From: a phage
Sequence record: PZ019086.1
Length of the DNA: 64,000 nt
Direction: 5' to 3' (one strand)
In this document: positions 1 to 64,000 of the stretch, piece by piece
Position numbering within the stretch: position 1 is the first letter of the stretch
How the letters are laid out: each line of letters begins with the position of its first letter
Notes under the pieces: model-generated
Databases searched by the model: none
What the model saw: only the letters and a program-made list of their open reading frames with translations
Told to the model about the DNA's origin: nothing
Translations under genes and position numbers: made by a program

Positions 1-583
1 CCGCAACACATGGAATGTTTTTAATACTAAAATAAGGAGTAACAATACGGAATAATGACTTCAGTGATTTAGCACGAGTCATATCTGCCACAGATTTTTC
101 ATTCAAGGCATCTTCCGTTTCTTTCTTAGAAGCCATATTACCGATTGAGTCGATGAATACAATAACTTTTTCACCGCGCTCAATAGCTTCAAGCTGATTC
201 ACCATATCAATTTTCAGCTGTTCAACTGACTGGATTGGTGTATGAATTACTCGTTCCGGATCAACTCCCATGGATCGCAAATAAGCTGGAGTAATACCAA
301 ATTCGCTATCATAAAATAGACATACCGCGTCAGGATATTTGTTCAAATACGCCGCAACCATAGTCAAAGACATATTTGATTTAAAGTGTTTAGAAGGACC
401 TGCAAAAATGGTTAAACCAGACTGCATACCACCATCAATCGCACCAGAAATAGCGATATTAAGCATTGGAATTTTTGTACGGATTACATCCTTTTCATTA
501 AAGAATTTAGATGTAGTCAGTTCAGCAGTCATTTTAGAAGTGGAAGCTTTAATCAAACGGGATTTTAAATCTGCAATAGACAT
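1..583 (-). CDS. uvsX: UvsX RecA-like recombinase, N-terminal part (gene runs off the window start)
   Basis: Minus-strand frame with ATG at 583..581; translation MSIADLKSRLIKASTSKMTAELTTSKFF...GPSKHFKS... matches T4 UvsX N-terminus from memory; absent from ORF track because truncated at the edge. Confidence 0.85.
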   Translation of the reverse strand, partial: MSIADLKSRLIKASTSKMTAELTTSKFFNEKDVIRTKIPMLNIAISGAIDGGMQSGLTIFAGPSKHFKSNMSLTMVAAYLNKYPDAVCLFYDSEFGITPAYLRSMGVDPERVIHTPIQSVEQLKIDMVNQLEAIERGEKVIVFIDSIGNMASKKETEDALNEKSVADMTRAKSLKSLFRIVTPYFSIKNIPCVA

Positions 584-629
584 TCATTTTTTCCATAGGC
601 ATCATTATATTTTCCTCACTGGTTAAAGA

Positions 630-660
630 TAGAGTAATTATAACACAATAAATTTAGGCA
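630..660 (-). promoter_or_regulatory. Putative middle/early promoter upstream of uvsX (extended -10 TGTTATAAT, possible MotA-box-like TGCCTAA at about -30)
   Basis: Minus-strand reading TGCCTAAATTTATTGTGTTATAAT about 45 nt upstream of uvsX ATG; approximate. Confidence 0.3.
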
Positions 661-1509
661 TTAATCGACTGCTATTGGATGAATAGCATTAAACTTATGA
701 AACGCTTCTGATTTTTCTTTGCGTGAAACACACATGCGAAGAACCTTTAATGGCTCGTCTTCTTCACCCAACGATTTTCTCTTTTCGATATTCGATGTTT
801 TCCAACGAGCTTGCTCTGGAAACTCTCTATTGATTTGCTCAAGAGCTCTATTATGTTTTGAATTACTACGAATTGAACTACATCCGCCAGGAGCTTGTGC
901 TTTTCCAGATACAACCAGATATTTGAACAAGGCCAAATGCGGATAACCTTGATTAATTAAATTGAGAAATGCATACATATCTTCGCATAAATCAATTTTT
1001 CCATACCCAATTTGTTCTGTCGTGAGTTTTCCAAGGTCATACCATGTATTCGTGAATCCATATGAATTTTCACGATAATTACCCCAAGATGAAGTAATTT
1101 TAAAAATTGGTAGACGAGCATGGCCATGATAATACCCACAATCCATGGCATCTTCAACGTATTGAATCAATTCATAGAACTGTTCACGAGTTAATTGATT
1201 AATTTTATCTACGCAGCGACGATCATCTTTCTTTCGCATTGAACTCATACGAATAGTAGTATCATCATCAATCATCCAAATTCGTTGACCTGCATACATA
1301 TCAGTAATTGCTTTACGAGTACCAGCAATTCCATTAACATCATCAGGAATAGTTATAATTTTAGCTCTAGATCCGTAAGCGTCATAATAAGCTTTTTCTT
1401 CATGTTCACGTACTACAATATGAGGTTCATAATCAGTCGGAAACATATCAAGGGCAGAAACTGCCGCTACGCGTTGATAGCTTGGAATTACGAATTGAAT
1501 CATTTCCAT
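661..1509 (-). CDS. GT-A type glycosyltransferase at the beta-gt locus (candidate hydroxymethylcytosine-glucose modifying transferase, not T4-type beta-gt)
   Basis: 282 aa; VIPSYQR start and DxD motif RIWMIDDDTTIR typical of GT-A/GT2 enzymes; sits between 42 and uvsX where T4 has beta-gt (351 aa) but does not resemble T4 BGT as I recall it. Confidence 0.6.
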   Translation of the reverse strand: MEMIQFVIPSYQRVAAVSALDMFPTDYEPHIVVREHEEKAYYDAYGSRAKIITIPDDVNGIAGTRKAITDMYAGQRIWMIDDDTTIRMSSMRKKDDRRCVDKINQLTREQFYELIQYVEDAMDCGYYHGHARLPIFKITSSWGNYRENSYGFTNTWYDLGKLTTEQIGYGKIDLCEDMYAFLNLINQGYPHLALFKYLVVSGKAQAPGGCSSIRSNSKHNRALEQINREFPEQARWKTSNIEKRKSLGEEDEPLKVLRMCVSRKEKSEAFHKFNAIHPIAVD

Positions 1510-2240
1510 TCACCATTATAATCTTTTTTCACAATATGAGTTTCGCCAGTATTCCACCAATGATCAACCAAGTAAAAATGACGAGAATATACATGAAGAC
1601 TTCCAACATTCCATATAATAGAACCTGCTTTATACTGACGAGTTGAATCACCTGCATTCAAATCAGATACTAATTTATCTAGTACGTATTTTTGCCATGC
1701 ATAATCATTACGGAATCCGAAGACTACGTCATTTGAACGCATGCTTACTACTGCATTGACTTTCTTATCACGAATCAGGTACTGTACTGTATTCGTACAC
1801 ATGAAATCTGACATACCATCTTTATTGTAGTCAAACTGCATGGATGGACGAGTATAAATCATGATACCGCGTCGAGAATCAGGATTTTGACCAAGTTCAG
1901 CTAAACACATATCATATTGGGCATAGTTATCTTCTGACCAGATGGCCCAACCATAATTCGAATTAATTTCGCCTTTAGAAGATGCTACCTGTTGCCAAAT
2001 CTTCGGTGTTTCACCTGGAATATCTTTAACAAACAAACTTTTAGATTTATACCATTCAAGTTCACGCTGAATGTATTCATCATTAAGAGCGCCAAAAATA
2101 AAAGGTTCATCTGCTACAAATGATGCACCAATAATTTCAATAGTTTTAACACCAGTTTTATCAATTACGAAATCTTTTTCCTTTAATGCAAGACCCAAAT
2201 CAAGACGGATTTCTTCAACTGTCATATAATCGTTAATCAT
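1500..2240 (-). CDS. 42: dCMP hydroxymethylase
   Basis: 246 aa, same length and position as T4 gp42; thymidylate-synthase-like fold features. Confidence 0.85.
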   Translation of the reverse strand: MINDYMTVEEIRLDLGLALKEKDFVIDKTGVKTIEIIGASFVADEPFIFGALNDEYIQRELEWYKSKSLFVKDIPGETPKIWQQVASSKGEINSNYGWAIWSEDNYAQYDMCLAELGQNPDSRRGIMIYTRPSMQFDYNKDGMSDFMCTNTVQYLIRDKKVNAVVSMRSNDVVFGFRNDYAWQKYVLDKLVSDLNAGDSTRQYKAGSIIWNVGSLHVYSRHFYLVDHWWNTGETHIVKKDYNGEWK

Positions 2241-2393
2241 TTAAACCTCAATTGATACATTCATATTTAACTTGTAACAGTAATAAACCCCAACCTATAA
2301 TAAGTGTCGGAATCATAAGAGGAACCGTTACGCTATAGTATATACTTATTATAATCATCAAGATTAAAAGCAATACTGCTAAAATTTTGCTTT

Positions 2394-2645
2394 TCATTCC
2401 TTCTCTCTGATGATAATTACTTGATTCGGTTGTGCAGATTTTTTAGTTTCACCTGCAATTGACCAAATAAATGTAATAAACCAACCAATAATTGACCAGT
2501 TAAACAGTAAAGATGTGAAAAAGATTCCTACTGTCGATTTTGACCCACGCATCAAGGCGATGAACCATGGAAGCATGTATATAATAATAGCCAACACGCC
2601 TGAAACTAAAACCATAAAAATTGAACCTGCTACTAAAGTTTCCAT
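2394..2645 (-). CDS. imm: Immunity to superinfection membrane protein
   Basis: 83 aa, two hydrophobic helices, position between 42 and 43 as in T4. Confidence 0.8.
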   Translation of the reverse strand: METLVAGSIFMVLVSGVLAIIIYMLPWFIALMRGSKSTVGIFFTSLLFNWSIIGWFITFIWSIAGETKKSAQPNQVIIIREKE

Positions 2646-2652
2646 GTTTTCC

Positions 2653-3033
2653 TCACTTAGTCAAATTTTTTACACATGAATTATAAGAATTCACTACATA
2701 CTCCATCGGAGCATTTTTACCAGTACGCCATTGATAATTATTAGCCCAATTAGCCCAAAGTCCAGCGCAATAGTTTTCAATTTTTTCTTCGCGTGTAATT
2801 ACATCCGAATTACGATATGCTTGAGCAGATTCGTCTGGACGAATAGCTTCGTCAAAATTCGCCTGCATTTGTTCTACTGTCTGCTTTGGAGCTTCTTTAT
2901 AACATTTAACATTAGGATTATAAAATTTACTTGAACAGTTTACAATTTTTCCTACATCAGACTGATTTACTACTGATCCTTGAGCTACACAACCAGTAAG
3001 ACCTAATGCAATAACCAAAATAGCAATTTTCAT
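2653..3033 (-). CDS. Small lipoprotein (imm.1 position)
   Basis: Start moved to in-frame ATG at 3033 (MKIAILVIALGLTGC lipobox) with GGAGA RBS; the ORF-track N-terminal extension overlaps the upstream promoter. Confidence 0.65.
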   Translation of the reverse strand: MKIAILVIALGLTGCVAQGSVVNQSDVGKIVNCSSKFYNPNVKCYKEAPKQTVEQMQANFDEAIRPDESAQAYRNSDVITREEKIENYCAGLWANWANNYQWRTGKNAPMEYVVNSYNSCVKNLTK

Positions 3034-3061
3034 TTCATTCTCCAAATTTGTATTGGTTGAT

Positions 3062-3100
3062 AGTTGTATAGTACCATGGAAGAACGGGGATGTAAACAGT
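3062..3100 (-). promoter_or_regulatory. T4-type early promoter (-35 GTTTACA, extended -10 TGGTACTATAC) serving imm.1/imm/42
   Basis: Member of a ~60-nt conserved element repeated 12+ times in the window, always just upstream of a minus-strand gene; approximate coordinates. Confidence 0.6.
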
Positions 3101-3185
3101 TTTGTGAAAAAATTTTTAATGAATTTACAGGACCTAGAATCATCTATTTTTCCTAAGTATAGATTTATATTACTTGTATGAAAAA

Positions 3186-3201
3186 GGGACCCGGAGGTCC
3201 C
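3186..3201 (-). terminator. Intercistronic stable hairpin downstream of gene 43
   Basis: GGGACC-loop-GGTCCC inverted repeat immediately 3' of the 43 stop; approximate. Confidence 0.5.
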
Positions 3202-3214
3202 TAGATTTATTCTA

Positions 3215-5911
3215 TCAGCCAAACAGGAAGTCTAACGAAGCTTTTTCCTCATAGTCCATACCTGCCGATTCACACATGCCCGCAAGCGGTTTAACAAACG
3301 ATTTTTGGAACAAAGTTGAGTAGTCAATCCAAGACAGTACGTCAGAACGAATTTCTTTTGGAAGTTCTGTGCCCGACGGCCAAGCAATACACTTGTCACC
3401 AAATGGATTTCCCTCACGTAATGGAAGAACCATTACCTTATTTCCATCCAAAATTGGAGCTACACCTAAACCGCTAACAGCTCGACGATAAGTTAGCACC
3501 CCACGAATGTGGAACGGGCATTTAAATCCTGGCCAACCTTTATCATCATATTTCGCTATATCGTTCGCAGTTTTTACTTCAGCAATAACTTTATAGTCAA
3601 GCTGACGATATTCTTTCTCAAAGTTCTTGTAGTATTCTTGGACAGACTCTTCGCCTTCCTGAAGAATACGACGAATACTTTCTTCGAGAGCTTCTTGTAC
3701 TGCTTTTGGTGTTGAGCTCTGCTGAGTTTCCATACCCATGATTTTTAGATGCGGTTCAGCAAATCGTTTATCTTCCATATCATAAACGTTCAGAGCATAA
3801 CGCTTTTTCGCTTTCCAAAATCCACCAACACCCTTTGAACCAAGTGGAGGGCAAGAAATAGCTTCACGGTCCATATGCATCAGATGCTCGCGGTTATTCA
3901 TATAATCGCATAACTCGCGATATGCAACATCAATCATAGGTTCCATCTTTTTCTTACCAAACTGATTCATGAATTCAACTAAATCATTTTGTTCTTTAAA
4001 GCGGTCAAGACCTACTTTTTCAATTACTTTATCTACGCAAACATATACCGAATCAGTATCACCTGCTGCGATGAAATCTTCACCATTAGTTCCACATACT
4101 TTATTCAGATATTCATTAATTTTGCGAGCAATCCACTGAATACCGACTTGACCGAAAATTGTAATAGCAGTAGCATTTCGCAAATCATAGTAGCGGAAAT
4201 GAATATTACCAAGAGCACCATAAAGACTGTTAATAAGAATTTTACGGTTCAGCTGATTTGTGTTAGCAAGTGTAGCAGCTTTTTCACATTCTTCAATCAG
4301 ACTATTAAGAACAGATTCGGTGTAATTCGATAATTCGTTTAAGAAATCATCACTGAACTTAACATATCGTTCAACTTCTGGTTTAGTTGAGCAAGACCCT
4401 GCACCTTTCATAATAATCTTTTTAATAGCTTCGGCATTCATTTCTTCCGCGAACATTTTCTTTTTCCAATCTTTACGCTGGAAAAATACTTTAGCGATTT
4501 CCTTTGGAATGATACCTTCTTGGTGCTTATCATACATCCATCCATTCGGAGAACAAGAATATTCATCACTTGGCTTAGGAGCTGTTCCTGCGATATATTC
4601 ATGAATTGGATGAACTTTAAACTGTCCACGAATAGTCTCAGGACTAATGTTAACCTGACGAATAATGCTAGGATACAGAGACGTCAAGTCAAAACTCATA
4701 ATGTATCGACGAGCAATCGGTTTAGGTTCAAACACAAATGCACCTGGAAAACTCTGTTTAACGTGCGAACCTTGTTGAGGAATAACCTTATGTTCACCTT
4801 TTAGTGAGTTAAAAATAATAGCATCCCAAGTTTTAATAGGACTCATTACACCAGAAAAAGGCATTTTAGCGTAATAAGACATACTTAAAACTAGATCGAT
4901 AAACCCGCGAATTTTATCAATTGCTTGAACTGATTCTACGTCAATGATGTTATAACTAATGTATCGTTGATGATTAGTCTCACGAAGTTTATTAATAGGA
5001 CCATCGTACGGCAATTTACCTTTTTTGGTTTCATGTTGAGCAACTGATTCCAAAGAGAACGATGGCAAATTAGTAAATGCGAATTTCTTGTACAAATCTA
5101 AATAATCAAGAATAGATACGCCATCAATAGAATAAATTTCTTTGCTACCGTACATATTTTGAATTAGTTTAGATTTTACTCGACCGATTGGAGAGAAGCG
5201 TTTCATACTACGTTCACCGAGAACCATTTTAACACGATTCATGATATACGGAACGTCAAATCCCTCAATATTCCAACCGGTAAAAATAGCAGGTCGTTTC
5301 TGTTCCCAGAGATTAATATATTCCATGAGCATATCACGCTCATTATCAAATGGCATATAAATTACTCGGTCAAGAATTTCTTGAGGAACTTCATCACCAC
5401 CTTCACAGTCAAGCTTAGCAGCTAACTTTGCGTCCCATTTTGATACTGAACCGTACATTGAATTCAACAAATCAAAGACGTAAAAACGATCATCAATTGA
5501 ATCATAATGAGTGATAGCATCAATTTCATATTCTGCTTTCATTGGGTCAGGAAATTTATCACCAGTAACCTCAATGTCACAGTTAGCTACACGAACAAAT
5601 TTTCGGTCATAAACAATTTCTGAACCATATGTATCACTGATATAAGCGAGTTTAAAATCGTTCATACCGAGAGCTTCGAGACCGATGTCTTCCATTCGCT
5701 TCATCCAGTCTCGTGCATCTTTCATTGATGGAAATTTTTGAGGAGCACAGTTTTTACCATAAATGTCTTTGTATTTTGACTCTTCCTTACAATGTCTAAA
5801 CATAGTCGGAAGATATTCTACTTCACGAGTACGTTCCTTTCCATTTTCATCAATATAACGCTCAACAATGTTATTTCCGACTGTTTCGATAGAGATATAA
5901 AATTCTTTCAT
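3215..5911 (-). CDS. 43: DNA polymerase (family B) with 3'-5' exonuclease
   Basis: 898 aa, identical length to T4 gp43; polymerase motifs e.g. YGDTDS-like AAGDTDSVYVC. Confidence 0.95.
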   Translation of the reverse strand: MKEFYISIETVGNNIVERYIDENGKERTREVEYLPTMFRHCKEESKYKDIYGKNCAPQKFPSMKDARDWMKRMEDIGLEALGMNDFKLAYISDTYGSEIVYDRKFVRVANCDIEVTGDKFPDPMKAEYEIDAITHYDSIDDRFYVFDLLNSMYGSVSKWDAKLAAKLDCEGGDEVPQEILDRVIYMPFDNERDMLMEYINLWEQKRPAIFTGWNIEGFDVPYIMNRVKMVLGERSMKRFSPIGRVKSKLIQNMYGSKEIYSIDGVSILDYLDLYKKFAFTNLPSFSLESVAQHETKKGKLPYDGPINKLRETNHQRYISYNIIDVESVQAIDKIRGFIDLVLSMSYYAKMPFSGVMSPIKTWDAIIFNSLKGEHKVIPQQGSHVKQSFPGAFVFEPKPIARRYIMSFDLTSLYPSIIRQVNISPETIRGQFKVHPIHEYIAGTAPKPSDEYSCSPNGWMYDKHQEGIIPKEIAKVFFQRKDWKKKMFAEEMNAEAIKKIIMKGAGSCSTKPEVERYVKFSDDFLNELSNYTESVLNSLIEECEKAATLANTNQLNRKILINSLYGALGNIHFRYYDLRNATAITIFGQVGIQWIARKINEYLNKVCGTNGEDFIAAGDTDSVYVCVDKVIEKVGLDRFKEQNDLVEFMNQFGKKKMEPMIDVAYRELCDYMNNREHLMHMDREAISCPPLGSKGVGGFWKAKKRYALNVYDMEDKRFAEPHLKIMGMETQQSSTPKAVQEALEESIRRILQEGEESVQEYYKNFEKEYRQLDYKVIAEVKTANDIAKYDDKGWPGFKCPFHIRGVLTYRRAVSGLGVAPILDGNKVMVLPLREGNPFGDKCIAWPSGTELPKEIRSDVLSWIDYSTLFQKSFVKPLAGMCESAGMDYEEKASLDFLFG

Positions 5912-5969
5912 AGATATTCCTTAGTTTATAGCCCGAGTTATTAGGCTCTTGATATATTATACTCCAAAT

Positions 5970-5987
5970 AAGGGGCCGAAGCCCCTT
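5970..5987 (-). terminator. UUCG-loop hairpin (GGGGC-UUCG-GCCCC on transcript) after regA
   Basis: Plus strand aggggccgaagcccct; classic T4 CUUCGG tetraloop hairpin; approximate. Confidence 0.55.
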
Positions 5988-5989
5988 GC

Positions 5990-6358
5990 TTAATTACCAA
6001 TCGTATATTTAGGAACGAGTTTCCATTCGTGTTTTTGTTTAAAAGAAATAACTCGAAAGTTATTGGTTAAATCTTTCATAAAAGTTCTTTGACCAGGAAC
6101 GATTTCAATCAGTCCCCAATCTTCTAACAGCCATGCAATTGAATCACGACGAACTTCATCTTCTTCTGTCATTTCAACCTGACGGCCATCCATACGAAGC
6201 ATTTCTTTAAAATGAACGATATAGTATAGTCCTTTTTTCTGAAGAATGTGGCAGGACTGATACAGAACTTTATCTTTATTATTAGCAATTCCCATACGAG
6301 TCAAAGTTTCTTTTACTTTCAGAAAATCTTCAGGTTTTTTAAGAGTAATTTCAATCAT
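5990..6358 (-). CDS. regA: Translational repressor RegA
   Basis: 122 aa, position and length as T4 RegA. Confidence 0.85.
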   Translation of the reverse strand: MIEITLKKPEDFLKVKETLTRMGIANNKDKVLYQSCHILQKKGLYYIVHFKEMLRMDGRQVEMTEEDEVRRDSIAWLLEDWGLIEIVPGQRTFMKDLTNNFRVISFKQKHEWKLVPKYTIGN

Positions 6359-6359
6359 T

Positions 6360-6923
6360 TTACCATTCCAATGCTAGTTTTTTGAGTTGTTTCTGTTCTT
6401 TTACGTTCTTAGTCACTTCTTTTAAAAAATCATCCGTGACTAAACCTTTTAGTTCTTTTAATACTAAAGGAAGTTTTCCATTTTTAGTAAGAATTGATTT
6501 ATAGTTAATTGCATCATTTGTATTAACTTGATACCGCTTAGCAAGTAACTTAATAATCAATACTTCGGTAGAATCTTCAACCAGTTTTGCCCATTTACCA
6601 TATCTTTTACCCCGAGGAACAGCAGCCATCAGATAATTAAAATGGGCTTCATCGCTTAAACCTGATCCAATTAAATTCATAGCATATACAGCTGGCATGC
6701 ATTCAGGAAATTGTGATAATGCATTCTCAACCATGTATTTTGAATAATCTTTTTGAGCAATAGAGCATTTAGTTTTATTATTAATAGCTCCAATTATTTC
6801 AAAAAACTCATTTTCAGCTTTTTCTTTAAAAGAATCGGCAGCAGATTGGACAGCTGTCCAATCTTTTGAATACCAAGCAACTTGATGCTCGTTTAATTGA
6901 ATATCATCTTCAAATAAGCTCAT
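6360..6923 (-). CDS. 62: Clamp loader small subunit
   Basis: 187 aa, immediately downstream of 44 as in T4. Confidence 0.85.
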
Positions 6924-6924
6924 A

Positions 6925-7884
6925 TCACTTCCACTGCATTTCGCATGCCAATTGAATGAAAAGATATGCTAAATGTAATTCCGTATTAGCTGCAATTCCA
7001 TGATACTGGTTATTTTCACCAACAATTTCATACATACGAATAATACTCTGCGGAGTTACGCGTGTATAGATTTCTTCGGCAAGTTTACCTACGAACCACG
7101 AATAATCAGCCGCATATTTTGGTGCTAAAGCTCTGAGCTGTTTAACATCTTTATTTTTGAGAGATTCAAGAACATCATCAATAGCACCACGATCGTTAGT
7201 AACCAGTGATAAAATACCAGCATCCAAAACACCTTTAGATGAATAACTATCGAGCTCACCAATAGTTTTACGAAAATCAGGAAAATTCTTTTTAACCAAA
7301 GCTGCTACAACTTTCATATCAGCTATAGCAATTCCTTCATGCTTGCAGATTTCAGTCAATCGACGAATCATCTGCTTCATCATTTCAATTTTATCTTCAT
7401 CGGTCGGTTGACCGAATGTAATAACTCGGCAGCGTGACTGAAGCGGTTTAATAATACCATCAATATTGTTAGCAGTAATAATAATACTACAGTTTGAACT
7501 ATAAGCTTCCATGAAGGAACGAAGATGTCGCTGAGACTCTGCTAACCCTGAACGGTCAAATTCATCAATAACGATTACTTTTTGACGACCATCAAATGAA
7601 GCTGCACTAGCAAAATTAGTCAAAGGACCGCGAACGAAATCAATTTTACAATCTGACCCATTCACAAACATCATATCAGCATTTACATCATGACACAATG
7701 CTTTTGCTACGGTTGTTTTACCTGTTCCTGGAGAAGGAGAATGAAGAATAATATGTGGAATCTTACCTTTACTTGTAATAGATTTAAAGGTTTCTTTATC
7801 AAAGGCGGGAAGAATACATTCATCGATAGTAGATGGACGATATTTCTGTTCAAGAATGTGTTCTTTTTCATTTACAGTAATCAT
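6925..7884 (-). CDS. 44: Clamp loader large subunit (AAA+ ATPase)
   Basis: Walker A GTGKT; start moved from track TTG (7899) to ATG at 7884 (MITVNEK..., 319 aa as T4 gp44) with GAGGAAA RBS. Confidence 0.9.
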
Positions 7885-7915
7885 AATTTCCTCATTCAAG
7901 TTTTAGTGTAAATTT

Positions 7916-7932
7916 AAGGGCCGAAGCCCTTT
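7916..7932 (-). terminator. UUCG-loop hairpin between 45 and 44
   Basis: aagggccgaagccctt; approximate. Confidence 0.5.
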
Positions 7933-7933
7933 A

Positions 7934-8620
7934 TTAAAAATCGTGGGTAGAATCAGCTTCAAGAGCTACTACATAATTCGCATGTTCACCTTCAAATTTA
8001 GCAGCGCCTTGTTTACCTTTTGCCCAGAGAAGAAGTTTATAATTTCCTGGTTGCATTTTCATATTTGCCATATTGATAATGAAATTAAATGTATTTTCAC
8101 CATCATAATCACCAAGAGTCAAAGAATATTTAACACGGGTCAAAGCAGAATCTTCCACTTTATTAAAACCGTTAATTACGATTTTACCTTCTTTTACTGT
8201 GATAGCAATTGTATCAATCTGCAGACCACGAGATACACGCAACAGCTGTTGAAGGTCTTCAGCTTTAATTTCAGTAACAACAGATGCTACTGGGAATGGA
8301 ATTGGTTTATTAGGAGCAACTACTGTACTCGGATCGGCTGCTGGCCAAAAAATTGTTGAACGGGCATCAGCAATTTTAATATTACCATCTTCTGACTGGG
8401 AAATTTCTGCATCATCATTAACTAGGGACAGAATACCGAGAAAACCGTTCAAATCGTAAATTGCTACATCAAAATCAATAGTGTCAGAAATATTTGCTTC
8501 CGCATAAGTTGTACCATTAACTGCGCGAGTCATAATAAATTGACCAGATTTAAGCATAATACCAGAGTTAATAGTAGCGAAATTTTTAAGCAGAGCAGTA
8601 GTATCTTTAGACAGTTTCAT
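7934..8620 (-). CDS. 45: Sliding clamp
   Basis: 228 aa, same as T4 gp45; position. Confidence 0.9.
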   Translation of the reverse strand: MKLSKDTTALLKNFATINSGIMLKSGQFIMTRAVNGTTYAEANISDTIDFDVAIYDLNGFLGILSLVNDDAEISQSEDGNIKIADARSTIFWPAADPSTVVAPNKPIPFPVASVVTEIKAEDLQQLLRVSRGLQIDTIAITVKEGKIVINGFNKVEDSALTRVKYSLTLGDYDGENTFNFIINMANMKMQPGNYKLLLWAKGKQGAAKFEGEHANYVVALEADSTHDF

Positions 8621-8675
8621 GTAATTTCCTTCAATTCAAATGAGATTTAATTTTATAACTAATTTAATAAAGCAA

Positions 8676-9065
8676 TTAACGATTAAAATCAGCAGCAATT
8701 GTTTCAGCAACAATTTGAGCAGCAACAATTAGACGTTCATCTGCATTACCGCAATAATCATCTTCAAGGCGCTCACCACATGAAGTCATAATAAATTTGG
8801 CACCAGCATTTAGAGATTCTGCTGTATGTTTGCGCATCAGTTCAATCCATTTATTACTTACTTCACGATCGATAGCTTCATAATACGCATGACGAGCAGG
8901 TGCAGATTTAATTTTGCTCTGAATAACTTCCATCGCATTATCAGAAAGAGACAAAACCCATGCTCGACGAATTTTATTTTGGTTTTGTGGATTTGATTCA
9001 GAACGCACGTGTTTTGGCTGAATATCTTTTACATCAACAGTATAATTCACCGTAATTTTAGTCAT
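8676..9065 (-). CDS. rpbA: RNA polymerase binding protein RpbA
   Basis: 129 aa, position after 45 as in T4. Confidence 0.75.
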
Positions 9066-9074
9066 AATACACCT

Positions 9075-9266
9075 TTAGTCATAATAATCAGTAACAGTCC
9101 AAGCTTCATTTCTGTTGGACATTATTTTCGTATATTCTGATTTAAATGCATTCTTAAGCATAGATTCAGTAACTATATGCTCTTCATTAGAAAAATTATT
9201 TCTCAGAATATATCGTTTTATTTCAGGAATAGTTAATAGATGCTGTCCAGTTGAATATTCTGCCAC
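9075..9266 (-). CDS. Hypothetical small protein (45.2 position), apparent GTG start
   Basis: 63-aa ORF with GGAGG RBS before GTG; syntenic with T4 45.2. Confidence 0.55.
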   Translation of the reverse strand: MAEYSTGQHLLTIPEIKRYILRNNFSNEEHIVTESMLKNAFKSEYTKIMSNRNEAWTVTDYYD

Positions 9267-9276
9267 AGTTCCTCCG

Positions 9277-9284
9277 TATAAATA
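9277..9284 (+). promoter_or_regulatory. T4 late promoter TATAAATA upstream of the plus-strand HNH gene
   Basis: Exact TATAAATA about 34 nt upstream of the ATG at 9318; approximate. Confidence 0.5.
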
Positions 9285-9317
9285 TGTTTATCACTCGCTG
9301 TATCAAAAGGATATGTT

Positions 9318-10034
9318 ATGAATTATAAACTAATTTATGAAAAGTTAATCTCTAATGCTAAATCTCGAAAACTTGATTGCTATACTGAATCTCATCACAT
9401 TATACCACGCTGTTTAAATGGTAGCGATGATGCTTCAAACTTAGTAGATTTAACACCAGAAGAGCACTATGTAGCTCATCAACTTTTAGTAAAAATTTAT
9501 CCTTCTGAACCAAAATTAGTCTATGCTGCTAACATGATGACAGTTTCTACGAAATACGCTAAACGTAATAATAAAACTTTCGGCTGGATTCGTCGTAAAC
9601 TCTGGGAAATAGAAAAGAATAAAGAGTTCTCCCAAGAGACACGAAAGAAAATGTCCGATGCAGTAGCTAATAAAGCAAGACTAACTTGTCCACATTGCGG
9701 TAAGTCTGGATTAAGCGGGAATATGAATCGATGGCATTTTGATAACTGCCCAAATCACCCCAATCCTAAAGTTAGACCGCCAATGTCTAAAGAACACAGA
9801 AATAATATCTCAAACGGGCTTAAAGCAATCGTTCTTGAAGAAACAACCTGCGAATTCTGCGGAATGATAGGCAAGAAATGCGTTATCGCAGCGCATAGAA
9901 ATTTCTGCAAGAAAAATCCAAATGGACGCAAGAAAACTGAAAAGACTGGTACTTGCGTCCATTGTGGTAAAGTTACCACTTTCGGAAATTTATCAAGATG
10001 GCATAATGATAATTGTAAATATAAACCTAGCTAA
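9318..10034 (+). CDS. HNH-family homing-endonuclease-like protein with C-terminal zinc-finger repeats (mob-like)
   Basis: 238 aa; HNH motif ESHHIIPRCLNGSDDASNLVDLTPEEHYVAH; three CxxCG...WH..NC repeats; encoded opposite to surrounding genes between 45.2 and 46. Confidence 0.75.
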   Translation: MNYKLIYEKLISNAKSRKLDCYTESHHIIPRCLNGSDDASNLVDLTPEEHYVAHQLLVKIYPSEPKLVYAANMMTVSTKYAKRNNKTFGWIRRKLWEIEKNKEFSQETRKKMSDAVANKARLTCPHCGKSGLSGNMNRWHFDNCPNHPNPKVRPPMSKEHRNNISNGLKAIVLEETTCEFCGMIGKKCVIAAHRNFCKKNPNGRKKTEKTGTCVHCGKVTTFGNLSRWHNDNCKYKPS

Positions 10035-11715
10035 TCTTAGCTAAACTAAATCTACCAACTTTTTCCATTTGAATGTGCTGACCATATTCCTGTGGGTCAT
10101 GGTCTTTATGCGAAATTATGAAGAAGTTGGTATCCTTCAAACCATCTAAAATTTTAGCCACATTTTTAATACCTTCAGCATCAAATGCACCGTCATATAC
10201 TTCATCAAGAAATAAACAACTTATTTTAACACCTGAAACTTTTTCAGCAATATCACGCCAAGTAAATAAAAGAGCAATATCAATTCGCGCTTTTTCACCT
10301 TGACTAAATGAAGCATAACTAAAATCTTCACGACCACGGGATTTAATTGTCTCATTAAATTCTTCATCTAATGTAAACACATAATCCGCTTCCATTATTT
10401 TAAGATAATGGTTAATCTGCTTATTAAATAATGGAATGTACTTTTTAATAATAGCACCTTTAATACCAGAATCTTTGAGCATATCAGTCAAAATTCCTCT
10501 ATGGTATTTTTCCATTACTAAATTAGTTTTTGTCTTAACAATTTTATCAAGTTCTTCTTGAAGCAGTGCTATTTCATCAGCATGATCAATAAACTCAGAT
10601 GATGCTTTTTCTATAGCCGCTTTAACCTTTTTAGCTTTATCTACCGTCGTGATTAGAGATTGCTTTTTATTGCGAATATCATTCGCCAACGTCTGCTGGG
10701 TTTTAATATTATCTCGGTATTCATCAACAAGAACTTTTAAATTATCACGATGTGTTGAAAGCTGTTCAAATGAATGCGTGCATTCAGAAACTTTATCTTT
10801 AATTTTAGAAACAACTTTATCACCGGAACTTAATTGTGACAAACAGGTTGGACATAATCCACCTTCGTGATACATATTAATGACTTTATTATACGAGTCA
10901 ATTTTTGATTTAATTAAAAATGCTTCTTGACCGATTTTATCAAATGCATCAGTCGGGTCTTCATCCAAAACAATATTAACTAATCTTTCATTAGCTTCTT
11001 CTATTTCCGATTTTAACGTTCTAGCTTCTTTTGCCAAATCATCATACATATTCTGCAGACGAGTAAGGTTATCACCAGTTAATTTTTTCTGGCGTTCAAC
11101 GTTATCATTATATATTTTAATTTGTTGGATAATACTATCTTTTTTAACATCAAGCACTTGGTTTTGTGAATTTAATTCACGTATTAGTGCTTTATTAAGC
11201 TTATCCATTTCAGCTAATGTTCCTACCTCAAGCAGGTCTTCCACAAGCTTTCTTCGCGCAGGGGTCGACAAACCCATGAAAGGGGTATACCCTGCTGTAC
11301 CAAGGACAACAATCTGCTTGAAACTGGCATATGACATTCCGATAAGCTGTTCAAATTCTGCTTGGAAATCTTTACTGCTGGCAGATTCATTAAGACGTGT
11401 ACCGTTAACGGTGATTTCGAAAACGTTTGGTTTTTGTCCTCTTTTGATATAGTACTTTTTCTCATCATATTCCATCCACAGTTCAACTAAAAGTTCTTTC
11501 TTATTTGTGCTGTTTATTAATTGGCCTTTCTTTACATCACGGAATGGCTTGCCAAAAAGCCCAAATGTGATGGCTTCTAACATAGTAGACTTACCACCAC
11601 CATTTCGCCCAGTAATAAGAGTTTTTTGAACCTTATCTAATTGAATGTCAACTCCATTTTGACCAACTGACATTATATTTTTATATTTTACTCTATTAAG
11701 TTTAAATGATTTCAT
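10027..11715 (-). CDS. 46: Recombination endonuclease subunit (Rad50/SbcC-like ATPase)
   Basis: 562 aa; Walker A GRNGGGKST, long coiled coil with CPTC zinc hook, C-terminal signature/Walker B. Confidence 0.9.
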   Translation of the reverse strand: MKSFKLNRVKYKNIMSVGQNGVDIQLDKVQKTLITGRNGGGKSTMLEAITFGLFGKPFRDVKKGQLINSTNKKELLVELWMEYDEKKYYIKRGQKPNVFEITVNGTRLNESASSKDFQAEFEQLIGMSYASFKQIVVLGTAGYTPFMGLSTPARRKLVEDLLEVGTLAEMDKLNKALIRELNSQNQVLDVKKDSIIQQIKIYNDNVERQKKLTGDNLTRLQNMYDDLAKEARTLKSEIEEANERLVNIVLDEDPTDAFDKIGQEAFLIKSKIDSYNKVINMYHEGGLCPTCLSQLSSGDKVVSKIKDKVSECTHSFEQLSTHRDNLKVLVDEYRDNIKTQQTLANDIRNKKQSLITTVDKAKKVKAAIEKASSEFIDHADEIALLQEELDKIVKTKTNLVMEKYHRGILTDMLKDSGIKGAIIKKYIPLFNKQINHYLKIMEADYVFTLDEEFNETIKSRGREDFSYASFSQGEKARIDIALLFTWRDIAEKVSGVKISCLFLDEVYDGAFDAEGIKNVAKILDGLKDTNFFIISHKDHDPQEYGQHIQMEKVGRFSLAKIS

Positions 11716-11730
11716 TTTGTATCCAATTGT

Positions 11731-12585
11731 TCACAATGAAGAAAATTCTTTAACTAAAGCCTGTAATGAAGCCTCTATTGGATATCCATTCTTAACTAAC
11801 ATTTTCCTAAACATCACATGTTTAGGACGATTATATGATATCCACAATTCATACAATTTATCTTTATTATCCCAATGATAGCCTTTTCGTCGAGATGCTA
11901 TATGAGCTTTTCTAATCTCCGGATTTTTCCAACTAGCGGCTACTGAATTTGATATAGCTATTTTATATTCAGGTTTTGATAAAGCAACACGAACAGCCTT
12001 TTGGTGTTTAATTTTATTTTCTTCGTTATTAAACCATTCCCTTGAAGCCATTGAAATTTTTTGTTTTGTTTTAAAATTATTTAATCTTTCTTTGTTATCT
12101 TTCCTATTTTTTGCTACTGAAAAGTATTTTAATGCTCTTTCTCTAGCAGCATTTCTATTTTGTGGATTTGAATAATATTGTTGAAGCCTTTTTGATATTG
12201 TGTCACTTACATCTTGTTTTATAAAACTATATTCAGCAGCTATTAAATCAACTTCGGCTAAAGATAAATTTTTATATGTTTTTCCTGACATCATTCTATT
12301 TAAAGCATTTAGCATTTTTCCATTTTTACCTTTTGCTAATAAGAAATGTGCTTTAAAATGATTAAAATGACTTAAATTAACTAAATTCCATGTAGATTTT
12401 AAATATTCAGGAAATATTGATTTAGGAAGCACATGGTGTGCTTCCGTTTTACCTGGAGTTTTAACAGTTGAATTCATAGAAATAAAATTAATGTAAGACT
12501 TGGCGTCTTCTTCACTCAACGCTAATTTTTCAACTAATTCCTTTATTAAAAATTCATCATTAATGTCAAGTTTAAAATTCTTCAC
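11731..12585 (-). CDS. HNH-family endonuclease-like protein (second mob-like gene), apparent GTG start
   Basis: 284 aa; HNH motif EAHHVLPKS...NLVNLSHFNHFKAH; basic repetitive C-terminal region; inserted immediately upstream of 46. Confidence 0.65.
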   Translation of the reverse strand: MKNFKLDINDEFLIKELVEKLALSEEDAKSYINFISMNSTVKTPGKTEAHHVLPKSIFPEYLKSTWNLVNLSHFNHFKAHFLLAKGKNGKMLNALNRMMSGKTYKNLSLAEVDLIAAEYSFIKQDVSDTISKRLQQYYSNPQNRNAARERALKYFSVAKNRKDNKERLNNFKTKQKISMASREWFNNEENKIKHQKAVRVALSKPEYKIAISNSVAASWKNPEIRKAHIASRRKGYHWDNKDKLYELWISYNRPKHVMFRKMLVKNGYPIEASLQALVKEFSSL

Positions 12586-12845
12586 AAAAGATTCCTTTTA
12601 ATGTATCTTTTAGACCATTCTATCATATCATCATAATCTAAAAAGTATTCATCAAATTCAGCCATGCAAACAACACCTTGTGCTGCTTTTGATGTGATAT
12701 AAATTATTCCAACATATCTAGAATCTTCTTCGGTGTAATCAATATTTGCTACGAATTCATCGTTAATGTCAAATGTCGAAAACTTCACAGTATGCATCCT
12801 TAATACAAGATACAGCCATATCTTGTAATGATTTAGGTGTGTCAT
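12582..12845 (-). CDS. Hypothetical protein (46.1/46.2 region); start uncertain
   Basis: 87-aa ORF overlapping the next ORF by 77 nt; real start may be internal. Confidence 0.4.
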   Translation of the reverse strand: MTHLNHYKIWLYLVLRMHTVKFSTFDINDEFVANIDYTEEDSRYVGIIYITSKAAQGVVCMAEFDEYFLDYDDMIEWSKRYIKRNLL

Positions 12846-13032
12846 TATCTAAAATGTTGAAGTTAAAAGATACAGCCCAGTCAGTGCAGACCGTGACCTT
12901 TTTAATACAATTATCTTCAACCTCTAGCGGTTCAAACCAATATTCAATAATTTCTTTATGCCCAATATCATCTTTTACTTCGCATTCAAAATGCTGACTC
13001 ATCATAACATTTTTAAATTCATCAAAAGTCAT
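12769..13032 (-). CDS. Hypothetical protein (46.2 position)
   Basis: 87-aa ORF with ATG start overlapping the stop of 47. Confidence 0.5.
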   Translation of the reverse strand: MTFDEFKNVMMSQHFECEVKDDIGHKEIIEYWFEPLEVEDNCIKKVTVCTDWAVSFNFNILDNDTPKSLQDMAVSCIKDAYCEVFDI

Positions 13033-14048
13033 TGTGTTGCCTCTACATATAACTGATTTGCATATTGAATAAGTGCTTCGCGGTCAGAATCAGTGATGTC
13101 TGGAATTGCATTAATGTATTCTTCCATCAACGTCTGAAGAGATTGAACTTCAACTTCTTCACTATCATCTGACTCGACAGAGTTATCAATCTTTGACACA
13201 ACTCGTAATGAATGCACAACTTTTTCTAGTTCAGATTCGAACTTCGTTAGATTTTTGTCTACTTCAGTTACTATAACACGCACTGATAGATTTGTAAAAT
13301 CTTTATAGTCAATTTTTCCCTTAAATGGATATTGAATTCGACGATGCCAGGTAGTGTTGTTTGGAATAAATTCCATTCGTTCTGTTTCTGTATCAAACAT
13401 CCAGAACCCGCGAGGGTCATTCTCGTCACCTGCAGTTAATGTCCATGGTGTCCCAATATATTTGACGTTAGCAGCCTCAGAGATAGTATGGAAGTGACCA
13501 GACCACACCTCTTTATAAGTCTTAAGGAAATCAGGTTCAAGACCGTGAGATTTCATTCCTTTATAAAAATAAAATCCATTCAGTTCCCAGTGACCAACAC
13601 AAAAAGAAGCAGATGAAGTTTTGATGTGTTCAAGAATTTCACCAGTATTTTCTTCACACATCCAAGGAATTAAATCAATCAAACATCCGTCAAAATCTAC
13701 TGTAGTAGGCTTATCATATACTTTAACATTAGGATATTTAGCCAGAAGCTCAGTAGAAGCATTTGGATGCATTACATTTTTGTAGTGGAGATCGTGATTT
13801 CCTACAATAGTATGTAATGTGATTCCAGCACCATCAAGCATTTGAACTATTTCACGGGCAAACTCCATAGTTTTATGCGTGATCGCTTTTCGTACATCAA
13901 AAATATCACCGTATTGAATCCATACCGTAATTCCATTTTTCTTAGAATATTCTATCGCTTGCTTAATTCCATCAATTTGAATACCGCGAATCCACTCATC
14001 ATCAGCTTTAACACCTAAATGCCAATCACCTAAATTTAAAATTTTCAT
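13029..14048 (-). CDS. 47: Recombination endonuclease subunit (Mre11/SbcD-like phosphoesterase)
   Basis: 339 aa; calcineurin-like motifs (DWHLG, GNHD, GHFH). Confidence 0.9.
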   Translation of the reverse strand: MKILNLGDWHLGVKADDEWIRGIQIDGIKQAIEYSKKNGITVWIQYGDIFDVRKAITHKTMEFAREIVQMLDGAGITLHTIVGNHDLHYKNVMHPNASTELLAKYPNVKVYDKPTTVDFDGCLIDLIPWMCEENTGEILEHIKTSSASFCVGHWELNGFYFYKGMKSHGLEPDFLKTYKEVWSGHFHTISEAANVKYIGTPWTLTAGDENDPRGFWMFDTETERMEFIPNNTTWHRRIQYPFKGKIDYKDFTNLSVRVIVTEVDKNLTKFESELEKVVHSLRVVSKIDNSVESDDSEEVEVQSLQTLMEEYINAIPDITDSDREALIQYANQLYVEATQ

Positions 14049-14185
14049 ATATCAAGAACCGTCATTGAAATGCAAAATAAAATTATTGAAATAAATCCAT
14101 CTGGAGTGCTAAAAAACCCAATCCAACATGCTCTAGTGAATAGATAAAATGCGAGAAAAAGTATCACATATCCAAGAAATATCAT
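14045..14185 (-). CDS. Small hydrophobic peptide (46 aa), not in ORF track
   Basis: ATG with GGAG RBS; stop overlaps the 47 start; translation MIFLGYVILFLAFYLF...; approximate. Confidence 0.35.
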   Translation of the reverse strand: MIFLGYVILFLAFYLFTRACWIGFFSTPDGFISIILFCISMTVLDI

Positions 14186-14208
14186 TATATCAAACTCCGT
14201 ATAAAGCT

Positions 14209-14226
14209 AAAGGGCCGAAGCCCTTT
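14209..14226 (-). terminator. UUCG-loop hairpin at the alpha-gt stop
   Basis: aaagggccgaagcccttt; approximate. Confidence 0.5.
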
Positions 14227-15427
14227 ATTTTGTAATAATGTCAAACTGTTCTTTAAAGCAGAAGCTTGAATCTTGATGCTGATACAAAAATTCATAAGCT
14301 TTTTCGCGTTCACGGTCATAAAGAGCTCGGTCAGATGACAGTTCTTTAATACGCTCAAATGTTGATTCCATGTCATTTTCATCAAACCAAACGATACCGC
14401 TATCGTGTGAAATTAACGGAGTATTATCAACACGGAATTTTAAATTTTCGCCAGTAGATTTCCAAAATACCGGAATTGTTCCACATGCACCAAGCTCGAG
14501 ATGAGTGTATTCTAAAGAACGCTGTAGATATTTTTTGTCCAACTTACTCAGCTGATAACCAAATCCGGATTTACTCATGCGTTCAAGCATTTCGCTATTT
14601 ACATAACGGTCGAGAATTTGCGTTGGCAAATTAGGAGCAATTTTAATTTGGTCTACTTGATGAAGACGATAATACTCGTATGGAATTCCTTTTTCTTTAA
14701 TAGGAATGAACGCTGGAGAACGTTCCAGACCTTCCATAATAGTACTTAGTCCTGCAGGTTTAAGATGTTTTTCGTGAAAATCAAACATCTGATAAAAACC
14801 TTTCCATGTAGTCGTACGACCAATCCAACGGTTGATATTCATGTTAATTTCAGAAACATCTTTCCAGTAGGTTGATCGAACCTTCGCAATATCCATAGGA
14901 GGCTGAAAGTTATATACGGTCGGTGCTTCTTCAATATCATCAAACAGAGAAACAGTTTCCGGATACCATTCTTTCATCAAAACTTTATTAAAGTCACCAT
15001 TATCAGAATGGCTAAAAATAACATCAGCTCGACGAACAGTTTCTTCTAATCCCAAATTTCGACGCAAAGAAAGAGAAGAATGGTCATGCTGATAAACTAC
15101 AACACGAACCGAAGGTTTAATGTTATCAATAATTTTTTTATAGTTATTAATTGTGTCTTCTTCGACTGAAGTAGCAGGAACTGAATTGATAACTAGAATA
15201 TCACAATCATTTACCAGCTTAAGCGTTTTATCGTATTCTTTTGCCAATAAAACCGGAATTGAAAATGATTTATAATCATGCGCGCAATTACGAGTAAATG
15301 ATTTATCTTTAGCATAAACCAAAGTTACTTCATGACCATTTTTAATAAACCAATCACGCTGCTCAAGAGAAAATTTAGTTACACCGCAACCTTCAAGACC
15401 TCGAGCCATAAAAATACATACTTTCAT
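14225..15427 (-). CDS. agt: DNA alpha-glucosyltransferase
   Basis: 400 aa; N-terminus MKVCIFMARGLEGCGVTKFSLEQRDWFIKNGHEVTLVYAKDKSF matches T4 AGT closely from memory. Confidence 0.9.
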   Translation of the reverse strand: MKVCIFMARGLEGCGVTKFSLEQRDWFIKNGHEVTLVYAKDKSFTRNCAHDYKSFSIPVLLAKEYDKTLKLVNDCDILVINSVPATSVEEDTINNYKKIIDNIKPSVRVVVYQHDHSSLSLRRNLGLEETVRRADVIFSHSDNGDFNKVLMKEWYPETVSLFDDIEEAPTVYNFQPPMDIAKVRSTYWKDVSEINMNINRWIGRTTTWKGFYQMFDFHEKHLKPAGLSTIMEGLERSPAFIPIKEKGIPYEYYRLHQVDQIKIAPNLPTQILDRYVNSEMLERMSKSGFGYQLSKLDKKYLQRSLEYTHLELGACGTIPVFWKSTGENLKFRVDNTPLISHDSGIVWFDENDMESTFERIKELSSDRALYDREREKAYEFLYQHQDSSFCFKEQFDIITK

Positions 15428-15476
15428 TTAATATCCTCATTGTTTTGGTTTATTTTACCAAAAATTTATAAAGCAA

Positions 15477-15498
15477 TATAGGAGCCGAAGCTCCTATC
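15477..15498 (-). terminator. UUCG-loop hairpin
   Basis: ataggagccgaagctcctat; approximate. Confidence 0.45.
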
Positions 15499-15685
15499 CG
15501 CATAATACGCCATACAAAGGCTCGTTAGAGCTTCTAAATTTTATGCGCTTATATGTTATAGTTCCTTCTGCTTTAGCTTTATCGTGAGCCTCTTTAAAGC
15601 GTCTCATCATTTCTACTTTAGAGGAACGAATTTTGTTATAATCTATTTCACAAGTCTGGCGTTCATCTTTCACAGTTGCCACCAT
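15494..15685 (-). CDS. Hypothetical small protein
   Basis: 63-aa ORF in minus-strand operon between alpha-gt and 55. Confidence 0.4.
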   Translation of the reverse strand: MVATVKDERQTCEIDYNKIRSSKVEMMRRFKEAHDKAKAEGTITYKRIKFRSSNEPLYGVLCG

Positions 15686-15876
15686 TTTTTGACTTGATAA
15701 GAATCAACCCACACTTTCATGTTAGGGTCTGCTCTTACAATAGGAGGATTAACTTCTTTAATTGAACTATCATGGTATTCTTTTTCAGAAATTTTCACAC
15801 AAAGATGACCATTCAAAGATTCAGTAAATCCTGCATTAATTTTAAGACGCTTGAATTTTACGTGTGTAAGCATCAA
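15670..15876 (-). CDS. Hypothetical small protein
   Basis: 68-aa ORF, operon context. Confidence 0.4.
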   Translation of the reverse strand: MMLTHVKFKRLKINAGFTESLNGHLCVKISEKEYHDSSIKEVNPPIVRADPNMKVWVDSYQVKKWWQL

Positions 15877-16159
15877 TCATATCCTCAATCTGCGATCTAG
15901 TAGTCTTCCAAAGAATACTAATGAGTTCATCGTTATATGGCTGTTTTAGAATATCCCGACTTTTCTTGATAGCATATTCGTATTGAGCAAAATTATTGTT
16001 TTCAGCTGCAATCTGAGCGTGCTTATAAAGACGGTTCAGTTCGCGTTTATTTTTAGACAATAACTTATTTGCTTTTCTTTCTGCTTCAAGACGGTTCTTT
16101 TCTTCAATAGAAGAAATAAGCTTTTCCACTTCATCATTAATTTCGGGTTTATCAGTCAT
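15842..16159 (-). CDS. Hypothetical coiled-coil protein
   Basis: 105-aa ORF, operon context. Confidence 0.5.
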   Translation of the reverse strand: MTDKPEINDEVEKLISSIEEKNRLEAERKANKLLSKNKRELNRLYKHAQIAAENNNFAQYEYAIKKSRDILKQPYNDELISILWKTTRSQIEDMIDAYTRKIQAS

Positions 16160-16160
16160 A

Positions 16161-16379
16161 TTATTTCTCTAATATAAAATAAAAATCATCATCTGTTAAA
16201 TGATACCGATAGTTTAATTCTACACCATTAGATTTAAAAGCGGTATCATACGGATTTTCTGGATCAATATCAATGTCAAGAGCTAAAACTTCCCTGAGAT
16301 ACATTTTAAGTAAATAGGGAATAGCTTCAACTTCAGGTATTTCTTCCAAGAATCCGGAGAGGTTAATCGTTAGCCTCAT
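16161..16379 (-). CDS. Hypothetical small protein
   Basis: 72-aa ORF abutting gene 55. Confidence 0.5.
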
Positions 16380-16920
16380 ATAAAAAATCCAAACTAGGAG
16401 AATCGTCTACAACACTTTTCTTTTCAGCCCCTGGTGTTCTATAGGTTGATTCTTCGTAATGCGTCATTTTATCATAGATGTCTTGAATAAAAGTTTCATC
16501 TACTAACGCAACCATATCGTCGTCACGACTGTCATAGACATTGTGAACGAAGTAACTATATTTCTTTGCAACTTCCTTACGTTCTTTTTTAATACGTTGG
16601 ACGAATGCATTAAAACAAGCTTGAGTTATATATGCATGTGGGTTTTTATATTTCGTTTCATCAAAATTATGAAGCCCCTTAATAGAAGCTTCTATACCAT
16701 CTGCAATCATTTCTTGTTTCCAGGATTGGGTGTATCCTGAAAAGTTGAAACGTTTAGATAAGCCTTCTGCAATAAGCATAATGGCCAATCCGATAGTATC
16801 ATTCTGACGAACTACTTTATTTGGGTCTTTATTATTTGCTAATTCTGTTTTCCAATCAATAATAGCTTGTAAAAGCTCTTTATTGTTTACGTAATTATAT
16901 TTAGGCTTAGTTTCTGACAT
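16363..16920 (-). CDS. 55: Late-transcription sigma factor gp55
   Basis: Start moved from track GTG to ATG at 16920 ([21 protein letters not shown]..., 185 aa as T4 gp55). Confidence 0.9.
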
Positions 16921-17002
16921 TTTCACCTCTTAGCTCAATTCATAGATCTATTATATCATAATATTTGAAGATCTATCTTAAAGCATAGAGGATGAATCAA
17001 TT

Positions 17003-17218
17003 TCACGCATTCATTAAGTTAGCCGCTTCAAGAGCTGCATCTAACGAATCAAACTGGTCAACGTATTCAATCAATTCGCCATAATTAGCATATAACCACC
17101 ATTGGCTAAATTCATACTCAAGGATGAATCCATTTCCTTCAATTTGAGTTAAACCAATGCCGTTTGTATTTACTTCATATCCAGCAAGACGTAAATCGTT
17201 AATAAGAGCTTCGTTCAT
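17003..17218 (-). CDS. Hypothetical small acidic protein (55.x)
   Basis: 71-aa ORF. Confidence 0.5.
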   Translation of the reverse strand: MNEALINDLRLAGYEVNTNGIGLTQIEGNGFILEYEFSQWWLYANYGELIEYVDQFDSLDAALEAANLMNA

Positions 17219-17220
17219 AA

Positions 17221-17547
17221 TTATGCCTTAGTAATTTTCAGGTCAGCAAATTTTTTCTTGCGTTGATTTTTCATACGACGAATAGTTTTATCGGAAATTT
17301 CATGCTTTTGATAAGCTTTAGATTCTACACCAAAAGCTTTAACATCAAATTCTGACAAGATATATTGAACCAACAATTCACGGACAGTATTGCGTCCAAT
17401 CTTCTGATCATTCTGTTTCATCGTCTGATGAAGCTCTTTTTCCCATTTATCCAAAATTTGAGGAGTTACAATATCGCCTTTTTCTAGCAAAGAAACTACT
17501 TTATCATATGCGTAAGAATTGATGGCGTTTTTAATTTGAATAGTCAT
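17221..17547 (-). CDS. Hypothetical protein (55.x)
   Basis: 108-aa ORF. Confidence 0.55.
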   Translation of the reverse strand: MTIQIKNAINSYAYDKVVSLLEKGDIVTPQILDKWEKELHQTMKQNDQKIGRNTVRELLVQYILSEFDVKAFGVESKAYQKHEISDKTIRRMKNQRKKKFADLKITKA

Positions 17548-17583
17548 ACATTATCCTCAATTACATTAAAATTTTATTATCCA

Positions 17584-17600
17584 AAAGGGCCGAAGCCCTT
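17584..17600 (-). terminator. UUCG-loop hairpin
   Basis: aaaagggccgaagccctt; approximate. Confidence 0.5.
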
Positions 17601-17799
17601 AGCTAAATTTTTTGGCACCCTTCCAGCCTTCGTACATCATTGCAGCTGATATTAATATTGCTCCTGCGCATTTTGAATATTTGTGATTCCAAAACCAGTT
17701 TAGAAAAACTTCGTCATCAATACCTTGGGCTATCATATTTTCAAAGAACTGACGACGAGCTTCAGCAATTCGTTGCGATAATTTAGATTCAGGATTCAT
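17599..17799 (-). CDS. Hypothetical small protein
   Basis: 66-aa ORF. Confidence 0.45.
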   Translation of the reverse strand: MNPESKLSQRIAEARRQFFENMIAQGIDDEVFLNWFWNHKYSKCAGAILISAAMMYEGWKGAKKFS

Positions 17800-18015
17800 T
17801 TAAATTTTCCAGTTACCATTTTCATCAATAAATTTAATCCAGTCATTTACTGACCACTTGGTCGTATCGCCTTTTGGAGCAACATTTAAAGTGTATAATC
17901 CTTGTTTAAAAAGCATGCGTTTGATATTCATATTTTCCTCAGCTGTAACGATAGCACTCGTTTGATTTACGCTTAGCAACTCGTTGAGAAGTATTGTAAT
18001 CAAAATCATCGTCAA
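17800..18015 (-). CDS. Hypothetical small protein
   Basis: 71-aa ORF. Confidence 0.45.
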   Translation of the reverse strand: MTMILITILLNELLSVNQTSAIVTAEENMNIKRMLFKQGLYTLNVAPKGDTTKWSVNDWIKFIDENGNWKI

Positions 18016-18232
18016 TGTAAACTGATTTTTTCAACTTTCTTACTTCACCACGCAATTGACGATTTAGCTCATCTTTAACTTCTGAATCAATGCCTTTCAT
18101 TCTACGCCATTTATCTGAACGAAAAATGTTTTCAACCATATCTTTATGACTTACACCATCAGGAGCTTTACGCTTTCCGAAATAGTCATAATCACGAACT
18201 TTCAAGTCTTTACGACGATACGTTTTACCCAT
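17939..18232 (-). CDS. Hypothetical basic protein; start set to internal ATG
   Basis: Track ORF 17939..18271; in-frame ATG (MGKTYRRK...) at 18232 reduces overlap with upstream gene. Confidence 0.45.
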   Translation of the reverse strand: MGKTYRRKDLKVRDYDYFGKRKAPDGVSHKDMVENIFRSDKWRRMKGIDSEVKDELNRQLRGEVRKLKKSVYIDDDFDYNTSQRVAKRKSNECYRYS

Positions 18233-18407
18233 GGAGTTTAATTTCCTTAGCAACTGAACTAAATACAGCACGATCGCAAATCATCTGTTTATGTAACTTG
18301 AGTATAAGATAATAAACTTCAAAACCGTTTACATAAGTAACACGAACAACATTACCATTAATAAAATAATATTGTCCCTTTTTAATTTCTTTATCAACCA
18401 CAACCAT
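18225..18407 (-). CDS. Hypothetical small protein
   Basis: 60-aa ORF immediately downstream of an early promoter. Confidence 0.5.
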   Translation of the reverse strand: MVVVDKEIKKGQYYFINGNVVRVTYVNGFEVYYLILKLHKQMICDRAVFSSVAKEIKLHG

Positions 18408-18433
18408 ATCAAATCCTCAAAGGCAATTCATGT

Positions 18434-18470
18434 GTTAATAATACCACAGTTTGAACTTCTTGTAAACAAC
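18434..18470 (-). promoter_or_regulatory. T4-type early promoter
   Basis: Plus strand taataataccaca...tgtaaacaactttgtgaaaa; same conserved element as the others; approximate. Confidence 0.55.
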
Positions 18471-18548
18471 TTTGTGAAAATTATTTTAGGGAACGATAAG
18501 AAGGGAACGATAGCTTAGAATGGTAATATACAGAATGCGAGAAAGAAA

Positions 18549-18565
18549 GGCCCAGAGGGCCCGTC
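18549..18565 (-). terminator. Hairpin after nrdH
   Basis: aggcccagagggccc inverted repeat; approximate. Confidence 0.45.
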
Positions 18566-18889
18566 TTAGTCTTCTATGATATCTCTATCATATCCAAGTG
18601 AAATGAGAGTTTCTTTGAAGTGTTTAATGTTCTTTTGTCTAGAATCATTAATGAAAATGACTGGATAACGAATGTTAAGAGATGTGAATCCAGCGCGTTT
18701 AGCAAGAGATACAATCAGTGGGCGATCATACTCAATCTTACCATTATTTGTAAGAACTTTATAGAAAGTAAAAGGAGCATTGAGCTCCTTTAGAAGTTTT
18801 GTAACTGATTGACATCCAGGACAACGACCTACTTCATCTGGAATTCCATAGACTTCAATCTTATTCTTTAAGTTCGAGTTTTGTTCCAC
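18566..18889 (-). CDS. nrdH: Glutaredoxin-like NrdH
   Basis: CPGCQ redox motif; no in-frame ATG after the upstream ORF stop, so start tentatively placed at GTG (18889) with AAGGA RBS; the track ORF extends to 19018. Confidence 0.6.
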   Translation of the reverse strand: MEQNSNLKNKIEVYGIPDEVGRCPGCQSVTKLLKELNAPFTFYKVLTNNGKIEYDRPLIVSLAKRAGFTSLNIRYPVIFINDSRQKNIKHFKETLISLGYDRDIIED

Positions 18890-19172
18890 GAGAAATAATT
18901 CCTTGATAAGCCCAGTATGGCGGGTTAACAGAATCATCGCCAGAATTTTCTTCAGGAAAATAAACCTGGATAACAAATCCAGATGCATCAAAGGTAAAAT
19001 AAACCGTAGGTAATTCACCTAACAATTCAGCGCGGTTATTAATTTCTTCAAGTTCTCGTTCTCGTCCAGCCCAAAAACTAGGATTTAGACTACATTCATA
19101 GAAATAATAGTCATTACCGAACATATCAAAACCCTTCCAACTCTCTACCACATACCGCTCAAAACTAATCAT
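18861..19172 (-). CDS. Hypothetical protein
   Basis: 103-aa ORF with ATG start between nrdG and nrdH. Confidence 0.5.
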   Translation of the reverse strand: MISFERYVVESWKGFDMFGNDYYFYECSLNPSFWAGRERELEEINNRAELLGELPTVYFTFDASGFVIQVYFPEENSGDDSVNPPYWAYQGIISRGTKLELKE

Positions 19173-19174
19173 AA

Positions 19175-19390
19175 TTAAGCCTTTTTATCAAGAACAGCAT
19201 TCAGTTTGTTAGTAATTTTATCCAGACGCTCATTGAACTCGCTAGAAGATAGTCCTTTTTCTGGAGAAATTAAGCTAATCACGAAAAATATAGCAATAAA
19301 AGGAATAAGAAAAATAGCTCCAACTGCCATAAACAGAAAGAATGTTACAGTTGTAAGAAAATCAGCTAAACCTTTACGAAATTTATACAT
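19175..19390 (-). CDS. Small membrane protein
   Basis: 71 aa with one long hydrophobic helix. Confidence 0.5.
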   Translation of the reverse strand: MYKFRKGLADFLTTVTFFLFMAVGAIFLIPFIAIFFVISLISPEKGLSSSEFNERLDKITNKLNAVLDKKA

Positions 19391-19505
19391 ATTTTACCCT
19401 TAATTGATTAACCAAGCATTGATAAGCACTAAACTATATTGCGAATAAAATTCTGGACCAAAATGAAAAATCATATCATTTATAGTGTCCATAATATAAT
19501 TCAAT

Positions 19506-19976
19506 TTAATCATGTTTCCACACCCCATCGGTATTTGACCAAAGTCGCTGATTATCTGATCCTCGCCACAGCTTTTTGGTCGGAAGATTTTTCTCATACT
19601 TCCCATCAATAATAACATCAACATATTTAAGCATTTCTAGTTGTTTAATATCTTCAAACTTATATCCTGTCCACAACCAAATGCTTTTATTTGGATAAAG
19701 ATTTTTTACTGTTTGAACAATGCAATGAATAACATCTCGGTTATCAGGATAAAGAGGGTCACCTCCAGTTATAGTTAATCCTTCTATATAATCATTATTC
19801 AAACATTCAATTAATTGTTCTAGTGTTTCACCAGTAAATGGAACGCCATTTCTAGCATTCCATGTTGATTTATTATAACACCCTTCACATTTATGCAAAC
19901 AACCTGTAACGAAAAGAACGACCCTGCAACCAGGGCCATTCACAAAATCGCAAGGATAAAATCTATCATAATTCAT
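19506..19976 (-). CDS. nrdG: Anaerobic ribonucleotide reductase activating protein (radical SAM)
   Basis: 156 aa; CLHKCEGC radical-SAM cysteine cluster; overlaps nrdD stop. Confidence 0.9.
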   Translation of the reverse strand: MNYDRFYPCDFVNGPGCRVVLFVTGCLHKCEGCYNKSTWNARNGVPFTGETLEQLIECLNNDYIEGLTITGGDPLYPDNRDVIHCIVQTVKNLYPNKSIWLWTGYKFEDIKQLEMLKYVDVIIDGKYEKNLPTKKLWRGSDNQRLWSNTDGVWKHD

Positions 19977-21790
19977 TGGTGTTTAACCCTATGCATGATT
20001 TCTTTATTTTTGCCGAGATTAAATCCACGTTCGTTCGGATTTCCCAAATAACCGCAAGTTCTTCTTATTGTGTTCATCTTTTTAGGATCAGTTTCTCCAC
20101 AAATAGAACAAACAAATCCGTTTTCAGTAGGAGTCATTTCATGGGTACTTCCACACGTAAAACATTTATCTACTGGCATATTAACACCAAAATAATCTAA
20201 ATGTTGTGCAGCATAATCCCATACAGCCTCAAGACCTTTTAGGTTATTTTTCATATCAGGAAGTTCAACATAAGAAATGTGACCACCTGTCGCAATGAAA
20301 TGATATGGTGCTTCACGAGAAATCTTTTCAAACGGAGTAATATTTTCTTCTACTGAAACATGGAAACTATTAGTGTACCAGCCTTTATCAGTAACATCTT
20401 TTACACTTCCATATTTTTCGGTATCAAGTTTACAGAAGCGATAACAAAGGTTTTCAGCAGGTGTAGAATACAAGCTAAAAGCAAAACCAGTTCTTTCAGT
20501 CCACTGCTTAAGACGAGCATTCATTTTAGTTAAAATTTCTTGCCCAATATCACGTCCGACAAGAATATTCAATTCGTGAATACCAATGTATCCTAAGGAC
20601 ACTGAACTTCTACCGTTTTTAAATAACTCAATTATGTCGTCATCAGGTTTAAGACGAACCCCGAATGCACCTTCTTGGTAAAGAATAGGAGCAACAGTCG
20701 CTTTAACTCCTTTTAAGGAACTAATTCTACACATCAAAGCTTCAAAACACAAATCCATTCGTTCATTGAACAATTCGGCAAATTTCTGTTCATTGAATTG
20801 TGTTCCAATATAAGAATCTAACGCAATGCGAGGAAGATTCAGCGTTACAACGCCAAGATTATTACGTCCATCAAGAATTTCATTACCAGTCGAATCTTTC
20901 CATACGCTTAAGAAACTACGGCAACCCATTGGAGAAACAGGAATAGATGAACCGGTGATAGCTTTATTGTTCTTAGCTGAAATAATATCAGGATACATTC
21001 TTTTGCTTGCACACTCTAGAGCAAGCTGCTTAATATCATAGTTCGGATCGTCTTTATAAAGATTAACACCTTCTTCAACAAACATAACAAGTTTAGGGAA
21101 AATAGGAGTTATCCCATCACGACCAAGACCTTTAATACGATTTTTCAGAATTGCTTTCTGAATCATTCGTTCAGTCCAGTCAGTTCCCGTACCAAATGTA
21201 ATTGTTACAAAAGGCGTTTGTCCGTTTGAACTAAAGAGAGTATTTACTTCATATTCATAAGCTTGGAATGCATCGTATACATCTTTTTCTGTTTTAGATT
21301 GGGCATAATTCAACGCATCAGCGATTTGCCATTTTTCTGCATCCTCAATATGTTTTGCGTATGTGCGTTTAACATAAGGAGAAAGTACTTTATCTACATT
21401 AGCAAAAGTCGTTCCGCCGTACTGATGTGAAGCAACCTGTGCGGTAATTTGTGCCATAATTGCAGTAGCAACGCCGATTGATTTAGGAGTTTCAATCTGT
21501 GCATTACCGAGCTTAAATCCGTTTTCAAGCATTCCTTTTAAATCTACTAAACAGCAATTAGTAAATGGAAGAGCAGGGGAATAATCAATATCGTGGAAAT
21601 GGATAATTCCGCTTTCATGCGCTTTCATAATAAAAGACGGGACCATATTTTTGGCAATGTGTTTAGACACAATACCAGCCATAAGGTCCCGTTGAGTTGG
21701 AAAAACACGAGAATCTTTATTAGCATTCTCGTTCAAAAGGTCTTTATTAGTTTTATGAATCAATCCTTCAATTTCTTTTTCAATTGTCAT
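19973..21790 (-). CDS. nrdD: Anaerobic ribonucleoside-triphosphate reductase (class III), uninterrupted
   Basis: 605 aa; C-terminal glycyl radical motif RRTCGYLG and zinc ribbon CFTCG...CSICG; a single continuous ORF with no intron. Confidence 0.9.
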   Translation of the reverse strand: MTIEKEIEGLIHKTNKDLLNENANKDSRVFPTQRDLMAGIVSKHIAKNMVPSFIMKAHESGIIHFHDIDYSPALPFTNCCLVDLKGMLENGFKLGNAQIETPKSIGVATAIMAQITAQVASHQYGGTTFANVDKVLSPYVKRTYAKHIEDAEKWQIADALNYAQSKTEKDVYDAFQAYEYEVNTLFSSNGQTPFVTITFGTGTDWTERMIQKAILKNRIKGLGRDGITPIFPKLVMFVEEGVNLYKDDPNYDIKQLALECASKRMYPDIISAKNNKAITGSSIPVSPMGCRSFLSVWKDSTGNEILDGRNNLGVVTLNLPRIALDSYIGTQFNEQKFAELFNERMDLCFEALMCRISSLKGVKATVAPILYQEGAFGVRLKPDDDIIELFKNGRSSVSLGYIGIHELNILVGRDIGQEILTKMNARLKQWTERTGFAFSLYSTPAENLCYRFCKLDTEKYGSVKDVTDKGWYTNSFHVSVEENITPFEKISREAPYHFIATGGHISYVELPDMKNNLKGLEAVWDYAAQHLDYFGVNMPVDKCFTCGSTHEMTPTENGFVCSICGETDPKKMNTIRRTCGYLGNPNERGFNLGKNKEIMHRVKHQ

Positions 21791-22260
21791 TTTAAACTCT
21801 TTCTAAGCTGCTTCTTAAATGAAGCTATTAATTGTGTTTTAGTGTCAGATTCATTATATTCAAATCCTCTTTGAAGCATCTCAGCCATCATTTCCTCTTT
21901 TCCTAAACGAGAAAATTCCTTTGATTTATCTCCAACGAAGTTAGGGTGAATATTATTTTGGGTGTAATCGGATTTTAAATAAGTAAGTAAATTTTCTAAC
22001 CATTCAAGATAATCAACACCTTGTCCCTTTAAGCCAGAACGATTAAATTTATGCTTCATTTGACCTTCTGCAGCATTACAGAGATTACATAGCAACCCAC
22101 GTACCTTTCCTGCTTTTGGTCCATTTAATTCATGGTCATGGTCAAGGTGATTAGCTTGAACATCAGGATTTAGTTCTCGTTGGCAAATTAAGCATTTACC
22201 GTTTTGTGCATCATAAAATTTCTGTTTTTCTTCTTTGTATAATTTGCCAGTCAATAACAT
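21787..22260 (-). CDS. 49: Endonuclease VII (Holliday junction resolvase)
   Basis: 157 aa as T4 gp49; zinc-binding CLICQ...CNLCN motif and HN(H)-like core. Confidence 0.9.
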   Translation of the reverse strand: MLLTGKLYKEEKQKFYDAQNGKCLICQRELNPDVQANHLDHDHELNGPKAGKVRGLLCNLCNAAEGQMKHKFNRSGLKGQGVDYLEWLENLLTYLKSDYTQNNIHPNFVGDKSKEFSRLGKEEMMAEMLQRGFEYNESDTKTQLIASFKKQLRKSLK

Positions 22261-22309
22261 AATAAAACCCTTACCTTGAATAGATAAGGGTATTTATTAT
22301 TTTCAAGTA

Positions 22310-22756
22310 TTAAAACGCTCGGTCAGAAAAAGAAATTTGAGTTTCAAGCCATTCAATATATTCTGCCGCAGCTTGCATCAAATTTCCTTCATAACCATCG
22401 TTATTTTCTTGTGCAGCTAATTTAGCTAATGCATATGAAATACGTTCACCTTGAAAAGCGGCTTTAGGTTTATGAATAGCTTGATCAATTCGTTCTACGA
22501 CTTCTTCAATTTCGCCATTTTCTGCGGATTCAGTATTCCACAAGCACCAATACGTAATTGGCTTATCATAGATGTTAATAATCTTTCCATCAGAAAGTTC
22601 AATTTCAATAATTCCAGTATCAGGTTCTATATCATCTTCGCATTCTTTTGCAAGTTCACGAACTTTAAAGACAGTACCTGCACTAAGTTCCGGCCAGTAA
22701 TTACACAGCCCTTTATCAGCACGATTAATTCTAAACCACTTATCTACTGCAATCAT
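22310..22756 (-). CDS. Hypothetical acidic protein (49.1/pin region); identity uncertain
   Basis: Track ORF begins at TTG; first ATG at 22756. Confidence 0.45.
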   Translation of the reverse strand: MIAVDKWFRINRADKGLCNYWPELSAGTVFKVRELAKECEDDIEPDTGIIEIELSDGKIINIYDKPITYWCLWNTESAENGEIEEVVERIDQAIHKPKAAFQGERISYALAKLAAQENNDGYEGNLMQAAAEYIEWLETQISFSDRAF

Positions 22757-22879
22757 ATCCCATCTCCATATCAATTAAGTCATTTATCGTTGGTTCATTA
22801 TATACTGTTTCTTCATCAGTGTAAACCGGTTCTTCCGGCTCTGGCTCTACTGTTTCCCATCTAGCCGCCCACCAAGGTT

Positions 22880-23200
22880 TTATAGCGTAATCCATTCTCG
22901 TACTGTCTGAGTTACTACACGTTCACGGGGCTCGACTAGTTCAACAGTCGGAACTGCATAATACCAGTCAGAATGGTAAGAACCTGAGCGAGATTCATTT
23001 ACAGACACATGAACGTTATGTTTTGGACTAAAATAAACGCACTGCCGATATTGGCATTTGCCATCTTGTACCCAATCTTCTATTTCGACAGGTTTAAGAT
23101 AGTCTGAAAAATCAAAATCATAATTTTCTGAAAATGCATCATGGTCTTCGATGATTTCGCTCAGAACTGCATCAACATCTAATTTATTTTCAATAGTCAT
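22880..23200 (-). CDS. Hypothetical protein
   Basis: 106-aa ORF. Confidence 0.5.
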   Translation of the reverse strand: MTIENKLDVDAVLSEIIEDHDAFSENYDFDFSDYLKPVEIEDWVQDGKCQYRQCVYFSPKHNVHVSVNESRSGSYHSDWYYAVPTVELVEPRERVVTQTVREWITL

Positions 23201-23211
23201 TTTTCACCACT

Positions 23212-23421
23212 TTAATTTCGCAATTTATTAAGTTCTTCATAATCAATCCAGGATTCTAATCCTGATGGCAAATCAGATTCAATTTCCCAAAAAAGTTCTT
23301 CAATTTTCTGAAGACGATCTAATTCTTCAGCAGGAATAGTAACCATTGACGGAGTTCTTGATACACTAATATCGTAAATCATATTTACCCCAGTTTGACC
23401 ATACAATCGCCATATTTCCAT
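23212..23421 (-). CDS. Hypothetical small protein
   Basis: 69-aa ORF. Confidence 0.45.
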   Translation of the reverse strand: MEIWRLYGQTGVNMIYDISVSRTPSMVTIPAEELDRLQKIEELFWEIESDLPSGLESWIDYEELNKLRN

Positions 23422-23600
23422 TTAGAAATAGACTTTTCGCCATTAGAATAATAAACTTCGAGTTTAGCACGATTATTTTTAATTTGAATAACCTTAGCTG
23501 TCATCAAAGTTCCATACCCATAGTAAACTGCAACTTCATCACCTACATATACCGCGCTTCCGCGGTAGTCATGGATATAATCAGTTCCTTTGAGCATCAT
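23385..23600 (-). CDS. Hypothetical small protein
   Basis: 71-aa ORF overlapping the nrdC stop. Confidence 0.45.
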   Translation of the reverse strand: MMLKGTDYIHDYRGSAVYVGDEVAVYYGYGTLMTAKVIQIKNNRAKLEVYYSNGEKSISKWKYGDCMVKLG

Positions 23601-23860
23601 TTAAAGTATTCCCGCAATTGGTCAAATCCGCCAATATGACTTCCATCAGGAGCAAATACTTGTGGCATTGTCAAACCAATTTGAGTATCACGACCCAGTT
23701 TAGTTAGAAGCTCAGCGATTTTCTCATCATCAAAAACACCTTTTTCCGGCATAATGTTGATAAATTCAAACGGCTGTTTCTTCACAGTCAAAAGACGTTT
23801 TGCATTATCGCAATACACACATTTATGGATGCTGCTATCATAACCATATACTTTAAACAT
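23597..23860 (-). CDS. nrdC: Thioredoxin/glutaredoxin NrdC
   Basis: 87 aa; CVYC active site; MFKVYGYDSSIHKCVYCDNAKRLL matches T4 NrdC from memory. Confidence 0.9.
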   Translation of the reverse strand: MFKVYGYDSSIHKCVYCDNAKRLLTVKKQPFEFINIMPEKGVFDDEKIAELLTKLGRDTQIGLTMPQVFAPDGSHIGGFDQLREYFK

Positions 23861-23861
23861 A

Positions 23862-24104
23862 TTATTCCTTAATTCCTAGTACTTGTTTAAAAGTCTCGTC
23901 GTAATCAAGACTTTGACCTGTTTGTTCTTTATGTTTGTATATAATATCACTTACTTCTGATAGCATATTTTTATATGAACGAGTTAAAGCAGATTTAAGC
24001 ACGCTATATCTATCAGGAAATTTACCATGTTCATTATAATACGCTATTGCTAATTCACGGACTGCTTTTTCAGCAGTCTCCATATATTCTTTACGCTTTG
24101 TCAT
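23862..24104 (-). CDS. Hypothetical protein (nrdC.1 position)
   Basis: Track ORF starts at TTG; first in-frame ATG at 24104. Confidence 0.45.
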
Positions 24105-24408
24105 TTTCTTCTCGGTCAAATCGGTGTTTGCAATGACGACATTTATAGCGAAGATTACTAGTCTGCCAATGGACTAATTGAACCTGTTCAGTACCGCATT
24201 CAGGACAATTAGGAACGTTTTTAGAAGCCCTTTCGCGACGTTCAACCATAGCCATAATGGCATCCCAAGCTGGAGGTATAAAGTCTAAATCATCGCAACC
24301 ATGAATCTTTCCACGCATTTCCAGATCGTCTTCTTCACCAGCCATAATAATTTTAATTAGACTGGAATTACTTGAAGCTGCAATATCTTCTAATAAACGC
24401 TTTTTCAT
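24091..24408 (-). CDS. Zinc-ribbon protein
   Basis: 105 aa; CPECG...CRHCKH. Confidence 0.5.
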
Positions 24409-25334
24409 TTCAATACCTCAATAGCATTACGTAAACCATTTGCTTTTGCATTAAGAGCTTTTAACAATTTGGTGTGTTCGGCAATCTGGGCTTCAACTTC
24501 AACTAGTCGAGATTTGAGGTATTCACGTTCTTCACTCATGTTATCAATCTTTTCTACTTTAGGCTCTTTTACAACTGTCTTATATGTATTAGGATTCTTC
24601 AGTTTAATTAGAATACGTGAACTGTATAACATTGAACCATTATCTTCGATTTCGTCATACATTTCTACTACGTCCATGATTTTTAACATCATGCGGAGTT
24701 TATAAGACAACGAACGAATAGTTTTGTTGTGCTTATTAATTTCTCTAGATGTCATGGTGCCGAGATTACGTGAGTAATAATAAGGAACTTGGATATTAAT
24801 TAACACTGATGAACCACCTGGCTTGTGTGTTACTTCATCAGCAATAACCCAATCCTTAACATGAACTGTATTTGTACGGTCATCGCCTGCGGTAAATAGT
24901 TTACGAGCATGCTTAAAAAGCATATTCACTTGGTCATTAAATTGACAGGCAAATTTATCAGCAAATTTAGTTTCAGGAATGGTAGATAGCCAATCAGCCA
25001 AATGGGTCTTTTTAACATCGTTAACAATAGTAAATTCAACCAAATCGGTTATAGATGTTGCAGATTTAATGAAGCTTGGCTTCATAAAGTTTTTAATGTT
25101 ATCACGAGCTACAGTAGAAGATAACATACGAGAACGTTTAAACCATTCAAGCAAATTGCCTAATGAATGAGAATAGGCGTTCTGAGTATCTTTACAGATA
25201 TGATTTTCCTGGCCAATATATTGAAGGAAATCACGAAGAATATTATTGATTACTGCTCTGTGTCCGATCTGATAATTACGGTGTTTAGCAATAAGACTGT
25301 CAAAATAATCAATATAATGTTTACGAGTTTTCAT
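24405..25334 (-). CDS. Hypothetical protein with C-terminal coiled coil (nrdC.x block)
   Basis: 309 aa; ATG start. Confidence 0.6.
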   Translation of the reverse strand: MKTRKHYIDYFDSLIAKHRNYQIGHRAVINNILRDFLQYIGQENHICKDTQNAYSHSLGNLLEWFKRSRMLSSTVARDNIKNFMKPSFIKSATSITDLVEFTIVNDVKKTHLADWLSTIPETKFADKFACQFNDQVNMLFKHARKLFTAGDDRTNTVHVKDWVIADEVTHKPGGSSVLINIQVPYYYSRNLGTMTSREINKHNKTIRSLSYKLRMMLKIMDVVEMYDEIEDNGSMLYSSRILIKLKNPNTYKTVVKEPKVEKIDNMSEEREYLKSRLVEVEAQIAEHTKLLKALNAKANGLRNAIEVLK

Positions 25335-25386
25335 GTTCTTCTCACTTGGTTAATGATTTATACTCCGAGCCATCCTTGGCTTTAAA

Positions 25387-26388
25387 TTACTTAATTAACT
25401 GTAAAGCTTGTTCAAGACGATCCAGGCGATTAACAGATTCTTCCCAAATCCTTTTAGCTTGCTCATATTCTTTCTGCGCTTTATTAGAAATTTCTAGAGC
25501 TTCTTTATAAGCTTTTTCTAATGCAATAACTTCTGGACGAATTTCTACCGGTTCAGGTGAATCGTCAAGACATTCCATTAGTTCCTCAAGGGTAGTTTCT
25601 TCTTTAGGAGTATTCACAATTTCTTCACATTTTTGTTGGTAAATTTCTTTATCAGTCGGTGAGTACGCACACTTTACTTCACGAAGACTAACTACAATTT
25701 TATATCCTTCCCAACCGCATATATTCTTAAAAGGATACGTATGAATATTTTCTACTGTTTCCATACAAAGTAGTGCAGTCTCTAATTGACGAGTTATAGT
25801 GCTAGCAATTGAGAAAAATTTATTAATATTCCTTTGGTTAGTTTCTGGTGTAAAAAATCCATAATTCACAAAAATAGATACTTTATTTTTATCAAGTTCA
25901 TATTCTTTTATGATAATCATATCAGAAGCCAAAGGATGAATTTGACGATAATCGCCATAACATAATTTAGAAGCTGATTTTAGAATCTGTCCTTTGAAAA
26001 GCCTGAAATTACTAATCCAACGACGAGTAAAAATATTCTCAGGGTCTTCTTTATTATTAAGATGATAAGAATTAACATCACCGAACCAATTATATCCTAC
26101 TACATCTTTGGTTCGTTTAATTTCTTTCCCAAAATTACCAAGAATATCTCGATTAACCAAATATGAAAGAAGACGAGACTCTTTAAAGGTTTTCTTGATA
26201 ACATCTTTATCTACACGGCTAGAAATTTTACGAATTTCATGAATAAATTTAACAGAAGAAACAATACTTGCATCAACACTATTGAGCCATTGATTGATAA
26301 TAGAAATAACGCTATTTTGGCCAAACATCGGTATAGCTTTATCATCAATAACGCTATTGAATGATTTGATATATTCGTTACGAGTCAT
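25387..26388 (-). CDS. Hypothetical protein with C-terminal coiled coil
   Basis: Start moved from track GTG to ATG at 26388 with GAGGAG RBS. Confidence 0.6.
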   Translation of the reverse strand: MTRNEYIKSFNSVIDDKAIPMFGQNSVISIINQWLNSVDASIVSSVKFIHEIRKISSRVDKDVIKKTFKESRLLSYLVNRDILGNFGKEIKRTKDVVGYNWFGDVNSYHLNNKEDPENIFTRRWISNFRLFKGQILKSASKLCYGDYRQIHPLASDMIIIKEYELDKNKVSIFVNYGFFTPETNQRNINKFFSIASTITRQLETALLCMETVENIHTYPFKNICGWEGYKIVVSLREVKCAYSPTDKEIYQQKCEEIVNTPKEETTLEELMECLDDSPEPVEIRPEVIALEKAYKEALEISNKAQKEYEQAKRIWEESVNRLDRLEQALQLIK

Positions 26389-26428
26389 ATTAATCTCCTC
26401 AGATACCACATCCTTGTGGCAAAGTAAA

Positions 26429-27451
26429 CTAGTTCAGTGCATTTAGTGCATTGTTCAGTTTAGAACGTTGCTTTGTCAGATTTTGAACCCTTGACTGAGC
26501 TTGTTCTAACACCTTTTCAGCTTCTAGCACTTCATTGGTCGCTTTAACTAATTCAGCATCTACTGCTTTAAGAGACTTCTCAATCGCGTCAGCGTGCCAT
26601 TTTTCTACAGGTTTAAAATTTGAATTTTCAGTAGGAAGAAAACTCACTTTATTAAGTTTACATGCATCTATATTGCTTGAGCTATACATCCAAAATTTAG
26701 GATCGTTTGATAAGTAATTGGATAAATTTAAGTTATCTTGCACTTCCTGCTTTTTCTCTTGCGGGACTTCGTCCTTTCTCAAAAAATCGTATTTAAATGA
26801 AACGATCATATCAAGTTCATACGTTGTTGTGTCTAATTTAAATCGTTCAAAACGAGGTAAAATCTTAGATTGAACAGCAGCAACAACATCCATATACTTA
26901 AATGCTTCTGTCAACTGTGATTTAAGGCATTCACAAATTGAAAGAGAATTTTTTGTATTAGGTTTAAAGCTAATTCGTGCAGTTCTGTTATTTTCTTTTA
27001 ATGGTCTTACTTCCATCTGAAGAGTATAACCATCAAATTTCAGGTTCTTTAAGTTAATATCAGAACCTTTCAATCGACTCGCAGTTGATAAAATTTGCTT
27101 TAATTGTCTACGGAACAGAGCAATAAATCTCCATTCAATACGATAATGATTTGGATTGAAAAATCCAGATGATAAATCGACCTTACTTTGACCAACGCCT
27201 TGAACAAATAGAGGATTTTTATAATCAATAGTTTTACAGAAATCTGTGAGCTGCTCACGAGCCGTCATTTGTGTAATATACCCCGCTTTACTAAAATTAC
27301 TCACCCATTCACTGCTATTTAGATATTTAAAGTGATGAATAGCACGATTAACTTTATCAGGGTCTAAATTATTTTCACACAAAAATGTCATAACATCACG
27401 AGTATCGCTGGCATTACGAACCATATCTTCAATTTGAGAACGAGTTTTCAT
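26429..27451 (-). CDS. Hypothetical protein with C-terminal coiled coil
   Basis: 340 aa; ATG start. Confidence 0.6.
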   Translation of the reverse strand: MKTRSQIEDMVRNASDTRDVMTFLCENNLDPDKVNRAIHHFKYLNSSEWVSNFSKAGYITQMTAREQLTDFCKTIDYKNPLFVQGVGQSKVDLSSGFFNPNHYRIEWRFIALFRRQLKQILSTASRLKGSDINLKNLKFDGYTLQMEVRPLKENNRTARISFKPNTKNSLSICECLKSQLTEAFKYMDVVAAVQSKILPRFERFKLDTTTYELDMIVSFKYDFLRKDEVPQEKKQEVQDNLNLSNYLSNDPKFWMYSSSNIDACKLNKVSFLPTENSNFKPVEKWHADAIEKSLKAVDAELVKATNEVLEAEKVLEQAQSRVQNLTKQRSKLNNALNALN

Positions 27452-27459
27452 GGTGTTCC

Positions 27460-28350
27460 TTAAGATTTAAGTAAATCAACAATTTTAATTAACTTTTCAC
27501 GCTCAGATTTAGCTTTACTACTCAATCCAGATAGTCTGAAAATTTCATCGTCATACTGTTGAATAGAAATATTCAGCTCTTCAATCTGCTTATTAAAATA
27601 ATCAATTTGTTCAGAATGTTTTTCGTTACTGCGAACTGGTACAGGTTTTGTAGGCAATGTAGTTGAACTGGATTCATTCGGGCGATAAATCAAAATGCAA
27701 TTTGAACCAATCGGGCATTTAGCACCAGACGTATATTCTAATGTTCCAGCTTCTTTTAAAACTTCAAAAGCTAAACAGAGATGATGCCCCATATTAACAT
27801 AATCTGTAGAGTGAGCTCTGATGTAATAATCATCTCCACGAATACTAAATTTAAAGCATTTAAGGTCTTCTGTATTATTGGTCTTAAAAATCATTTGTTT
27901 ATCTAGACCTTTAGCTAATCGAGCGCCTAATGCTAATAATCGTCGTTGATTTTTCCACAAATCCGCAATCATTTGATCGAATGATAATTTTGGCATTAGT
28001 CGACCATAAAGGTCATATCCTTTATTATAATTACGAAGGATTTCACTCGCGTTAATACGAGACAATGCTCCAATTTTATTAAGGGCTTTCATAATGCGAT
28101 TAGATAAACTCATTCCAGATCCGTTTGTTCGCTGTAAATGTTTTTCTAATCCAAATCCAATATCAACTTTAAACTTATCTAAAATTTCAGCATGAACATC
28201 TCTGTCGATAACATTCAAATCCAAAGTTGGGTTAAATCTATGAAAAAATTTATCTGGCTCTCCACGACGAAATACAGTCCATTCATTCATCATTTTTTTA
28301 TTAACTAATGATTTAATTACTGCATTGACATTATTAATTACTACTGACAT
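27460..28350 (-). CDS. Hypothetical protein with C-terminal coiled coil
   Basis: Start moved from track TTG to ATG at 28350 with GAGGAAA RBS. Confidence 0.6.
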   Translation of the reverse strand: MSVVINNVNAVIKSLVNKKMMNEWTVFRRGEPDKFFHRFNPTLDLNVIDRDVHAEILDKFKVDIGFGLEKHLQRTNGSGMSLSNRIMKALNKIGALSRINASEILRNYNKGYDLYGRLMPKLSFDQMIADLWKNQRRLLALGARLAKGLDKQMIFKTNNTEDLKCFKFSIRGDDYYIRAHSTDYVNMGHHLCLAFEVLKEAGTLEYTSGAKCPIGSNCILIYRPNESSSTTLPTKPVPVRSNEKHSEQIDYFNKQIEELNISIQQYDDEIFRLSGLSSKAKSEREKLIKIVDLLKS

Positions 28351-28357
28351 ATTTTCC

Positions 28358-28759
28358 TCACTCAATTTTACTAATTACACGAAATAAGATTGAACAGACT
28401 ATATAAGTACCACATATAGACTGAACTAATGCCATTCCAAAGAACCAAACAATATTATCAAACCATGTCTGTTTTACGTCGAAAGGACGTAAACTTACAG
28501 TAATATTATCACCTTTTTCTATTGAAGAATACATCTCTGGGGAAATATATTCACTAAATCTATAACCATCTTTGAGTTCATATACGGCAATAAACGATAA
28601 ACTAGACCCTTTTCCTTGTGTTCCTGTAATGGTATTAACTACAGTAACATCATAATCTTTATAGTGCATATAATCATTAATTGCGTAATAACCATATGCA
28701 ACTACTACACATAAACAACATATCAATAAATTCAATCTTTTAATTATCGACTGTTTCAT
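28358..28759 (-). CDS. Membrane protein
   Basis: 133 aa, N- and C-terminal hydrophobic helices. Confidence 0.55.
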   Translation of the reverse strand: MKQSIIKRLNLLICCLCVVVAYGYYAINDYMHYKDYDVTVVNTITGTQGKGSSLSFIAVYELKDGYRFSEYISPEMYSSIEKGDNITVSLRPFDVKQTWFDNIVWFFGMALVQSICGTYIVCSILFRVISKIE

Positions 28760-28814
28760 AATAATCTCAATTAAAAGGGCTTAGAACCATTATACCATCC
28801 TTGGTATAAAGCGG

Positions 28815-29342
28815 TTATGCGAGTACCGTCTTTAACCGTTCTTCAAACTTCCGAAGAGTATTTTGGCGTTCAGCTCTTTGCTTTTTGTAAGTTTCAATAC
28901 GCTCTGAAATGAGAGTGTATCGTTCATTTACTGATTCTTTCATAAAATCAGGAATTTCACGAGAAGCTTTAATCTCGTCAAATTTATCAATAACAGCTTG
29001 CTCTTCAGCAATTAAGTTATCATACATTAAAATATCTTTCTTGATGAACTCAATATCTTCTTGAGTTACACTAGATAATTTAGATGCTTTATCCTTTTTG
29101 TACTGTTCGTTAGTATCACGAGACCAATGTAATGTACGATTTTTATTCGTATTTTTGTAAATTTCTACAATACCGATCTCATCAATAATAACGATCCAAT
29201 TCCAACGGGATTTGTAAATTTGTCCTCCATCAACAGTGATTTCACCTCCGATTGAGATGTCGTTAAAGAACTTGCTTTGCGCTTCAGATTTAAATTTACC
29301 ATCGTTGTAATTTACCAAGTTGAAAATATCTTTAGCGTTCAT
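28815..29342 (-). CDS. Hypothetical protein
   Basis: 175 aa; GGAGG RBS; directly downstream of an early promoter. Confidence 0.6.
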   Translation of the reverse strand: MNAKDIFNLVNYNDGKFKSEAQSKFFNDISIGGEITVDGGQIYKSRWNWIVIIDEIGIVEIYKNTNKNRTLHWSRDTNEQYKKDKASKLSSVTQEDIEFIKKDILMYDNLIAEEQAVIDKFDEIKASREIPDFMKESVNERYTLISERIETYKKQRAERQNTLRKFEERLKTVLA

Positions 29343-29365
29343 TTTCTGTTCCTCCGTAGTTGATA

Positions 29366-29402
29366 GTTGTATAGTACCACAGAGGAACAGTCTTGTAAAC
29401 CA
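29366..29402 (-). promoter_or_regulatory. T4-type early promoter
   Basis: Plus strand tgtatagtaccac...tgtaaac; approximate. Confidence 0.6.
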
Positions 29403-29717
29403 CTAAAAGAAACTTCTTTCACAATTTTTTCCACTGAACCAGGCGCTCACTGCTTTCTTAGTCTCAGGAGCAGTGTTATCCATAAACCATTCAAAGGCAG
29501 CCTTTTTATGATTCTGGAGGGCTTCTCGGGCTTTAATCTGCTCACGGTCTATTAACACTAACATATGAGCCTTTCTTGTCACCATGGGCTTCTTATGATT
29601 TTTTGAATACTCCCAGTCATTTGTCCATCGCATTGTCGTTGCGAACTGAAATACTGCTTCTTTAATTTTAGTTTCGTAAATTTCACGAGCCTTTGAGTAT
29701 AACATCATTACCTCCAT
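29403..29717 (-). CDS. Hypothetical protein
   Basis: 104-aa ORF. Confidence 0.5.
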   Translation of the reverse strand: MEVMMLYSKAREIYETKIKEAVFQFATTMRWTNDWEYSKNHKKPMVTRKAHMLVLIDREQIKAREALQNHKKAAFEWFMDNTAPETKKAVSAWFSGKNCERSFF

Positions 29718-29806
29718 TCACCAGTTTAATTCTAGTCATCTTTTTAATGGCAGTCCATATAATCTATTTCTGAACTGCCTTTTTGTTATAGAAGTCCTCT
29801 TATGAA

Positions 29807-30775
29807 TTATTTCAGAAGAGTAACCTCAGCAATTTCTTCCCAACCGTTTTTGTCGGTCATAATAAAGTCAGCAAGATAAAGAGCAGTACGCAGTGAAACA
29901 TTGCGTAAACGGTTAACATTAACTTTCATCCATGATAATGCTTTATAAGTTTCTTCATCAGAAAGACCGCGCTTTTGCATCATATCAGTTGAAAGAATAA
30001 CATCTTCAACCCTGACCATAATTTCTTCATTAGTGTGAACACCCAAATCTAAATAAACTGAGCGGGACACTAATGCTTGTAAATGTGGAGCAAGTTTAGT
30101 ACCACGGTCTAATTCGCGGTCAATGTCAACGTTTGTGATAAAAACAATCGTTCCTTTAAATTCAAACTCACGGTCAATGCCTTTTTCTTCTAAGTAAGAA
30201 GATGCAGTGCTCCAGCAGACTTTACGGGTCTCTCCAGTGTCCAGAGCAGCTTTTAGAAGATTAAGAATGTCCATATCAGAGAAAACATCCACATCATCAA
30301 TCAAAAGGACAGAATTCTCTTCACGATTATTCCAAAGCTGTTCATAAAGACCAATACCAGAGATTTTACCGTTAATGCTTTTATATTCAATGTATCCATT
30401 ATCATTTGCTTTATTTAAAGCTTTATCTAAAGAATACGTTTTACCAATACCTGCTGCGCCAGAGATAATCAATGAACGAATATTTCCATTAATAATACCA
30501 TTCGTCATCATTCCCATAACATTAAATCTTTTATTAATGCGGGTTTTCATATCTTCATATGATTCTTTAACTTCTTCAACTTTTACACCATCATATGAAA
30601 TATCTGATTTGTAAACCCAAACACCGCGACGTTTACCGTCAATTTCAACAAAAACTTTACCATCTCCTTGTGCATCTACCGGAGCATTATCTGGGAACCA
30701 TTCGCCTAAGAGCTCAAAAGTTCCAGAGATTTCTTTACCGAAGTAGATACCCTTATTGATAGTTACAGTTTTCAT
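29807..30775 (-). CDS. AAA+ ATPase
   Basis: Walker A GAAGIGKT, Walker B VLLIDDVD; start moved from track GTG to ATG at 30775 with GGAGA RBS. Confidence 0.7.
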   Translation of the reverse strand: MKTVTINKGIYFGKEISGTFELLGEWFPDNAPVDAQGDGKVFVEIDGKRRGVWVYKSDISYDGVKVEEVKESYEDMKTRINKRFNVMGMMTNGIINGNIRSLIISGAAGIGKTYSLDKALNKANDNGYIEYKSINGKISGIGLYEQLWNNREENSVLLIDDVDVFSDMDILNLLKAALDTGETRKVCWSTASSYLEEKGIDREFEFKGTIVFITNVDIDRELDRGTKLAPHLQALVSRSVYLDLGVHTNEEIMVRVEDVILSTDMMQKRGLSDEETYKALSWMKVNVNRLRNVSLRTALYLADFIMTDKNGWEEIAEVTLLK

Positions 30776-30806
30776 TTTATTCTCCAATTTCACATTTGTT
30801 TTGATA

Positions 30807-30843
30807 GGGTAATAGTATCACACTACTACCCTACTGTAAACAA
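30807..30843 (-). promoter_or_regulatory. T4-type early promoter
   Basis: Plus strand gtaatagtatcaca...tgtaaac; approximate. Confidence 0.6.
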
Positions 30844-30844
30844 T

Positions 30845-31108
30845 TTATTTTAATGTTCGCCAAATTTTTACTGCTTCGCGACGAGATACTTCTACAGCTC
30901 CAAGTTCTACGGCTTTTTGGCGGCGGCGCGCGTGTAAGTCATAATGTTTAATGCGTTTATCTTGAAACCAAGAGCGTTTCATTCCTATTGCTTCTGCCAT
31001 TTCATGAAGCTCTTCAATATCTCCATCAGTGAACATATGACAATTTTTAGTTGGATGACCGCGAAGTTTCCATCCATGATTCATTAAAACATCTACGTAA
31101 ACTGTCAT
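30845..31108 (-). CDS. Small conserved protein (DUF4031-like, nrdC.11 position)
   Basis: 87 aa, MTVYVDVLMNHGWKLRGHP...; family assignment from memory. Confidence 0.55.
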   Translation of the reverse strand: MTVYVDVLMNHGWKLRGHPTKNCHMFTDGDIEELHEMAEAIGMKRSWFQDKRIKHYDLHARRRQKAVELGAVEVSRREAVKIWRTLK

Positions 31109-31254
31109 TGATTCTGCTCCAAATATGTTTCTATAATTTTCTGAGCGAGATAAACTGCGTTATCTTCAGTTGCATCTTCTAAGAAATTTTCAAAACAAGC
31201 TGAAATCTCTTCTGTGTCAATCAACTTTTTTACTTCAATTAACGTAGTTTTCAT
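31105..31254 (-). CDS. Small acidic protein (49 aa), not in ORF track
   Basis: ATG with GGGGAATAAA RBS right after an early promoter; stop overlaps next start (ATGA); approximate. Confidence 0.4.
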   Translation of the reverse strand: MKTTLIEVKKLIDTEEISACFENFLEDATEDNAVYLAQKIIETYLEQNQ

Positions 31255-31283
31255 TTTATTCCCCAAATCCACATCAGTTGATA

Positions 31284-31320
31284 GTTGTATAGTACCATAA
31301 AGCTTTATGCTTGTAAACCG
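31284..31320 (-). promoter_or_regulatory. T4-type early promoter
   Basis: Plus strand tgtatagtacca...tgtaaac; approximate. Confidence 0.6.
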
Positions 31321-31347
31321 TTTTGTGAAAAAATTTTGAAATAAAAA

Positions 31348-31367
31348 AGGGAGCCCGAAGGCTCCCT
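31348..31367 (-). terminator. UUCG-loop hairpin closing the accessory island operon
   Basis: agggagcccgaaggctccct directly 3' of the nucleotidyltransferase stop; approximate. Confidence 0.55.
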
Positions 31368-31368
31368 A

Positions 31369-32379
31369 TCATTTATAATAACTTCGATGGTTTTCAAGAT
31401 AGACCTTCTCAAGGAAGTCATCCCAGAAACTCATGTCTACTTTTTGCTGCATACCGTTCTTAGAAGCTTCAGTAGATGCTGCTTCTACTTGATCGACCAC
31501 ATCTTCCAAAAACTCTTGAACAATTTTAAATGGATGTTTACCCAACTTCACGTCGAGAATAAATGGAGCGTCTTGAAGTGGATAGACTAAGTCACCAGTT
31601 TTGTAAATTTCCAATAGTTGAAGTCCACCACGACAAGCATGGCTCAGAGCTTTCCAGTCAATACCTTCGTTGGCTTCGGCCTTACGGGCACGTTCACCAT
31701 ATTCAGCATCTAATTTGTTCAGTGACTGCTTAAGCTCAATAAGAGAAAGCGTTGTCTGATATTTACGACCCAACACAGTGTAAAACGTTTGTGGACCTGT
31801 TTTCTCATGATTATGGAACACCCATTCACAGAATTCGTTTTCTGGAAGACGATGCTTAATATCTTCAACTTTAGTACGACGCTGCTTAATGGAACCGTCT
31901 TCTTGGTAATCAACCCATTGCTCAGGGATTTGATTAACTACTTTCAATACATCGCGTAATGCAGCCAAACGAGAACCCTTGACACCGTATTTAGAAGCTT
32001 GCTTGCGGACATATCCTAAATAGGATTTCATGTTAGTCGTATAAAAACGAGAACGATTGTCTTGAATAAACTTCCATACATCAGGCAAATCAGATTTAAC
32101 CACTAGCTCGGGTGGAGTGTGGAGCATATCCAATGCTACAGTTTCACCATCTGCTGCTAATTTAAAGAAATACTTAAGACTGTATAGTTCATGGTCAATA
32201 TCATCTTTAGTGTTTTTAGATGATGTGTTGTTAGTGTTTTTACTCATATGCTCTTTAACATTTCCGATAAGAATATCGCGAGCAGGAGGAACAAAGATTT
32301 CTTTAAAATCTACATCAGATTCTGGAGTAGAAGTTCCATAAAGATGACTACCAAAATAAGACTTAACTACAGTTTTCAT
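31369..32379 (-). CDS. Polymerase-beta superfamily nucleotidyltransferase-like protein with C-terminal helical domain
   Basis: 336 aa; N-terminal GS-x9-DVD motif (YFGSHLYGTSTPESDVDF) and a third acidic residue about 60 aa later (ETVALDML); ATG overlaps upstream stop (TAATG); AAGGA RBS. Confidence 0.65.
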   Translation of the reverse strand: MKTVVKSYFGSHLYGTSTPESDVDFKEIFVPPARDILIGNVKEHMSKNTNNTSSKNTKDDIDHELYSLKYFFKLAADGETVALDMLHTPPELVVKSDLPDVWKFIQDNRSRFYTTNMKSYLGYVRKQASKYGVKGSRLAALRDVLKVVNQIPEQWVDYQEDGSIKQRRTKVEDIKHRLPENEFCEWVFHNHEKTGPQTFYTVLGRKYQTTLSLIELKQSLNKLDAEYGERARKAEANEGIDWKALSHACRGGLQLLEIYKTGDLVYPLQDAPFILDVKLGKHPFKIVQEFLEDVVDQVEAASTEASKNGMQQKVDMSFWDDFLEKVYLENHRSYYK

Positions 32380-32840
32380 TATTTATCCTTATATTCAATA
32401 ACAGGACATACTTTAGCTTTACTCGCTTTTAAAAATTCGACGATAATAGATTTCTTGGGTTGAATAGGAGGTAAACCTTTATACGCCCTATCAATATTTT
32501 CTACATGTAAAGCATAATCCTTTTTCCATTTATAATCTTTATATTTTTCACGCAGTTGTACAGGAATAACAAATGAACCAATAATAAGTAAAACAAGCAA
32601 AATGACAAGTACAAATGCTGATGGAATAAGAGTCCATAAACTACCAAAAATAAGCCATTTCTGTATGATTTCTGCACAGATGATAGTTAGACCTGCGAGT
32701 ACAGTACATCCGAAAAAAGAAACGAAAAATGTAGGGATAACAATAGACCAAAAGTATGCACATAGTGTCTTAGGTCGTTTCCATTCATCATTAAACATTT
32801 TGAATAATTTATAATGCCAAGAGTTTTCATTAATAATCAT
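32379..32840 (-). CDS. Small membrane protein (2-3 predicted TM helices) translationally coupled to the nucleotidyltransferase
   Basis: 153 aa; hydrophobic segments FWSIVIPTFFVSFFGCTVLAGLTIICAEII and LIPSAFVLVILLVLLIIGSFVI; basic C-terminal tail. Confidence 0.6.
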   Translation of the reverse strand: MIINENSWHYKLFKMFNDEWKRPKTLCAYFWSIVIPTFFVSFFGCTVLAGLTIICAEIIQKWLIFGSLWTLIPSAFVLVILLVLLIIGSFVIPVQLREKYKDYKWKKDYALHVENIDRAYKGLPPIQPKKSIIVEFLKASKAKVCPVIEYKDK

Positions 32841-32842
32841 AA

Positions 32843-33364
32843 TTATCCTTTCATTGAAGGTGTAACAGTTGTTAAATACTTAATCATAGCTTCAGCTTCT
32901 GATTTTGATAATGAAATTTCTCCATTGTTTTGACGAATAGAAATAAAATCCGGATGACGGTCACCACCAGCTTTTAAAACACACATGTAAGTATCAACTT
33001 CGCCTTCAATATTTGAAATGATTGAAGCAGTTCCACATGAATGTGGTTGTTGATAAACTAATACAGCTTTTCTTCCACCGTTTGACTGTTCATAAACTTT
33101 TAACACATCAAACAAATCACTTCTTTTATCAATAGCTAAGATGTTGTTTTCATCTTCAATGTTAAATCCTTCGGATATTTCATAAAGTGTCACCCATAAA
33201 TCGCCAATATCAATGACAGCATTCACCTTTCCATGATTTTCAAGAGCATTACAAATTTTCTTAATTTCATCATAACTCATTTTAATAATATCATCTCCTT
33301 GAATAAAGAAGATGTCATTTTTAAATTCAACGCGAATTAAACCACTTTCACTTGAAATAAACAT
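32843..33364 (-). CDS. Hypothetical protein, paralog A of a tandem pair
   Basis: 173 aa; shares GFNIE-E and C-terminal IRQ...L-K-EA--L-KYL--V-P-M pattern with the adjacent 183-aa protein. Confidence 0.6.
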   Translation of the reverse strand: MFISSESGLIRVEFKNDIFFIQGDDIIKMSYDEIKKICNALENHGKVNAVIDIGDLWVTLYEISEGFNIEDENNILAIDKRSDLFDVLKVYEQSNGGRKAVLVYQQPHSCGTASIISNIEGEVDTYMCVLKAGGDRHPDFISIRQNNGEISLSKSEAEAMIKYLTTVTPSMKG

Positions 33365-33370
33365 ATTTCC

Positions 33371-33922
33371 TCACTTTGAAATCATAGTTGGAATGACAGA
33401 ATCAAGATAAGTCTTTAATAAAACAGCTTCTTCTTTGTTTAATACAACAACATTAACATCATTTACCGATTGACGAATAGTTAAGACATCTCCCTCTTCA
33501 TAGCATTTTGATACATTTAAAACAGTTTCATAATTTTGATTACAAGCGTTAGTAATAATAGCATTGCAATTTTTAAACCATTTTAAACCATGTTTTCTTT
33601 CATTAGAATAATAGAAATATTTAATCTTAGCTATAAAATTATCCCAATTATTAATTGATAAGCATATTGACTCGCTTTCAATATTAAATCCTGGGCATAA
33701 AGAATAAAAATGAATTTTATGCTCATCATTAATGCTTACAATTTTATCAGTGTATGGTTTTTCAATTTGGGTTAAATGAATAATTTCGCTAGGCGTAAAA
33801 TATAGCATATCGTCTTCTTGCGTCAAACGATACATATTATTTACTTTTTCTATAGCCAATTCACCAAAAAGTGAACTAACTTCTAGTACTAATCGTTTCA
33901 TATTAATCCTTTTTATTGGCAT
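33371..33922 (-). CDS. Hypothetical protein, paralog B of a tandem pair
   Basis: 183 aa; see paralog A. Confidence 0.6.
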   Translation of the reverse strand: MPIKRINMKRLVLEVSSLFGELAIEKVNNMYRLTQEDDMLYFTPSEIIHLTQIEKPYTDKIVSINDEHKIHFYSLCPGFNIESESICLSINNWDNFIAKIKYFYYSNERKHGLKWFKNCNAIITNACNQNYETVLNVSKCYEEGDVLTIRQSVNDVNVVVLNKEEAVLLKTYLDSVIPTMISK

Positions 33923-34169
33923 GAATTTGTTCTAAAATTTTAGAGTATTCCTTTGTATCAGATTTACGTACAATCGATACACTATAAGGCATACTATCGG
34001 TGTCTTTTATAAAGCGTTCCAAATGACACTCTAACAAAATTTCTGGGTTATAAATCGTGTACATCAAATTACCTGTTGCTCCACGATATTGACAGATTTC
34101 TACTGATTGAGCATCATTCCACAATTTTGTTAAGACTAAATCGCCTACTTCTAATTTAGGAAAGCTCAT
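33903..34169 (-). CDS. Hypothetical small protein
   Basis: Start moved from track TTG to ATG at 34169 (MSFPKLEVGDL...). Confidence 0.5.
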   Translation of the reverse strand: MSFPKLEVGDLVLTKLWNDAQSVEICQYRGATGNLMYTIYNPEILLECHLERFIKDTDSMPYSVSIVRKSDTKEYSKILEQIHANKKD

Positions 34170-34170
34170 G

Positions 34171-34356
34171 TTATTCACCAATTAAAGTTTCAATATAAGA
34201 ATCAAGATTTACTTTAGCTTCTTCCATAAGAGTTTTGTATTTAATCTTATTAGCATGTCCGGAGAAAGCTGATTCATCAATAACTGTTGATGCATGAACA
34301 GCTTTACTATACATCTCAATTAATTCTCTTAATTTAAAAGCCTGCTCACTTGTCAT
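34171..34356 (-). CDS. Hypothetical small helical protein
   Basis: 61 aa; ATG start overlapping upstream small-ORF stop. Confidence 0.5.
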   Translation of the reverse strand: MTSEQAFKLRELIEMYSKAVHASTVIDESAFSGHANKIKYKTLMEEAKVNLDSYIETLIGE

Positions 34357-34460
34357 TACATGCTCCTTTGAATAATATCAATAATGTTGTTCACCAGATT
34401 ATAAGTAAACATTGGGTAATTATATTGAATCATCACATACACAACAAACAAAACTTTCAT
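34356..34460 (-). CDS. Small hydrophobic peptide (34 aa), not in ORF track
   Basis: ATG with AGGAGAAGAGA RBS just downstream of an early promoter; TAATG overlap with next gene; approximate. Confidence 0.35.
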   Translation of the reverse strand: MKVLFVVYVMIQYNYPMFTYNLVNNIIDIIQRSM

Positions 34461-34484
34461 TCTCTTCTCCTTGGCAGTTGGCAA

Positions 34485-34520
34485 GATTACTATATCATAA
34501 CCTTGCCAACTTGTAAACCA
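34485..34520 (-). promoter_or_regulatory. T4-type early promoter (internal to the island)
   Basis: Minus-strand GGTTTACAAGTTGGCAAGGTTATGATATAGTAAT; approximate. Confidence 0.5.
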
Positions 34521-34676
34521 TTAAATGACGTTTTCAATAAAATTCTGGAGTTTTGTGTGAGCATCAACCATGATTTTCATTTCTTCCTTTGCAAAAGCTA
34601 TGCCTCTTTCCCTAGAAGAACACTCATAGTCAGAAACTGCATTAGCATATTCTTCAATTAGCTTCATTAAAAACAT
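34521..34676 (-). CDS. Small protein (about 51 aa), not in ORF track
   Basis: Minus-strand ORF MFLMKLIEEYANAVSDYEC...; approximate. Confidence 0.3.
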   Translation of the reverse strand: MFLMKLIEEYANAVSDYECSSRERGIAFAKEEMKIMVDAHTKLQNFIENVI

Positions 34677-34683
34677 CTGCTTT

Positions 34684-34878
34684 TCAGTTTTCATTATTCC
34701 ACCTAATCATTTCAAGATATTGAACTAACTTAGCTTTAGATTTATCCAAATCTCTTTTAGCTGCTTCTATACCATCGTATGAGTATCCTTCACAATGCTC
34801 AACTGCTAATTGGTATGAATCTATTTCAACATCACGTGCTAATTTAATGATTTTTTCAAACTGTTCACGCGTTAGCAT
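34684..34878 (-). CDS. Hypothetical small helical protein
   Basis: 64 aa; ATG start. Confidence 0.5.
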   Translation of the reverse strand: MLTREQFEKIIKLARDVEIDSYQLAVEHCEGYSYDGIEAAKRDLDKSKAKLVQYLEMIRWNNEN

Positions 34879-34880
34879 AC

Positions 34881-35084
34881 TTAAACTCTCGTATTATGAT
34901 CGATAATTTCATCAAGAAACATATCTAAAGCTTCTACAGCATTATCAACTTTAGCTTCAAGTTCTTCAGCATCTTTATTTGCAATGCCTGACGAAAACCA
35001 AGCAAAGTCACTAAGTTCCTCATCTGCTTTGCGAATTAAAGCTACCAATTCTTTAATTTTATCTGCTTGTTCAATGCTAATCAT
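34881..35084 (-). CDS. Hypothetical small acidic helical protein
   Basis: Start set to in-frame ATG at 35084 ([13 protein letters not shown]...), TAATG-coupled to upstream gene. Confidence 0.5.
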   Translation of the reverse strand: MISIEQADKIKELVALIRKADEELSDFAWFSSGIANKDAEELEAKVDNAVEALDMFLDEIIDHNTRV

Positions 35085-35272
35085 TATTCCACCACATATG
35101 AAAGAGAGAATATTGCACACGCCATGTGAGTTGCAGCTTCATCACACATATCATAACGTTTCTTAAGAAGTTCTACAAGTTCTTCACTAGTAACGTCATC
35201 CACGTTGACGAAAAAATCACCATTAATGATGACGTAGATATTTCCTTCTTGATTGAGTGCTTCAATTTTCAT
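35084..35272 (-). CDS. Hypothetical small protein, first gene of the island operon
   Basis: Start set to ATG at 35272 with AAAGAGGAG RBS; the track N-terminal extension overlaps the promoter. Confidence 0.5.
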
Positions 35273-35295
35273 GATGTTCTCCTCTTTATCCGATG

Positions 35296-35332
35296 GTTGT
35301 ATAGTATCACAGCTCAAATGGAAAGTAAACCG
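35296..35332 (-). promoter_or_regulatory. T4-type early promoter driving the accessory island
   Basis: Plus strand tgtatagtatcac...agtaaac; approximate. Confidence 0.6.
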
Positions 35333-35345
35333 GTAAAATGAAAAA

Positions 35346-35363
35346 AGTCTCCCGAAGGAGACT
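35346..35363 (-). terminator. UUCG-loop hairpin after rI.-1
   Basis: agtctcccgaaggagact; approximate. Confidence 0.5.
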
Positions 35364-35367
35364 AATG

Positions 35368-35754
35368 TTATTCGAGGGAAAGAAGATATTTGCTCTGGTA
35401 AAACATCCCAGTAATATCATCTATCGTGCTTTGAATGGCCGGAGGCATTTCTTTATAAATGCTGTTAGATTGGTCTAGTATGCGATCAATCATTTTAATT
35501 GTGTCGGTAGGAAGTTTACTGGCATCTGGAATAGAAGGCGTGTATTTTCTACCAGAATACCCCAAATATTGCTCACCAAATTTATCAATCAAATCTGGCA
35601 ACTCAGAGAAAATAAAATCGTATGCTTTGTGTCTAGCATAACTTTTAGTTTCAAAATGCGCAGAATGAAAATAAGCTTGTGCAGCCATTAATAAACCTAA
35701 GTATTCATCTGCCTTTGAAGGTTTTCCACTTTGTGAAAAGTCGCTGAATTTCAT
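35368..35754 (-). CDS. Hypothetical protein (rI.-1 position)
   Basis: 128 aa; overlaps rI stop. Confidence 0.65.
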
Positions 35755-36044
35755 TCAGTCTCCAATTTAATGTTCATAATTCTAGCGTATGATTGTGCCA
35801 TCTCCGCGCCTCGCTCTATACATTCAAAATCGGAAGAACACGGGTCATTTTTATAAGTCGTTCGCATAAAACTATAGAACTGTTCAGATGATTCTACGCT
35901 TTTATTTTCAAAAAGCGTATAAACATGTCTAATACCAGATTCCATAAATTTATCAAAATGAGGATCGACATTCGCTTCAATCGGCGGAGATAAAACAAAC
36001 GCTAATCCTAGCATGGCGAATAATGCCGCTGCTTTTAAGGCCAT
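35751..36044 (-). CDS. rI: Lysis inhibition regulator rI
   Basis: 97 aa; signal-anchor MALKAAALFAMLGLAFVLSPPIEA; matches T4 rI closely from memory. Confidence 0.9.
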   Translation of the reverse strand: MALKAAALFAMLGLAFVLSPPIEANVDPHFDKFMESGIRHVYTLFENKSVESSEQFYSFMRTTYKNDPCSSDFECIERGAEMAQSYARIMNIKLETE

Positions 36045-36056
36045 AAAGGCCTCCTA

Positions 36057-36269
36057 TCATTTTTGTCCTGTATTTACTTTATGCCGATGCACGGCCTTAA
36101 CTTTATCAAGGTATTTTTCAAAATTTCGCAATCTAGTATAGTCTGCCGGAGATTGGTTGAGTGATACTTCTCGACGCAAAGCTGAAATGATATTTCCAAC
36201 TTCCCTACGAATTTCATCTAATTGAAGAACAGTAAGATTGCGAAGTTGCTTTTCAGTTAATTGTAGCAT
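36057..36269 (-). CDS. Hypothetical protein (rI.1 position)
   Basis: 70-aa ORF. Confidence 0.55.
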
Positions 36270-36311
36270 ATATACCCCTTTAGTTAGATAAACCTATTTA
36301 TAACTTTTGCA

Positions 36312-36893
36312 CTAACCGAGCTTTTTAGTTAATTCATTCCAATGTTTTCTACACAAAGAAACATAAATTTCATCACCAATACAGATTTGATTACCTTCTT
36401 TAACTGGTGTTCCATCTTCCATTAATCGAGCTGTCATAATAGCTTTTTTACCACAATGACAAACTGCTTTTAGTTCAATAAGTTTATCTGCAATCGCCAA
36501 AAGTTCTTTAGAACCTTCAAATAATTTTCCAGCGAAATCAGTCCTTAGCCCATAAGCCATAACAGGAACATTATATGTATCAACAATTCGGCTTAATTGA
36601 TGCACCTGTTCAGTTTTTAAAAACTGGGCTTCATCTACAAATACACAATGAATATCTTTTTGTGCTTCAGCCCATTTATAGAACTCAAAAATATCCATAT
36701 CATCCGTAATAATATTCGCTTCCTGCTTAATTCCAATGCGAGAAACGACTTCACAGACAGAATCACGAGTATCAATAGCAGGCTTAAGAACTAATACGCC
36801 CATTCCGCGTTCTTTATAATTATGTGCAGCAGTCAAAAGAGAAGCAGATTTTCCAGCATTCATTGCTGCATAAGTAAAAATTAAACTCGCCAT
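36312..36893 (-). CDS. tk: Thymidine kinase
   Basis: 193 aa; P-loop AAMNAGKS and C-terminal zinc ribbon cysteines. Confidence 0.9.
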   Translation of the reverse strand: MASLIFTYAAMNAGKSASLLTAAHNYKERGMGVLVLKPAIDTRDSVCEVVSRIGIKQEANIITDDMDIFEFYKWAEAQKDIHCVFVDEAQFLKTEQVHQLSRIVDTYNVPVMAYGLRTDFAGKLFEGSKELLAIADKLIELKAVCHCGKKAIMTARLMEDGTPVKEGNQICIGDEIYVSLCRKHWNELTKKLG

Positions 36894-36902
36894 ATCACCT
36901 TC

Positions 36903-37088
36903 TTAAAGCGTATTCACATAAGCTATTAATTCGTTTTCTTTCTTATCAAACCGGTCAGCAAATTCTTCCTGTTGTTCGGGAGATAGCGGGCCATATTCAT
37001 CATAAAAGGTGTTTGCTTCTGTATGCTCATCTAGAAGTTCATGGATAAGCTCAAACAATTTATCTTTTTGTTCTTTACTCAGACTCAT
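36903..37088 (-). CDS. Hypothetical small acidic protein (tk.1)
   Basis: 61-aa ORF. Confidence 0.5.
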   Translation of the reverse strand: MSLSKEQKDKLFELIHELLDEHTEANTFYDEYGPLSPEQQEEFADRFDKKENELIAYVNTL

Positions 37089-37258
37089 ATATTAATTTCC
37101 AGAAGTTTTAAAATAATTCGCTTTTGCTTAAATATTTCCATAGTTAAATGATCAGTATCTTTTTGACCAATTCCGATGGCAAAACCTTTATTAACAGCGA
37201 GTTCAATTAAATTATCAAGCTCGCGTAACACCTCATATTGTAACTCAGAACTATTCAT
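37085..37258 (-). CDS. Small protein (57 aa), not in ORF track
   Basis: ATG/TGA overlaps with both neighbours; approximate. Confidence 0.4.
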   Translation of the reverse strand: MNSSELQYEVLRELDNLIELAVNKGFAIGIGQKDTDHLTMEIFKQKRIILKLLEINI

Positions 37259-37467
37259 TTTGGTTTACCTTCTTTAACAAAATCGGGATAAGGATAAAAT
37301 CCTGAATAAAATCCTTCACCTTTATGATTAATGCATCCTTTATTAGAGCAATAGCACCAATAATCGAAATCACAAGCCATTTCATCATTGCATAAAGCAA
37401 AAACAACTGGCCATTTACACTTTTCACAATGTGCATTTTTAAGAATGCTAGTTTGGCTCATAACCAT
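37255..37467 (-). CDS. Cys-rich small protein (tk.2 position)
   Basis: Start set to ATG at 37467; CEKCKW...CYCSNKGC. Confidence 0.5.
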   Translation of the reverse strand: MVMSQTSILKNAHCEKCKWPVVFALCNDEMACDFDYWCYCSNKGCINHKGEGFYSGFYPYPDFVKEGKPK

Positions 37468-37670
37468 GTAACCTTTAAGCAATATTCTTCTACATGCTGT
37501 TTACGACCTTTCTTATCAATAAAGGTATATTCAACGAATGTTCCAATATAGTCTTTATCTACATCATGTGGACTATTAATTGGGCATTTAGTACGGCAAA
37601 TGCGTTCCCATTGACGAATAATTTCTGCTTTGTTTTTAGGATCAAACGGATGCGGGTAATGTACTTTCAT
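37458..37670 (-). CDS. Hypothetical small protein (tk.3 position)
   Basis: 70-aa ORF. Confidence 0.5.
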   Translation of the reverse strand: MKVHYPHPFDPKNKAEIIRQWERICRTKCPINSPHDVDKDYIGTFVEYTFIDKKGRKQHVEEYCLKVTWL

Positions 37671-38121
37671 AATCCACCACTATTAAATCAATATCAGGAG
37701 TAAACATGTCGATTAATTTAGAAACCTTATCCCAATCACCGCCAGCAATACCACAACCTATGCGTGGAATGTAAATTACTGGTTTAAACAAAAGGGTCTC
37801 TGCCTGTAGATTTAATTCTATCATGCAGTTTACTAAAGCACCATAATCAAGATTAGGACCCGGTTCGTATTGCGTATACAGGTTATAGCATATACCAAAT
37901 CCTGTAGGATTATGTTTAAAAACAATAGACATATCGCCTAATTTATCACGAGAACCGTACTCAGTAGTGGTTTTATCTATTTCTAAAATTTTGGGATAGG
38001 CTCTTGCTAATTGACCTGCTACGCCAGAGCCCATTGTGTGAAAACAGTTGCACCCGTGCGCAATAATATTACCTTGAAGAAATAGGGCGACAATATCGCC
38101 CTTGATATATTTTACAATCAT
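37642..38121 (-). CDS. Macro-domain protein (ADP-ribose binding/processing)
   Basis: 159 aa; motifs IAHGCNCFHTMGSGVAGQLARAYP and PRIGCGIAGGDWDKV resemble macro-domain glycine-rich loops. Confidence 0.65.
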   Translation of the reverse strand: MIVKYIKGDIVALFLQGNIIAHGCNCFHTMGSGVAGQLARAYPKILEIDKTTTEYGSRDKLGDMSIVFKHNPTGFGICYNLYTQYEPGPNLDYGALVNCMIELNLQAETLLFKPVIYIPRIGCGIAGGDWDKVSKLIDMFTPDIDLIVVDYESTLPASV

Positions 38122-38465
38122 CTAGTACTCAATCCTCGATTATAAGAATCTACCAAACGGTCAACCATTGAATGACAAGCGGCTTTATCTTTCTCCTCCG
38201 CAACTGAACATTCTAAGGTATTCCACTTTTTAGCATATCGTTTTAATAATGTATCGTTTTTGTATCTGCTTGATTTATCTCTTTCTCCGTCTTTATATGC
38301 ATATATTAATTTCTGCGCAAATTCAGCTTGGCATGCTTTATTTTTCCCACAATAATCCGCGGCAGTACGGTTTACATATTCTCTAATTTCAGTATATGAT
38401 GTATCTGCTGACGCAGAAGCAGAAAATGAAATTAATCCTACACATAAAACCAAAATTTTAGTCAT
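38118..38465 (-). CDS. vs: Valyl-tRNA synthetase modifier (secreted small protein)
   Basis: 115 aa with signal peptide; length and position as T4 vs. Confidence 0.65.
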   Translation of the reverse strand: MTKILVLCVGLISFSASASADTSYTEIREYVNRTAADYCGKNKACQAEFAQKLIYAYKDGERDKSSRYKNDTLLKRYAKKWNTLECSVAEEKDKAACHSMVDRLVDSYNRGLSTR

Positions 38466-39003
38466 TTACTATTTCCAACAGTTTATTATTTTTAAGGTAG
38501 TTAGCCTTTTCTAGGACTTCAGAAGCATATTTAGAACCTGCTTTAACATTCCATCCCGAATTATAAGAGGATATTGCTTTTCTTATATCGCCCTTATGTA
38601 TATTTAACCAATAAGAAAGTTCAATGTATGCCCAGGAAGCTGAATTGGACCGTTTATTCAACATTCTTTTTATTTCAGCATCAGTCATATTATAACCAAG
38701 TTCCTTAACTCTTGCTCGCATGGTTGGCAAATAATTTTGGAACATTCCGTAGGCGTGATGCTTTGGTTTAGATTTTAAATTAACTCCGGCAGAGCTTTCT
38801 TGCCATAAAATAGCAGCCATTATATGACCCAATCCGCTCTTGTGGATATTTTTGTGTGTTTTATATTTTCCATCCTTAGAAAATTGTTCCCCGAATTGAT
38901 ATGCGTAGCGCATGTTATCGAGTTGGACATTACTGAAAGTATGCTCGGAGCTATGTGCCATCATTGAAATGGCCAATAGACCAGCGAGTAGTGCTTTTCT
39001 CAT
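38458..39003 (-). CDS. Soluble lytic transglycosylase-like protein (vs.1)
   Basis: 181 aa; signal peptide; SLT motif ILWQESSAG...YGMFQ. Confidence 0.7.
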   Translation of the reverse strand: MRKALLAGLLAISMMAHSSEHTFSNVQLDNMRYAYQFGEQFSKDGKYKTHKNIHKSGLGHIMAAILWQESSAGVNLKSKPKHHAYGMFQNYLPTMRARVKELGYNMTDAEIKRMLNKRSNSASWAYIELSYWLNIHKGDIRKAISSYNSGWNVKAGSKYASEVLEKANYLKNNKLLEIVND

Positions 39004-39010
39004 GCTTACC

Positions 39011-39472
39011 TCATTGAGTTTTAATTACTGCTTTAGAAGCCTTTCCTGGTAAACGACGACTGTTGATAATTGCCATCCTGCACTGAAGTGACGGGTCTTT
39101 GAACTTCGCATTAGGTTTACAAACTGTAAATCCAAGCCAAAGATTTCCATCTGTGATTTCTAAACGTCCAGGACGGTATTCAACTCCATCAATAAAATCC
39201 TCGTCAATGTCAGGACGCGGAGGCATACTCAGGAATTCATTAACTTCTAAAACATGGTCTTTTATTTTATGGAATAATTCAAAAACATATGTCTCATCAA
39301 TCTCCCGTTGAATTGCGCGATCAAGAAGATGTTGAGAATATTTTAGATGAAACGATGAGACCCCTGCTGCTTTTGATGCCTCACGAATCTCATTGTTAAT
39401 TTGACGAAACTCCGACTCAAAGTGACGACGGAGCTTATTTCGACGGATAAAAACTTCTGTGTTGATAGTCAT
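39011..39472 (-). CDS. regB: Endoribonuclease RegB
   Basis: 153 aa, same as T4 RegB; position after vs.1. Confidence 0.8.
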   Translation of the reverse strand: MTINTEVFIRRNKLRRHFESEFRQINNEIREASKAAGVSSFHLKYSQHLLDRAIQREIDETYVFELFHKIKDHVLEVNEFLSMPPRPDIDEDFIDGVEYRPGRLEITDGNLWLGFTVCKPNAKFKDPSLQCRMAIINSRRLPGKASKAVIKTQ

Positions 39473-39531
39473 GTTATTCTCCTCTTAACTGATAGAAAAA
39501 TTATACCACAGTCAAGAGGAAAAGTAAACAG

Positions 39532-39810
39532 TTATTCTTTAAATCTAATCAATTTATTCATAGACTTTGTAACTTCTGCACGAACCTCATGTAGGTTTTT
39601 AAGCTGTTCAAGACGCTGCTCATAGTAAGCAATTTCATCTTCTTCGAGACAGTCCTGCGAATCTTCTTTAAGATAACGTGCATAGTCCTGGAAAGCTTTA
39701 CGGACTACTTCCCGGAAGTCATCAAGACTTTGAATTTTCTTAGGAGCAACAGATACACGACGAGGGGCAGTATAATACTCATAACCAAACCCTGCGCTTA
39801 ATTGAGCCAT
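39532..39810 (-). CDS. Hypothetical protein (vs.3 position)
   Basis: Start set to ATG at 39810 ([13 protein letters not shown]...). Confidence 0.5.
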
Positions 39811-40076
39811 TAATATTTTTCCTCTGGTTGGAACACAGCACGACAAGCCCACATACTGGCTTCTTTGAGTTTCGTTTTAGCAATAGTTAACTGATCAAGA
39901 CTTTCAGCATAATTCTTCGCGAATTCACAGTCTTCACAATTATCTAGTGCTTCCCAGAATTCATCGTATAAAGCGTCAAAGATAAGTCCTAAACGAACTT
40001 CAGCGTCTTTGATAGCATTCACTTTACCGATTTTCTCTTCAGTATGTGGTTTATAACCCTTAATATCTTCAATCAT
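39810..40076 (-). CDS. Small acidic protein at the vs.4 position (candidate Acb2-like cyclic-oligonucleotide sponge)
   Basis: Start set to ATG at 40076 ([18 protein letters not shown]..., 88 aa); Acb2 assignment by synteny with T4 vs.4 only. Confidence 0.45.
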
Positions 40077-40290
40077 ATTTGACTTCCTCGCCAGTACCCA
40101 AATCATATTCAACTAAACGAATAGGTTCATGAATGCCATATCCCTGAACAGAAATTTCTGTCGTAGGATAAATTCCATCAATATCACCCATATTCCAGGC
40201 TTCATTAAATTGCTGTTCGCCTGAATTACTAAACCACTCGGCGAAAGCATTTAGCACATCTTCAGAACCTTCAATAATTATCTTTGCCAT
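40069..40290 (-). CDS. Hypothetical small acidic protein (vs.5)
   Basis: 73 aa; TAATG coupling. Confidence 0.5.
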   Translation of the reverse strand: MAKIIIEGSEDVLNAFAEWFSNSGEQQFNEAWNMGDIDGIYPTTEISVQGYGIHEPIRLVEYDLGTGEEVKYD

Positions 40291-40652
40291 TACAAACTTT
40301 CAGTAAAGGTACGAGCGATAACGTCGCGCTGCTGTTCCGGAGTCAGAGAGTTAAAGCGAACTGCATAACCGGATACACGGATGGTCAGCTGCGGATATTT
40401 TTCCGGATGCTTAACTGCATCTTCCAGAGTTTCACGACGCAGAACGTTAACGTTCAGGTGTTGACCACCTTCAATTTTAACTGTAGGTTGTGTTTCAATT
40501 TCAATTTCGCGGGCATGCAAACCGTAGAAAATTTCCGGGTCTACAAAAGAGTCCTCTTTAAAGGTTTTAGAAACGATAATTCGTGCTTGAATACCATCTT
40601 CAAAATAAATAGTACCTTTATGTGTGCCTTCAAGAATTTGATATGCTTTCAT
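40290..40652 (-). CDS. Glycyl-radical spare-part protein (GrcA/YfiD-like)
   Basis: 120 aa; C-terminal glycine radical signature [11 protein letters not shown]. Confidence 0.7.
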
Positions 40653-40659
40653 ATAAACC

Positions 40660-40989
40660 TCAATTAGAAAATAAATTTATCCAGGATTGTTCTTTAATTA
40701 AAAACGGCTCAGAATCATATGCCATTAAACTTTGGGTAATTAATCCTTTAAAAGGTCCATCAATAAATTCCATGGTAAAATATGGAATTTTATTCATTAG
40801 CCGTGCATTAGGAGCAGTGCACAAAACTCTGCATCCTTTGAATACACCTTTTTGTAATTTGTATTGCTTGGGATAAAATTCGCTTAAAATGTTATTATTT
40901 GCTAAAATTTCAAAATGATTCACCAATTTATTTTTAATAGTTTTTGGCGAAAAATAAAGATATTCGAAAAGCTGAGTGTCTGTCATCAT
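40660..40989 (-). CDS. Hypothetical protein (vs.7 position)
   Basis: Start set to ATG at 40989 ([10 protein letters not shown]...). Confidence 0.5.
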
Positions 40990-41525
40990 TGCATTCCGAT
41001 TACGAAAAACTGTGGACGAGTAATACCACCAATGCAACAGTTAATATTACAGCAGTGGTGTACAGTGTCAATATGGACACTATAAATCTTATCCATATCA
41101 GGAGATTTGACAGGCTCATCAATTATATATAAAATTCGCGAAAGCGATAAACCTCTGAACTTGCTTCCTTTATTACCAATAAAACTGCGCACAGAATCAG
41201 TAAATAAACGAAAACGTATATCATCATTAGAATAACGCGAAAATTCCTTTTTAATGTTATTTGCAGAAATTTTAGCGTAAGCTGAAGTATTAGAAAGAAC
41301 AATAACTGTTCCGCCATCATATAACCAATTAGCAGCAAAGTTAGTCACAGCAATTGATTTACCGGATTGACGTCCACCATCTATACGAAGTGTGCAATAC
41401 TGTTTAAGTAAGTCTTCAAATGGTGGGATATAATCGTTTTTACAAATTTCTTCTACTCTAGCATCAGAATGGTGTGTAAAAGCATTCATCAGGGATAGAT
41501 AAGGACCAGTTAAAAATGTTCTCAT
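40986..41525 (-). CDS. P-loop NTPase-like protein (vs.8 position)
   Basis: Start set to ATG at 41525; Walker A-like RIDGGRQSGKS and hydrophobic strand then DEP. Confidence 0.55.
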   Translation of the reverse strand: MRTFLTGPYLSLMNAFTHHSDARVEEICKNDYIPPFEDLLKQYCTLRIDGGRQSGKSIAVTNFAANWLYDGGTVIVLSNTSAYAKISANNIKKEFSRYSNDDIRFRLFTDSVRSFIGNKGSKFRGLSLSRILYIIDEPVKSPDMDKIYSVHIDTVHHCCNINCCIGGITRPQFFVIGMQ

Positions 41526-41684
41526 TTTGTTCTCTCTAAGTTTGGGCCATTCCGTGGCGCATGAATTGTCCATTTCTGTATTTACCCATTACCGCACTTG
41601 GGCTCGACCTTATTACAGGTTGGCGGGAATCCCTCACAGAATCATGAGGTCCAGCTTGTTCCCATTTTATTTGAATGTAAATAG

Positions 41685-41702
41685 GCCTATACTTAGGCCT
41701 TA
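41685..41702 (-). terminator. Hairpin after ipIII
   Basis: aggcctatacttaggcct; approximate. Confidence 0.4.
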
Positions 41703-42281
41703 TTAATTACCACGGGCCGCATTAGCAACGGCGTAAGCATACTGAACATTAGCGTCTTTAAATGTACCTTTAGAGGTATCTATTTCTGCCTTAAAGCCGC
41801 CTTTAGCCATAACATCGGCGAATTCTTTACGGAAAGCCATTGCATCGAGACCTTTCCATGATGATTTATGCTTGGCAAATTCAAGACCTGCGAAGTTGAC
41901 AGCTTTAGCCAATTTATTATCAATGACCCATTTACCGGCTTTAGGCACAAACTTCGGGCCTTTTTGTTTAGAGAACAGTTTTAAATTCCAGCGACGAAGA
42001 TCACTGTCGGCTTTAACAAAAGCTGCGTCTAAGTTACTAGCAACAACATCTTCAATATGAGCAAATTTAAGTCCGTCAACTTCAATATTTAAATCGGTAC
42101 GCCAGCGAAGTCCTTCCCAAGCGAAAGCTTTAAAATCGGAAGCTTTTGTAGCTAAGTATCGTTCAATAGGGGCTGTTTTAGGGTCAAAGCCGTTTCCACC
42201 ACGATAGTTCCACTCGTCCTTATTAATGCCTTTGGCCTTTACTACAGAAGCTTCAGCAATAAATTCTTGATACGTTTTCAT
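41703..42281 (-). CDS. ipIII: Internal protein III (capsid-targeted)
   Basis: 192 aa; N-terminal capsid targeting sequence MKTYQEFIAEA. Confidence 0.85.
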   Translation of the reverse strand: MKTYQEFIAEASVVKAKGINKDEWNYRGGNGFDPKTAPIERYLATKASDFKAFAWEGLRWRTDLNIEVDGLKFAHIEDVVASNLDAAFVKADSDLRRWNLKLFSKQKGPKFVPKAGKWVIDNKLAKAVNFAGLEFAKHKSSWKGLDAMAFRKEFADVMAKGGFKAEIDTSKGTFKDANVQYAYAVANAARGN

Positions 42282-42307
42282 TTTTGTTCCTATTGTTTTA
42301 ATTCATG

Positions 42308-42622
42308 TTATTCTTTAGGGAAGTTTTTAGAGTATGCGTCATAAAGTTTATTACCAATACGACGGAAGACTCTAGCTGCAAAACGGTTTTCAGGGTTTTT
42401 AATCATGATTTGCATCATGTAAGTTCCTGCATCCGAAAGAGCTTCTTCATAGTACCCATTAATTTCTTTAAGAGTCCTACGTTTACCACCAGGACCATCA
42501 ACAGTAATTTTCCATTTACCTGTAGAAGTGCGGCTCGGTGGCTCAACTTGTTCAATCCAAATATAACCACCTTCAACGCGTTGGTTGGCGGATTCTGCAA
42601 TAAATTCTTTATATGTTTTCAT
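42308..42622 (-). CDS. ipII: Internal protein II-like (capsid-targeted)
   Basis: 104 aa; N-terminal MKTYKEFIAES. Confidence 0.75.
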   Translation of the reverse strand: MKTYKEFIAESANQRVEGGYIWIEQVEPPSRTSTGKWKITVDGPGGKRRTLKEINGYYEEALSDAGTYMMQIMIKNPENRFAARVFRRIGNKLYDAYSKNFPKE

Positions 42623-42649
42623 TTTTGTTTCCTTATTTGTTTTGATAGA

Positions 42650-42684
42650 GTAATTATACCATATTAATACTTAAGCGTAAACTG
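42650..42684 (-). promoter_or_regulatory. T4-type early promoter (extended -10 TGGTATAAT)
   Basis: Plus strand agtaattatacca...cgtaaac; approximate. Confidence 0.55.
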
Positions 42685-42685
42685 T

Positions 42686-42946
42686 TTAAGCTTTACCGCC
42701 AGAAATAATTCCGAAGGTGTTAAAATCATATCCAATATCGTCAACATCTACTTTAGGGCTTGCTACAACGTAAGCAATTTCACTACGTTTTGCATAGGTG
42801 TTTATTTCTCTACCATCGCCGCCTAGGAAAGAATACCCATTACGTTTTAATGAGCCAAAATCTTCGGCATCACCAACGAAAGCTTTAACTTTAAATTTGG
42901 GGCCTTTGACATCTGCTTCAGCGATAAATTCTTGATACATTTTCAT
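42686..42946 (-). CDS. Additional internal-protein-like small protein with capsid targeting sequence
   Basis: Start at in-frame ATG 42946 (MKMYQEFIAEADVKG...) with GGAGGAAAA RBS. Confidence 0.65.
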   Translation of the reverse strand: MKMYQEFIAEADVKGPKFKVKAFVGDAEDFGSLKRNGYSFLGGDGREINTYAKRSEIAYVVASPKVDVDDIGYDFNTFGIISGGKA

Positions 42947-42967
42947 TTTTCCTCCAAGTAGTTGATG

Positions 42968-43004
42968 AATGTATAGTATCAAAGTCCTTGGAGGAAGTAA
43001 ACAC
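42968..43004 (-). promoter_or_regulatory. T4-type early promoter
   Basis: Plus strand tgtatagtatca...agtaaac; approximate. Confidence 0.55.
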
Positions 43005-43285
43005 TATTTTTCTGAAGCGCCTGAAATATATTTTTCAAGACGTTGTTTCATTAGCGAGCCGTTCTTAGCGATTTCTTCCGGTTTATCGCACATACGCAAC
43101 AAGGCTTCAAGCTTAACGATATCGCTGGTACGTTCAAATTTGCGAGTATCTATCTTACTAGCAAGTTCAGAAATACGTGCTAATAGACTTTCAGCTTCAA
43201 CCAAAGCTGCACCTAGCTTAGTTGCAAATGTGTCGGTAGCTTCGTTAAGAATAGATTCCGATAAAAATTCACTATATGTTTTCAT
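43004..43285 (-). CDS. Additional internal-protein-like small protein with capsid targeting sequence
   Basis: 93 aa; N-terminal MKTYSEFLSES. Confidence 0.65.
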   Translation of the reverse strand: MKTYSEFLSESILNEATDTFATKLGAALVEAESLLARISELASKIDTRKFERTSDIVKLEALLRMCDKPEEIAKNGSLMKQRLEKYISGASEK

Positions 43286-43295
43286 ATATACGCTT

Positions 43296-43820
<525 letters not shown>

Positions 43821-44276
43821 TTAAAAGAGGTTGTTCATTATTCGGTAAAGTGAAGGACCCATCACATATTGCCACTGAGTACGAGGAATAAGAGCAAAAG
43901 CGTCCATCTCTGGAATCATAACACCATCTTTATTTTCAAAATAAGACTCGCAATGGCAATTTCTAAACATCTCATGCTCTACTGGAATCGTATAATAAAA
44001 CAGCTGTAAGTCTTTATTACTAGAATATTTAAATACACCTAGGTCTTCTAGAAGGTCTGGATTATAATTGCTAAAACCAGTCTCTTCTAAACATTCTCTT
44101 CGTGCTGCATCTAGTGCGCTTAAATCAGAACTTTCTACACGCCCCTTTGGAATATCCCAGCGATGTGCCATCATTCCAGGCTTACGAGAACCAGTAACTC
44201 GTCCCATAAATAAATCTTTATCTTCTGTCATAAAGATAATACCAGCTGATAGTGTTTTCATTTTAATTTCCTGCAT
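43821..44276 (-). CDS. nudE: Nudix hydrolase (e.1, NudE-like)
   Basis: 151 aa; Nudix box GRVESSDLSALDAARRECLEETGF. Confidence 0.8.
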   Translation of the reverse strand: MQEIKMKTLSAGIIFMTEDKDLFMGRVTGSRKPGMMAHRWDIPKGRVESSDLSALDAARRECLEETGFSNYNPDLLEDLGVFKYSSNKDLQLFYYTIPVEHEMFRNCHCESYFENKDGVMIPEMDAFALIPRTQWQYVMGPSLYRIMNNLF

Positions 44277-44746
44277 TCAGTAATAAAGTTATTTAAATTT
44301 TGAGTATATTTCTTTTCATCAAAAATCTTTTGCTGCCTACGTAACCGCCATGGCATTTCAATGAACATGTACCATATTCCTGATAGTATTGCTGCTGTAA
44401 AAATATTAACAAGTATGGTTAAAAGAGCCCAATCTCCTATTCTGTCCATTGGATTTTTTATAAAAAAGTAAAACACAAACGATGATATAGGAAGACTAAT
44501 GATATACCACAGAATCATAATCTTATCTGTGAACCAATCAGCGTTAGTTAATTTAGCGCGACCGTTTCGAATACACACGAATTTATCATCTGTCGCAGTA
44601 GATGGCTTAACTGGTTGATATCCCATTCTAAACTCCCTAATTAATCGTTTCTTTGTATCTTCAGAACAGCCACTCCAGTCAACTCTATCGACTGAAATGC
44701 CATCGTCCCCATCATCTAAATCATACCAGCGAGTTTTTAAAATCAT
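44258..44746 (-). CDS. Membrane protein, member 1 of three tandem 2-TM paralogs
   Basis: 162 aa; two hydrophobic helices and basic tail ending CRKLK. Confidence 0.55.
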   Translation of the reverse strand: MILKTRWYDLDDGDDGISVDRVDWSGCSEDTKKRLIREFRMGYQPVKPSTATDDKFVCIRNGRAKLTNADWFTDKIMILWYIISLPISSFVFYFFIKNPMDRIGDWALLTILVNIFTAAILSGIWYMFIEMPWRLRRQQKIFDEKKYTQNLNNFITECRKLK

Positions 44747-45105
44747 TTGATTTTCCTACAATCACTCACAAACTCTTCCATTGATTCTTTTTCAATATAA
44801 GACATGTAGTTATTATATTCCTTTAATTGTATTTTGTAATCCTTTTTTCTTTGCCAATTTATTTTAAAATTATCATAATGAAAATATAACATGGTACCAA
44901 AGAATGAAAATAATGAAATCGCTATAGTATAACGAAGTTCACTCCAAACCTCTGTTATAATTACTGTGCCGTCGATGTTTAAAATAAAACAGTCAATTAG
45001 CAATCCAATAAGACTACCCGCAAGAGCTGCAAATACTGACACAGCAAGAATTAATAGCGCCTCGGGAAACGAATATTTGACTTTATTTAGTTTTGGCTTT
45101 TGCAT
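44743..45105 (-). CDS. Membrane protein, member 2 of three tandem 2-TM paralogs
   Basis: 120 aa; ends CRKIK. Confidence 0.55.
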   Translation of the reverse strand: MQKPKLNKVKYSFPEALLILAVSVFAALAGSLIGLLIDCFILNIDGTVIITEVWSELRYTIAISLFSFFGTMLYFHYDNFKINWQRKKDYKIQLKEYNNYMSYIEKESMEEFVSDCRKIK

Positions 45106-45479
45106 CGTGATTCCTTAACAAATTTCATAATTTCATTAAATTCATACATATTTAGTTTAAGCTGATGTTCCTTTTTAATCTTTTTGCATTGGGCTTTCCA
45201 TTCGCGTACGCGTTTACGATAATGTCTTCCTTGATACCAGTATCCTACCCAATTTACAGGTACTAATAAAAATGGAACTACAAATGGAAGAATTAATACG
45301 AACAGAAATATTACGCCAGATTCAATATCAGTCATAAAGTCTATAACCATTCCAGCAATCAATAGAATTACAAATGATATAGCTGTCACAGGACCTATTA
45401 ATATATCAGTAGGAATTAGCTGGCGCTTTAATTCATACTTCACAGGTTTACTTGGAAGGTATAGTGATGGCTTTGACAT
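45087..45479 (-). CDS. Membrane protein, member 3 of three tandem 2-TM paralogs
   Basis: Start set to ATG at 45479 with AGGAA RBS; C-terminal CKKIKKEH. Confidence 0.55.
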   Translation of the reverse strand: MSKPSLYLPSKPVKYELKRQLIPTDILIGPVTAISFVILLIAGMVIDFMTDIESGVIFLFVLILPFVVPFLLVPVNWVGYWYQGRHYRKRVREWKAQCKKIKKEHQLKLNMYEFNEIMKFVKESRCKSQN

Positions 45480-46056
45480 ATTCTCTACATTCCTTAACAA
45501 ATTTTTCTAATAATAAATCGCTTTCAAAATTAGGATTTTCCACGAATTTATCAAAAAGATCATCAACAATAGTCAAGATATTCTTTTTACTAAGAATACG
45601 TTTATTTTCATGTTTTGTTTCAGAATCAACTATAAGAGTAAAGAAATATTTCTTTCCCTGAAATTTTACCGTAGTATCAATATAGAACAAATTTGACTTT
45701 TGTAAATTACGTTTAAACCATGCGTCACTTAAACTATAAACGCCAAGATAATCATAATCGTCATTTAAATAACAAACTGTCCATTCAGGAGAAATGAAAT
45801 CAGTAAATTCAACATCAAAATCACATGTCAATGAATGAATTGATTCAATACTTTTAATGAGTATTCCAGGACGTATTAAAGACTTTTTACCTCTACAAAA
45901 TCTTCCAGAAAGGCTTTCATCAGTTTCATATGAAGACCCCCAATAATAATTACGTCCTTCTGCCATGCGTTTAAGAGCATTTAGTAATTGGTCTGGAACA
46001 TCAACTTGTCTTTGGAACTCTTCAAACATTGAATTGAAATCACTTTGCATTTTCAT
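45448..46056 (-). CDS. Hypothetical protein
   Basis: 202 aa; ATG start. Confidence 0.6.
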   Translation of the reverse strand: MKMQSDFNSMFEEFQRQVDVPDQLLNALKRMAEGRNYYWGSSYETDESLSGRFCRGKKSLIRPGILIKSIESIHSLTCDFDVEFTDFISPEWTVCYLNDDYDYLGVYSLSDAWFKRNLQKSNLFYIDTTVKFQGKKYFFTLIVDSETKHENKRILSKKNILTIVDDLFDKFVENPNFESDLLLEKFVKECREYVKAITIPSK

Positions 46057-46076
46057 TCCTATTTACTCCAAGTAAT

Positions 46077-46093
46077 AGGGGCCGAAGCCCCTT
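46077..46093 (-). terminator. UUCG-loop hairpin
   Basis: aggggccgaagcccct; approximate. Confidence 0.5.
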
Positions 46094-46097
46094 ATCA

Positions 46098-46691
46098 TTA
46101 TTTCAGAGAATTAATGTATTCCTGAACATCGGCAGAGGTAGTTTCAACCCCGGAAATATTACCGTTAAAGGTTTCAACTCGAGCAAGGGTATCTTCAATA
46201 TCAACCTTAGTCAGCGCTGCAATTTCAACTACATCATCTGCAGTACTAATTCCAAGGGCATTTGCTGCACGAGTTTCACGGATATATTCCAATTTAACTG
46301 CAAGTTCTTGACGAGCATCATCTAACTCAACTACTTTCTTGGCGATTTCAATTCGCATTTCAGCATAACCGTCAGCTTTAGTAGTCAACTGCTCAGCTGT
46401 TCGACGATATAGCAAGCCGAGTTTAGCGTGCATTGTTACATCTTGACCTTCAGAAAGAAGTTTACGAATTTCACGCTCTTTTGATTCGGCTTGTCGATTC
46501 TTTTCAATAACAAGTTCACGAATACGTTTTTCTTCATTAATAGATTTAACAGAAGCAGTTTTTAAGTCTTTAATCTTATCAAGTAGTTTTGCTGCTGCAG
46601 CAGTATACTGTTCTTCAACAGATAGATTTTTAGCCATAGCAGAACCAAGTTTAGTGCGAATAAACTCAACAATTTTCTTCAGTGTGTTCAT
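46098..46691 (-). CDS. Coiled-coil protein (possibly PspA/IM30-like)
   Basis: 197 aa, heptad-rich throughout; fold assignment is a guess. Confidence 0.55.
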
Positions 46692-46740
46692 AGTATTTCC
46701 TTAGGTTAATTGAGATTTAAAATCCGTGGGAGTATTATAC

Positions 46741-46911
46741 TCCAAAGAGTTTATAAACTATTTCGACATCGCCTTTTGCTGCTTTATAACCTTCAGCCCA
46801 AGATACAACCGAGTTTTTATCTGAAGATTCAAAGTCAGGCATTGGACTTTCACCAATATTCACACAATATGTTTCTTCATTTTCATCGAACCAAATAATT
46901 AAAGTAGTCAT
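46741..46911 (-). CDS. Small acidic protein (about 56 aa), not in ORF track
   Basis: ATG with GAGGAG RBS downstream of an early promoter; approximate. Confidence 0.4.
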
Positions 46912-46936
46912 TTTGTTTACTCCTCTGTGGTTGATA

Positions 46937-46972
46937 AGTCTATAGTATCACCATCCTTGGTGCTTGTACATC
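46937..46972 (-). promoter_or_regulatory. T4-type early promoter
   Basis: Minus-strand TGTACAAGCACCAAGGATGGTGATACTATAG; approximate. Confidence 0.5.
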
Positions 46973-46978
46973 ATTATT

Positions 46979-47311
46979 TTAATTTTTCCAACTTAACAAC
47001 TTGTAGTGTCCTTCATTAATACGTGGTTTATCCCAAGAAATACTAATATATGATTCACTGTCAATAGAAGTCGCCGGGTTTTTCTCTACCGTAAGACCTT
47101 CACTTTCCAGCCATTCAATAGTATTTGCGCATAAATCGGAAGAACACCTCATCGGAAACCGGCAAGATTTTTCACCTTTAGCTGCAGTGTTATACATCTT
47201 TTCCAAAATACGCTTTTGCACGTTTTTAAAAATAGTTTCAGCAGATTCTTCAGATTTTTTATTCAGTTCAGTATAAAGACTCATAACATTCTTCTCATTA
47301 ATAGGGCTCAT
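46979..47311 (-). CDS. Hypothetical protein
   Basis: 110 aa; ATG start. Confidence 0.55.
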   Translation of the reverse strand: MSPINEKNVMSLYTELNKKSEESAETIFKNVQKRILEKMYNTAAKGEKSCRFPMRCSSDLCANTIEWLESEGLTVEKNPATSIDSESYISISWDKPRINEGHYKLLSWKN

Positions 47312-47341
47312 AATATCTTAATCATGAGCCCATGTAAACAA

Positions 47342-47617
47342 TTATTTCATATTATTGAAATATTCTTCTGCAATTTCATCATTATCGTGGTAAACTTTAG
47401 AAGACAGTTTAACATAACCTTCTGCTGTGAACATGTTAATCACAACTTTTACAGTATACCACTGGCCGTCTTCATTACCCATTACTGCGTAAGTTTCAAA
47501 CATCGGATGGTCAGGACCGATAACTTTAATATCATTCACTGTACGACCGAAATCTTCTGAAACACATTTCATAAAGAAGTTGAACAGTTCGCCGTAATTA
47601 TCCATTTTATTCTCCAA
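47342..47617 (-). CDS. Hypothetical small protein
   Basis: 91 aa; first gene after an early promoter. Confidence 0.55.
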   Translation of the reverse strand: MENKMDNYGELFNFFMKCVSEDFGRTVNDIKVIGPDHPMFETYAVMGNEDGQWYTVKVVINMFTAEGYVKLSSKVYHDNDEIAEEYFNNMK

Positions 47618-47643
47618 GTTGTTTTCTGTATCAGTAGTTGATA

Positions 47644-47680
47644 GTTGTATAGTACCATAGAAGAACAGGAATGTAAACAG
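47644..47680 (-). promoter_or_regulatory. T4-type early promoter
   Basis: Plus strand tgtatagtacca...tgtaaacagttttgtgaaaaa; approximate. Confidence 0.6.
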
Positions 47681-47810
47681 TTTTGTGAAAAATTTTTTAA
47701 AAAGTTTTAGGGAATTCTAGGGCAGGGAGGGGCAATTAAAGGATAGGATAATATATTATAAATGGTAGAAACTAAATGATGCCTAGAGAGGTCCAAAAAG
47801 GCCTAGATAC

Positions 47811-47838
47811 CAAAAAGCCCCAACCTTTCGGTCGGGGC
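47811..47838 (-). terminator. Rho-independent terminator ending the tRNA/stable-RNA transcription unit
   Basis: Minus-strand GCCCCGACC-GAAA-GGTTGGGGC stem-loop followed by TTTTT; approximate. Confidence 0.65.
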
Positions 47839-47845
47839 TAAGCCT

Positions 47846-48150
47846 TGCGGCAACCTTGTCGGGGTTCCACCTGCTAAGGCAAGTGTTTGTACGAAACGCC
47901 GGGATTCGAACCCGGTTATTAAGCAGTTGACGCTACTCAATATTTTTAAAAGGCCATATCTCGACCATATCCGAACGTTCCGTCAAAAACGCTACTCGGC
48001 TTACGGCAAAGATATTTCCTCGAATCGATAATTCTGTGCGCCGTTTCTGCTGTGATGTAAGGGGATATTAACAAATCGTAAAGATTTATTAAGACCAGTC
48101 CTTACTCAGGGAACATCAGTCCGACGACTTACCGGTAGCGACCCGGCTTC
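47846..48150 (-). ncRNA. Structured tRNA-like stable RNA region (candidate counterpart of T4 RNA species C/D)
   Basis: No ORF; locally GC-richer; a tRNA-like T-arm CCGGGTTCGAATCCCGG flanked by pairing GAAACG/CGTTTC; internal duplicate GAGTAGCGT; immediately downstream of tRNA-Arg and upstream of the terminator; boundaries approximate. Confidence 0.4.
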
Positions 48151-48155
48151 TTGTC

Positions 48156-48231
48156 TGGTCGAGGCAGTAGGGATCGAACCTACGACCTAGGACTTAGAAG
48201 GTCCTTGCTCTTCCTTCTGAGCTATGCCTCG
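48156..48231 (-). tRNA. tRNA-Arg (anticodon TCT), CCA encoded
   Basis: Manual cloverleaf: acceptor CGAGGCA/TGCCTCG, anticodon stem AGGAC/GTCCT, loop CTTCTAA, T-loop TTCGATC. Confidence 0.8.
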
Positions 48232-48235
48232 GATT

Positions 48236-48310
48236 TGGCGGACGTGATAGGATTCGAACCTATAACCAATCGCTTAACAGGCGATCGCTCTGCCATTGAG
48301 CTACACATCC
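48236..48310 (-). tRNA. tRNA-Asn (anticodon GTT), CCA encoded
   Basis: Manual cloverleaf: acceptor GGATGTG/CACGTCC (one G-U), D-stem GCTC/GAGC, anticodon stem ATCGC/GCGAT, loop CTGTTAA, T-arm ATAGG-TTCGAAT-CCTAT. Confidence 0.75.
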
Positions 48311-48314
48311 AAAT

Positions 48315-48401
48315 TGGTGGGGAGTGATGGAGTCGAACCACCCGAGTCGCAATGACAATGGATTTACAGTCCACACCGCTACCTCTACGGGATAACTCCC
48401 C
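48315..48401 (-). tRNA. tRNA-Tyr (anticodon GTA), long variable arm, CCA encoded
   Basis: Manual cloverleaf: acceptor GGGGAGT/ACTCCCC, anticodon stem GTGGA/TCCAT, loop CTGTAAA, long variable arm, T-loop TTCGACT; architecture parallels E. coli tRNA-Tyr. Confidence 0.7.
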
Positions 48402-48414
48402 TTAATTCTTAATT

Positions 48415-48489
48415 TGGTGGCCCTGGGTGGAATTGAACCACCATCTGGCGATTATGAGTCGCTTGCTTGAACCTTCCAGCTACAGGGCC
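48415..48489 (-). tRNA. tRNA-Ile (anticodon CAT, presumably lysidine-modified), CCA encoded
   Basis: Acceptor GGCCCTG/CAGGGCC, anticodon loop CTCATAA; Ile assignment follows T4 precedent, Met cannot be excluded from sequence alone. Confidence 0.7.
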
Positions 48490-48490
48490 T

Positions 48491-48566
48491 TGGTGCTGAT
48501 TGACGGAATCGAACCGCCGACCTTCTCATTACAAGTGAGTTGCTCTACCTACTGAGCTAAATCAGC
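48491..48566 (-). tRNA. tRNA-Thr (anticodon TGT), CCA encoded
   Basis: Acceptor GCTGATT/AATCAGC, anticodon stem ACTCA/TGAGA, loop CTTGTAA. Confidence 0.8.
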
Positions 48567-48571
48567 AAAAC

Positions 48572-48661
48572 TGGCGGAGGCGATAGGATTCGAACCTATG
48601 AGTCGCTGGAGCGACTGCCGGTTTTCAAGACCGGTGCATTAAACCACTCTGCCACGCCTCC
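48572..48661 (-). tRNA. tRNA-Ser (anticodon TGA), long variable arm, CCA encoded
   Basis: Acceptor GGAGGCG/CGCCTCC, anticodon stem CCGGT/ACCGG, loop CTTGAAA. Confidence 0.8.
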
Positions 48662-48663
48662 AG

Positions 48664-48737
48664 TCTCCGTGGCAGGATTTGAACCTGCGACATTCTGCTC
48701 CCAAAGCAGACGCTCTACCAAACTGAGCTACACGGAG
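48664..48737 (-). tRNA. tRNA-Pro (anticodon TGG), CCA not encoded
   Basis: Acceptor CTCCGTG/CACGGAG, anticodon stem TCTGC/GCAGA, loop TTTGGGA. Confidence 0.8.
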
Positions 48738-48747
48738 TAAATTAAAT

Positions 48748-48821
<74 letters not shown>

Positions 48822-48826
48822 AAATT

Positions 48827-48913
48827 TGGTGCGAGAAGTGGGACTCGAACCCACAAGGAAATCATTCCGCAGCATTTTAAGTGCTGTGCCTTTACCAATT
48901 TGACCATTCTCGC
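48827..48913 (-). tRNA. tRNA-Leu (anticodon TAA), long variable arm, CCA encoded
   Basis: Acceptor GCGAGAA/TTCTCGC, anticodon stem CAGCA/TGCTG, loop CTTAAAA. Confidence 0.8.
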
Positions 48914-48914
48914 G

Positions 48915-48987
48915 CTGGGAATAAAGGACTCGAACCTTTGCATCTAGCAGTCAAAGTGCTATGCCTTACCAACTTGGCTAATTCCCA
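48915..48987 (-). tRNA. tRNA-Gln (anticodon TTG), CCA not encoded; abuts tRNA-Leu (dimeric precursor)
   Basis: Acceptor TGGGAAT/ATTCCCA, anticodon stem TAGCA/TGCTA, loop CTTTGAC; boundaries consistent with ORF-track coordinates in this region. Confidence 0.8.
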
Positions 48988-49075
48988 ATTATTAACAAAG
49001 GCTCTCAAACAAGAACCCTTGATGATAGAGGGGGTATTAATCAGTGCGATATAAGTTAATAATAACACATAATTC

Positions 49076-49591
49076 TTAAAGCAAATCAATCATTTTAACA
49101 GTTGGCAAAACGATTTCTTCTTCAATATAAGCGAATTCAACACATTCAACTACACGCAAGAAATCATAATCATAATATTCAGAAGCATGGCCAAGAATAT
49201 CAATGAGACCTTCTGATACCAAATATCCATTCTCACGGAACAGGTCGAATACACGCGATTCGTCTTCTTCAGATTTATTACCAAGGTCGACTTCAATATC
49301 AAAGACCTTTTTAATGAATTCTGGATAAAGCTGGTCTGAGAACAGTCCTTCAACCAAGTATTCATAGATTAAAAGCGAGCAATCACTGAATAGTGTATTA
49401 CCACAGTAACGTTCAGCTTTAGTGCTAGAATGACGACTCTTAAATTTCTTCAAGAGATATTTAAACTGTTGGAGCTCATGCTCTTCTACACCAAATAATG
49501 TTTTGGTTTTATAGTTGTCGCCGTCATTTTCCCAAGTAGTGACATCAATTACGTAACCTTTAGGAATTGTACTGCCTAAACAAATATTCAT
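49076..49591 (-). CDS. Hypothetical acidic protein upstream of the tRNA cluster
   Basis: Start set to ATG at 49591 (MNICLGSTIPKGY...) with RBS. Confidence 0.55.
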   Translation of the reverse strand: MNICLGSTIPKGYVIDVTTWENDGDNYKTKTLFGVEEHELQQFKYLLKKFKSRHSSTKAERYCGNTLFSDCSLLIYEYLVEGLFSDQLYPEFIKKVFDIEVDLGNKSEEDESRVFDLFRENGYLVSEGLIDILGHASEYYDYDFLRVVECVEFAYIEEEIVLPTVKMIDLL

Positions 49592-49595
49592 TTTC

Positions 49596-49886
49596 TCACC
49601 GTACCATATTAATGTAATTATATTCAATGCAACGTAATTTCAAAGGATTCTTGAAAATATCATATTCAAGAGGGCCTTTTTCTGTTTCAATAAAGAAATC
49701 AAAATTTACTGTATTAAATTTACGGTCTTCCTTCACTAATTTAACTTGAGAAGATGAACGGTCAATGTAAACCTTTTCAACTTCAAAACATGTTAAAATG
49801 CCATAATCATCAATCAAGGCTTTAGCTGCTTCTTGATCATATTTATATCCATTTTCAATGGATGATACTTTCGCATAAAGAATCAT
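49596..49886 (-). CDS. Hypothetical protein
   Basis: Start set to ATG at 49886 (MILYAKVSSIENGY...). Confidence 0.5.
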   Translation of the reverse strand: MILYAKVSSIENGYKYDQEAAKALIDDYGILTCFEVEKVYIDRSSSQVKLVKEDRKFNTVNFDFFIETEKGPLEYDIFKNPLKLRCIEYNYINMVR

Positions 49887-49888
49887 TA

Positions 49889-50269
49889 TCAACCTTCATC
49901 AACAATAGTATGCGTATTGGCATTTACAATTTGCCACCAATCAAAGCGATTAGAACCATAATCTGGTTTGTTTTCATTTTCTTTGATGATGTCACGGAGT
50001 TCATCTTCAGTGGCGGCTTTCGCGATTAAATCAGCATATCCACCACGAGGATAATAATTATCACCTGCAAAAAGTAAAAAGTTTGGTTTAATGTTATTGA
50101 ACTCTTCAAGAGTAATAACTTTTCCTGACGGTTGAACAATCTCTACATATTTATATCCCAATTTTTGAGCAGCATCTACTGCTTCAAGCAAAGTATCATG
50201 AGCCCATCCAATTTGACAACTTGGCTTTTCAGATGGATTAGCTTGATAATCCGCATACACTTTATACAT
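49889..50269 (-). CDS. Hypothetical protein
   Basis: Start set to ATG at 50269 (MYKVYADYQANPSEK...). Confidence 0.5.
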   Translation of the reverse strand: MYKVYADYQANPSEKPSCQIGWAHDTLLEAVDAAQKLGYKYVEIVQPSGKVITLEEFNNIKPNFLLFAGDNYYPRGGYADLIAKAATEDELRDIIKENENKPDYGSNRFDWWQIVNANTHTIVDEG

Positions 50270-50270
50270 T

Positions 50271-50456
50271 CTATTCACCTTTAGAAATTTTATCCATAAC
50301 GATAGCAATTAAACCAATTAAAAATGCTACTACAAGTGAAAACACGTTTTCTGCTGTAGTTAATAATCCGCATATAAATCCAACAAACATTGAAAAACTA
50401 AAAGCAGAAGCAGAAATTGCAATAGCAACATTTCGAATTAATTCACAACGTTTCAT
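50271..50456 (-). CDS. Small membrane protein
   Basis: 61 aa, two hydrophobic helices; directly after an early promoter. Confidence 0.5.
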   Translation of the reverse strand: MKRCELIRNVAIAISASAFSFSMFVGFICGLLTTAENVFSLVVAFLIGLIAIVMDKISKGE

Positions 50457-50479
50457 TTTATTCTCCTCAGTAGTTGATA

Positions 50480-50517
50480 GGGTAATAGTATCACAACTAA
50501 AACCCTATGTAAACAAC
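50480..50517 (-). promoter_or_regulatory. T4-type early promoter
   Basis: Plus strand gtaatagtatcaca...tgtaaacaactttgtgaaa; approximate. Confidence 0.6.
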
Positions 50518-50532
50518 TTTGTGAAATATTTA

Positions 50533-50820
50533 TTACAAAAGATTTTTAGCAATAATCTTGAGATGTGCCGCAGAAATGTGTTTAGCTTTAAACAACGCAG
50601 TTTCTTCAGCAGGAGAGATAATGATTGTAGCACCATCCTTTTTAGCAGACCACCCATCGCCTAGGTAAACAGTACCTTTGATTTCTTCGCCATCAACCAG
50701 ACTAATCATTGGTTTACCTTCTCGTCCTTTATTTGCTTTAATAACTTCAGAAGTAAGAGTAGCTTCGGTAATGGTAGAAACCGGGGTAGTTGTAGAAGTA
50801 AATTCTTTAAATGTTTTCAT
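50533..50820 (-). CDS. ipI: Internal protein I (capsid-targeted; in T4 an anti-restriction protein)
   Basis: 95 aa; MKTFKEFTSTTTPVSTITE targeting leader; matches T4 IPI closely from memory. Confidence 0.85.
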   Translation of the reverse strand: MKTFKEFTSTTTPVSTITEATLTSEVIKANKGREGKPMISLVDGEEIKGTVYLGDGWSAKKDGATIIISPAEETALFKAKHISAAHLKIIAKNLL

Positions 50821-50844
50821 TTTATTTTCCTAATTAATTTTGAT

Positions 50845-50882
50845 GAGATAATAGTATCACTACCTCATCAGCGTGTAAACAA
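50845..50882 (-). promoter_or_regulatory. T4-type early promoter for ipI
   Basis: Plus strand gataatagtatcac...tgtaaacaactttgtgaaa; approximate. Confidence 0.6.
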
Positions 50883-50892
50883 CTTTGTGAAA

Positions 50893-51589
<697 letters not shown>

Positions 51590-51590
<1 letters not shown>

Positions 51591-52303
51591 TATAGTACCT
51601 TTAGTGTATTTTTAATTTTAGAAAAAAGTTCTTCAAGAGAACCATCGTTTGTAATTACTAAATCGCCATCACGAATTGGCAATCCAGCTTCTGTAATATG
51701 AGTATCATTGGATTTTTGACCAGGACGAACTACATGAATTACTGTAGCACCCATCGCCCTAGCCGCATCCATTTCATGGTCTTGACGAGTATCAGGAACG
51801 ATATAATAATCATAACCTGAGTTAAATTTATCAAGATAATCTAAAGCAAATAATTTTACCCAATACATGCGGTCGAAGTTATTAACAATCAAATCCGTAC
51901 CTAGGGCTTGCATCAGACGACGGACTGACCATTGATCTTCAATATTATTTATAACGTCAATAATCTTGTTAAATGCTACGAAATTAACTGCGTCATCAAA
52001 AACACACACACCCTTAATTGGGCTTTTACTATTAAGATAGCAAAATGCTTGTTCCATAATCGTAATTACTTCTAATTTAGTCAGATTTAAATTAGTCTCG
52101 CGATCATAGTCAATTCCTTCAAACTCTTTACGAGTTAAACAAGGATAGTCAGTGTTTGCTACGAATACGCCCCATGCATAAGCCAATGCATCTTTAATAG
52201 GACCAGCAAGTTGATATTTAACTGCAGAATAATTATTCATGATAAAATCTGCGGTAGTATCTTTTCCACTACGCTTTACACCACTTAAAAAGATTAGTTT
52301 CAT
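51590..52303 (-). CDS. 1: Deoxynucleoside monophosphate kinase
   Basis: 237 aa; P-loop MKLIFLSGVKRSGKDT. Confidence 0.9.
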
Positions 52304-52352
52304 ATGTTTCTCCTCAAATTTAGTTAAGATTATAACACATGAAACTTAAGCA

Positions 52353-52883
52353 TTAAACTTCTGCTATAATTTTGCCATCTTTTTCTACTTGAAAATACGT
52401 ATAAGGAATCGTTGCTGTGCATACTAAGGCTGGGTCTGAATCTTCTGTGTAGCTAAATTCTACTTCAGACAGGTCAGAAACCCAGGGCTTATAAAAATTT
52501 ATTGACATCACGATTTCAGTTTTACTATTATCTAAAATGTAAAGCGTAATGTATTCAGGACCTGTTTTTTGGGCAGTATTTTCGCCTGTAAGATAGTTAC
52601 TAGTTCCTAGCATCCATTCATACATTCCTATCCACGACTTAAGCTCTTCATCAACTATAAATCTCACAATGAGTGGGTCGTACTCAAATGTAACTCCTGG
52701 ACGCTGTGCTCGGCCTAGTCCAAACGGCCCAGTCACGGTATCAGTAACAGGTATCCTAATTCCCGGAATAGGAACTGACTGAGCATTTAAAGTAAAAGCA
52801 GATGTAGTATTACTATGCGGTATTGATACTACAAAGTTAGTTGTATTTGCTTGGTTAAAAATTTGTTGTAGTGCTTGCGACAT
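52353..52883 (-). CDS. 3: Tail sheath stabilizer / tail completion protein gp3
   Basis: Start moved to ATG at 52883 (MSQALQQIFNQANTT..., 176 aa as T4 gp3) with GAGGAA RBS. Confidence 0.85.
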   Translation of the reverse strand: MSQALQQIFNQANTTNFVVSIPHSNTTSAFTLNAQSVPIPGIRIPVTDTVTGPFGLGRAQRPGVTFEYDPLIVRFIVDEELKSWIGMYEWMLGTSNYLTGENTAQKTGPEYITLYILDNSKTEIVMSINFYKPWVSDLSEVEFSYTEDSDPALVCTATIPYTYFQVEKDGKIIAEV

Positions 52884-52989
52884 ATATTCCTCATAATGCT
52901 TTATAAATGTTGGTGGTATAATGGGTCTAAGTCCCTTCCATTCAATTCCAATTAGAACAAACAATAGAAAAGAATGGAAGATAATAGAA

Positions 52990-53814
52990 TTAGATATTTG
53001 ACCAGACTTTGTTTGCAGAGAAACGTTTTCCTTTTGAAACGAACTGCTGAAGTGGCATTAACACAACGTTCGCCCAGTCTTTCGGGGCGATTTCAACAAG
53101 ACTACCCATGATATTACCAGGTATATATGCCTTAATCATTTGGTCTGCACCCCTAAATCCTTTCACTTGACTCCAATCAATTTTTAATTTCGTTTTATTA
53201 GTAATAGTAGGTGTATTCGAATATTGCTTTAAAAGCTCTTCTAGAAATTGCTGACGAGCTTTAGGTGGAATATAGTGCAAGTTCAATCCGTACATTAAAT
53301 TATGTTTACCTAAACCAAGATAAATTATCAAAGGAAATTTATCCCAGTAAGGAAGAGTTTCCTTGTGTTTAGCATCATAAGCAAAAGCATATATTCGTCC
53401 CGGCTGAGGGCGAACAACTTTATGTCCTTTTACTTGCTTAATAGTTTCAGCAAACCACTTTCTGGTTTTATTATTAATTGCTGCGCCTTCATTACGAATT
53501 TTATCACGCAATGTTTGCCTGAATGAATTTATCATAAGCAGTTGTCTTTCTTGCTTATTGAGTTTATTCATTGGTTTTGATTCAAGCTTTTGAATCTTTT
53601 CAGCTGTTTTAATTCCTGAAGCATATTTTGACATTGCCGAAGTAAACGTAGAGTATTTGATTCCTCTTACTTCGGCAAATTGCTTTCCTGTCATTCCTTT
53701 TGCTTTGGCCTTTTTGTATTCAAGACCTATCTGAATCCATTTCTTTTCGTTTAATGATTGCTTAACCTTTGGAACTTGGGGAGTGCTTTCATTAATTATT
53801 TGAAAAATAGCCAT
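52990..53814 (-). CDS. 2: DNA end protector protein gp2
   Basis: 274 aa as T4 gp2; overlaps gene 4 stop. Confidence 0.85.
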
Positions 53815-54266
53815 TATGCCCCCTTAAAGCCAAGAGCCCGTAATCCATCTTCTGTTAGAATTCTAAATTTTATTCCACGCTTTTCAGCTAAAGATTGTGC
53901 TGCTTTCCATTTGTCAGTATTAACAGAATATGTATAAATTTCATTCATAAATCTTTTCTTCGCTGCTGTTGTTAGATGTGCTGGTTTAACTGGTGGTTGT
54001 GTTTCTTTTTTAGGTTTTATTTCAATAAAAAATTCTTGTCCAGAAGAATCTTTCATCCAAATATCCATGAAGTATCTACGTTTTTTCCCTTCTGCATTAC
54101 AAAAATAAGGAATTACTGCTGTTTCACTACCCCATGCAATAATTTCTGGATTTTTATCTAACCATTCAAAAAAGAATTTTTCCCAATTTGATCTATACGT
54201 AATTTTTTTAGGGTCACCTCTATATTTTGATATATTTTTAGGAACCCATTTTCCAGAATATGCCAT
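53814..54266 (-). CDS. 4: Head completion protein gp4
   Basis: 150 aa as T4 gp4. Confidence 0.85.
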
Positions 54267-54277
54267 TGGATTCTCCT

Positions 54278-54285
54278 TATAAATA
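54278..54285 (+). promoter_or_regulatory. T4 late promoter TATAAATA for gene 53
   Basis: TATAAATA about 29 nt upstream of the 53 ATG; approximate. Confidence 0.55.
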
Positions 54286-54290
54286 GATAA

Positions 54291-54298
54291 TATATTTA
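54291..54298 (-). promoter_or_regulatory. T4 late promoter TATAAATA for gene 4 (divergent from the gene 53 promoter)
   Basis: Minus-strand TGTTTATAAATATATT about 25 nt upstream of the gene 4 ATG; approximate. Confidence 0.5.
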
Positions 54299-54313
54299 TA
54301 AACAGGAGGGCCC

Positions 54314-54904
54314 ATGCTCTTTACATTTTTTGATCCGATTGAATATGCGGCCAAAACAGTGAATAAAAACGCGCCGACTATTCCTATGACAGATATTTTT
54401 AGAAACTATAAAGACTATTTCAAACGTGCTCTTGCGGGATACCGCTTACGCACTTATTATATCAAAGGTTCACCACGCCCGGAAGAATTAGCAAATGCTA
54501 TATATGGAAATCCACAGTTGTATTGGGTTTTATTGATGTGTAATGATAATTATGATCCGTATTATGGATGGATTACTTCGCAAGAAGCTGCTTATCAAGC
54601 ATCTATACAAAAATACAAAAACGTAGGTGGAGACCAAATAGTATATCATGTGAATGAGAACGGTGAAAAATTTTATAATTTAATATCATACGATGATAAT
54701 CCATATGTTTGGTATGACAAAGGCGATAAAGCTAGAAAATATCCTCAATATGAAGGAGCACTTGCTGCGGTCGATACGTATGAAGCTGCTGTTCTTGAAA
54801 ATGAAAAACTTCGTCAAATAAAAATAATAGCAAAATCAGACATCAATTCATTTATGAACGACCTTATACGTATAATGGAGAAATCTTATGGAAATGATAA
54901 GTAA
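54314..54904 (+). CDS. 53: Baseplate wedge protein gp53
   Basis: 196 aa as T4 gp53; ATG preceded by GGAGGG. Confidence 0.9.
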   Translation: MLFTFFDPIEYAAKTVNKNAPTIPMTDIFRNYKDYFKRALAGYRLRTYYIKGSPRPEELANAIYGNPQLYWVLLMCNDNYDPYYGWITSQEAAYQASIQKYKNVGGDQIVYHVNENGEKFYNLISYDDNPYVWYDKGDKARKYPQYEGALAAVDTYEAAVLENEKLRQIKIIAKSDINSFMNDLIRIMEKSYGNDK

Positions 54905-56660
54905 TAACCTTAATTGGTTTGTTGGTGTTGTTGAAGATAGAATGGACCCATTAAAATTAGGTCGCGTTCGTGTTCGTGTTGTTGGTCTGCATCCACCACA
55001 AAGAGCACAAGGTGATGTAATGGGTATTCCAACTGAAAAATTACCATGGATGTCAGTTATTCAACCTATAACTTCTGCAGCAATGTCTGGAATTGGAGGC
55101 TCCGTTACTGGTCCGGTAGAAGGAACTAGAGTTTATGGTCATTTTTTAGACAAATGGAAAACTAACGGAATTGTTCTTGGCACGTATGGTGGAATAGTTC
55201 GCGAAAAGCCTAATAGGCTTGAAGGATTTTCTGACCCAACTGGACAGTATCCTAGACGTCTAGGAAATGATACTAACGTATTAAACCAAGGCGGAGAAGT
55301 AGGATATGATTCGTCTTCTAATATTATCCAAGATAGCAATCTAGACACTGCGATAAATCCCGATGATAGACCACTATCAGAAATTCCAACTGATGATAAT
55401 CCAAATATGTCAATGGCTGAAATGCTTCGCCGTGATGAAGGATTAAGACTAAAAGTTTATTGGGATACTGAAGGATATCCGACAATTGGTATTGGTCATC
55501 TTATCATGAAGCAGCCAGTTCGTGATATGACTCAAATTAATAAAGTTTTATCAAAACAAGTTGGTCGTGAAATTACCGGAAATCCAGGTTCTATTACAAT
55601 GGAAGAGGCGACAGCTTTATTTGAACGCGATTTGGCTGATATGCAACGTGACATTAAATCACATTCTAAAGTTGGCCCAGTTTGGCAGGCAGTTAATCGT
55701 TCTCGTCAAATGGCATTAGAAAACATGGCATTTCAGATGGGTGTTGGTGGTGTAGCTAAATTTAACACAATGTTAACTGCTATGTTAGCAGGAGATTGGG
55801 AAAAAGCATATAAAGCTGGTCGTGATTCATTGTGGTATCAACAAACAAAAGGCCGTGCATCCCGTGTTACCATGATTATTCTTACGGGAAATTTGGAATC
55901 ATATGGTGTTGAAGTGAAAACACCGGCTAGGTCTTTGTCAGCAATGGCTGCTGCTGTAGCGAAGTCTTCTGATCCAGCTGACCCTCCTATTCCTAATGAT
56001 TCGAGAATTTTATTTAAAGAACCTGTTTCTTCATATAAAGGTGAATATCCATATGTTCACACAATGGAAACTGAAAGCGGTCATATTCAGGAATTTGATG
56101 ATACCCCTGGGCAAGAACGATACAGATTAGTTCATCCGACTGGAACATATGAGGAAGTATCACCGTCAGGAAGAAGAACAAGAAAAACTGTCGATAATTT
56201 GTATGATATAACAAATGCTGATGGTAATTTTTTGGTAGCCGGTGATAAAAAGACTAACGTCGGTGGATCAGAAATTTATTACAACATGGATAATCGTCTT
56301 CACCAAATAGATGGAAGCAATACAATATTTGTGCGTGGCGACGAAACGAAAACTGTTGAAGGTAATGGAACTATCCTAGTTAAAGGTAATGTTAAAGTAG
56401 TTATTCAAGGAACAGCAGATATAACTGTTGAACAGGAAGCATACATAACTGTTGAAAAAGACACGACTGTTAATGTTAACCAAAACGCAGACATAAGTGT
56501 TAAAAATAAAGCAACTGTTAATGCTGAAAATATGGATGTCAACGTTGAGCAAGATTTAAATTTTTCAGCGACAAATATTAATTTAAGTGCATCTAATACT
56601 GTTCATATGGATGGCGGGGTTCTTTCTAAAGTATCAGGTGGAAACGTACAGGTTGGTTAA
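54888..56660 (+). CDS. 5: Baseplate central spike with tail lysozyme domain gp5
   Basis: 590 aa; OB-fold N-terminus, lysozyme domain MAEMLRRDEGLRLKVYWDTEGYPTIGIGHLI, C-terminal beta-helix repeats (VKGNVKVVIQG...). Confidence 0.9.
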   Translation: MEMISNNLNWFVGVVEDRMDPLKLGRVRVRVVGLHPPQRAQGDVMGIPTEKLPWMSVIQPITSAAMSGIGGSVTGPVEGTRVYGHFLDKWKTNGIVLGTYGGIVREKPNRLEGFSDPTGQYPRRLGNDTNVLNQGGEVGYDSSSNIIQDSNLDTAINPDDRPLSEIPTDDNPNMSMAEMLRRDEGLRLKVYWDTEGYPTIGIGHLIMKQPVRDMTQINKVLSKQVGREITGNPGSITMEEATALFERDLADMQRDIKSHSKVGPVWQAVNRSRQMALENMAFQMGVGGVAKFNTMLTAMLAGDWEKAYKAGRDSLWYQQTKGRASRVTMIILTGNLESYGVEVKTPARSLSAMAAAVAKSSDPADPPIPNDSRILFKEPVSSYKGEYPYVHTMETESGHIQEFDDTPGQERYRLVHPTGTYEEVSPSGRRTRKTVDNLYDITNADGNFLVAGDKKTNVGGSEIYYNMDNRLHQIDGSNTIFVRGDETKTVEGNGTILVKGNVKVVIQGTADITVEQEAYITVEKDTTVNVNQNADISVKNKATVNAENMDVNVEQDLNFSATNINLSASNTVHMDGGVLSKVSGGNVQVG

Positions 56661-56661
56661 T

Positions 56662-58698
56662 ATGAATTATAACGAAATTGTTGATGAATTAGTTGATACC
56701 ATACAATCAGCTTGTTCAATTATTCCCGAAGGTTATTATAGACGAGTTAAATGGGAATTATACAATCCCAATAAAGAAATGATTCAACCCGATAATGGGG
56801 TTGAATGGGACACTGAAATTATTAAATTAGATACCCATCTTTACACCGAAAATCCATTTGGTCATTCTTCTGATACATTTACTGAATCATCTGATGGAGA
56901 AACCCAAACTGGTGTTTTTTGTCATAAAATCGGCGTGTATTTTCCAACTCAAACTGCGTTAGAAGATTACGTTGAACAAATTGGTGCAACTTTACTTCCA
57001 GGTAATACTTGGTATGGTGCTGATTTATCGAAACGTGAATTTTTTAAAACTGAAATTGAATATGATATGTATCGCATTGAAAATCGCGGAGGTACATGGC
57101 ATCATACGGGTCCTAGAATAGATGCTAGGACAATGATCGGTGTTAACAATGACTATACAATGTATGTTAACTTTAACGGTTTAGGAGATTATCGAAGAGC
57201 ATATTTAAAATATTATGAAGATAAACCATGCACATATGTCGGTTTAACACTAAATTTAAATATAGATACATCAATTCCCGGTATTCCTTATTCACCTCCA
57301 TCAATTATTGGAGAGCTTCCACTTAATGCAATTTCATGCGTTAATTTTACTGCCCAATTTCCATACAATGGCTTAACAACTGCAATTATTGAGGCTTGGA
57401 ACACCTCAAGAGATTCATTTAAACTATATTGGGATATGTTGCCTGGTATGCCGGCAATTAGCGGAAGTGATTTTGAAAAATATTTTAATTCGGCATATAC
57501 ACATTTATCTGTAGCAATGGAAGAGCTTGGAAATTCGGCAATTGCCATGTGTCAATATGTTCAGCAACAAGCCTTTATGGTTTTTAAAAATTCTGTTTCA
57601 CAAGTTCTAAATATTGTCGGTGGCGGATGGGATTTATTAAAAAGTTTTTTACCTAAAATAACAATAATGGGCATATCTATTGATATTGAAGATTTATGTA
57701 CATCAACAGATGGTGTTCAAAAATTGAAGGAAACCTTTGAAAATTTTAATCTGGAAGATACTATTAGTTCAATTTATTCTGCAATGGGTTCTGCATATGA
57801 CTATTCTATAGAACGCGTTAAAATGTATTCGCGGGATTTAATTGATGCAATAACAGATTTATATGATTGGGCCTGGTCAAAATTAATGATGGCCGGTGTC
57901 GCTTTATCAAAATTATGTGTTGATTTAGCACAAATCTGGAGCATGCCACCAATTATTCCAAATCCAGTGTGGTCTGTTATCACTTTAGTGAAGGAAATGA
58001 TGAAACAAATTCCTCCATTAGATATGATTATGTCAGGTAATTTTCCTGGATTTACTGCTTCTGATGTATATCAGATGGTTATGTCTATCGTATCTGAAAA
58101 AATTAAACAAGTTTATACTGAAATAGAATCATTAAAAACCCAAGCATTGGATGTATGGAATGAAATTAAACTAAAAACACAGGAATATAAAAAGCAAACG
58201 ATTGAATTTAAACAATATTTATCAGGAATGGCTGAAAAGGTTGAAGATGAAATAACTATAGCAAAAAAGAAAGCGTTACAAGAAGCTGAATCCGCTTTAA
58301 ATGTTTTAAAGGATAAATATAACAGTATTAAAGACTTGATAAAAAATAAACAGATTTCTGTGTCTGATGTATTAGATTTAGCTTTGACTGAATTTCGAAA
58401 AATTCCATTAATTTCACAAATGGAATCATTATTATCTTTAGCTGGAGCATCTATCGATGATATAATGAAAGTATATGAAAATAGCGTTACTAAAGCAAAA
58501 TCATTATATCACGAATTCACCGATGGCGCTCGGTCAATGAAAGATCTATGCAAATCATTATACAATCAAATTTCGACTTTATGTTTGAGTAAGGTTGTGC
58601 AATGGATTAATAAAATGCTTGGAATATTTGGATTAAGTATTACATTTCCAACAGTATCAATATGCATTCCATGCTTAAAAACTCCTATGAGGAATTAA
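56662..58698 (+). CDS. Large uncharacterized protein between baseplate genes 5 and 6
   Basis: 678 aa from ATG 56662 (MNYNEIVDELV...), directly after the gene 5 stop; C-terminal half helical/coiled-coil with hydrophobic stretches; no motif I can recognise; the track's upstream extension overlaps gene 5. Confidence 0.7.
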   Translation: MNYNEIVDELVDTIQSACSIIPEGYYRRVKWELYNPNKEMIQPDNGVEWDTEIIKLDTHLYTENPFGHSSDTFTESSDGETQTGVFCHKIGVYFPTQTALEDYVEQIGATLLPGNTWYGADLSKREFFKTEIEYDMYRIENRGGTWHHTGPRIDARTMIGVNNDYTMYVNFNGLGDYRRAYLKYYEDKPCTYVGLTLNLNIDTSIPGIPYSPPSIIGELPLNAISCVNFTAQFPYNGLTTAIIEAWNTSRDSFKLYWDMLPGMPAISGSDFEKYFNSAYTHLSVAMEELGNSAIAMCQYVQQQAFMVFKNSVSQVLNIVGGGWDLLKSFLPKITIMGISIDIEDLCTSTDGVQKLKETFENFNLEDTISSIYSAMGSAYDYSIERVKMYSRDLIDAITDLYDWAWSKLMMAGVALSKLCVDLAQIWSMPPIIPNPVWSVITLVKEMMKQIPPLDMIMSGNFPGFTASDVYQMVMSIVSEKIKQVYTEIESLKTQALDVWNEIKLKTQEYKKQTIEFKQYLSGMAEKVEDEITIAKKKALQEAESALNVLKDKYNSIKDLIKNKQISVSDVLDLALTEFRKIPLISQMESLLSLAGASIDDIMKVYENSVTKAKSLYHEFTDGARSMKDLCKSLYNQISTLCLSKVVQWINKMLGIFGLSITFPTVSICIPCLKTPMRN

Positions 58699-58699
58699 A

Positions 58700-60679
58700 A
58701 TGACAACTCCTGTAAATTATCAATTAACAAGAACAGCAAATGCTATTCCCGAGATATTCGTCGGGGGTACATTTGCTGAAATAAAACAAAACCTCATTGA
58801 ATGGCTTAATGGTCAAAATGAATTTTTGGATTATGATTTTGAAGGCTCAAGATTAAACGTTCTGTGCGACCTTTTGGCTTATAATACATTATACATTCAG
58901 CAGTTTGGTAATGCTGCCGTGTATGAAAGCTTTATGCGTACTGCTAATTTGCGTAGTTCAGTAGTTCAAGCGGCACAAGATAATGGATATTTACCTACTT
59001 CAAAATCAGCTGCTCAAACTGAAATTATGCTAACTTGTACAGATGCATTGAATAGAAATTACATTACTATTCCTCGTGGTACTCGCTTTTTAGCATATGC
59101 AAAGGATACTTCCGTTAATCCTTACAACTTTGTATCTACCGAAGATGTTATTGCTATTCGCGATAAAAATAACCAATATTTTCCGCGTTTAAAATTGGCC
59201 CAGGGACGTATAGTAAGAACTGAAATCATTTATGATAAATTAACGCCTATTATCATTTATGATAAAAATATTGATAGAAACCAGGTTAAATTATATGTTG
59301 ATGGAGCGGAATGGATTAACTGGACGAGAAAGTCAATGGTTCATGCTGGTTCAACATCAACGATTTACTATATGCGTGAAACTATTGATGGAAACACTGA
59401 ATTCTATTTTGGTGAAGGTGAAATTTCTGTTAATGCGGCAGAAGGAGCATTGACTGCTAATTATATTGGGGGTCTTAAACCTACCCAGAACTCTACGATT
59501 GTTATTGAGTACATCAGTACTAACGGTGCAGATGCGAATGGCGCAGTCGGATTTTCATATGCAGATACATTAACAAATATAACTGTCATCAACATTAATG
59601 AAAATCCAAACGATGACCCAGATTTTGTTGGGGCAGATGGCGGCGGTGATCCAGAAGATATTGAACGTATTCGCGAATTGGGTACTATTAAACGCGAAAC
59701 CCAGCAACGCTGTGTAACTGCGACTGACTATGATACATTCGTTTCAGAGAGATTTGGTTCTATTATTCAAGCAGTTCAGACTTTCACTGATTCTACTAAA
59801 CCTGGTTATGCATTTATTGCTGCTAAACCTAAATCAGGGTTGTATTTAACTACTGTACAGCGCGAAGATATTAAAAATTATCTCAAAGACTATAATTTAG
59901 CTCCTATTACACCGTCAATTATTTCTCCTAATTATCTTTTTATTAAGACTAATTTAAAAGTCACATATGCTTTAAATAAGCTGCAAGAATCCGAACAGTG
60001 GCTCGAAGGTCAAATAATTGATAAAATTGATCGTTATTATACCGAAGATGTAGAAATTTTTAACTCATCTTTCGCTAAATCTAAGATGTTGACATATGTA
60101 GATGATGCAGATCATTCTATCATTGGTTCATCAGCGACAATTCAAATTGTTCGTGAAGTACAAAACTTCTATAAAACGCCTGAAGCAGGTATTAAATACA
60201 ATAATCAAATAAAAGATCGTTCTATGGAATCTAATACGTTTTCATTTAATTCTGGACGAAAGGTTGTAAATCCTGATACTGGTTTAGAAGAAGATGTATT
60301 ATATGACGTTCGCATAGTATCAACAGACCGAGATTCTAAAGGAATTGGTAAAGTTATTATTGGTCCATTTGCTTCTGGCGATGTTACAGAAAATGAAAAC
60401 ATTCAGCCGTATACAGGCAACGATTTTAACAAATTAGCAAATTCTGATGGACGCGACAAATACTATGTTATCGGTGAAATAAATTATCCAGCTGATGTGA
60501 TTTATTGGAATATCGCTAAAATTAATTTAACATCTGAAAAATTTGAAGTTCAGACTATTGAATTATATTCTGACCCAACCGATGATGTTATCTTTACTCG
60601 CGATGGTTCGCTGATTGTATTTGAAAATGACTTACGTCCACAATACTTAACTATCGATTTGGAGCCTATATCACAATGA
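58700..60679 (+). CDS. 6: Baseplate wedge protein gp6
   Basis: 659 aa (T4 gp6 660 aa); position. Confidence 0.85.
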   Translation: MTTPVNYQLTRTANAIPEIFVGGTFAEIKQNLIEWLNGQNEFLDYDFEGSRLNVLCDLLAYNTLYIQQFGNAAVYESFMRTANLRSSVVQAAQDNGYLPTSKSAAQTEIMLTCTDALNRNYITIPRGTRFLAYAKDTSVNPYNFVSTEDVIAIRDKNNQYFPRLKLAQGRIVRTEIIYDKLTPIIIYDKNIDRNQVKLYVDGAEWINWTRKSMVHAGSTSTIYYMRETIDGNTEFYFGEGEISVNAAEGALTANYIGGLKPTQNSTIVIEYISTNGADANGAVGFSYADTLTNITVININENPNDDPDFVGADGGGDPEDIERIRELGTIKRETQQRCVTATDYDTFVSERFGSIIQAVQTFTDSTKPGYAFIAAKPKSGLYLTTVQREDIKNYLKDYNLAPITPSIISPNYLFIKTNLKVTYALNKLQESEQWLEGQIIDKIDRYYTEDVEIFNSSFAKSKMLTYVDDADHSIIGSSATIQIVREVQNFYKTPEAGIKYNNQIKDRSMESNTFSFNSGRKVVNPDTGLEEDVLYDVRIVSTDRDSKGIGKVIIGPFASGDVTENENIQPYTGNDFNKLANSDGRDKYYVIGEINYPADVIYWNIAKINLTSEKFEVQTIELYSDPTDDVIFTRDGSLIVFENDLRPQYLTIDLEPISQ

Positions 60680-63600
60680 CAGTAAAAGCACCTTCAGTCA
60701 CTAGTCTCAGAATTTCCAAGTTATCCGCAAATCAGGTGCAAGTACGCTGGGATGACGTTGGTGCTAATTTCTACTATTTTGTAGAAATCGCTGAGACAAA
60801 AACAAACTCGGGGGAAAATCTCCCGAGTAATCAATACAGATGGATTAACTTAGGATATACTGCAAATAACAGCTTCTTTTTTGATGATGCTGACCCATTG
60901 ACATCATACGTTATTAGAGTAGCTACAGCTGCACAAGATTTTGAGCAGTCTGATTGGATTTATACCGAAGAGTTTGAAACTTTTGCTACAAATGCTTATA
61001 CATTTCAAAACATGATTGAAATGCAATTAGCCAATAAATTCATTCAGGAAAAATTTACTCTTAATAATTCTGATTATGTCAATTTTAATAATGACACCAT
61101 AATGGCTGCATTGATGAATGAATCGTTCCAATTCAGCCCGTCATATGTTGATGTTTCATCAATAAGTAATTTTATTATTGGTGAAAATGAGTATCATGAA
61201 ATACAAGGTTCTATTCAGCAAGTATGTAAGGATATTAACCGAGTTTATTTGATGGAATCAGAAGGGATTCTATACCTTTTTGAGCGTTATCAACCTGTAG
61301 TTAAAGTATCCAATGATAAAGGACAAACTTGGAAAGCTGTAAAGCTCTTCAATGACCGCGTAGGATATCCTTTATCTAAGACAGTATATTACCAATCTGC
61401 GAACACAACATACGTTCTAGGATACGACAAGATTTTCTATGGCCGCAAATCTACTGATGTTAGATGGTCAGCTGACGATGTCAGATTTAGTTCTCAGGAT
61501 ATAACATTCGCTAAACTTGGCGACCAATTACATTTAGGATTTGATGTAGAAATTTTTGCCACTTACGCAACTTTGCCAGCGAATGTATATCGCATTGCAG
61601 AAGCTATTACTTGCAACGATGATTACATTTACGTTGTCGCCAGAGACAAAGTTAGATACATAAAAACGAGCAATGCACCTATAGATTCTGATCCATTATC
61701 TCCAACATATTCGGAAAGGCTTTTTGAACCTGATACAATGACTATAACCGGAAATCCTAAAGCAGTATGCTATAAAATGGATTCTATCGGTGATAAAGTT
61801 TTTGCTCTTATTATTGGTGAAGTTGAAACACTAAATGCTAATCCTAGAACATCAAAAATAATTGATTCTGCTGATAAAGGAATATATGTTTTAAATCATG
61901 ACACAAAAACATGGAAAAGAGTTTTTGGCAACACTGAAGAAGAAAGAAGACGTATTCAACCAGGGTATGCGAATATGTCAACTGATGGTAAATTAGTTTC
62001 TCTATCATCGAGTAATTTTAAATTTTTAAGTGATAATGTTGTTAATGACCCTGAAACTGCCGCAAAATATCAGTTAATCGGTGCCGTTAAATATGAATTT
62101 CCTCGTGAATGGTTAGCTGATAAGCATTATCATATGATGGCATTTATAGCAGATGAAAAGTCTGATTGGGAAACTTTTACTCCTCAGCCGATGAAATACT
62201 ACGCTGAACCATTCTTTAACTGGTCTAAAAAATCTAACACACGTTGTTGGATAAACAACTCTGATAGGGTTGTAGTAGTTTATGCTGATTTAAAATACAC
62301 TAAAGTTATAGAAAATATTCCTGAAACATCACCAGATAGATTAGTTCATGAATACTGGGATGATGGCGATTGCACTATAGTAATGCCAAATGTTAAATTC
62401 ACTGGATTTAAAAAATATGCATCTGGGATGCTTTTCTATAAAGCCTCTGGCGAAATAATTTCTTACTATGATTTTAACTATCGTGTTAGAGACACTGTCG
62501 AAATTATTTGGAAGCCAACTGAAGTATTTTTAAAAGCATTTTTACAAAACCAAGAGCATGAAACTCCTTGGTCGCCTGAAGAAGAGCGTGGATTAGCTGA
62601 CCCTGATTTAAGACCGTTGATTGGCACAATGATGCCTGATTCTTATTTGTTACAGGATTCGAATTTTGAGGCATTTTGCGAAGCATATATTCAATATCTT
62701 TCTGATGGATATGGAACCCAGTATAACAATTTACGAAATTTAATTCGTAACAAATATCCACGAGAAGAGCATGCATGGGAATATTTGTGGTCAGAGATAT
62801 ATAAAAGAAACATTTATTTAAATGCTGACAAACGTGATGCTGTTACAAGATTTTTCGAATCACGTAGCTATGATTTTTATTCTACTAAAGGAATTGAAGC
62901 ATCATACAAATTTCTTTTTAAAGTTCTTTATAATGAAGAGGTTGAAATTGAAATTGAATCTGGGGCTGGTACTGAATATGATATAATCGTTCAATCTGAT
63001 TCTTTGACCGAAGACTTAGTAGGACAAACGATTTATACAGCTACAGGAAGATGTAATGTTACTTATATAGAAAGAAGCTATTCTAATGGTAAATTGCAAT
63101 GGACCGTAACTATTCATAATCTTTTGGGAAGATTGATTGCCGGTCAAGAAGTTAAAGCAGAAAGACTTCCTAGTTTTGAAGGCGAAATTATTCGTGGGGT
63201 TAAAGGAAAGGATTTGCTTCAAAATAATATAGACTATATTAATAGAAGTCGATCATATTATGTAATGAAAATTAAATCCAATTTGCCTTCTTCCCGCTGG
63301 AAATCTGACGTTATTCGTTTTGTTCATCCAGTAGGATTTGGATTTATAGCAATTACTCTTTTAACAATGTTTATTAATGTTGGTTTAACTCTTAAACACA
63401 CAGAGACTATAATTAATAAATACAAAAACTACAAATGGGATTCTGGATTGCCTACTGAATATGCTGATAGAGTAGCTAAATTAACTCCAACCGGTGAAAT
63501 TGAGCATGATTCGGTAACAGGCGAGGCAATTTATGAGCCTGGCCCAATGGCTGGTGTAAAATATCCTCTTCCTGATGACTATAATGCTGAAAATAATAAT

Positions 63601-63774
63601 TCAATATTTCAAGGTCAATTGCCATCTGAACGACGTAAATTAATGAGTCCTCTATTTGATGCATCTGGAACAACATTTGCACAATTTAGAGATTTAGTTA
63701 ATAAACGTCTAAAAGATAATATAGGAAATCCAAGAGACCCTGAAAATCCAACACAGGTTAAAATAGATGAATGA
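60676..63774 (+). CDS. 7: Baseplate wedge protein gp7
   Basis: 1032 aa, identical length to T4 gp7. Confidence 0.9.
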   Translation: MTVKAPSVTSLRISKLSANQVQVRWDDVGANFYYFVEIAETKTNSGENLPSNQYRWINLGYTANNSFFFDDADPLTSYVIRVATAAQDFEQSDWIYTEEFETFATNAYTFQNMIEMQLANKFIQEKFTLNNSDYVNFNNDTIMAALMNESFQFSPSYVDVSSISNFIIGENEYHEIQGSIQQVCKDINRVYLMESEGILYLFERYQPVVKVSNDKGQTWKAVKLFNDRVGYPLSKTVYYQSANTTYVLGYDKIFYGRKSTDVRWSADDVRFSSQDITFAKLGDQLHLGFDVEIFATYATLPANVYRIAEAITCNDDYIYVVARDKVRYIKTSNAPIDSDPLSPTYSERLFEPDTMTITGNPKAVCYKMDSIGDKVFALIIGEVETLNANPRTSKIIDSADKGIYVLNHDTKTWKRVFGNTEEERRRIQPGYANMSTDGKLVSLSSSNFKFLSDNVVNDPETAAKYQLIGAVKYEFPREWLADKHYHMMAFIADEKSDWETFTPQPMKYYAEPFFNWSKKSNTRCWINNSDRVVVVYADLKYTKVIENIPETSPDRLVHEYWDDGDCTIVMPNVKFTGFKKYASGMLFYKASGEIISYYDFNYRVRDTVEIIWKPTEVFLKAFLQNQEHETPWSPEEERGLADPDLRPLIGTMMPDSYLLQDSNFEAFCEAYIQYLSDGYGTQYNNLRNLIRNKYPREEHAWEYLWSEIYKRNIYLNADKRDAVTRFFESRSYDFYSTKGIEASYKFLFKVLYNEEVEIEIESGAGTEYDIIVQSDSLTEDLVGQTIYTATGRCNVTYIERSYSNGKLQWTVTIHNLLGRLIAGQEVKAERLPSFEGEIIRGVKGKDLLQNNIDYINRSRSYYVMKIKSNLPSSRWKSDVIRFVHPVGFGFIAITLLTMFINVGLTLKHTETIINKYKNYKWDSGLPTEYADRVAKLTPTGEIEHDSVTGEAIYEPGPMAGVKYPLPDDYNAENNNSIFQGQLPSERRKLMSPLFDASGTTFAQFRDLVNKRLKDNIGNPRDPENPTQVKIDE

Positions 63775-64000
63775 TTCAAGTGTTATCTATCGTGCGATAG
63801 TTACTTCAAAATTTAGAACAGAAAAAATGTTGAATTTTTATAATTCAATTGGAAGTGGTCCGGATAAAAACACTATCTTTATCACATTTGGAAGATCAGA
63901 ACCATGGTCATCAAATGAAAATGAGGTGGGCTTTGCCCCACCTTATCCCACCGATTCTGTATTAGGTGTAACTGACATGTGGACTCATATGATGGGAACT
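63767..64000 (+). CDS. 8: Baseplate wedge protein gp8, N-terminal part (runs off window end)
   Basis: ATG overlapping gene 7 end; translation MNDSSVIYRAIVTSKFRTEKMLNFYNSIGSGPDK...; not in ORF track because truncated. Confidence 0.8.
   Translation, partial: MNDSSVIYRAIVTSKFRTEKMLNFYNSIGSGPDKNTIFITFGRSEPWSSNENEVGFAPPYPTDSVLGVTDMWTHMMGT

Follow-up and report, generated by a model that had tools for sequence, protein, structure and literature searches.

Four consecutive genes downstream of e share a capsid-targeting leader

The window, by which we mean the whole 64-kb stretch of phage DNA analysed here, contains four consecutive minus-strand genes (43285-41703), each of which encodes the T4 capsid-targeting sequence (CTS) at the N-terminus of its product. 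Gene e for endolysin (43296..43784, minus strand; Pfam Phage_lysozyme) is located directly upstream of the array, and the order of transcription on this strand is e, the ORFs of 93 aa, 86 aa, 104 aa and 192 aa, and finally a terminator-like hairpin, AGGCCTAAGTATAGGCCT followed by ATTT (41683..41700, minus strand), which lies just past the ipIII stop codon and closes the array. The other genes and sites given with coordinates below are likewise on the minus strand. The first gene (43004..43285) encodes a protein of 93 aa, called IP93, with the leader MKTYSEFLSE/S (the slash denotes the predicted cleavage site) and a predicted mature form of 83 aa with a pI of ~6.3. It is followed by the gene for the 86-aa protein IP86 (42686..42946; leader MKMYQEFIAE/A; predicted mature form of 76 aa, pI ~6.4), by an Ip10-like gene of 104 aa (42308..42622; MKTYKEFIAE/S; predicted mature form of 94 aa, pI ~9.6) and by the ipIII orthologue of 192 aa (41703..42281; MKTYQEFIAE/A; predicted mature form of 182 aa, pI ~9.7). 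A second internal-protein (IP) locus contains an ipI orthologue of 95 aa (50533..50820), whose N-terminus reads MKTFKEFTS... and whose leader of 19 residues ends in ITE/A.

An ORF listing combined with a six-frame motif scan returned exactly five ORFs starting with MKx[YF]x[ED]F in the 64-kb window, all five on the minus strand and with ATG as start codon; beyond these, the six-frame scan of the window found no further ORF with such an N-terminus. All four array leaders conform to the consensus MK(T/M)YxEF(I/L)xE. The targeting residues Tyr4 and Phe7 are present in 4/4 array proteins (Phe4 and Phe7 in IPI), and the processing motif (L/I)-x-E occupies residues 8-10 with Glu10 in every one of them (IAE/A, IAE/S, IAE/A and LSE/S), the next residue being Ala or Ser throughout; in IPI, the corresponding motif ITE/A is found at residue 19. 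On the DNA level, the 30-nt leader pattern ATGAAAANNTATNNNGAATTTNTNNCNGAA had four matches in the window and none in 100 dinucleotide-preserving shuffles; the leader recurs in the array far above chance. A repeat search further identified a 41-nt direct repeat that spans the ribosome-binding site (RBS) and the leader and is present in four copies at a spacing of 324-341 nt. Its copies are 63-90% identical to the reference copy, and 5' non-coding as well as leader DNA is thus common to the cassettes. Compared pairwise, the five proteins of the window showed no similarity in their mature parts (BLASTP, all E > 0.5).

These residues are well characterized in T4. The first 10 residues of T4 IPIII suffice to package foreign proteins such as GFP (PMC9026906; PMC3012670), and mutagenesis demonstrated that residues 4 and 7 control targeting while residues 8 and 10 control processing (PMC9026906). 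Gp21 cleaves after the Glu of (L/I)-x-E, Asp at position 10 affects processing, and gp21 and gp22 are encoded by core head genes of T4-related phages (PMC9026906).

Both hypervariable IP loci of T-even phages are occupied in the window, namely the same two as in T4 (beside e, and in the interval from 57B to the tRNA region): e and a vs.8-like gene flank the array, and ipI is located downstream of 57B in the order of transcription as in T4. The phage is a T4-like coliphage (Tequatrovirus), and the array occupies the hypervariable IP locus close to e. Based on the T4 gene order, gene 21 (gp21 prohead protease) and gene 22 (gp22 scaffold) are presumably located outside the 64-kb window. T4 has three ORFs of this CTS-led type in the corresponding region, and the window proteins share with T4 IPI, IPII and IPIII the CTS, the (I/L)xE motif of gp21 and the small size. 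The assignment of the array genes as putative capsid-targeted internal proteins is well supported by these sequence features. A first-pass annotation of this DNA had reported the four consecutive CTS-led genes, ipI as the fifth such gene of the window and three such proteins in T4; ORF listing, motif scans and the shuffled controls agree with it on each of these points.

One T4 cargo is retained in the array and another is missing

The 192-aa protein is 96% identical to T4 IPIII over 192 aa and matches PHROG 5341 (E 2e-117), and in public contigs, the product of 192 residues encoded at the same place matches the Pfam family PF26861 (Phage_T4_IpIII). The 95-aa protein is 99% identical to T4 IPI over 95 aa (Pfam PF11634 IPI_T4, E 2e-53). 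The 104-aa protein shares a 90%-identity cluster with "Ip10 [Enterobacteria phage Pol]" (CAA84455), is 71% identical to "Ip10 [Shigella phage SP18]" over 100% of its length and matches PHROG 3966; on this basis it is assigned to the Ip10 family as named in the phage Pol and SP18 records. Some UniRef entries carry the name ipII for this gene, an assignment that we rejected, as T4 IPII aligns at leader residues 1-21 only. The 93-aa and 86-aa proteins, too, lacked any match to T4 IPII beyond residues 1-21, and a tblastn search of the 64-kb window with mature T4 IPII found no IPII cargo.

IP93 matched PHROG 3499 "internal head protein" with E 1e-46, and IP86 matched PHROG 2667 "internal head protein" with E 1e-20 as well as PHROG 35655. 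The IP93 family is very narrow (five clusters with at least 81% identity throughout), and the exact protein was found on 541 contigs. Three extra (L/I)xE sites lie close to its N-terminus, and its mature form is therefore uncertain. Homologues of IP86 fall into 10 clusters, exclusively from T4-like phages, and several of the database entries are fragments. In the window, the IP86 ORF is intact and preceded by a strong GGAGG RBS, and the exact protein occurs in five independent public assemblies. Full length and the C-terminal motif KVDxxD...DF..FG have been kept in homologues with identities as low as 64%. In their mature forms, IP93 and IP86 carry a net charge of 0 and are close to neutral.

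As judged from these alignments, the 192-aa gene is the only one in the array with an orthologue in T4 (IPIII), and three non-T4 cargos (93 aa, 86 aa and Ip10-like), none of which resembles a T4 internal protein past the leader, are found where T4 IPII is missing. Because three cargos are non-T4 and one T4 cargo has gone, the array is best described as the product of cassette replacement and not of simple expansion. The first-pass annotation, which had counted two extra proteins with unrelated mature parts and thereby implied IPII and IPIII among the four, was correct in that the mature parts are unrelated and IPIII is present, whereas its count has to be raised to three and its IPII withdrawn. 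Aligning the proteins with internal proteins of other T-even phages, as it had proposed, supported the orthology of IPI and IPIII and the identity of Ip10, and failed for IPII.

Promoter-like elements and a deletion of denV

Two matches to the T4 late-promoter motif TATAAATA are located ahead of e (43818-43811 and 43805-43798). A motif search found no TATAAATA inside the array, and any late expression of the array would therefore depend on the pair in front of e. Between IP86 and the Ip10-like gene, a promoter scan identified a site resembling sigma-70/T4 early-type promoters (TTTACG-17-TATAAT with TG; 42653..42681; 10/12), and a weaker promoter-like site, GTTTACT-17-TACTAT (43002-42973; 8/12, read by eye), is present upstream of IP86. 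The e/IP93 junction of the window contains a private 14-bp duplication.

The gene denV encodes a pyrimidine-dimer glycosylase. Comparison with IME340 revealed a 57-nt spacer (42947..43003) in place of the 414-nt denV. Among the matches listed, denV lies between IP93 and IP86 in all relatives except Phaginator, and it was not found elsewhere in the 64-kb window. The four array genes are contiguous because denV has been cleanly deleted from the middle of the array. The deletion junction lies within AGGAAA, which is common to the RBSs of denV and IP86, and IP86 therefore now uses the RBS of denV. The same denV-less junction is present in five independent public (Logan) assemblies; since it is identical in all of them, it represents a natural circulating variant, and an artefact of assembly or engineering was ruled out on the same grounds. 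In Phaginator, denV was lost through a different, internal deletion. These sequence comparisons indicate that denV was lost twice independently, once in the lineage of the window and once in Phaginator.

The same genes are present in published relatives

The DNA of the window is ~95-97% identical to IME340, W143, UFV13, SF2-1 and KIT06, and no record identical to it was present in the phage collection searched. In IME340 (NC_054904), all four genes recur in unchanged order with 97% DNA identity, but with denV between IP93 and IP86. W143 (MZ189262) contains these four genes together with IPII, i.e. five in a row at this locus, and has retained denV. UFV13 (NC_031103), which also retains denV, has the four genes, with the 86-aa gene split by a frameshift, and Phaginator (OL615012) has three of the genes. 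In RB69, the IP93 and IP86 cassettes are ~97.6% identical to those of the window and flank denV. Altogether, DNA of the 93-aa and 86-aa genes was present in 241 phage records, RB69 among them. The array is thus already known as a gene set from published genomes and constitutes ordinary cassette polymorphism; the idea of an "expanded" array special to this genome, put forward in the first-pass annotation, has to be abandoned, as the identical set occurs elsewhere and IPII has been replaced.

A single scan of IMG/VR for the leader pattern yielded 85 loci; counted over CTS-led ORFs of at least 50 aa, the leader precedes 49 cargo families that are unrelated to one another. Genome-length T4-like contigs in IMG/VR had at least 2-6 CTS-led genes each.

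Two hypervariable IP loci and >30 IP variants are described for T-even phages, together with promoter-like elements between the IP genes and shuffling via conserved leader and promoter sequences (PMC2839356, citing Repoila 1994 and Comeau 2007 for the loci and variants). The window resembles such polymorphic cassettes in its varying number, order and identity of ORFs and in the conservation of leader and 5' sequence, and differs from them in nothing of kind. Its early-promoter-like elements between cassettes agree with what is attributed to Repoila et al.

Homology, structure prediction and selection of the non-T4 cargos

A Pfam scan of the three orphan cargos (IP93, IP86 and Ip10-like) returned nothing above threshold, and a sequence search against the PDB nothing below E 0.05. 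The match of the Ip10-like protein to the Pfam family CsgH was sub-threshold (E 0.08) and was taken as noise. Outside T4-like phages, no relatives of the three non-T4 cargos were detectable. An exhaustive phmmer search with the Ip10-like protein against 1.84 billion representatives retrieved one true relative (54% identity, 97 aa). Five giant repeat proteins in the same output (RTX, filamin, CBM, Calx-beta and a 4265-aa protein) were rejected as artefacts, because their scores sum many weak repeat matches with pairwise E values of 1e-4 to 1e-6 and are hence additive. By eye, the repeats of the 4265-aa protein look like FG-GAP/VCBS.

AlphaFold2 models, built on shallow alignments, reached a pLDDT of 41 for IP86, which is unusable, and of 58 for the Ip10-like protein, which is poor. 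Foldseek searches with the latter model retrieved only a Cronobacter phage homologue with 38% identity from BFVD and nothing with E below 0.07 from the PDB. As structure prediction failed, the fold provides no mechanistic support.

Codon differences in IP93 were exclusively synonymous (16 synonymous and 0 non-synonymous, summed over four relatives), and those in Ip10 and IPIII were nearly all synonymous in comparison with close relatives. For IP86, the synonymous to non-synonymous ratio was about 1:1 against three relatives (7:6, 11:7 and 8:8), a pattern that would fit relaxed constraint and an arms-race protein alike.

Discussion

The CTS of T4 internal proteins was reportedly defined by Mullaney and Black (Black laboratory). 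Repoila et al. 1994 are said to have described polymorphic IP cassettes, Ip4 to at least Ip10, Comeau et al. 2007 reportedly counted >30 IP variants, and injected GmrSD inhibitors are said to have been reported by Bair and Black 2007 and are also the subject of Silas et al. 2025. The locus described here is a textbook counter-defence hotspot of a phage, in which a fixed delivery tag is combined with interchangeable cargos that arrive together with the DNA. This principle dates back in the literature to 1994, and by 2025 functional work had confirmed it for Ip1-3. No element of a new kind is added to it by the window, whose exact gene set is already in GenBank.

We consider it highly probable that the array consists of a fixed RBS plus CTS module with exchangeable cargo, delivering injected anti-defence proteins. 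Each cassette comprises a conserved module of ~40 nt, with the RBS and the 10-residue CTS, and an unrelated cargo domain. By analogy with T4 IPIII, the leader is expected to bind the gp22 scaffolding core and to carry the protein into the prohead, where the prohead protease gp21 would cleave the (I/L)-x-E motif behind Glu10, setting the cargo free. The trimmed forms of 83, 76, 94 and 182 residues would stay with the DNA in the head and be injected along with it; we found no data in the literature on virion presence or processing of IP93, IP86 or Ip10. In the cytoplasm, a cargo could then inhibit a single host nuclease stoichiometrically and without delay. This was shown for T4 Ip1-3 only, whose target nucleases are GmrSD-type type IV restriction enzymes acting against DNA with glucosyl-hydroxymethylcytosine. 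Recurrent leader and promoter sequences may serve as recombination sites for gain, loss and swap of cargos, a model from the literature that is consistent with the present locus and that would explain why IPII was replaced, why RB69 has near-identical cassettes and why close relatives differ in their sets.

The precedent from T4 is specific. Each of Ip1, Ip2 and Ip3 inhibits a GmrSD type IV restriction enzyme of its own, and they provide no cross-protection (PMC12373910), which agrees with the anti-restriction role that had been ascribed to IPI at the outset. IPIII is required for infection of ECOR17, and IPIII devoid of its CTS still works when provided in trans (PMC9391042). With 99% and 96% identity to their T4 orthologues, IPI and IPIII of the window are expected to act likewise, IPI presumably on a GmrSD of the CT596 type and IPIII on one of the ECOR17 type. 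T4 Ip2 is an inhibitor of the ECOR21 GmrSD/BrxU, and the window is devoid of the Ip2 cargo. The remaining three proteins share the delivery route implied by the leader and may be similar inhibitors of other immediate-early host defences. By analogy, candidate injected inhibitors of host defences is most likely what IP93, IP86 and Ip10 are, as the first-pass annotation had proposed, and this is the accepted working hypothesis.

Alternatively, the non-T4 proteins might serve a mainly structural or physical purpose such as neutralization of DNA charge or assistance in head assembly or ejection, and not inhibit defences. T4 IPIII mutants indeed exhibit slower head assembly, more polyheads and a burst of ~40% of normal (PMC9026906), the packaged DNA contains ~1000 embedded IP molecules, whose lysines touch DNA phosphates (PMC3012670), and the mature Ip10-like and IPIII proteins are basic (pI ~9.6-9.7). 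However, IP93 and IP86 with their net charge of 0 would be poor counter-ions for DNA, each of the three T4 IPs has a defined anti-restriction target, and from a structural role one would not expect unrelated cargos that are freely exchanged and come and go between near-identical phages, which makes this explanation very unlikely. Even less credible, to the point of being nearly dismissed, is a coincidental or merely translational likeness of the leaders (RBS and start context) in ORFs that encode unpackaged cytoplasmic early or late proteins. No specific observation favours such an account, conservation spans 10 codons at the protein level with synonymous variation (ATT/ATC, GCT/GCA), exactly the targeting and cleavage residues are kept, and the first 10 residues of IPIII are sufficient for the packaging of GFP.

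A different concern is that one or more of the genes, IP86 above all, are decaying remnants which hitchhike between selected genes. The near 1:1 ratio of IP86 next to almost purely synonymous neighbours, its frameshift in UFV13, the fragmentary database entries and the repeated loss of the neighbouring denV point in this direction. Against it stand the intact ORF with its strong RBS, the recurrence of the exact protein in five public assemblies and the homologues that preserve full length and the C-terminal motif despite identities as low as 64%; moreover, raised amino-acid substitution would also be expected of an arms-race protein. We therefore regard decay as unlikely and retain the reading of the array as exchangeable, injected anti-defence cargos behind a common leader.

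Genes called ip4-10, which may not correspond to the sequences of the window, caused no reproducible inhibition of 15 synthesised GmrSD groups (PMC12373910), and the sequences of IP93, IP86 and Ip10 were not found in the supplements of Silas et al. 2025. We put forward, with clear reserve, that one or more of the three non-T4 cargos (IP93, IP86 and Ip10-like), once injected, block an immediate-early host defence that does not belong to the GmrSD-type type IV restriction enzymes. This proposal fits because ip4-10 were negative on the 15 GmrSD groups and because IP93 is under strong purifying selection and very widespread. If true, the IP arsenal of T-even phages would extend beyond anti-restriction. 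What the many orphan cargos target is a question for the whole field and not specific to this window; IP93, which is present on hundreds of contigs and invariant in amino-acid sequence among the close relatives compared, is a good candidate to test. Conceivable non-GmrSD candidates are another enzyme attacking modified DNA, e.g. an hmC glycosylase, or a DNA-sensing abortive-infection system.

Loss of denV between two internal protein genes

Among the published relatives listed, nearly all carry denV, which encodes endonuclease V, a UV repair enzyme, between the gene for the 93-aa internal protein (IP93, 43285..43004, minus strand) and that for the 86-aa internal protein (IP86, 42686-42946, minus strand). 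Comparison of the window with these genomes identified a denV-less spacer at 42947-43003, with the junction at about 42949-42954, where denV was lost cleanly at a 6-nt microhomology (AGGAAA) between the two ribosome-binding sites. No copy of denV was found anywhere else within the 64-kb window. An identical denV-less junction was present in five public Logan assemblies, and in the phage Phaginator denV is hit by a different, internal deletion.

RB69 is reportedly incapable of recombining with T4 or the other RB phages (PMC6024577). The RB69 segment spanning IP93, denV and IP86 (NC_004928 64397-64978) was about 97.6% identical to 42900-43060 of the window. If RB69 is indeed non-recombining and belongs to a different genus (Mosigvirus), this degree of identity would indicate that the cassette block was recently exchanged by horizontal transfer.

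Divergence at the gene e junction and in IP86

A 14-bp tandem duplication (two copies of AAAGCGTATATATG) was located at 43283-43310, where gene e meets IP93. In the relatives the stop codon of e and the start codon of the internal protein gene overlap (ATGA), whereas in the window 10 nt separate them. None of the relatives or public contigs compared showed this duplication.

Synonymous and non-synonymous codon differences in IP86 occurred at a ratio of about 1:1, as compared with about 10:1 or better in its neighbours, i.e. the protein-level evolution of IP86 is much faster than that of the neighbouring genes. In UFV13 the gene carries a frameshift. Either decay or diversifying selection could underlie this pattern.

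Leader-headed proteins in metagenomic contigs and genes downstream of ipIII

A scan of IMG/VR with the N-terminal capsid-targeting leader (MKTYxEF(I/L)xE; loci L005-L089) returned 49 unrelated ORF families headed by it. Some of these ORFs reside on metagenomic contigs of 5-60 kb, far below the roughly 170 kb of the T4-like genome contigs that the scan also returned; they include a very basic pair of 364 aa and 151 aa, encoded on several such contigs, and a Gly/Pro-rich protein of 278-290 aa.

Downstream of ipIII, a 195-aa ORF (40986-41573, minus strand) occupies the position of T4 vs.8 and belongs to PHROG 1488, a family of unknown function. It is annotated with 167-196 aa across relatives and showed weak matches to a P-loop/AAA domain (Pfam AAA_14, E 0.016) and to terminase large subunit-like proteins (PHROG 2, E 8e-6). 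The gene at 40290-40652 (minus strand), encoding a stand-alone glycyl-radical domain protein of 120 aa, is an already known gene corresponding to T4 vs.6. In T4 and its relatives, vs.6 is annotated as 'autonomous glycyl radical cofactor GrcA'.

Follow-up and report, generated by a model that had tools for sequence, protein, structure and literature searches.

In bacteriophage T4, a middle promoter just 5' of the tRNA cluster directs a single transcript ending past the species I RNA, such that the tRNAs and two stable RNAs are all carried on one precursor of ~1.75 kb, encoded by a region that is non-essential (PMC2330249). These stable RNAs, known since the 1970s and annotated as rnaC and rnaD in T4, RB3 and RB27, have been found to accumulate late by both northern blotting and RNA-seq, with rnaC seen on northern blots as a stable RNA of ~140 nt (PMC9697503). 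A 2010 report stated that 'their biological roles are unknown' (PMC3014915), and publications from 2022 (PMC9697503) and 2025 (PMC12685909) do likewise. Our search of the literature found no usable report of function, of p2Sp1/RNase F processing or of tRNA-deletion phenotypes.

Several other RNAs are informative for comparison. The tRNA-like transcripts of murine gammaherpesvirus 68 are virus-encoded, non-aminoacylated and non-decoding RNAs matured by host tRNA enzymes, the function of which was long unclear; their cloverleaf is of normal size, and microRNA hairpins are linked to them. The pRNA of phage phi29 has two complementary, covarying loops that pair between molecules, building a ring; to our knowledge, no RNA is needed for T4 packaging. 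Among the non-tRNA substrates of RNase P is tmRNA (PMC11143913).

Here we describe the equivalent locus in a 64,000 nt stretch of phage DNA (sequence record PZ019086.1), referred to as the window. As rnaC and rnaD are textbook T4 biology, their presence in a T4-like genome is to be expected; the comparison of homologues presented below concerns their structure, distribution and possible role.

Results

Location and identity of the two RNAs

The interval 47846-48150, read on the minus strand, is flanked by tRNA-Arg (48231-48156) and an intrinsic terminator (47839-47816). The gene order, tRNA-Arg, rnaD, rnaC, terminator and e.8, is that of T4. Coordinates for the two RNAs (Table 1) were transferred from the annotations of T4 and RB3, which differ from one another by 1-2 nt. 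The rnaC sequence is 98.6-100% identical to the copies in T4, RB3 and RB69 (98.6% over 145/145 nt for T4, 100% for RB3), and rnaD is 88% identical to that of T4 and 92% to that of RB3. On the basis of these matches, the interval is almost certainly the 3' end of a T4-type tRNA operon encoding rnaD (species 2) and rnaC (species 1), in keeping with a sequence-only reading that had linked it to the T4 species C and D RNAs. That reading is refined in two respects: the genes lie on the minus strand, and the interval also includes a conserved trailer, while its boundary omits the first 4 nt of rnaD.

Table 1. Features of the tRNA operon and its 3' end in the window
Feature	Positions	Strand	Remarks
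Candidate MotA-type middle promoter of the tRNA operon	49059-49085	-	pattern match only
Ten tRNA genes	48156-48987	-	ARAGORN and Rfam RF00005; upstream, same transcription unit
rnaD (species 2 RNA)	48035-48154	-	~120 nt; mapped from T4/RB3 annotations
Spacer GAAUUAU between rnaD and rnaC	48028-48034	-	5' leader of rnaC; U at position -1
rnaC (species 1 RNA)	47888-48027	-	140 nt; tRNA-like, cloverleaf topology; C1 = 48027
rnaC acceptor-like stem, 5' strand (C1-G7, CGAUUCG)	48021-48027	-	pairs with 47898-47892
rnaC hairpin 1 (nt 13-72), D-arm position	47956-48015	-	60 nt; apical loop UUGACG, 47986-47981
rnaC hairpin 2 (nt 86-111), anticodon-arm position	47917-47942	-	10 bp; loop CGUCAA, 47932-47927
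rnaC T-arm and acceptor 3' strand	47892-47915	-	T-arm CCGGG-UUCGAAU-CCCGG, 47915-47899; CGUUUCG, 47898-47892
rnaC 3' tail UACAA, in place of discriminator and CCA	47887-47891	-	read from sequence
Conserved 3' trailer	47840-47886	-	47 nt; part of neither rnaC nor rnaD
Intrinsic terminator	47808-47839	-	10-bp stem (7 G-C pairs), GAAA loop, U-run; kept in T4 and RB3

Neither RNA is represented by a family in Rfam 15. At gathering thresholds only the ten tRNAs were detected in the window, and at E values up to 10 nothing meaningful was found in 47700-48240, where the best sub-threshold match was to tRNA-Sec (16.6 bits, against a gathering score of 47). A covariance search had been suggested in the sequence-only reading; our own model of rnaC (R1) identified a single copy in the window, scoring 161.9 bits.

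The tRNA genes are arranged in the order Gln, Leu, Gly, Pro, Ser, Thr, Met/Ile(CAU), Tyr, Asn and Arg, which is identical in phage RB3; those for tRNA-Gln and tRNA-Pro are without an encoded CCA, and the last of the ten is tRNA-Arg(UCU). The operon differs from that of T4 in the sequence of tRNA-Arg and in the replacement of segB by tRNA-Tyr and tRNA-Asn, as in RB3. The candidate promoter comprises a MotA box, TTTGCTTTA (49085-49077), and a -10-like TATTAT (49064-49059), and a pattern scan found no late-promoter TATAAATA between 47000 and 49600. Downstream, rnaD begins 2 nt past the CCA of tRNA-Arg, and the spacer between rnaD and rnaC is comparable in length to the 6-9 nt gaps that separate upstream tRNAs from rnaC in other genera. 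The trailer, ACACUUGCCUUAGCAGGUGGAACCCCGACAAGGUUGCCGCAAGGCUU, differs little or not at all in T4, RB3 and RB69, and in JS10 lies directly 3' of rnaD; small hairpins are predicted within it, and together with the terminator it folds with z = -4.1. The terminator hairpin is AGCCCCGACC-GAAA-GGUUGGGGCU, followed by UUUUU.

Composition and coding potential

With a G+C content of 46.9%, the interval is richer than the window (34.9%) and its own flanks (~34%), as first noticed from the letters, and falls at the 98.8th percentile of 305-nt windows. Its open reading frames are all of 45 aa or fewer and all begin with TTG. Among 35 homologues the longest open frame varies in both frame and strand, and therefore no ORF is conserved; the absence of a plausible ORF between tRNA-Arg and the terminator was thus rightly noted at the outset, and no protein-coding gene spanning the interval, which would have spoken against a non-coding region, was found. 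Many GenBank records contain spurious 'hypothetical protein' CDSs over rnaC and rnaD.

An internal duplication, also reported previously, consists of the 9-mer GAGTAGCGT at 47997-47989 and 47938-47930 on the minus strand. As an exact 9-mer repeat appears in 12% of shuffles of the interval, it is weak evidence taken alone. The two copies form the 5' strands of the two rnaC hairpins that have mutually complementary loops.

Secondary structure of rnaC

The predicted fold of rnaC has a free energy of -50.2 kcal/mol (z = -4.6). In the comparison set of 35 distinct homologues from at least nine genera, 92-94% of cells pair under the model, as against 38-47% when the partner is slid, and the observed pairing values were matched by 0/500 shuffles. 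Compensatory changes were found at 22/54 pairs with 19 sequences and at 35/54 pairs with 35 sequences, with alignment A4 being based on a covariance model and hence biased towards the modelled structure. Judged from this comparative evidence, the secondary structure is very likely as modelled. It has the topology of a tRNA cloverleaf with no decoding function.

The 5' and 3' ends of rnaC form a 7 bp acceptor-like stem, containing a conserved tandem U.U, that abuts the T-arm. Compensatory changes in this stem include the replacement of A3-U134 by G3-C134 in 20 sequences and of the tandem U.U by U-A and C-G in Tegunavirus. The sequence-only reading had recognised both the perfect T-arm and a flanking acceptor-like pairing, and the latter is real; however, if the internal ACGGAACG was intended as the partner, this part does not stand, as the true partner is CGAUUCG at the 5' end of rnaC. 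The rival pairing of ACGGAACG (47983-47976) with CGUUUCGU shows no compensatory changes and falls below the shuffles on all measures. The Rfam match to tRNA-Sec relies on this internal pairing, which covariation rejects. In the T-stem, 2/5 pairs covary, and in the genus Kanagawavirus the T-loop is a non-canonical UGCAUGC; therefore, a canonical T-loop is not universally required.

Helices 2 and 3 have compensatory changes at 20/26 pairs; among the 26 are the three basal pairs 8-10/75-77, which are invariant or nearly so and lie outside the hairpin 1 interval. The stem of hairpin 1 has been fully replaced in the version found in Gelderlandvirus, Edwardsiella and Kosakonia and in that of Marfavirus, with the loop motif retained in both. 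Despite these unrelated hairpin 1 sequences, the length of rnaC is constant at 141-145 nt. In hairpin 2, 9/10 pairs have compensatory changes, and the minimum-free-energy register gains compensatory pairs. An alternative register with a 7-nt 'anticodon-like' loop (C97-G105, in another numbering) was rejected by inspection, because a G-to-A change in T4 and the KM16 sequence break it.

The CGUCAA loop of hairpin 2 is the exact reverse complement of the UUGACG loop of hairpin 1. All lettered cells of the alignment pair at the six positions of the putative loop-loop helix, two of which have been altered on both sides: the loops are UUGAUG/CAUCAA in Tegunavirus and UUGGCG/CGCCAA in Marfavirus, independent double changes each confined to one lineage. 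Since the apical hexaloops are both complementary and co-varying, they probably pair, and may do so intramolecularly or intermolecularly, as the covariation fits both arrangements.

The 3' tail also varies between phages. Tegunavirus has UUCAA, one Kanagawavirus has UAUAA, and Marfavirus has UCCAA, in which a CCA is encoded.

Distribution of rnaC

In EcS1, ZX14, TG1, CF-SP2 and Ursula, rnaC is spaced as if it were a member of a tRNA array, lying 6-9 nt past tRNA-Phe, -Met or -Trp and 4-7 nt ahead of tRNA-Trp or -Gly; in EcS1, TG1, CF-SP2 and Ursula it is in the middle of the array rather than at the 3' end of the operon. Conversely, JS10 has rnaD, the trailer and the terminator with rnaC precisely missing. 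Hence rnaC is a self-contained cassette, found without rnaD just as rnaD is found without rnaC.

At a threshold of at least 99% identity, rnaC is matched in 491/748 phage records, as against 33/735 for the adjacent rnaD. The flanks in the window are 92-94% identical to RB69. Recent exchange between phages could partly account for the extreme conservation of rnaC. A search of IMG/VR with loop-unconstrained patterns recovered only T4-like contigs and GC-rich chance matches, and no further type of rnaC emerged from the metagenome scan. Similarly, 38 chance matches to the motif were found in 185,579 species genomes, none of which matched the covariance model at E values up to 1; within the limits of the search motif, no bacterial copy of rnaC was found.

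Structure and variation of rnaD

The second RNA, rnaD, forms a hairpin RNA of its own, in which the 5' and 3' parts are invariant and the tip is hypervariable. Its predicted fold has a free energy of -36.7 kcal/mol (z = -3.5), and the consensus structure comprises 24 pairs, with compensatory changes at 6. A 5' hairpin, GCCGG-GUCGCUA-CCGGU (48147-48131, minus strand), has an invariant 7-nt loop, GUCGCUA, and the basal helices, in which GUCGUCG pairs with CGGCGCAC, are conserved. The central hairpin exists in at least three unrelated versions of differing length, set between the invariant ends. It differs between the window and T4, in which the RNAs end ...GCGCACAG and ...GCGCACCA, respectively. 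When the T4-like phage BW-1 adapted to host ECOR34, one convergent SNP in rnaD, at position 164264, arose in 3/3 lines (PMC12685909), making rnaD the site of the only published adaptive mutation.

Discussion

Comparison with tRNAs and other structured RNAs

With canonical tRNAs (RF00005), rnaC shares a four-way junction, a 7-bp end stem, an adjoining 5-bp T-stem with a UUCGAAU loop, the spacing typical of tRNA arrays and a tail consisting of a discriminator and 3 nt ending in CA. Of the hallmarks of a tRNA, it has the 7-bp acceptor stem contiguous with the T-arm, both of which have compensatory changes (helices 1 and 6), whereas the D arm, 5-bp anticodon stem and 7-nt anticodon loop of the canonical cloverleaf are lacking, as is an encoded 3' NCCA (the tail being UACAA). 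It is twice the length of a tRNA, with a 60-nt hairpin as the D arm, an anticodon arm of 10 bp with a 6-nt loop, a tandem U.U in the acceptor stem and, in the window, ACA in the CCA position. As the loop of the anticodon arm is predicted to pair with that of the D arm, there is no anticodon. ARAGORN made no call for rnaC, and RF00005 gave no match at E values up to 10. Like the tRNA-like domain of tmRNA, rnaC joins an acceptor stem and T-arm to a large non-tRNA insert, but it has neither a G3.U70 pair nor a tag reading frame, and is called as tmRNA by neither ARAGORN nor Rfam. It is unrelated in sequence and host to the gammaherpesvirus 68 RNAs, and its likeness to phi29 pRNA is limited to complementary, covarying loops, with no sequence or structural homology.

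Overall, the locus is probably best explained as the end of a T4-type operon comprising rnaD, a tRNA-like rnaC, the trailer and the terminator.

Processing and possible function

Both RNAs would be cut from the polycistronic tRNA precursor by the tRNA-processing machinery of the host. Maturation of rnaC may proceed through RNase P cleavage at C1, as suggested by the geometry of the stem and T-arm, the U at position -1 and the start of the RB3 annotation at C1, followed by 3' trimming. The 3' end could then be rebuilt by the CCA-adding enzyme, which is also needed for tRNA-Gln and tRNA-Pro from this operon, neither of which has an encoded CCA. Once matured, rnaC might work in trans by virtue of its shape, mimicking a tRNA without decoding and occupying a factor that recognises the acceptor/T-arm end; candidate targets would be an enzyme of processing or repair, or a host defence directed at tRNAs. 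We put this forward as the most likely role only tentatively, from the shape and conservation of the RNA, and it may well prove incorrect. The presence of UACA rather than NCCA in the tail of the window copy would weaken recognition by CCA-reading enzymes, which argues against such mimicry. The variable hairpin of rnaD, in turn, may mediate a host-specific interaction.

The two RNAs could instead act only in cis or have no role, being structured spacers or pseudo-tRNAs that aid processing of the precursor, perhaps as an entry site for RNase P or RNase E or as a 3' cap against exonucleases, and that persist afterwards as inert, nuclease-resistant by-products. Their co-transcription with the tRNAs, their position at the operon 3' end in T4-type phages and the dispensability of the region in the laboratory (PMC2330249) all fit such a scheme, as does the fact that no target or partner of the RNAs is known (PMC3014915, PMC9697503), and strong structure by itself would give stability. 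Yet the mid-array copies indicate that rnaC is not bound to the operon 3' end, the JS10 operon is processed without it, and a plain processing signal needs no loop-loop pairing, tandem U.U, constant length of 141-145 nt or near-total identity over 140 nt, leaving this explanation rather doubtful. We regard it as quite improbable that either RNA is an antisense regulator base-pairing with phage or host mRNAs. Small, abundant and late-accumulating, they have been termed 'small regulatory RNAs', albeit without a test (PMC9697503), and the invariant 7-nt loop of rnaD might suit such a function; nevertheless, nearly all the conserved nucleotides of rnaC are engaged in internal pairing, and on neither strand of the remaining 63.6 kb of the window is there complementarity of at least 13 nt to rnaC or rnaD, with nothing better than A/T-rich 12-mers, about as numerous as expected by chance.

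An acceptor-like stem and T-arm would also be expected of an RNA that can be charged, whether as an aminoacylated mimic or as a rescue RNA resembling tmRNA. It could be added that U-CCA is encoded at the right distance in Marfavirus copies and that the 3' end of the window copy might be rebuilt to CCA like those of tRNA-Gln and tRNA-Pro; C1-U137 plus CCA amounts to 140 nt, as does rnaC in the RB3 annotation. This is nonetheless very unlikely: neither ARAGORN nor Rfam gave a tmRNA or tRNA match to rnaC above noise, pair 3:70 is A-U or G-C and never G.U, no reading frame is conserved, and the tail encoded in most genera has ACA, UCA or AUA in place of CCA. In addition, we know of no E. coli tRNA identity set that corresponds to a stem with a tandem U.U, C1-G72 and U73. 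Conservation might alternatively operate on the DNA, with the locus serving as the landing pad or target of a homing endonuclease, or as a recombination hotspot of the tRNA region. In tRNA genes SegB recognises the conserved T-psi-C stem-loop motif, and in T4 x T2 crosses neighbouring sequence is converted when it homes (PMC2330249); a motif of this type, GGTTCGAATCC, is present within rnaC, and the region is mosaic among phages. Compensatory substitutions preserving 35 RNA pairs, including the long-range loop-loop helix, would be unexpected under selection of this kind, however, and stable transcripts have been documented in T4 (PMC9697503), making it extremely unlikely. As for a small protein, the TTG-initiated ORFs of 42-45 aa and the automatically annotated 'hypothetical protein' CDSs covering rnaC or rnaD count for little when substitutions track base-pairing rather than codons, the longest open frame switches frame and strand among homologues, and the central part of rnaD is swapped for unrelated sequences of differing length; its probability is negligible.

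Implications

The element itself was already known; new here are the covarying, putative loop-loop helix in an rnaC of tRNA topology, and the occurrence of rnaC as a cassette in the tRNA arrays of at least nine genera. The comparative model provides defined nucleotides to mutate and a covariance model for annotation, along with natural variants such as the NCA tail of most genera and the true CCA of Marfavirus. A more speculative extension of the mimicry proposal, which we consider unlikely, is that rnaC is a trans-acting decoy, a rigid frame locked by its loops that misleads a factor acting on tRNA ends, with the rnaD hairpin providing host-specific counter-defence. The sequestered factor would be a tRNA-directed defence nuclease, a nucleotidyltransferase or a processing enzyme, and in a variant of this proposal the complementary loops would pair between molecules to build multimers. 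Were the decoy proposal true, rnaC and rnaD would be anti-defence cassettes made of RNA and moving within the tRNA arrays of phages.

Identity of the interval

A 461-nt query around the flagged interval (47846-48150), the stretch from tRNA-Arg to an intrinsic terminator, matched 772 phage records, nearly all of Tequatrovirus and its relatives and with hosts that were, in nearly all cases, Escherichia, Shigella, Yersinia or Salmonella; on sequence, the source of the window is assigned to a T4-like phage. On the minus strand of T4 (NC_000866), tRNA-Arg is followed by rnaD ('species 2 RNA'), rnaC ('species 1 RNA') and e.8, and both RNA genes are also annotated in the RB3 and RB27 records. The aligned rnaC is 98.6% identical to that of T4 and 100% to that of RB3, the equivalent figures for rnaD being 88% and 92%. 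These identities and annotations support the sequence-only reading, in which the interval was probably the two stable RNAs of T4. The identification is correct; the element was already known, and finding it in a T4-like phage is no surprise. Rfam 15 contains no family for either RNA.

The descriptive claims of that reading were also borne out. The interval lacks a plausible ORF (the longest are ≤45 aa, every one TTG-started) and is GC-rich: with 46.9% G+C, where the window has 34.9%, it ranks at the 98.8th percentile of 305-nt windows. It contains the tRNA-like T-arm CCGGG-TTCGAAT-CCCGG and a duplicated 9-mer, GAGTAGCGT, at 47997-47989 and 47938-47930. The repeat is weak by itself, since some exact 9-mer repeat occurs in 12% of shuffles; its two copies are the 5' strands of rnaC hairpins 1 and 2. 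Relative to shuffled sequence, the stability of the predicted fold has z = -4.6 for rnaC and z = -3.5 for rnaD. Many GenBank records carry automatic 'hypothetical protein' CDSs over these genes, some with ribosome-binding-site features, and in a few, part of rnaC is entered as tRNA-Lys, tRNA-Phe or tRNA-Met; such entries appear to be mistaken annotation.

Features of the tRNA operon and of rnaC (nt: rnaC numbering, C1 = 48027)
Feature	Position	Strand	Basis or remark
Candidate T4-type middle promoter (MotA-box/-10 pair)	49085-49059	minus	sequence resemblance; just upstream of tRNAs
Ten tRNA genes: Gln, Leu, Gly, Pro, Ser, Thr, Met/Ile(CAU), Tyr, Asn, Arg	48987 to 48156	minus	
rnaD	48154-48035	minus	window aligned with T4 and RB3
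rnaC	48027-47888 (RB3 annotation, 140 nt); 48028-47890 (T4 annotation)	minus	alignment
rnaC acceptor-like stem	nt 1-7 with 130-136		
rnaC 3-bp helix	nt 8-10 with 75-77		
rnaC hairpin 1	nt 13-72		long composite
rnaC A-rich linker	between hairpin 1 region and 10-bp hairpin		
rnaC hairpin 2	nt 86-111		10 bp
rnaC T-arm	nt 113-129 (47915-47899)	minus	directly adjoins 3' strand of acceptor-like stem
rnaC tail			U-A-C-A-A
Strong intrinsic terminator	47839-47816	minus	

Setting in the tRNA operon

The tRNA gene set of the window is the same as that of RB3. In T4, a single precursor of ~1.75 kb holds the tRNAs and both RNAs and stops after species I; the region is dispensable (PMC2330249). [quoted passage not shown] The tRNA-Arg sequence differs from that of T4, though the adjoining rnaD/rnaC segment is conserved. 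The tRNA with anticodon CAU (48415-48489, minus) is called 'Met' by ARAGORN and the RB3 record, but is probably a lysidine-dependent tRNA-Ile, because T4 annotates tRNA-Ile in the corresponding position after tRNA-Thr. The structure of tRNA-Tyr (48315-48401, minus) may be unusual, as its low score against the Rfam tRNA model suggests (30.2 bits at a threshold of 29; the other nine score 59-74 bits). Beyond the terminator, ~100 nt without a plausible ORF (47700-47806, minus) precede an e.8-like ORF (47617-47342) and contain an inverted repeat, CUAGGCC...CUCUAGG, and a C-rich stretch, CCCCUCCCUGCCCUAG.

Fold of rnaC

Homologues of rnaC from a phage collection, IMG/VR and metagenomes comprised 35 distinct sequences, representing Tequatrovirus, Mosigvirus, Gaprivervirus, Kagamiyamavirus, Kanagawavirus, Moonvirus, Tegunavirus, Gelderlandvirus, Marfavirus and unclassified relatives. 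In the covariance-model alignment of all 35, which is fitted to the model and hence leans to structure, 92.2% of cells pair and 35 of 54 pairs show compensatory changes, values reached by 0/500 shuffles. A MAFFT alignment of 19 sequences, serving as an independent check, has pairing in 93.6% of cells, vs 38-45% with partners slid 1-3 columns, and compensatory changes at 22/54 pairs.

The acceptor-like pairing reported to flank the T-arm exists and covaries, its partner being the 5' end of rnaC, CGAUUCG: pair 3 is A-U in 14 sequences and G-C in 20, while a tandem U.U, kept in 32-33 of the 35, is U-A and C-G in Tegunavirus. The internal partner implied by a weak Rfam tRNA-Sec match did not stand, as pairing the 3' strand CGUUUCGU with ACGGAACG gave 0 compensatory changes and a score lower than that of any shuffle. 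Since the 3' strand pairs with the 5' end, rnaC has the topology of a tRNA cloverleaf, in which the 'D arm' is greatly expanded and the 'anticodon arm' lacks an anticodon. Kanagawavirus-type rnaC retains the T-stem around a palindromic T-loop, UGCAUGC rather than UUCGAAU, so the canonical T-loop is not required in that genus.

Complementarity of the hairpin loops

Loop 1 (UUGACG, 47986-47981) and loop 2 (CGUCAA, 47932-47927) are exact reverse complements, and 6/6 positions pair in every sequence. At two positions both sides have changed, each in its own lineage: Tegunavirus has UUGAUG with CAUCAA, and Klebsiella phages of Marfavirus type have UUGGCG with CGCCAA. Even where the hairpin 1 stem is swapped for unrelated sequence (Gelderlandvirus, Edwardsiella, Kosakonia and Marfavirus versions), the loop motif and a total length of 141-145 nt are retained. 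The covarying complementarity points to pairing that may be intra- or intermolecular, covariation being blind to which. The papers searched, which exclude the 1970s sequence papers, make no mention of it.

Modularity and conservation

In EcS1, ZX14, TG1, CF-SP2 and Ursula, all of which lack rnaD, rnaC lies 6-9 nt downstream of a tRNA gene, and in EcS1, TG1 and CF-SP2 the next tRNA gene follows 4-7 nt past it. Conversely, the Dhakavirus JS10 (L084 2500-2700) has rnaD followed directly by trailer and terminator, with rnaC exactly missing at a clean junction (...GGCGCACAGA|ACACUUGCC...) and no match to the rnaC covariance model at the locus. Given these arrangements, rnaC behaves as a tRNA-gene-sized cassette, with rnaD and the trailer a separate unit. 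The covariance model finds a single copy in the window, and scanning 185,579 species genomes of bacteria and archaea for the motif returned chance matches only. In Marfavirus genomes (L027, L032, L033, L089), the place that rnaD has in T4-type phages is taken by a different element of ~60 nt, ~65 nt upstream of rnaC. A GGGGUGG/CCCACCCC hairpin closes this element, and on its other side lies a tRNA gene (tRNA-Met in Marfa, L089).

Within the same genomes rnaD is far less conserved than rnaC, with 33/735 records at ≥99% identity vs 491/748. Its 5' hairpin (GCCGG-GUCGCUA-CCGGU) and basal helices are invariant, and enclose a central hairpin with at least three unrelated versions. The sole published adaptive change in the region is an rnaD SNP in phage BW-1, common to 3/3 lines after evolution on ECOR34, a semi-permissive host (PMC12685909); from the published coordinates alone, it would lie in the variable hairpin, ~70 nt from the start of rnaD.

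Processing and possible function

Host tRNA-processing enzymes would release both RNAs from the tRNA precursor. RNase P would cut at C1 of rnaC (48027), a site consistent with where the stem and T-arm lie, with U at -1 and with the start of the RB3 annotation. At the 3' end, UACA may be kept or rebuilt to UCCA, giving 140 nt either way; Marfavirus copies encode UCCA outright. The CCA-rebuilding pathway is in use in this operon, since neither tRNA-Gln (48914-48987, minus; one C, then tRNA-Leu) nor tRNA-Pro (48663-48737, minus; ACU, then tRNA-Ser) encodes CCA; as in T4, both need 3' trimming and then the host CCA-adding enzyme to rebuild the end.

The 'biological roles are unknown' for both RNAs in 2010 (PMC3014915), northern-validated late RNAs were 'of yet unknown functions' in 2022 (PMC9697503), and function was still called unknown in 2025 (PMC12685909). 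rnaC is unable to decode, and its near-invariance, fixed size and tertiary contact argue that it would act in trans through its shape. Most likely, albeit tentatively, it would be a tRNA mimic engaging a factor that reads the acceptor/T-arm end. The main rival, a purely cis role or by-product status, is judged only slightly less likely. Readings as a chargeable tmRNA-like RNA, as a DNA-level element or as a protein-coding gene are each contradicted by specific tests, and an antisense role for either RNA finds no support from complementarity within the 64-kb window. The rnaD loop with its closing base, CGCUAC (loop 48142-48136), is complementary to GUAGCG in both duplicated rnaC motif copies (47995-47990 and 47936-47931), sites mostly in paired stem in the rnaC fold (5 nt per copy); this 6-nt match may be chance, or relevant in the precursor only.

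The structural and comparative model of rnaC and rnaD reveals no function, which is a long-standing question, but provides testable detail, and its covariance model could seed an Rfam family.

Follow-up and report, generated by a model that had tools for sequence, protein, structure and literature searches.

Known systems

T-even phages do differ in their tRNA complement, and these differences matter for function: in published work, the presence, absence and copy number of tRNA-Tyr have been linked to Septu sensitivity, and the tRNA-Asn gene has been identified as the landing site of SegB. When the tRNA regions of T2L, RB1 and RB3 were sequenced, they were found without segB and with tRNA-Tyr and tRNA-Asn genes (Brok-Volchanskaya et al. 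2008, PMC2330249). The major, preferred SegB cleavage site, 27 bp in length, lies inside the T2L tRNA-Asn gene, and in T4 x T2L crosses the homing of SegB excludes the T2L segment that encodes tRNA-Met, -Tyr, -Asn and -Arg; the same study termed the tRNA region non-essential (PMC2330249).

Studies have shown that tRNA-Tyr is cut by bacterial defence systems. In T6-infected cells, for example, Septu EcB88 (PtuAB) cleaves the variable arm of E. coli tRNA-Tyr at C48/A49 (Chihara et al. 2026, PMC13096335). The T6 tRNA-Tyr, which was seen by Northern blot and is functionally active, restores infection on Septu when it is over-expressed or amplified by SegB, and deletion of the tRNA region sensitises T6; because the T6 tRNA-Tyr is also cut by Septu at C48, with escape achieved through dosage, a single copy gives partial protection only (PMC13096335). 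The phage most sensitive to Septu is T4, which does not have a tRNA-Tyr; T2 is resistant, a phenotype of the whole phage (PMC13096335). Similarly, the tRNA-Tyr of T5/SP15 neutralises retron-Eco7 (Azam 2024, PMC11555353; PMC12673091); it stays uncleaved in vivo, and its longer variable loop is required (PMC11555353, PMC12673091).

Two further systems concern tRNA-Asn. AriB of the PARIS system has tRNA-Lys(UUU) as its main target and recognises a UAAU element at positions 36-39, so that the change U39A abolishes cleavage of tRNA-Lys, and the Lys, Thr and Asn tRNA variants of T5 jointly neutralise PARIS (PMC12409363). Both T4 and T6 are restricted by PARIS. The determinant recognised by colicin E5 is YGUN, and tRNA-Tyr and tRNA-Asn are two of its four substrates (PMC1635277).

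In this study, a 64-kb stretch of phage DNA (hereafter the window) was analysed, which contains a tRNA-Tyr and a tRNA-Asn gene within a tRNA cluster. We believe that the two are likely to be a functional phage tRNA-Tyr(GUA) and tRNA-Asn(GUU) of a T2/RB27-type T-even tRNA operon.

Organization of the tRNA operon

The window comes from a Tequatrovirus (T4-like phage); the best deposited records are approximately 96% identical to it over 24 kb, with no exact match. ARAGORN called ten minus-strand tRNA genes, which lie between 48156 and 48987 with spacers of 1-13 nt (Table 1). The calls include tRNA-Tyr(gta) and tRNA-Asn(gtt) exactly at 48236-48401, where a preliminary description made from the letters had placed them. 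Nine of the ten tRNAs score 59-74 bits with the Rfam tRNA model. Transcription runs through Gln, Leu, Gly, Pro, Ser, Thr, CAT-tRNA, Tyr, Asn and Arg, followed by rnaD and rnaC and ending at a terminator, which agrees with the T4 order of Gln, Leu, Gly, Pro, Ser, Thr, Ile ... Arg given in the preliminary description. ARAGORN labelled the CAT tRNA as Met. This label was dropped for Ile2, since the top E. coli matches, 81.6% identical over the full length, are annotated as tRNA-Ile, and the name Ile in the preliminary description was therefore the better one.

Table 1. Features of the tRNA and stable-RNA region, with positions counted from the first letter of the window
Feature	Position	Strand	Basis
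Intrinsic terminator-like hairpin with T-run, end of the tRNA/stable-RNA transcription unit	47816..47839	-	10-bp stem with 7 G-C pairs, then TTTTT
rnaC (species 1 stable RNA) homologue	47890..48028	-	blastn: 100% to RB27 rnaC, 98.6% to T4 rnaC
rnaD (species 2 stable RNA) homologue	48036..48154	-	blastn: 91.6% to RB27 rnaD, 88% to T4 rnaD
tRNA-Arg(UCU), T2/RB27 allele, strongly divergent from T4/T6 tRNA-Arg	48156..48231	-	ARAGORN; sequence comparison
Preferred SegB homing site, inferred, 27 bp (GGTTCGAATCCTATCACGTCCGCCAAA), made up of the 3' part of the tRNA-Asn gene and 2 further nt	48234..48260	-	Motif and signature bases; start inferred
tRNA-Asn(GUU), 75 nt, G73, encoded CCA	48236..48310	-	ARAGORN; Rfam 74.1 bits
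tRNA-Tyr(GUA), 87 nt, class II, long variable arm, A73, encoded CCA	48315..48401	-	ARAGORN
tRNA-Tyr variable arm UGUCAUUGCGACUCG (tRNA positions 45-59), holding the G46-U47-C48-A49 PtuAB cut site	48343..48357	-	Identical to T5 and T6; PMC13096335, PMC12673091
CAT-anticodon tRNA, most likely tRNA-Ile2 (lysidine type), T2/RB27 allele	48415..48489	-	ARAGORN; E. coli matches
Gln(UUG), Leu(UAA), Gly(UCC), Pro(UGG), Ser(UGA) and Thr(UGU), the six upstream tRNAs of the operon	48491..48987	-	ARAGORN; Rfam 59-73 bits each

The ten tRNAs, rnaD and rnaC most likely make up one minus-strand unit that ends at the terminator and, like that of T4, is presumably transcribed early and processed by the RNases P and E of the host. 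A search for the promoter of the operon returned 9 sigma-70-like sites, against 7.8 +/- 2.9 in shuffled sequences, and nothing that rose above the shuffles.

Alternative cassettes at the Ile-Arg position

T4 (NC_000866) shares with the window the general layout of the operon, its first six tRNAs and both rnaD and rnaC. Between tRNA-Ile and tRNA-Arg it carries segB, as the preliminary description stated, and it has neither tRNA-Tyr nor tRNA-Asn; its Ile and Arg sequences also differ from those of the window. The cluster had been read as the eight T4 tRNAs with two more inserted, which is correct for the anticodons but not for the sequences. The CAT tRNA and the tRNA-Arg of the window are identical or nearly identical to those of T2/RB27 (the CAT tRNA is identical to both) and divergent from those of T4/T6, and homology to T4 picks up again at tRNA-Thr upstream and at rnaD/rnaC downstream. 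Because the CAT and Arg alleles are unlike those of T4, the comparison points to two alternative cassettes and not to a simple insertion into a T4-like backbone: a four-tRNA, segB-free cassette, CAT(Ile2)-Tyr-Asn-Arg, replaces Ile-segB-Arg. Judged from these alleles, the cassette of the window, T2 and RB27 alternates with an Ile-(Tyr)-segB-Arg form, which is found in T4 and, with tRNA-Tyr retained, in T6.

The frequencies of the two forms were counted as BLAST matches. The Tyr+Asn pair was found in 434 phage records, where GenBank annotates the genes as tRNA-Tyr and tRNA-Asn, and the 841-bp block of ten tRNAs in 398 phage records at a coverage of at least 80%, with a best single-piece match of 99.2%. 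T4 segB, at a coverage of at least 80%, was found in 126 records. Since segB occurs in 126 records and the Tyr+Asn pair in 434, the segB layout of T4 is the minority state and the cluster with Tyr and Asn the majority state, so that calling the two genes "extra" is T4-centric wording. The segB-free Tyr-Asn arrangement is the commonest among the sequenced T4-like phages.

The closest relatives carry the same arrangement. T2L, RB1 and RB3 (AJ880101, AJ884577, AJ884578), RB27 (KM607000) and T2 (AP018813) have the same genes in the same order, the same CAT and Arg alleles and no segB. The tRNA-Tyr of T2L, T2 and RB27 differs from that of the window by 0-1 nt, and their preferred SegB site lies in tRNA-Asn, as in the window. 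In RB27 all ten tRNAs are contiguous and in the same order, but an ORF between e.8 and rnaC is missing from the window. In T2, an ORF stands where tRNA-Thr would be, and a second ORF follows tRNA-Arg. The T6 tRNA-Tyr has the same variable arm and anticodon loop and the same place after the CAT tRNA, whereas it is followed by segB and not by tRNA-Asn and stands in a T4-type CAT/Arg background. In gene order, in the CAT and Arg alleles and in the absence of segB from the window, the locus agrees with the T2/RB27-type segB-free allele of the T-even tRNA operon. Both genes have thus already been described, within the T4-like tRNA cluster in its common T2-type form, and this pair is not the curiosity it was taken for: the T2L genes have been in print since 2008 (PMC2330249).

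tRNA-Asn and the SegB site

The tRNA-Asn gene was matched by the Rfam model RF00005 at 74.1 bits, far above the gathering score of 29 (E = 6.6e-16). Its product has the loop CUGUUAA, with GUU in a 7-nt loop, and the 3' end ...GUCC-G-CCA; the identity elements of AsnRS are G34/U35/U36 and G73. The gene is identical to those of T2 and RB27 at 75 of 75 positions.

The inferred SegB site opens with the motif GGTTCRANTCC and has G6, A16, G18, A26 and A27, the bases named for the preferred site of T2L, and the T2L primers #6, #7 and #12 match the window exactly (PMC2330249). The 27-bp preferred site, its start being placed from this motif, therefore appears to be intact in the window. A tblastn search of the 64-kb window with SegB gave nothing better than E = 1.8. 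We also looked for a remnant of tRNA-Asn within or beside segB in T4 or T6, which would have pointed to an insertion of segB into the tRNA-Asn gene; the best local alignment scored 17, which was equalled by 331 of 1000 shuffles, and this candidate was rejected.

Since the preferred SegB site lies in tRNA-Asn, the cassette would be expected to be cut and replaced in a mixed infection with a segB+ phage, as demonstrated for T2L. The window phage is thus predicted from its sequence to lose the cassette on such a co-infection.

Structure and lineage of tRNA-Tyr

The best match of tRNA-Tyr within its Rfam clan is tRNA-Sec, at 34.4 bits, which is under the gathering score of 47; the RF00005 match is lower and hidden by it. 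The gene had been called well-folding, and by thermodynamics this did not hold: the minimum free energy fold has no cloverleaf and is no better than those of shuffled sequences (z = -0.91). Thermodynamic folding was uninformative as a test of this tRNA, and covariation was used instead.

An alignment was made with 12 phage homologues from six phage groups, including those of T6, T5, two Vequintavirus phages, a Seunavirus, two Certrevirus phages, a Felixounavirus, a Klebsiella T4-like phage, a Karamvirus and a Schitoviridae phage. When a cloverleaf was drawn on this alignment, 99.7% of the cells were paired. Compensatory changes occur in 15 of the 24 cloverleaf pairs, a support reached by none of 500 shuffles, and when the cloverleaf was slid along the alignment as a control, pairing dropped to 45-59%. 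The D-arm is canonical (CCGU / AGRGGUA / GCGG), with 100% pairing, but the connector between it and the acceptor stem measures 4-5 nt (4 nt in the window gene), compared with the usual 2 nt (positions 8-9). The low Rfam score is explained by this connector in front of a canonical D-arm. A D stem in the standard register was also tried and was rejected, because it contains a CxC mismatch in 12 of 12 sequences and is only 62.5% paired.

TyrRS recognises the long variable arm, A73 and the GUA anticodon as identity elements. In the window tRNA, the variable region is 15 nt long and contains a 3-bp stem, position 73 is A, and the anticodon loop reads CUGUAAA. Taken together, the alignment and these elements show that the gene is a genuine tRNA-Tyr gene of class II, from a lineage specific to phages. 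It is identical to that of RB27, 1 nt from that of T2 and 2 nt from that of T6 (85/87), and phages of unrelated families carry members of the lineage that are 80-96% identical. The odd connector is shared by the members from T-even, T5, rV5-like, FelixO1-like and N4-like phages.

tRNA-Tyr and PtuAB-type defences

The preliminary description had suggested that tRNA-Tyr is a target of defence nucleases and that a phage copy could replenish the cleaved tRNA or resist cleavage. A tRNA-Tyr-targeting defence countered by a phage copy does exist, as the T6 gene, 85/87 identical to that of the window, does so against Septu and the T5/SP15 gene against retron-Eco7. The site of attack is different from the one suggested: these nucleases cleave tRNA-Tyr at U47/C48/A49, which lies in the variable arm and not in the anticodon. 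Replenishment is supported by the experiments on near-identical genes. Resistance to cleavage applies to retron-Eco7, under which the T5/SP15 tRNA-Tyr stays uncleaved in vivo, and not to Septu, which cuts the T6 tRNA-Tyr.

The cut site G46-U47-C48-A49 is invariant across host and phage tRNA-Tyr, including that of the window. The variable arm and T-arm of the window tRNA-Tyr are exactly those of T5, and the variable arm is also that of T6. The T5/SP15 tRNA-Tyr is thus identical in its 3' half, including the long variable arm, and has the same architecture of connector and D-arm, but its acceptor and anticodon stems differ. Moreover, the T5 gene is driven by a strong promoter of its own, while that of the window is the seventh to eighth in an operon of ten.

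We believe that the tRNA-Tyr of the window would replenish the pool of this tRNA when the host tRNA-Tyr is cleaved in its variable arm by PtuAB-type nucleases (Septu, retron-Eco7). This anti-defence role has been demonstrated for near-identical genes, and by analogy it probably extends to the window phage, which is predicted from its sequence to be T2-like, that is, resistant to Septu EcB88. The escape of T6 by SegB-driven amplification would be unavailable to the window phage, because no segB was found in the window. The defence idea was right in spirit for tRNA-Tyr, and the genes and this idea are already covered by published work on T2L, T2, T6 and T5. An analogous anti-nuclease role may be envisaged for tRNA-Asn, whose candidate roles are codon demand and PARIS AriB.

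Codon demand

The codons of 68 long ORFs of the window were compared with those of 61 ORFs from two 50-kb regions of E. coli K-12. The phage/host ratio was 2.27 for TAT and 2.39 for AAT, and Tyr (1.62x) and Asn (1.48x) were the second and third most enriched of the 20 amino acids, after Lys (1.97x). His and Asp, which belong to the other queuosine tRNAs, were at 0.75x and 1.19x and are neither enriched nor encoded. The cognate codons of all ten phage tRNAs were enriched (Mann-Whitney p = 2.6e-4 over all codons, p = 0.007 among A/T-ending codons). Both tRNAs would therefore be expected to add decoding capacity for the Tyr and Asn codons of an AT-rich phage, which uses them 1.6x and 1.5x as often as E. 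coli, and supply matching is a credible co-function of both.

It could be argued that supply is all there is, with both tRNAs matching the pool to an AT-rich, Tyr- and Asn-rich proteome and taking no part in defence. Supply accounts for the choice of Tyr and Asn rather than His and Asp, but it leaves the missing tRNA-Lys unexplained: Lys and Ile-AUU (2.04x) are as enriched or more so and have no phage tRNA. In addition, the T6 tRNA-Tyr has a demonstrated effect on Septu immunity, and T4 grows normally without the gene when defence pressure is absent (PMC13096335); the region has also been called non-essential (PMC2330249). We consider supply as the sole function unlikely, and we prefer the reading in which supply and, for tRNA-Tyr, the countering of PtuAB-type nucleases go together.

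tRNA-Asn and PARIS AriB

At positions 36-41, tRNA-Asn reads UAAUCC in the host, UAAGCG in the window, UAAGUU in T5 and UAAGCG in a Felixounavirus. The window tRNA thus has G39 where the host has U39, within the UAAU element beside the AriB cut site. T5 tRNA-Asn(GUU) has the same anticodon and the same change of U39 to G that breaks this element, but its stems are otherwise unrelated in sequence. In tRNA-Thr(UGU), the same positions read UAAUGA in the window and in T4, against UAAUCA in the host. The C31-G39 pair of the window tRNA-Asn disrupts the UAAU element, which is common to the tRNA-Asn of the host and other AriB substrates, and the stem-loop changes in Asn and Thr are compatible with selection for resistance to AriB-type nucleases.

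Compared with the anti-PARIS set of T5, the set of the window is incomplete, because no tRNA-Lys(UUU) was found among its ten ARAGORN calls and the primary target of PARIS is not covered. As tRNA-Lys is missing from T-even phages, and as PARIS restricts T4 and T6, a resistant tRNA-Asn would not be enough by itself to overcome this system. PARIS resistance is therefore a lead and not a conclusion, given that T-even phages without tRNA-Lys stay sensitive. The change in tRNA-Asn could have been selected by a defence that targets tRNA-Asn and has not yet been tried on T-even phages. Separately, the conserved 4-5-nt connector of the phage tRNA-Tyr lineage could affect recognition by PtuAB-type nucleases. 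We find it rather doubtful that both parts are right, with tRNA-Asn as a cleavage-resistant variant and the connector of tRNA-Tyr as a structural adaptation. As another candidate for a system that targets Tyr and Asn, bacterial Schlafen was considered and set aside as irrelevant, its reported targets being Lys, Ala and Met.

Other explanations

The two genes might also be neutral passengers in a mobile cassette, in which the T-arms of tRNAs serve as landing sites of homing endonucleases and the decoding of Tyr and Asn is unselected. The preferred site of SegB in the tRNA-Asn gene (PMC2330249), the association of segB with tRNA genes across phages and the spread of the tRNA-Tyr lineage over unrelated families at 80-96% identity agree with this. 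Nevertheless, T2, RB27 and the window have tRNA-Asn genes that are 100% identical, against approximately 96% for the surrounding genome, compensatory changes keep every stem of tRNA-Tyr, and a functional effect has been demonstrated for the tRNA-Tyr of T6. We regard the passenger explanation as quite improbable.

Very improbable, too, is the colicin E5/queuosine rationale of the preliminary description, according to which the phage copies resist or replace tRNAs cut between Q34 and U35 by E5-type anticodon nucleases. Colicin E5 is a bacteriocin and not a defence triggered by phage. The phage tRNAs do include two of its four substrates, but the other two, tRNA-His and tRNA-Asp, are absent from the ten tRNAs called by ARAGORN in the cluster. 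The YGUN determinant is intact in both genes (UGUA in tRNA-Tyr, UGUU in tRNA-Asn), and the whole 7-nt anticodon loops, CUGUAAA and CUGUUAA, are identical to those of the host, so no resistance is expected. Mutations in the anticodon loop (positions 32-38), by which phage tRNAs become insensitive to nucleases in the model of van den Berg et al. (2023), are thus not seen in either tRNA.

Finally, the sub-threshold Rfam score of tRNA-Tyr and its non-cloverleaf fold could suggest false positives or pseudogenes, an idea that is refuted for practical purposes by the covariation, the identity elements and encoded CCA, the Northern detection and activity of the T6 orthologue and the 74 bits of tRNA-Asn.

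tRNA-Tyr lineage and its connector

The connector between the acceptor stem and the D-arm is universally 2 nt in tRNAs. This length is found in E. coli tyrU, whereas in the phage-lineage tRNA-Tyr, including that of the window, 4–5 nt (UAUC, UAUU, UAGA, UAAUU or UAUUU) separate the acceptor stem from a canonical D-arm (alignment A7, 12 phage genes). The poor Rfam score of the window's tRNA-Tyr is explained by the longer connector. This lineage is common to T-even, T5, Vequintavirinae, Felixounavirus and Schitoviridae phages, with identities of 80–96%.

Among the records matched in searches with the Tyr+Asn pair and with the ten-tRNA block, approximately 18 bear the label "Campylobacter phage" (one of them is MG065666, of 135 kb); their tRNA-Tyr was 95.6% identical to the coliphage lineage. 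In size and matches, these records resembled rV5-like coliphages, so that their host labels may be doubtful. Escherichia phage nom has, two genes downstream of its tRNA-Tyr homologue, a gene annotated as "tRNA-OTHER"; ARAGORN predicted it to be tRNA-like, 99 nt long, and to have an anticodon of four bases (atcc).

Mosaicism in and around the tRNA operon

The CAT-anticodon tRNA and tRNA-Arg(UCU) each occur as two strongly divergent alleles in T-even phages, one type in T2, RB27 and the window and the other in T4 and T6. Because T6 carries the T4-type alleles of both genes and yet has tRNA-Tyr, this split does not track the presence of tRNA-Tyr. The CAT tRNA of the window was called "Met" by ARAGORN, whereas its best E. 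coli matches were tRNA-Ile of the lysidine type.

RB27_136, a 462-bp ORF lying between e.8 and rnaC in RB27, is absent from the window. A 183-aa ORF is present upstream of tRNA-Gln in the window; T4 has no ORF at this position, whereas RB27 and T2 have an annotated 516-bp ORF in the equivalent place. The missing e.8–rnaC ORF and the ORF upstream of tRNA-Gln add to the mosaicism that surrounds the tRNA operon.

Features of other tRNAs

The tRNA-Thr(UGU) of the window has an A27×A43 mismatch, where T4 has C27–G43. At position 40, the AriB cleavage position, the window and T4 have G40 and the host has C40.

Class II tRNA-Asn is unusual. In two T4-like phages, Klebsiella phage Roth80 and Enterobacter phage PG7, tRNA-Asn(GUU) is 85 nt long; its variable arm is long and resembles that of class II tRNAs, whereas its anticodon stem (UAAUCC) is like the host's. 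The PG7 gene is annotated as "tRNA-Asx".

Coordinates of the features described
Feature	Sequence	Position	Strand
tRNA-Arg(UCU)	window	48156-48231	-
tRNA-Tyr	window	48315-48401	-
CAT-anticodon tRNA	window	48415-48489	-
tRNA-Thr(UGU)	window	48491-48566	-
Absence of RB27_136	window	47618-47815	
183-aa ORF	window	49076-49627	
tRNA-like gene	phage nom, locus L010	3-101	
tRNA-Asn(GUU)	Roth80, locus L012	232-316	
tRNA-Asn(GUU)	PG7, locus L013	105-189
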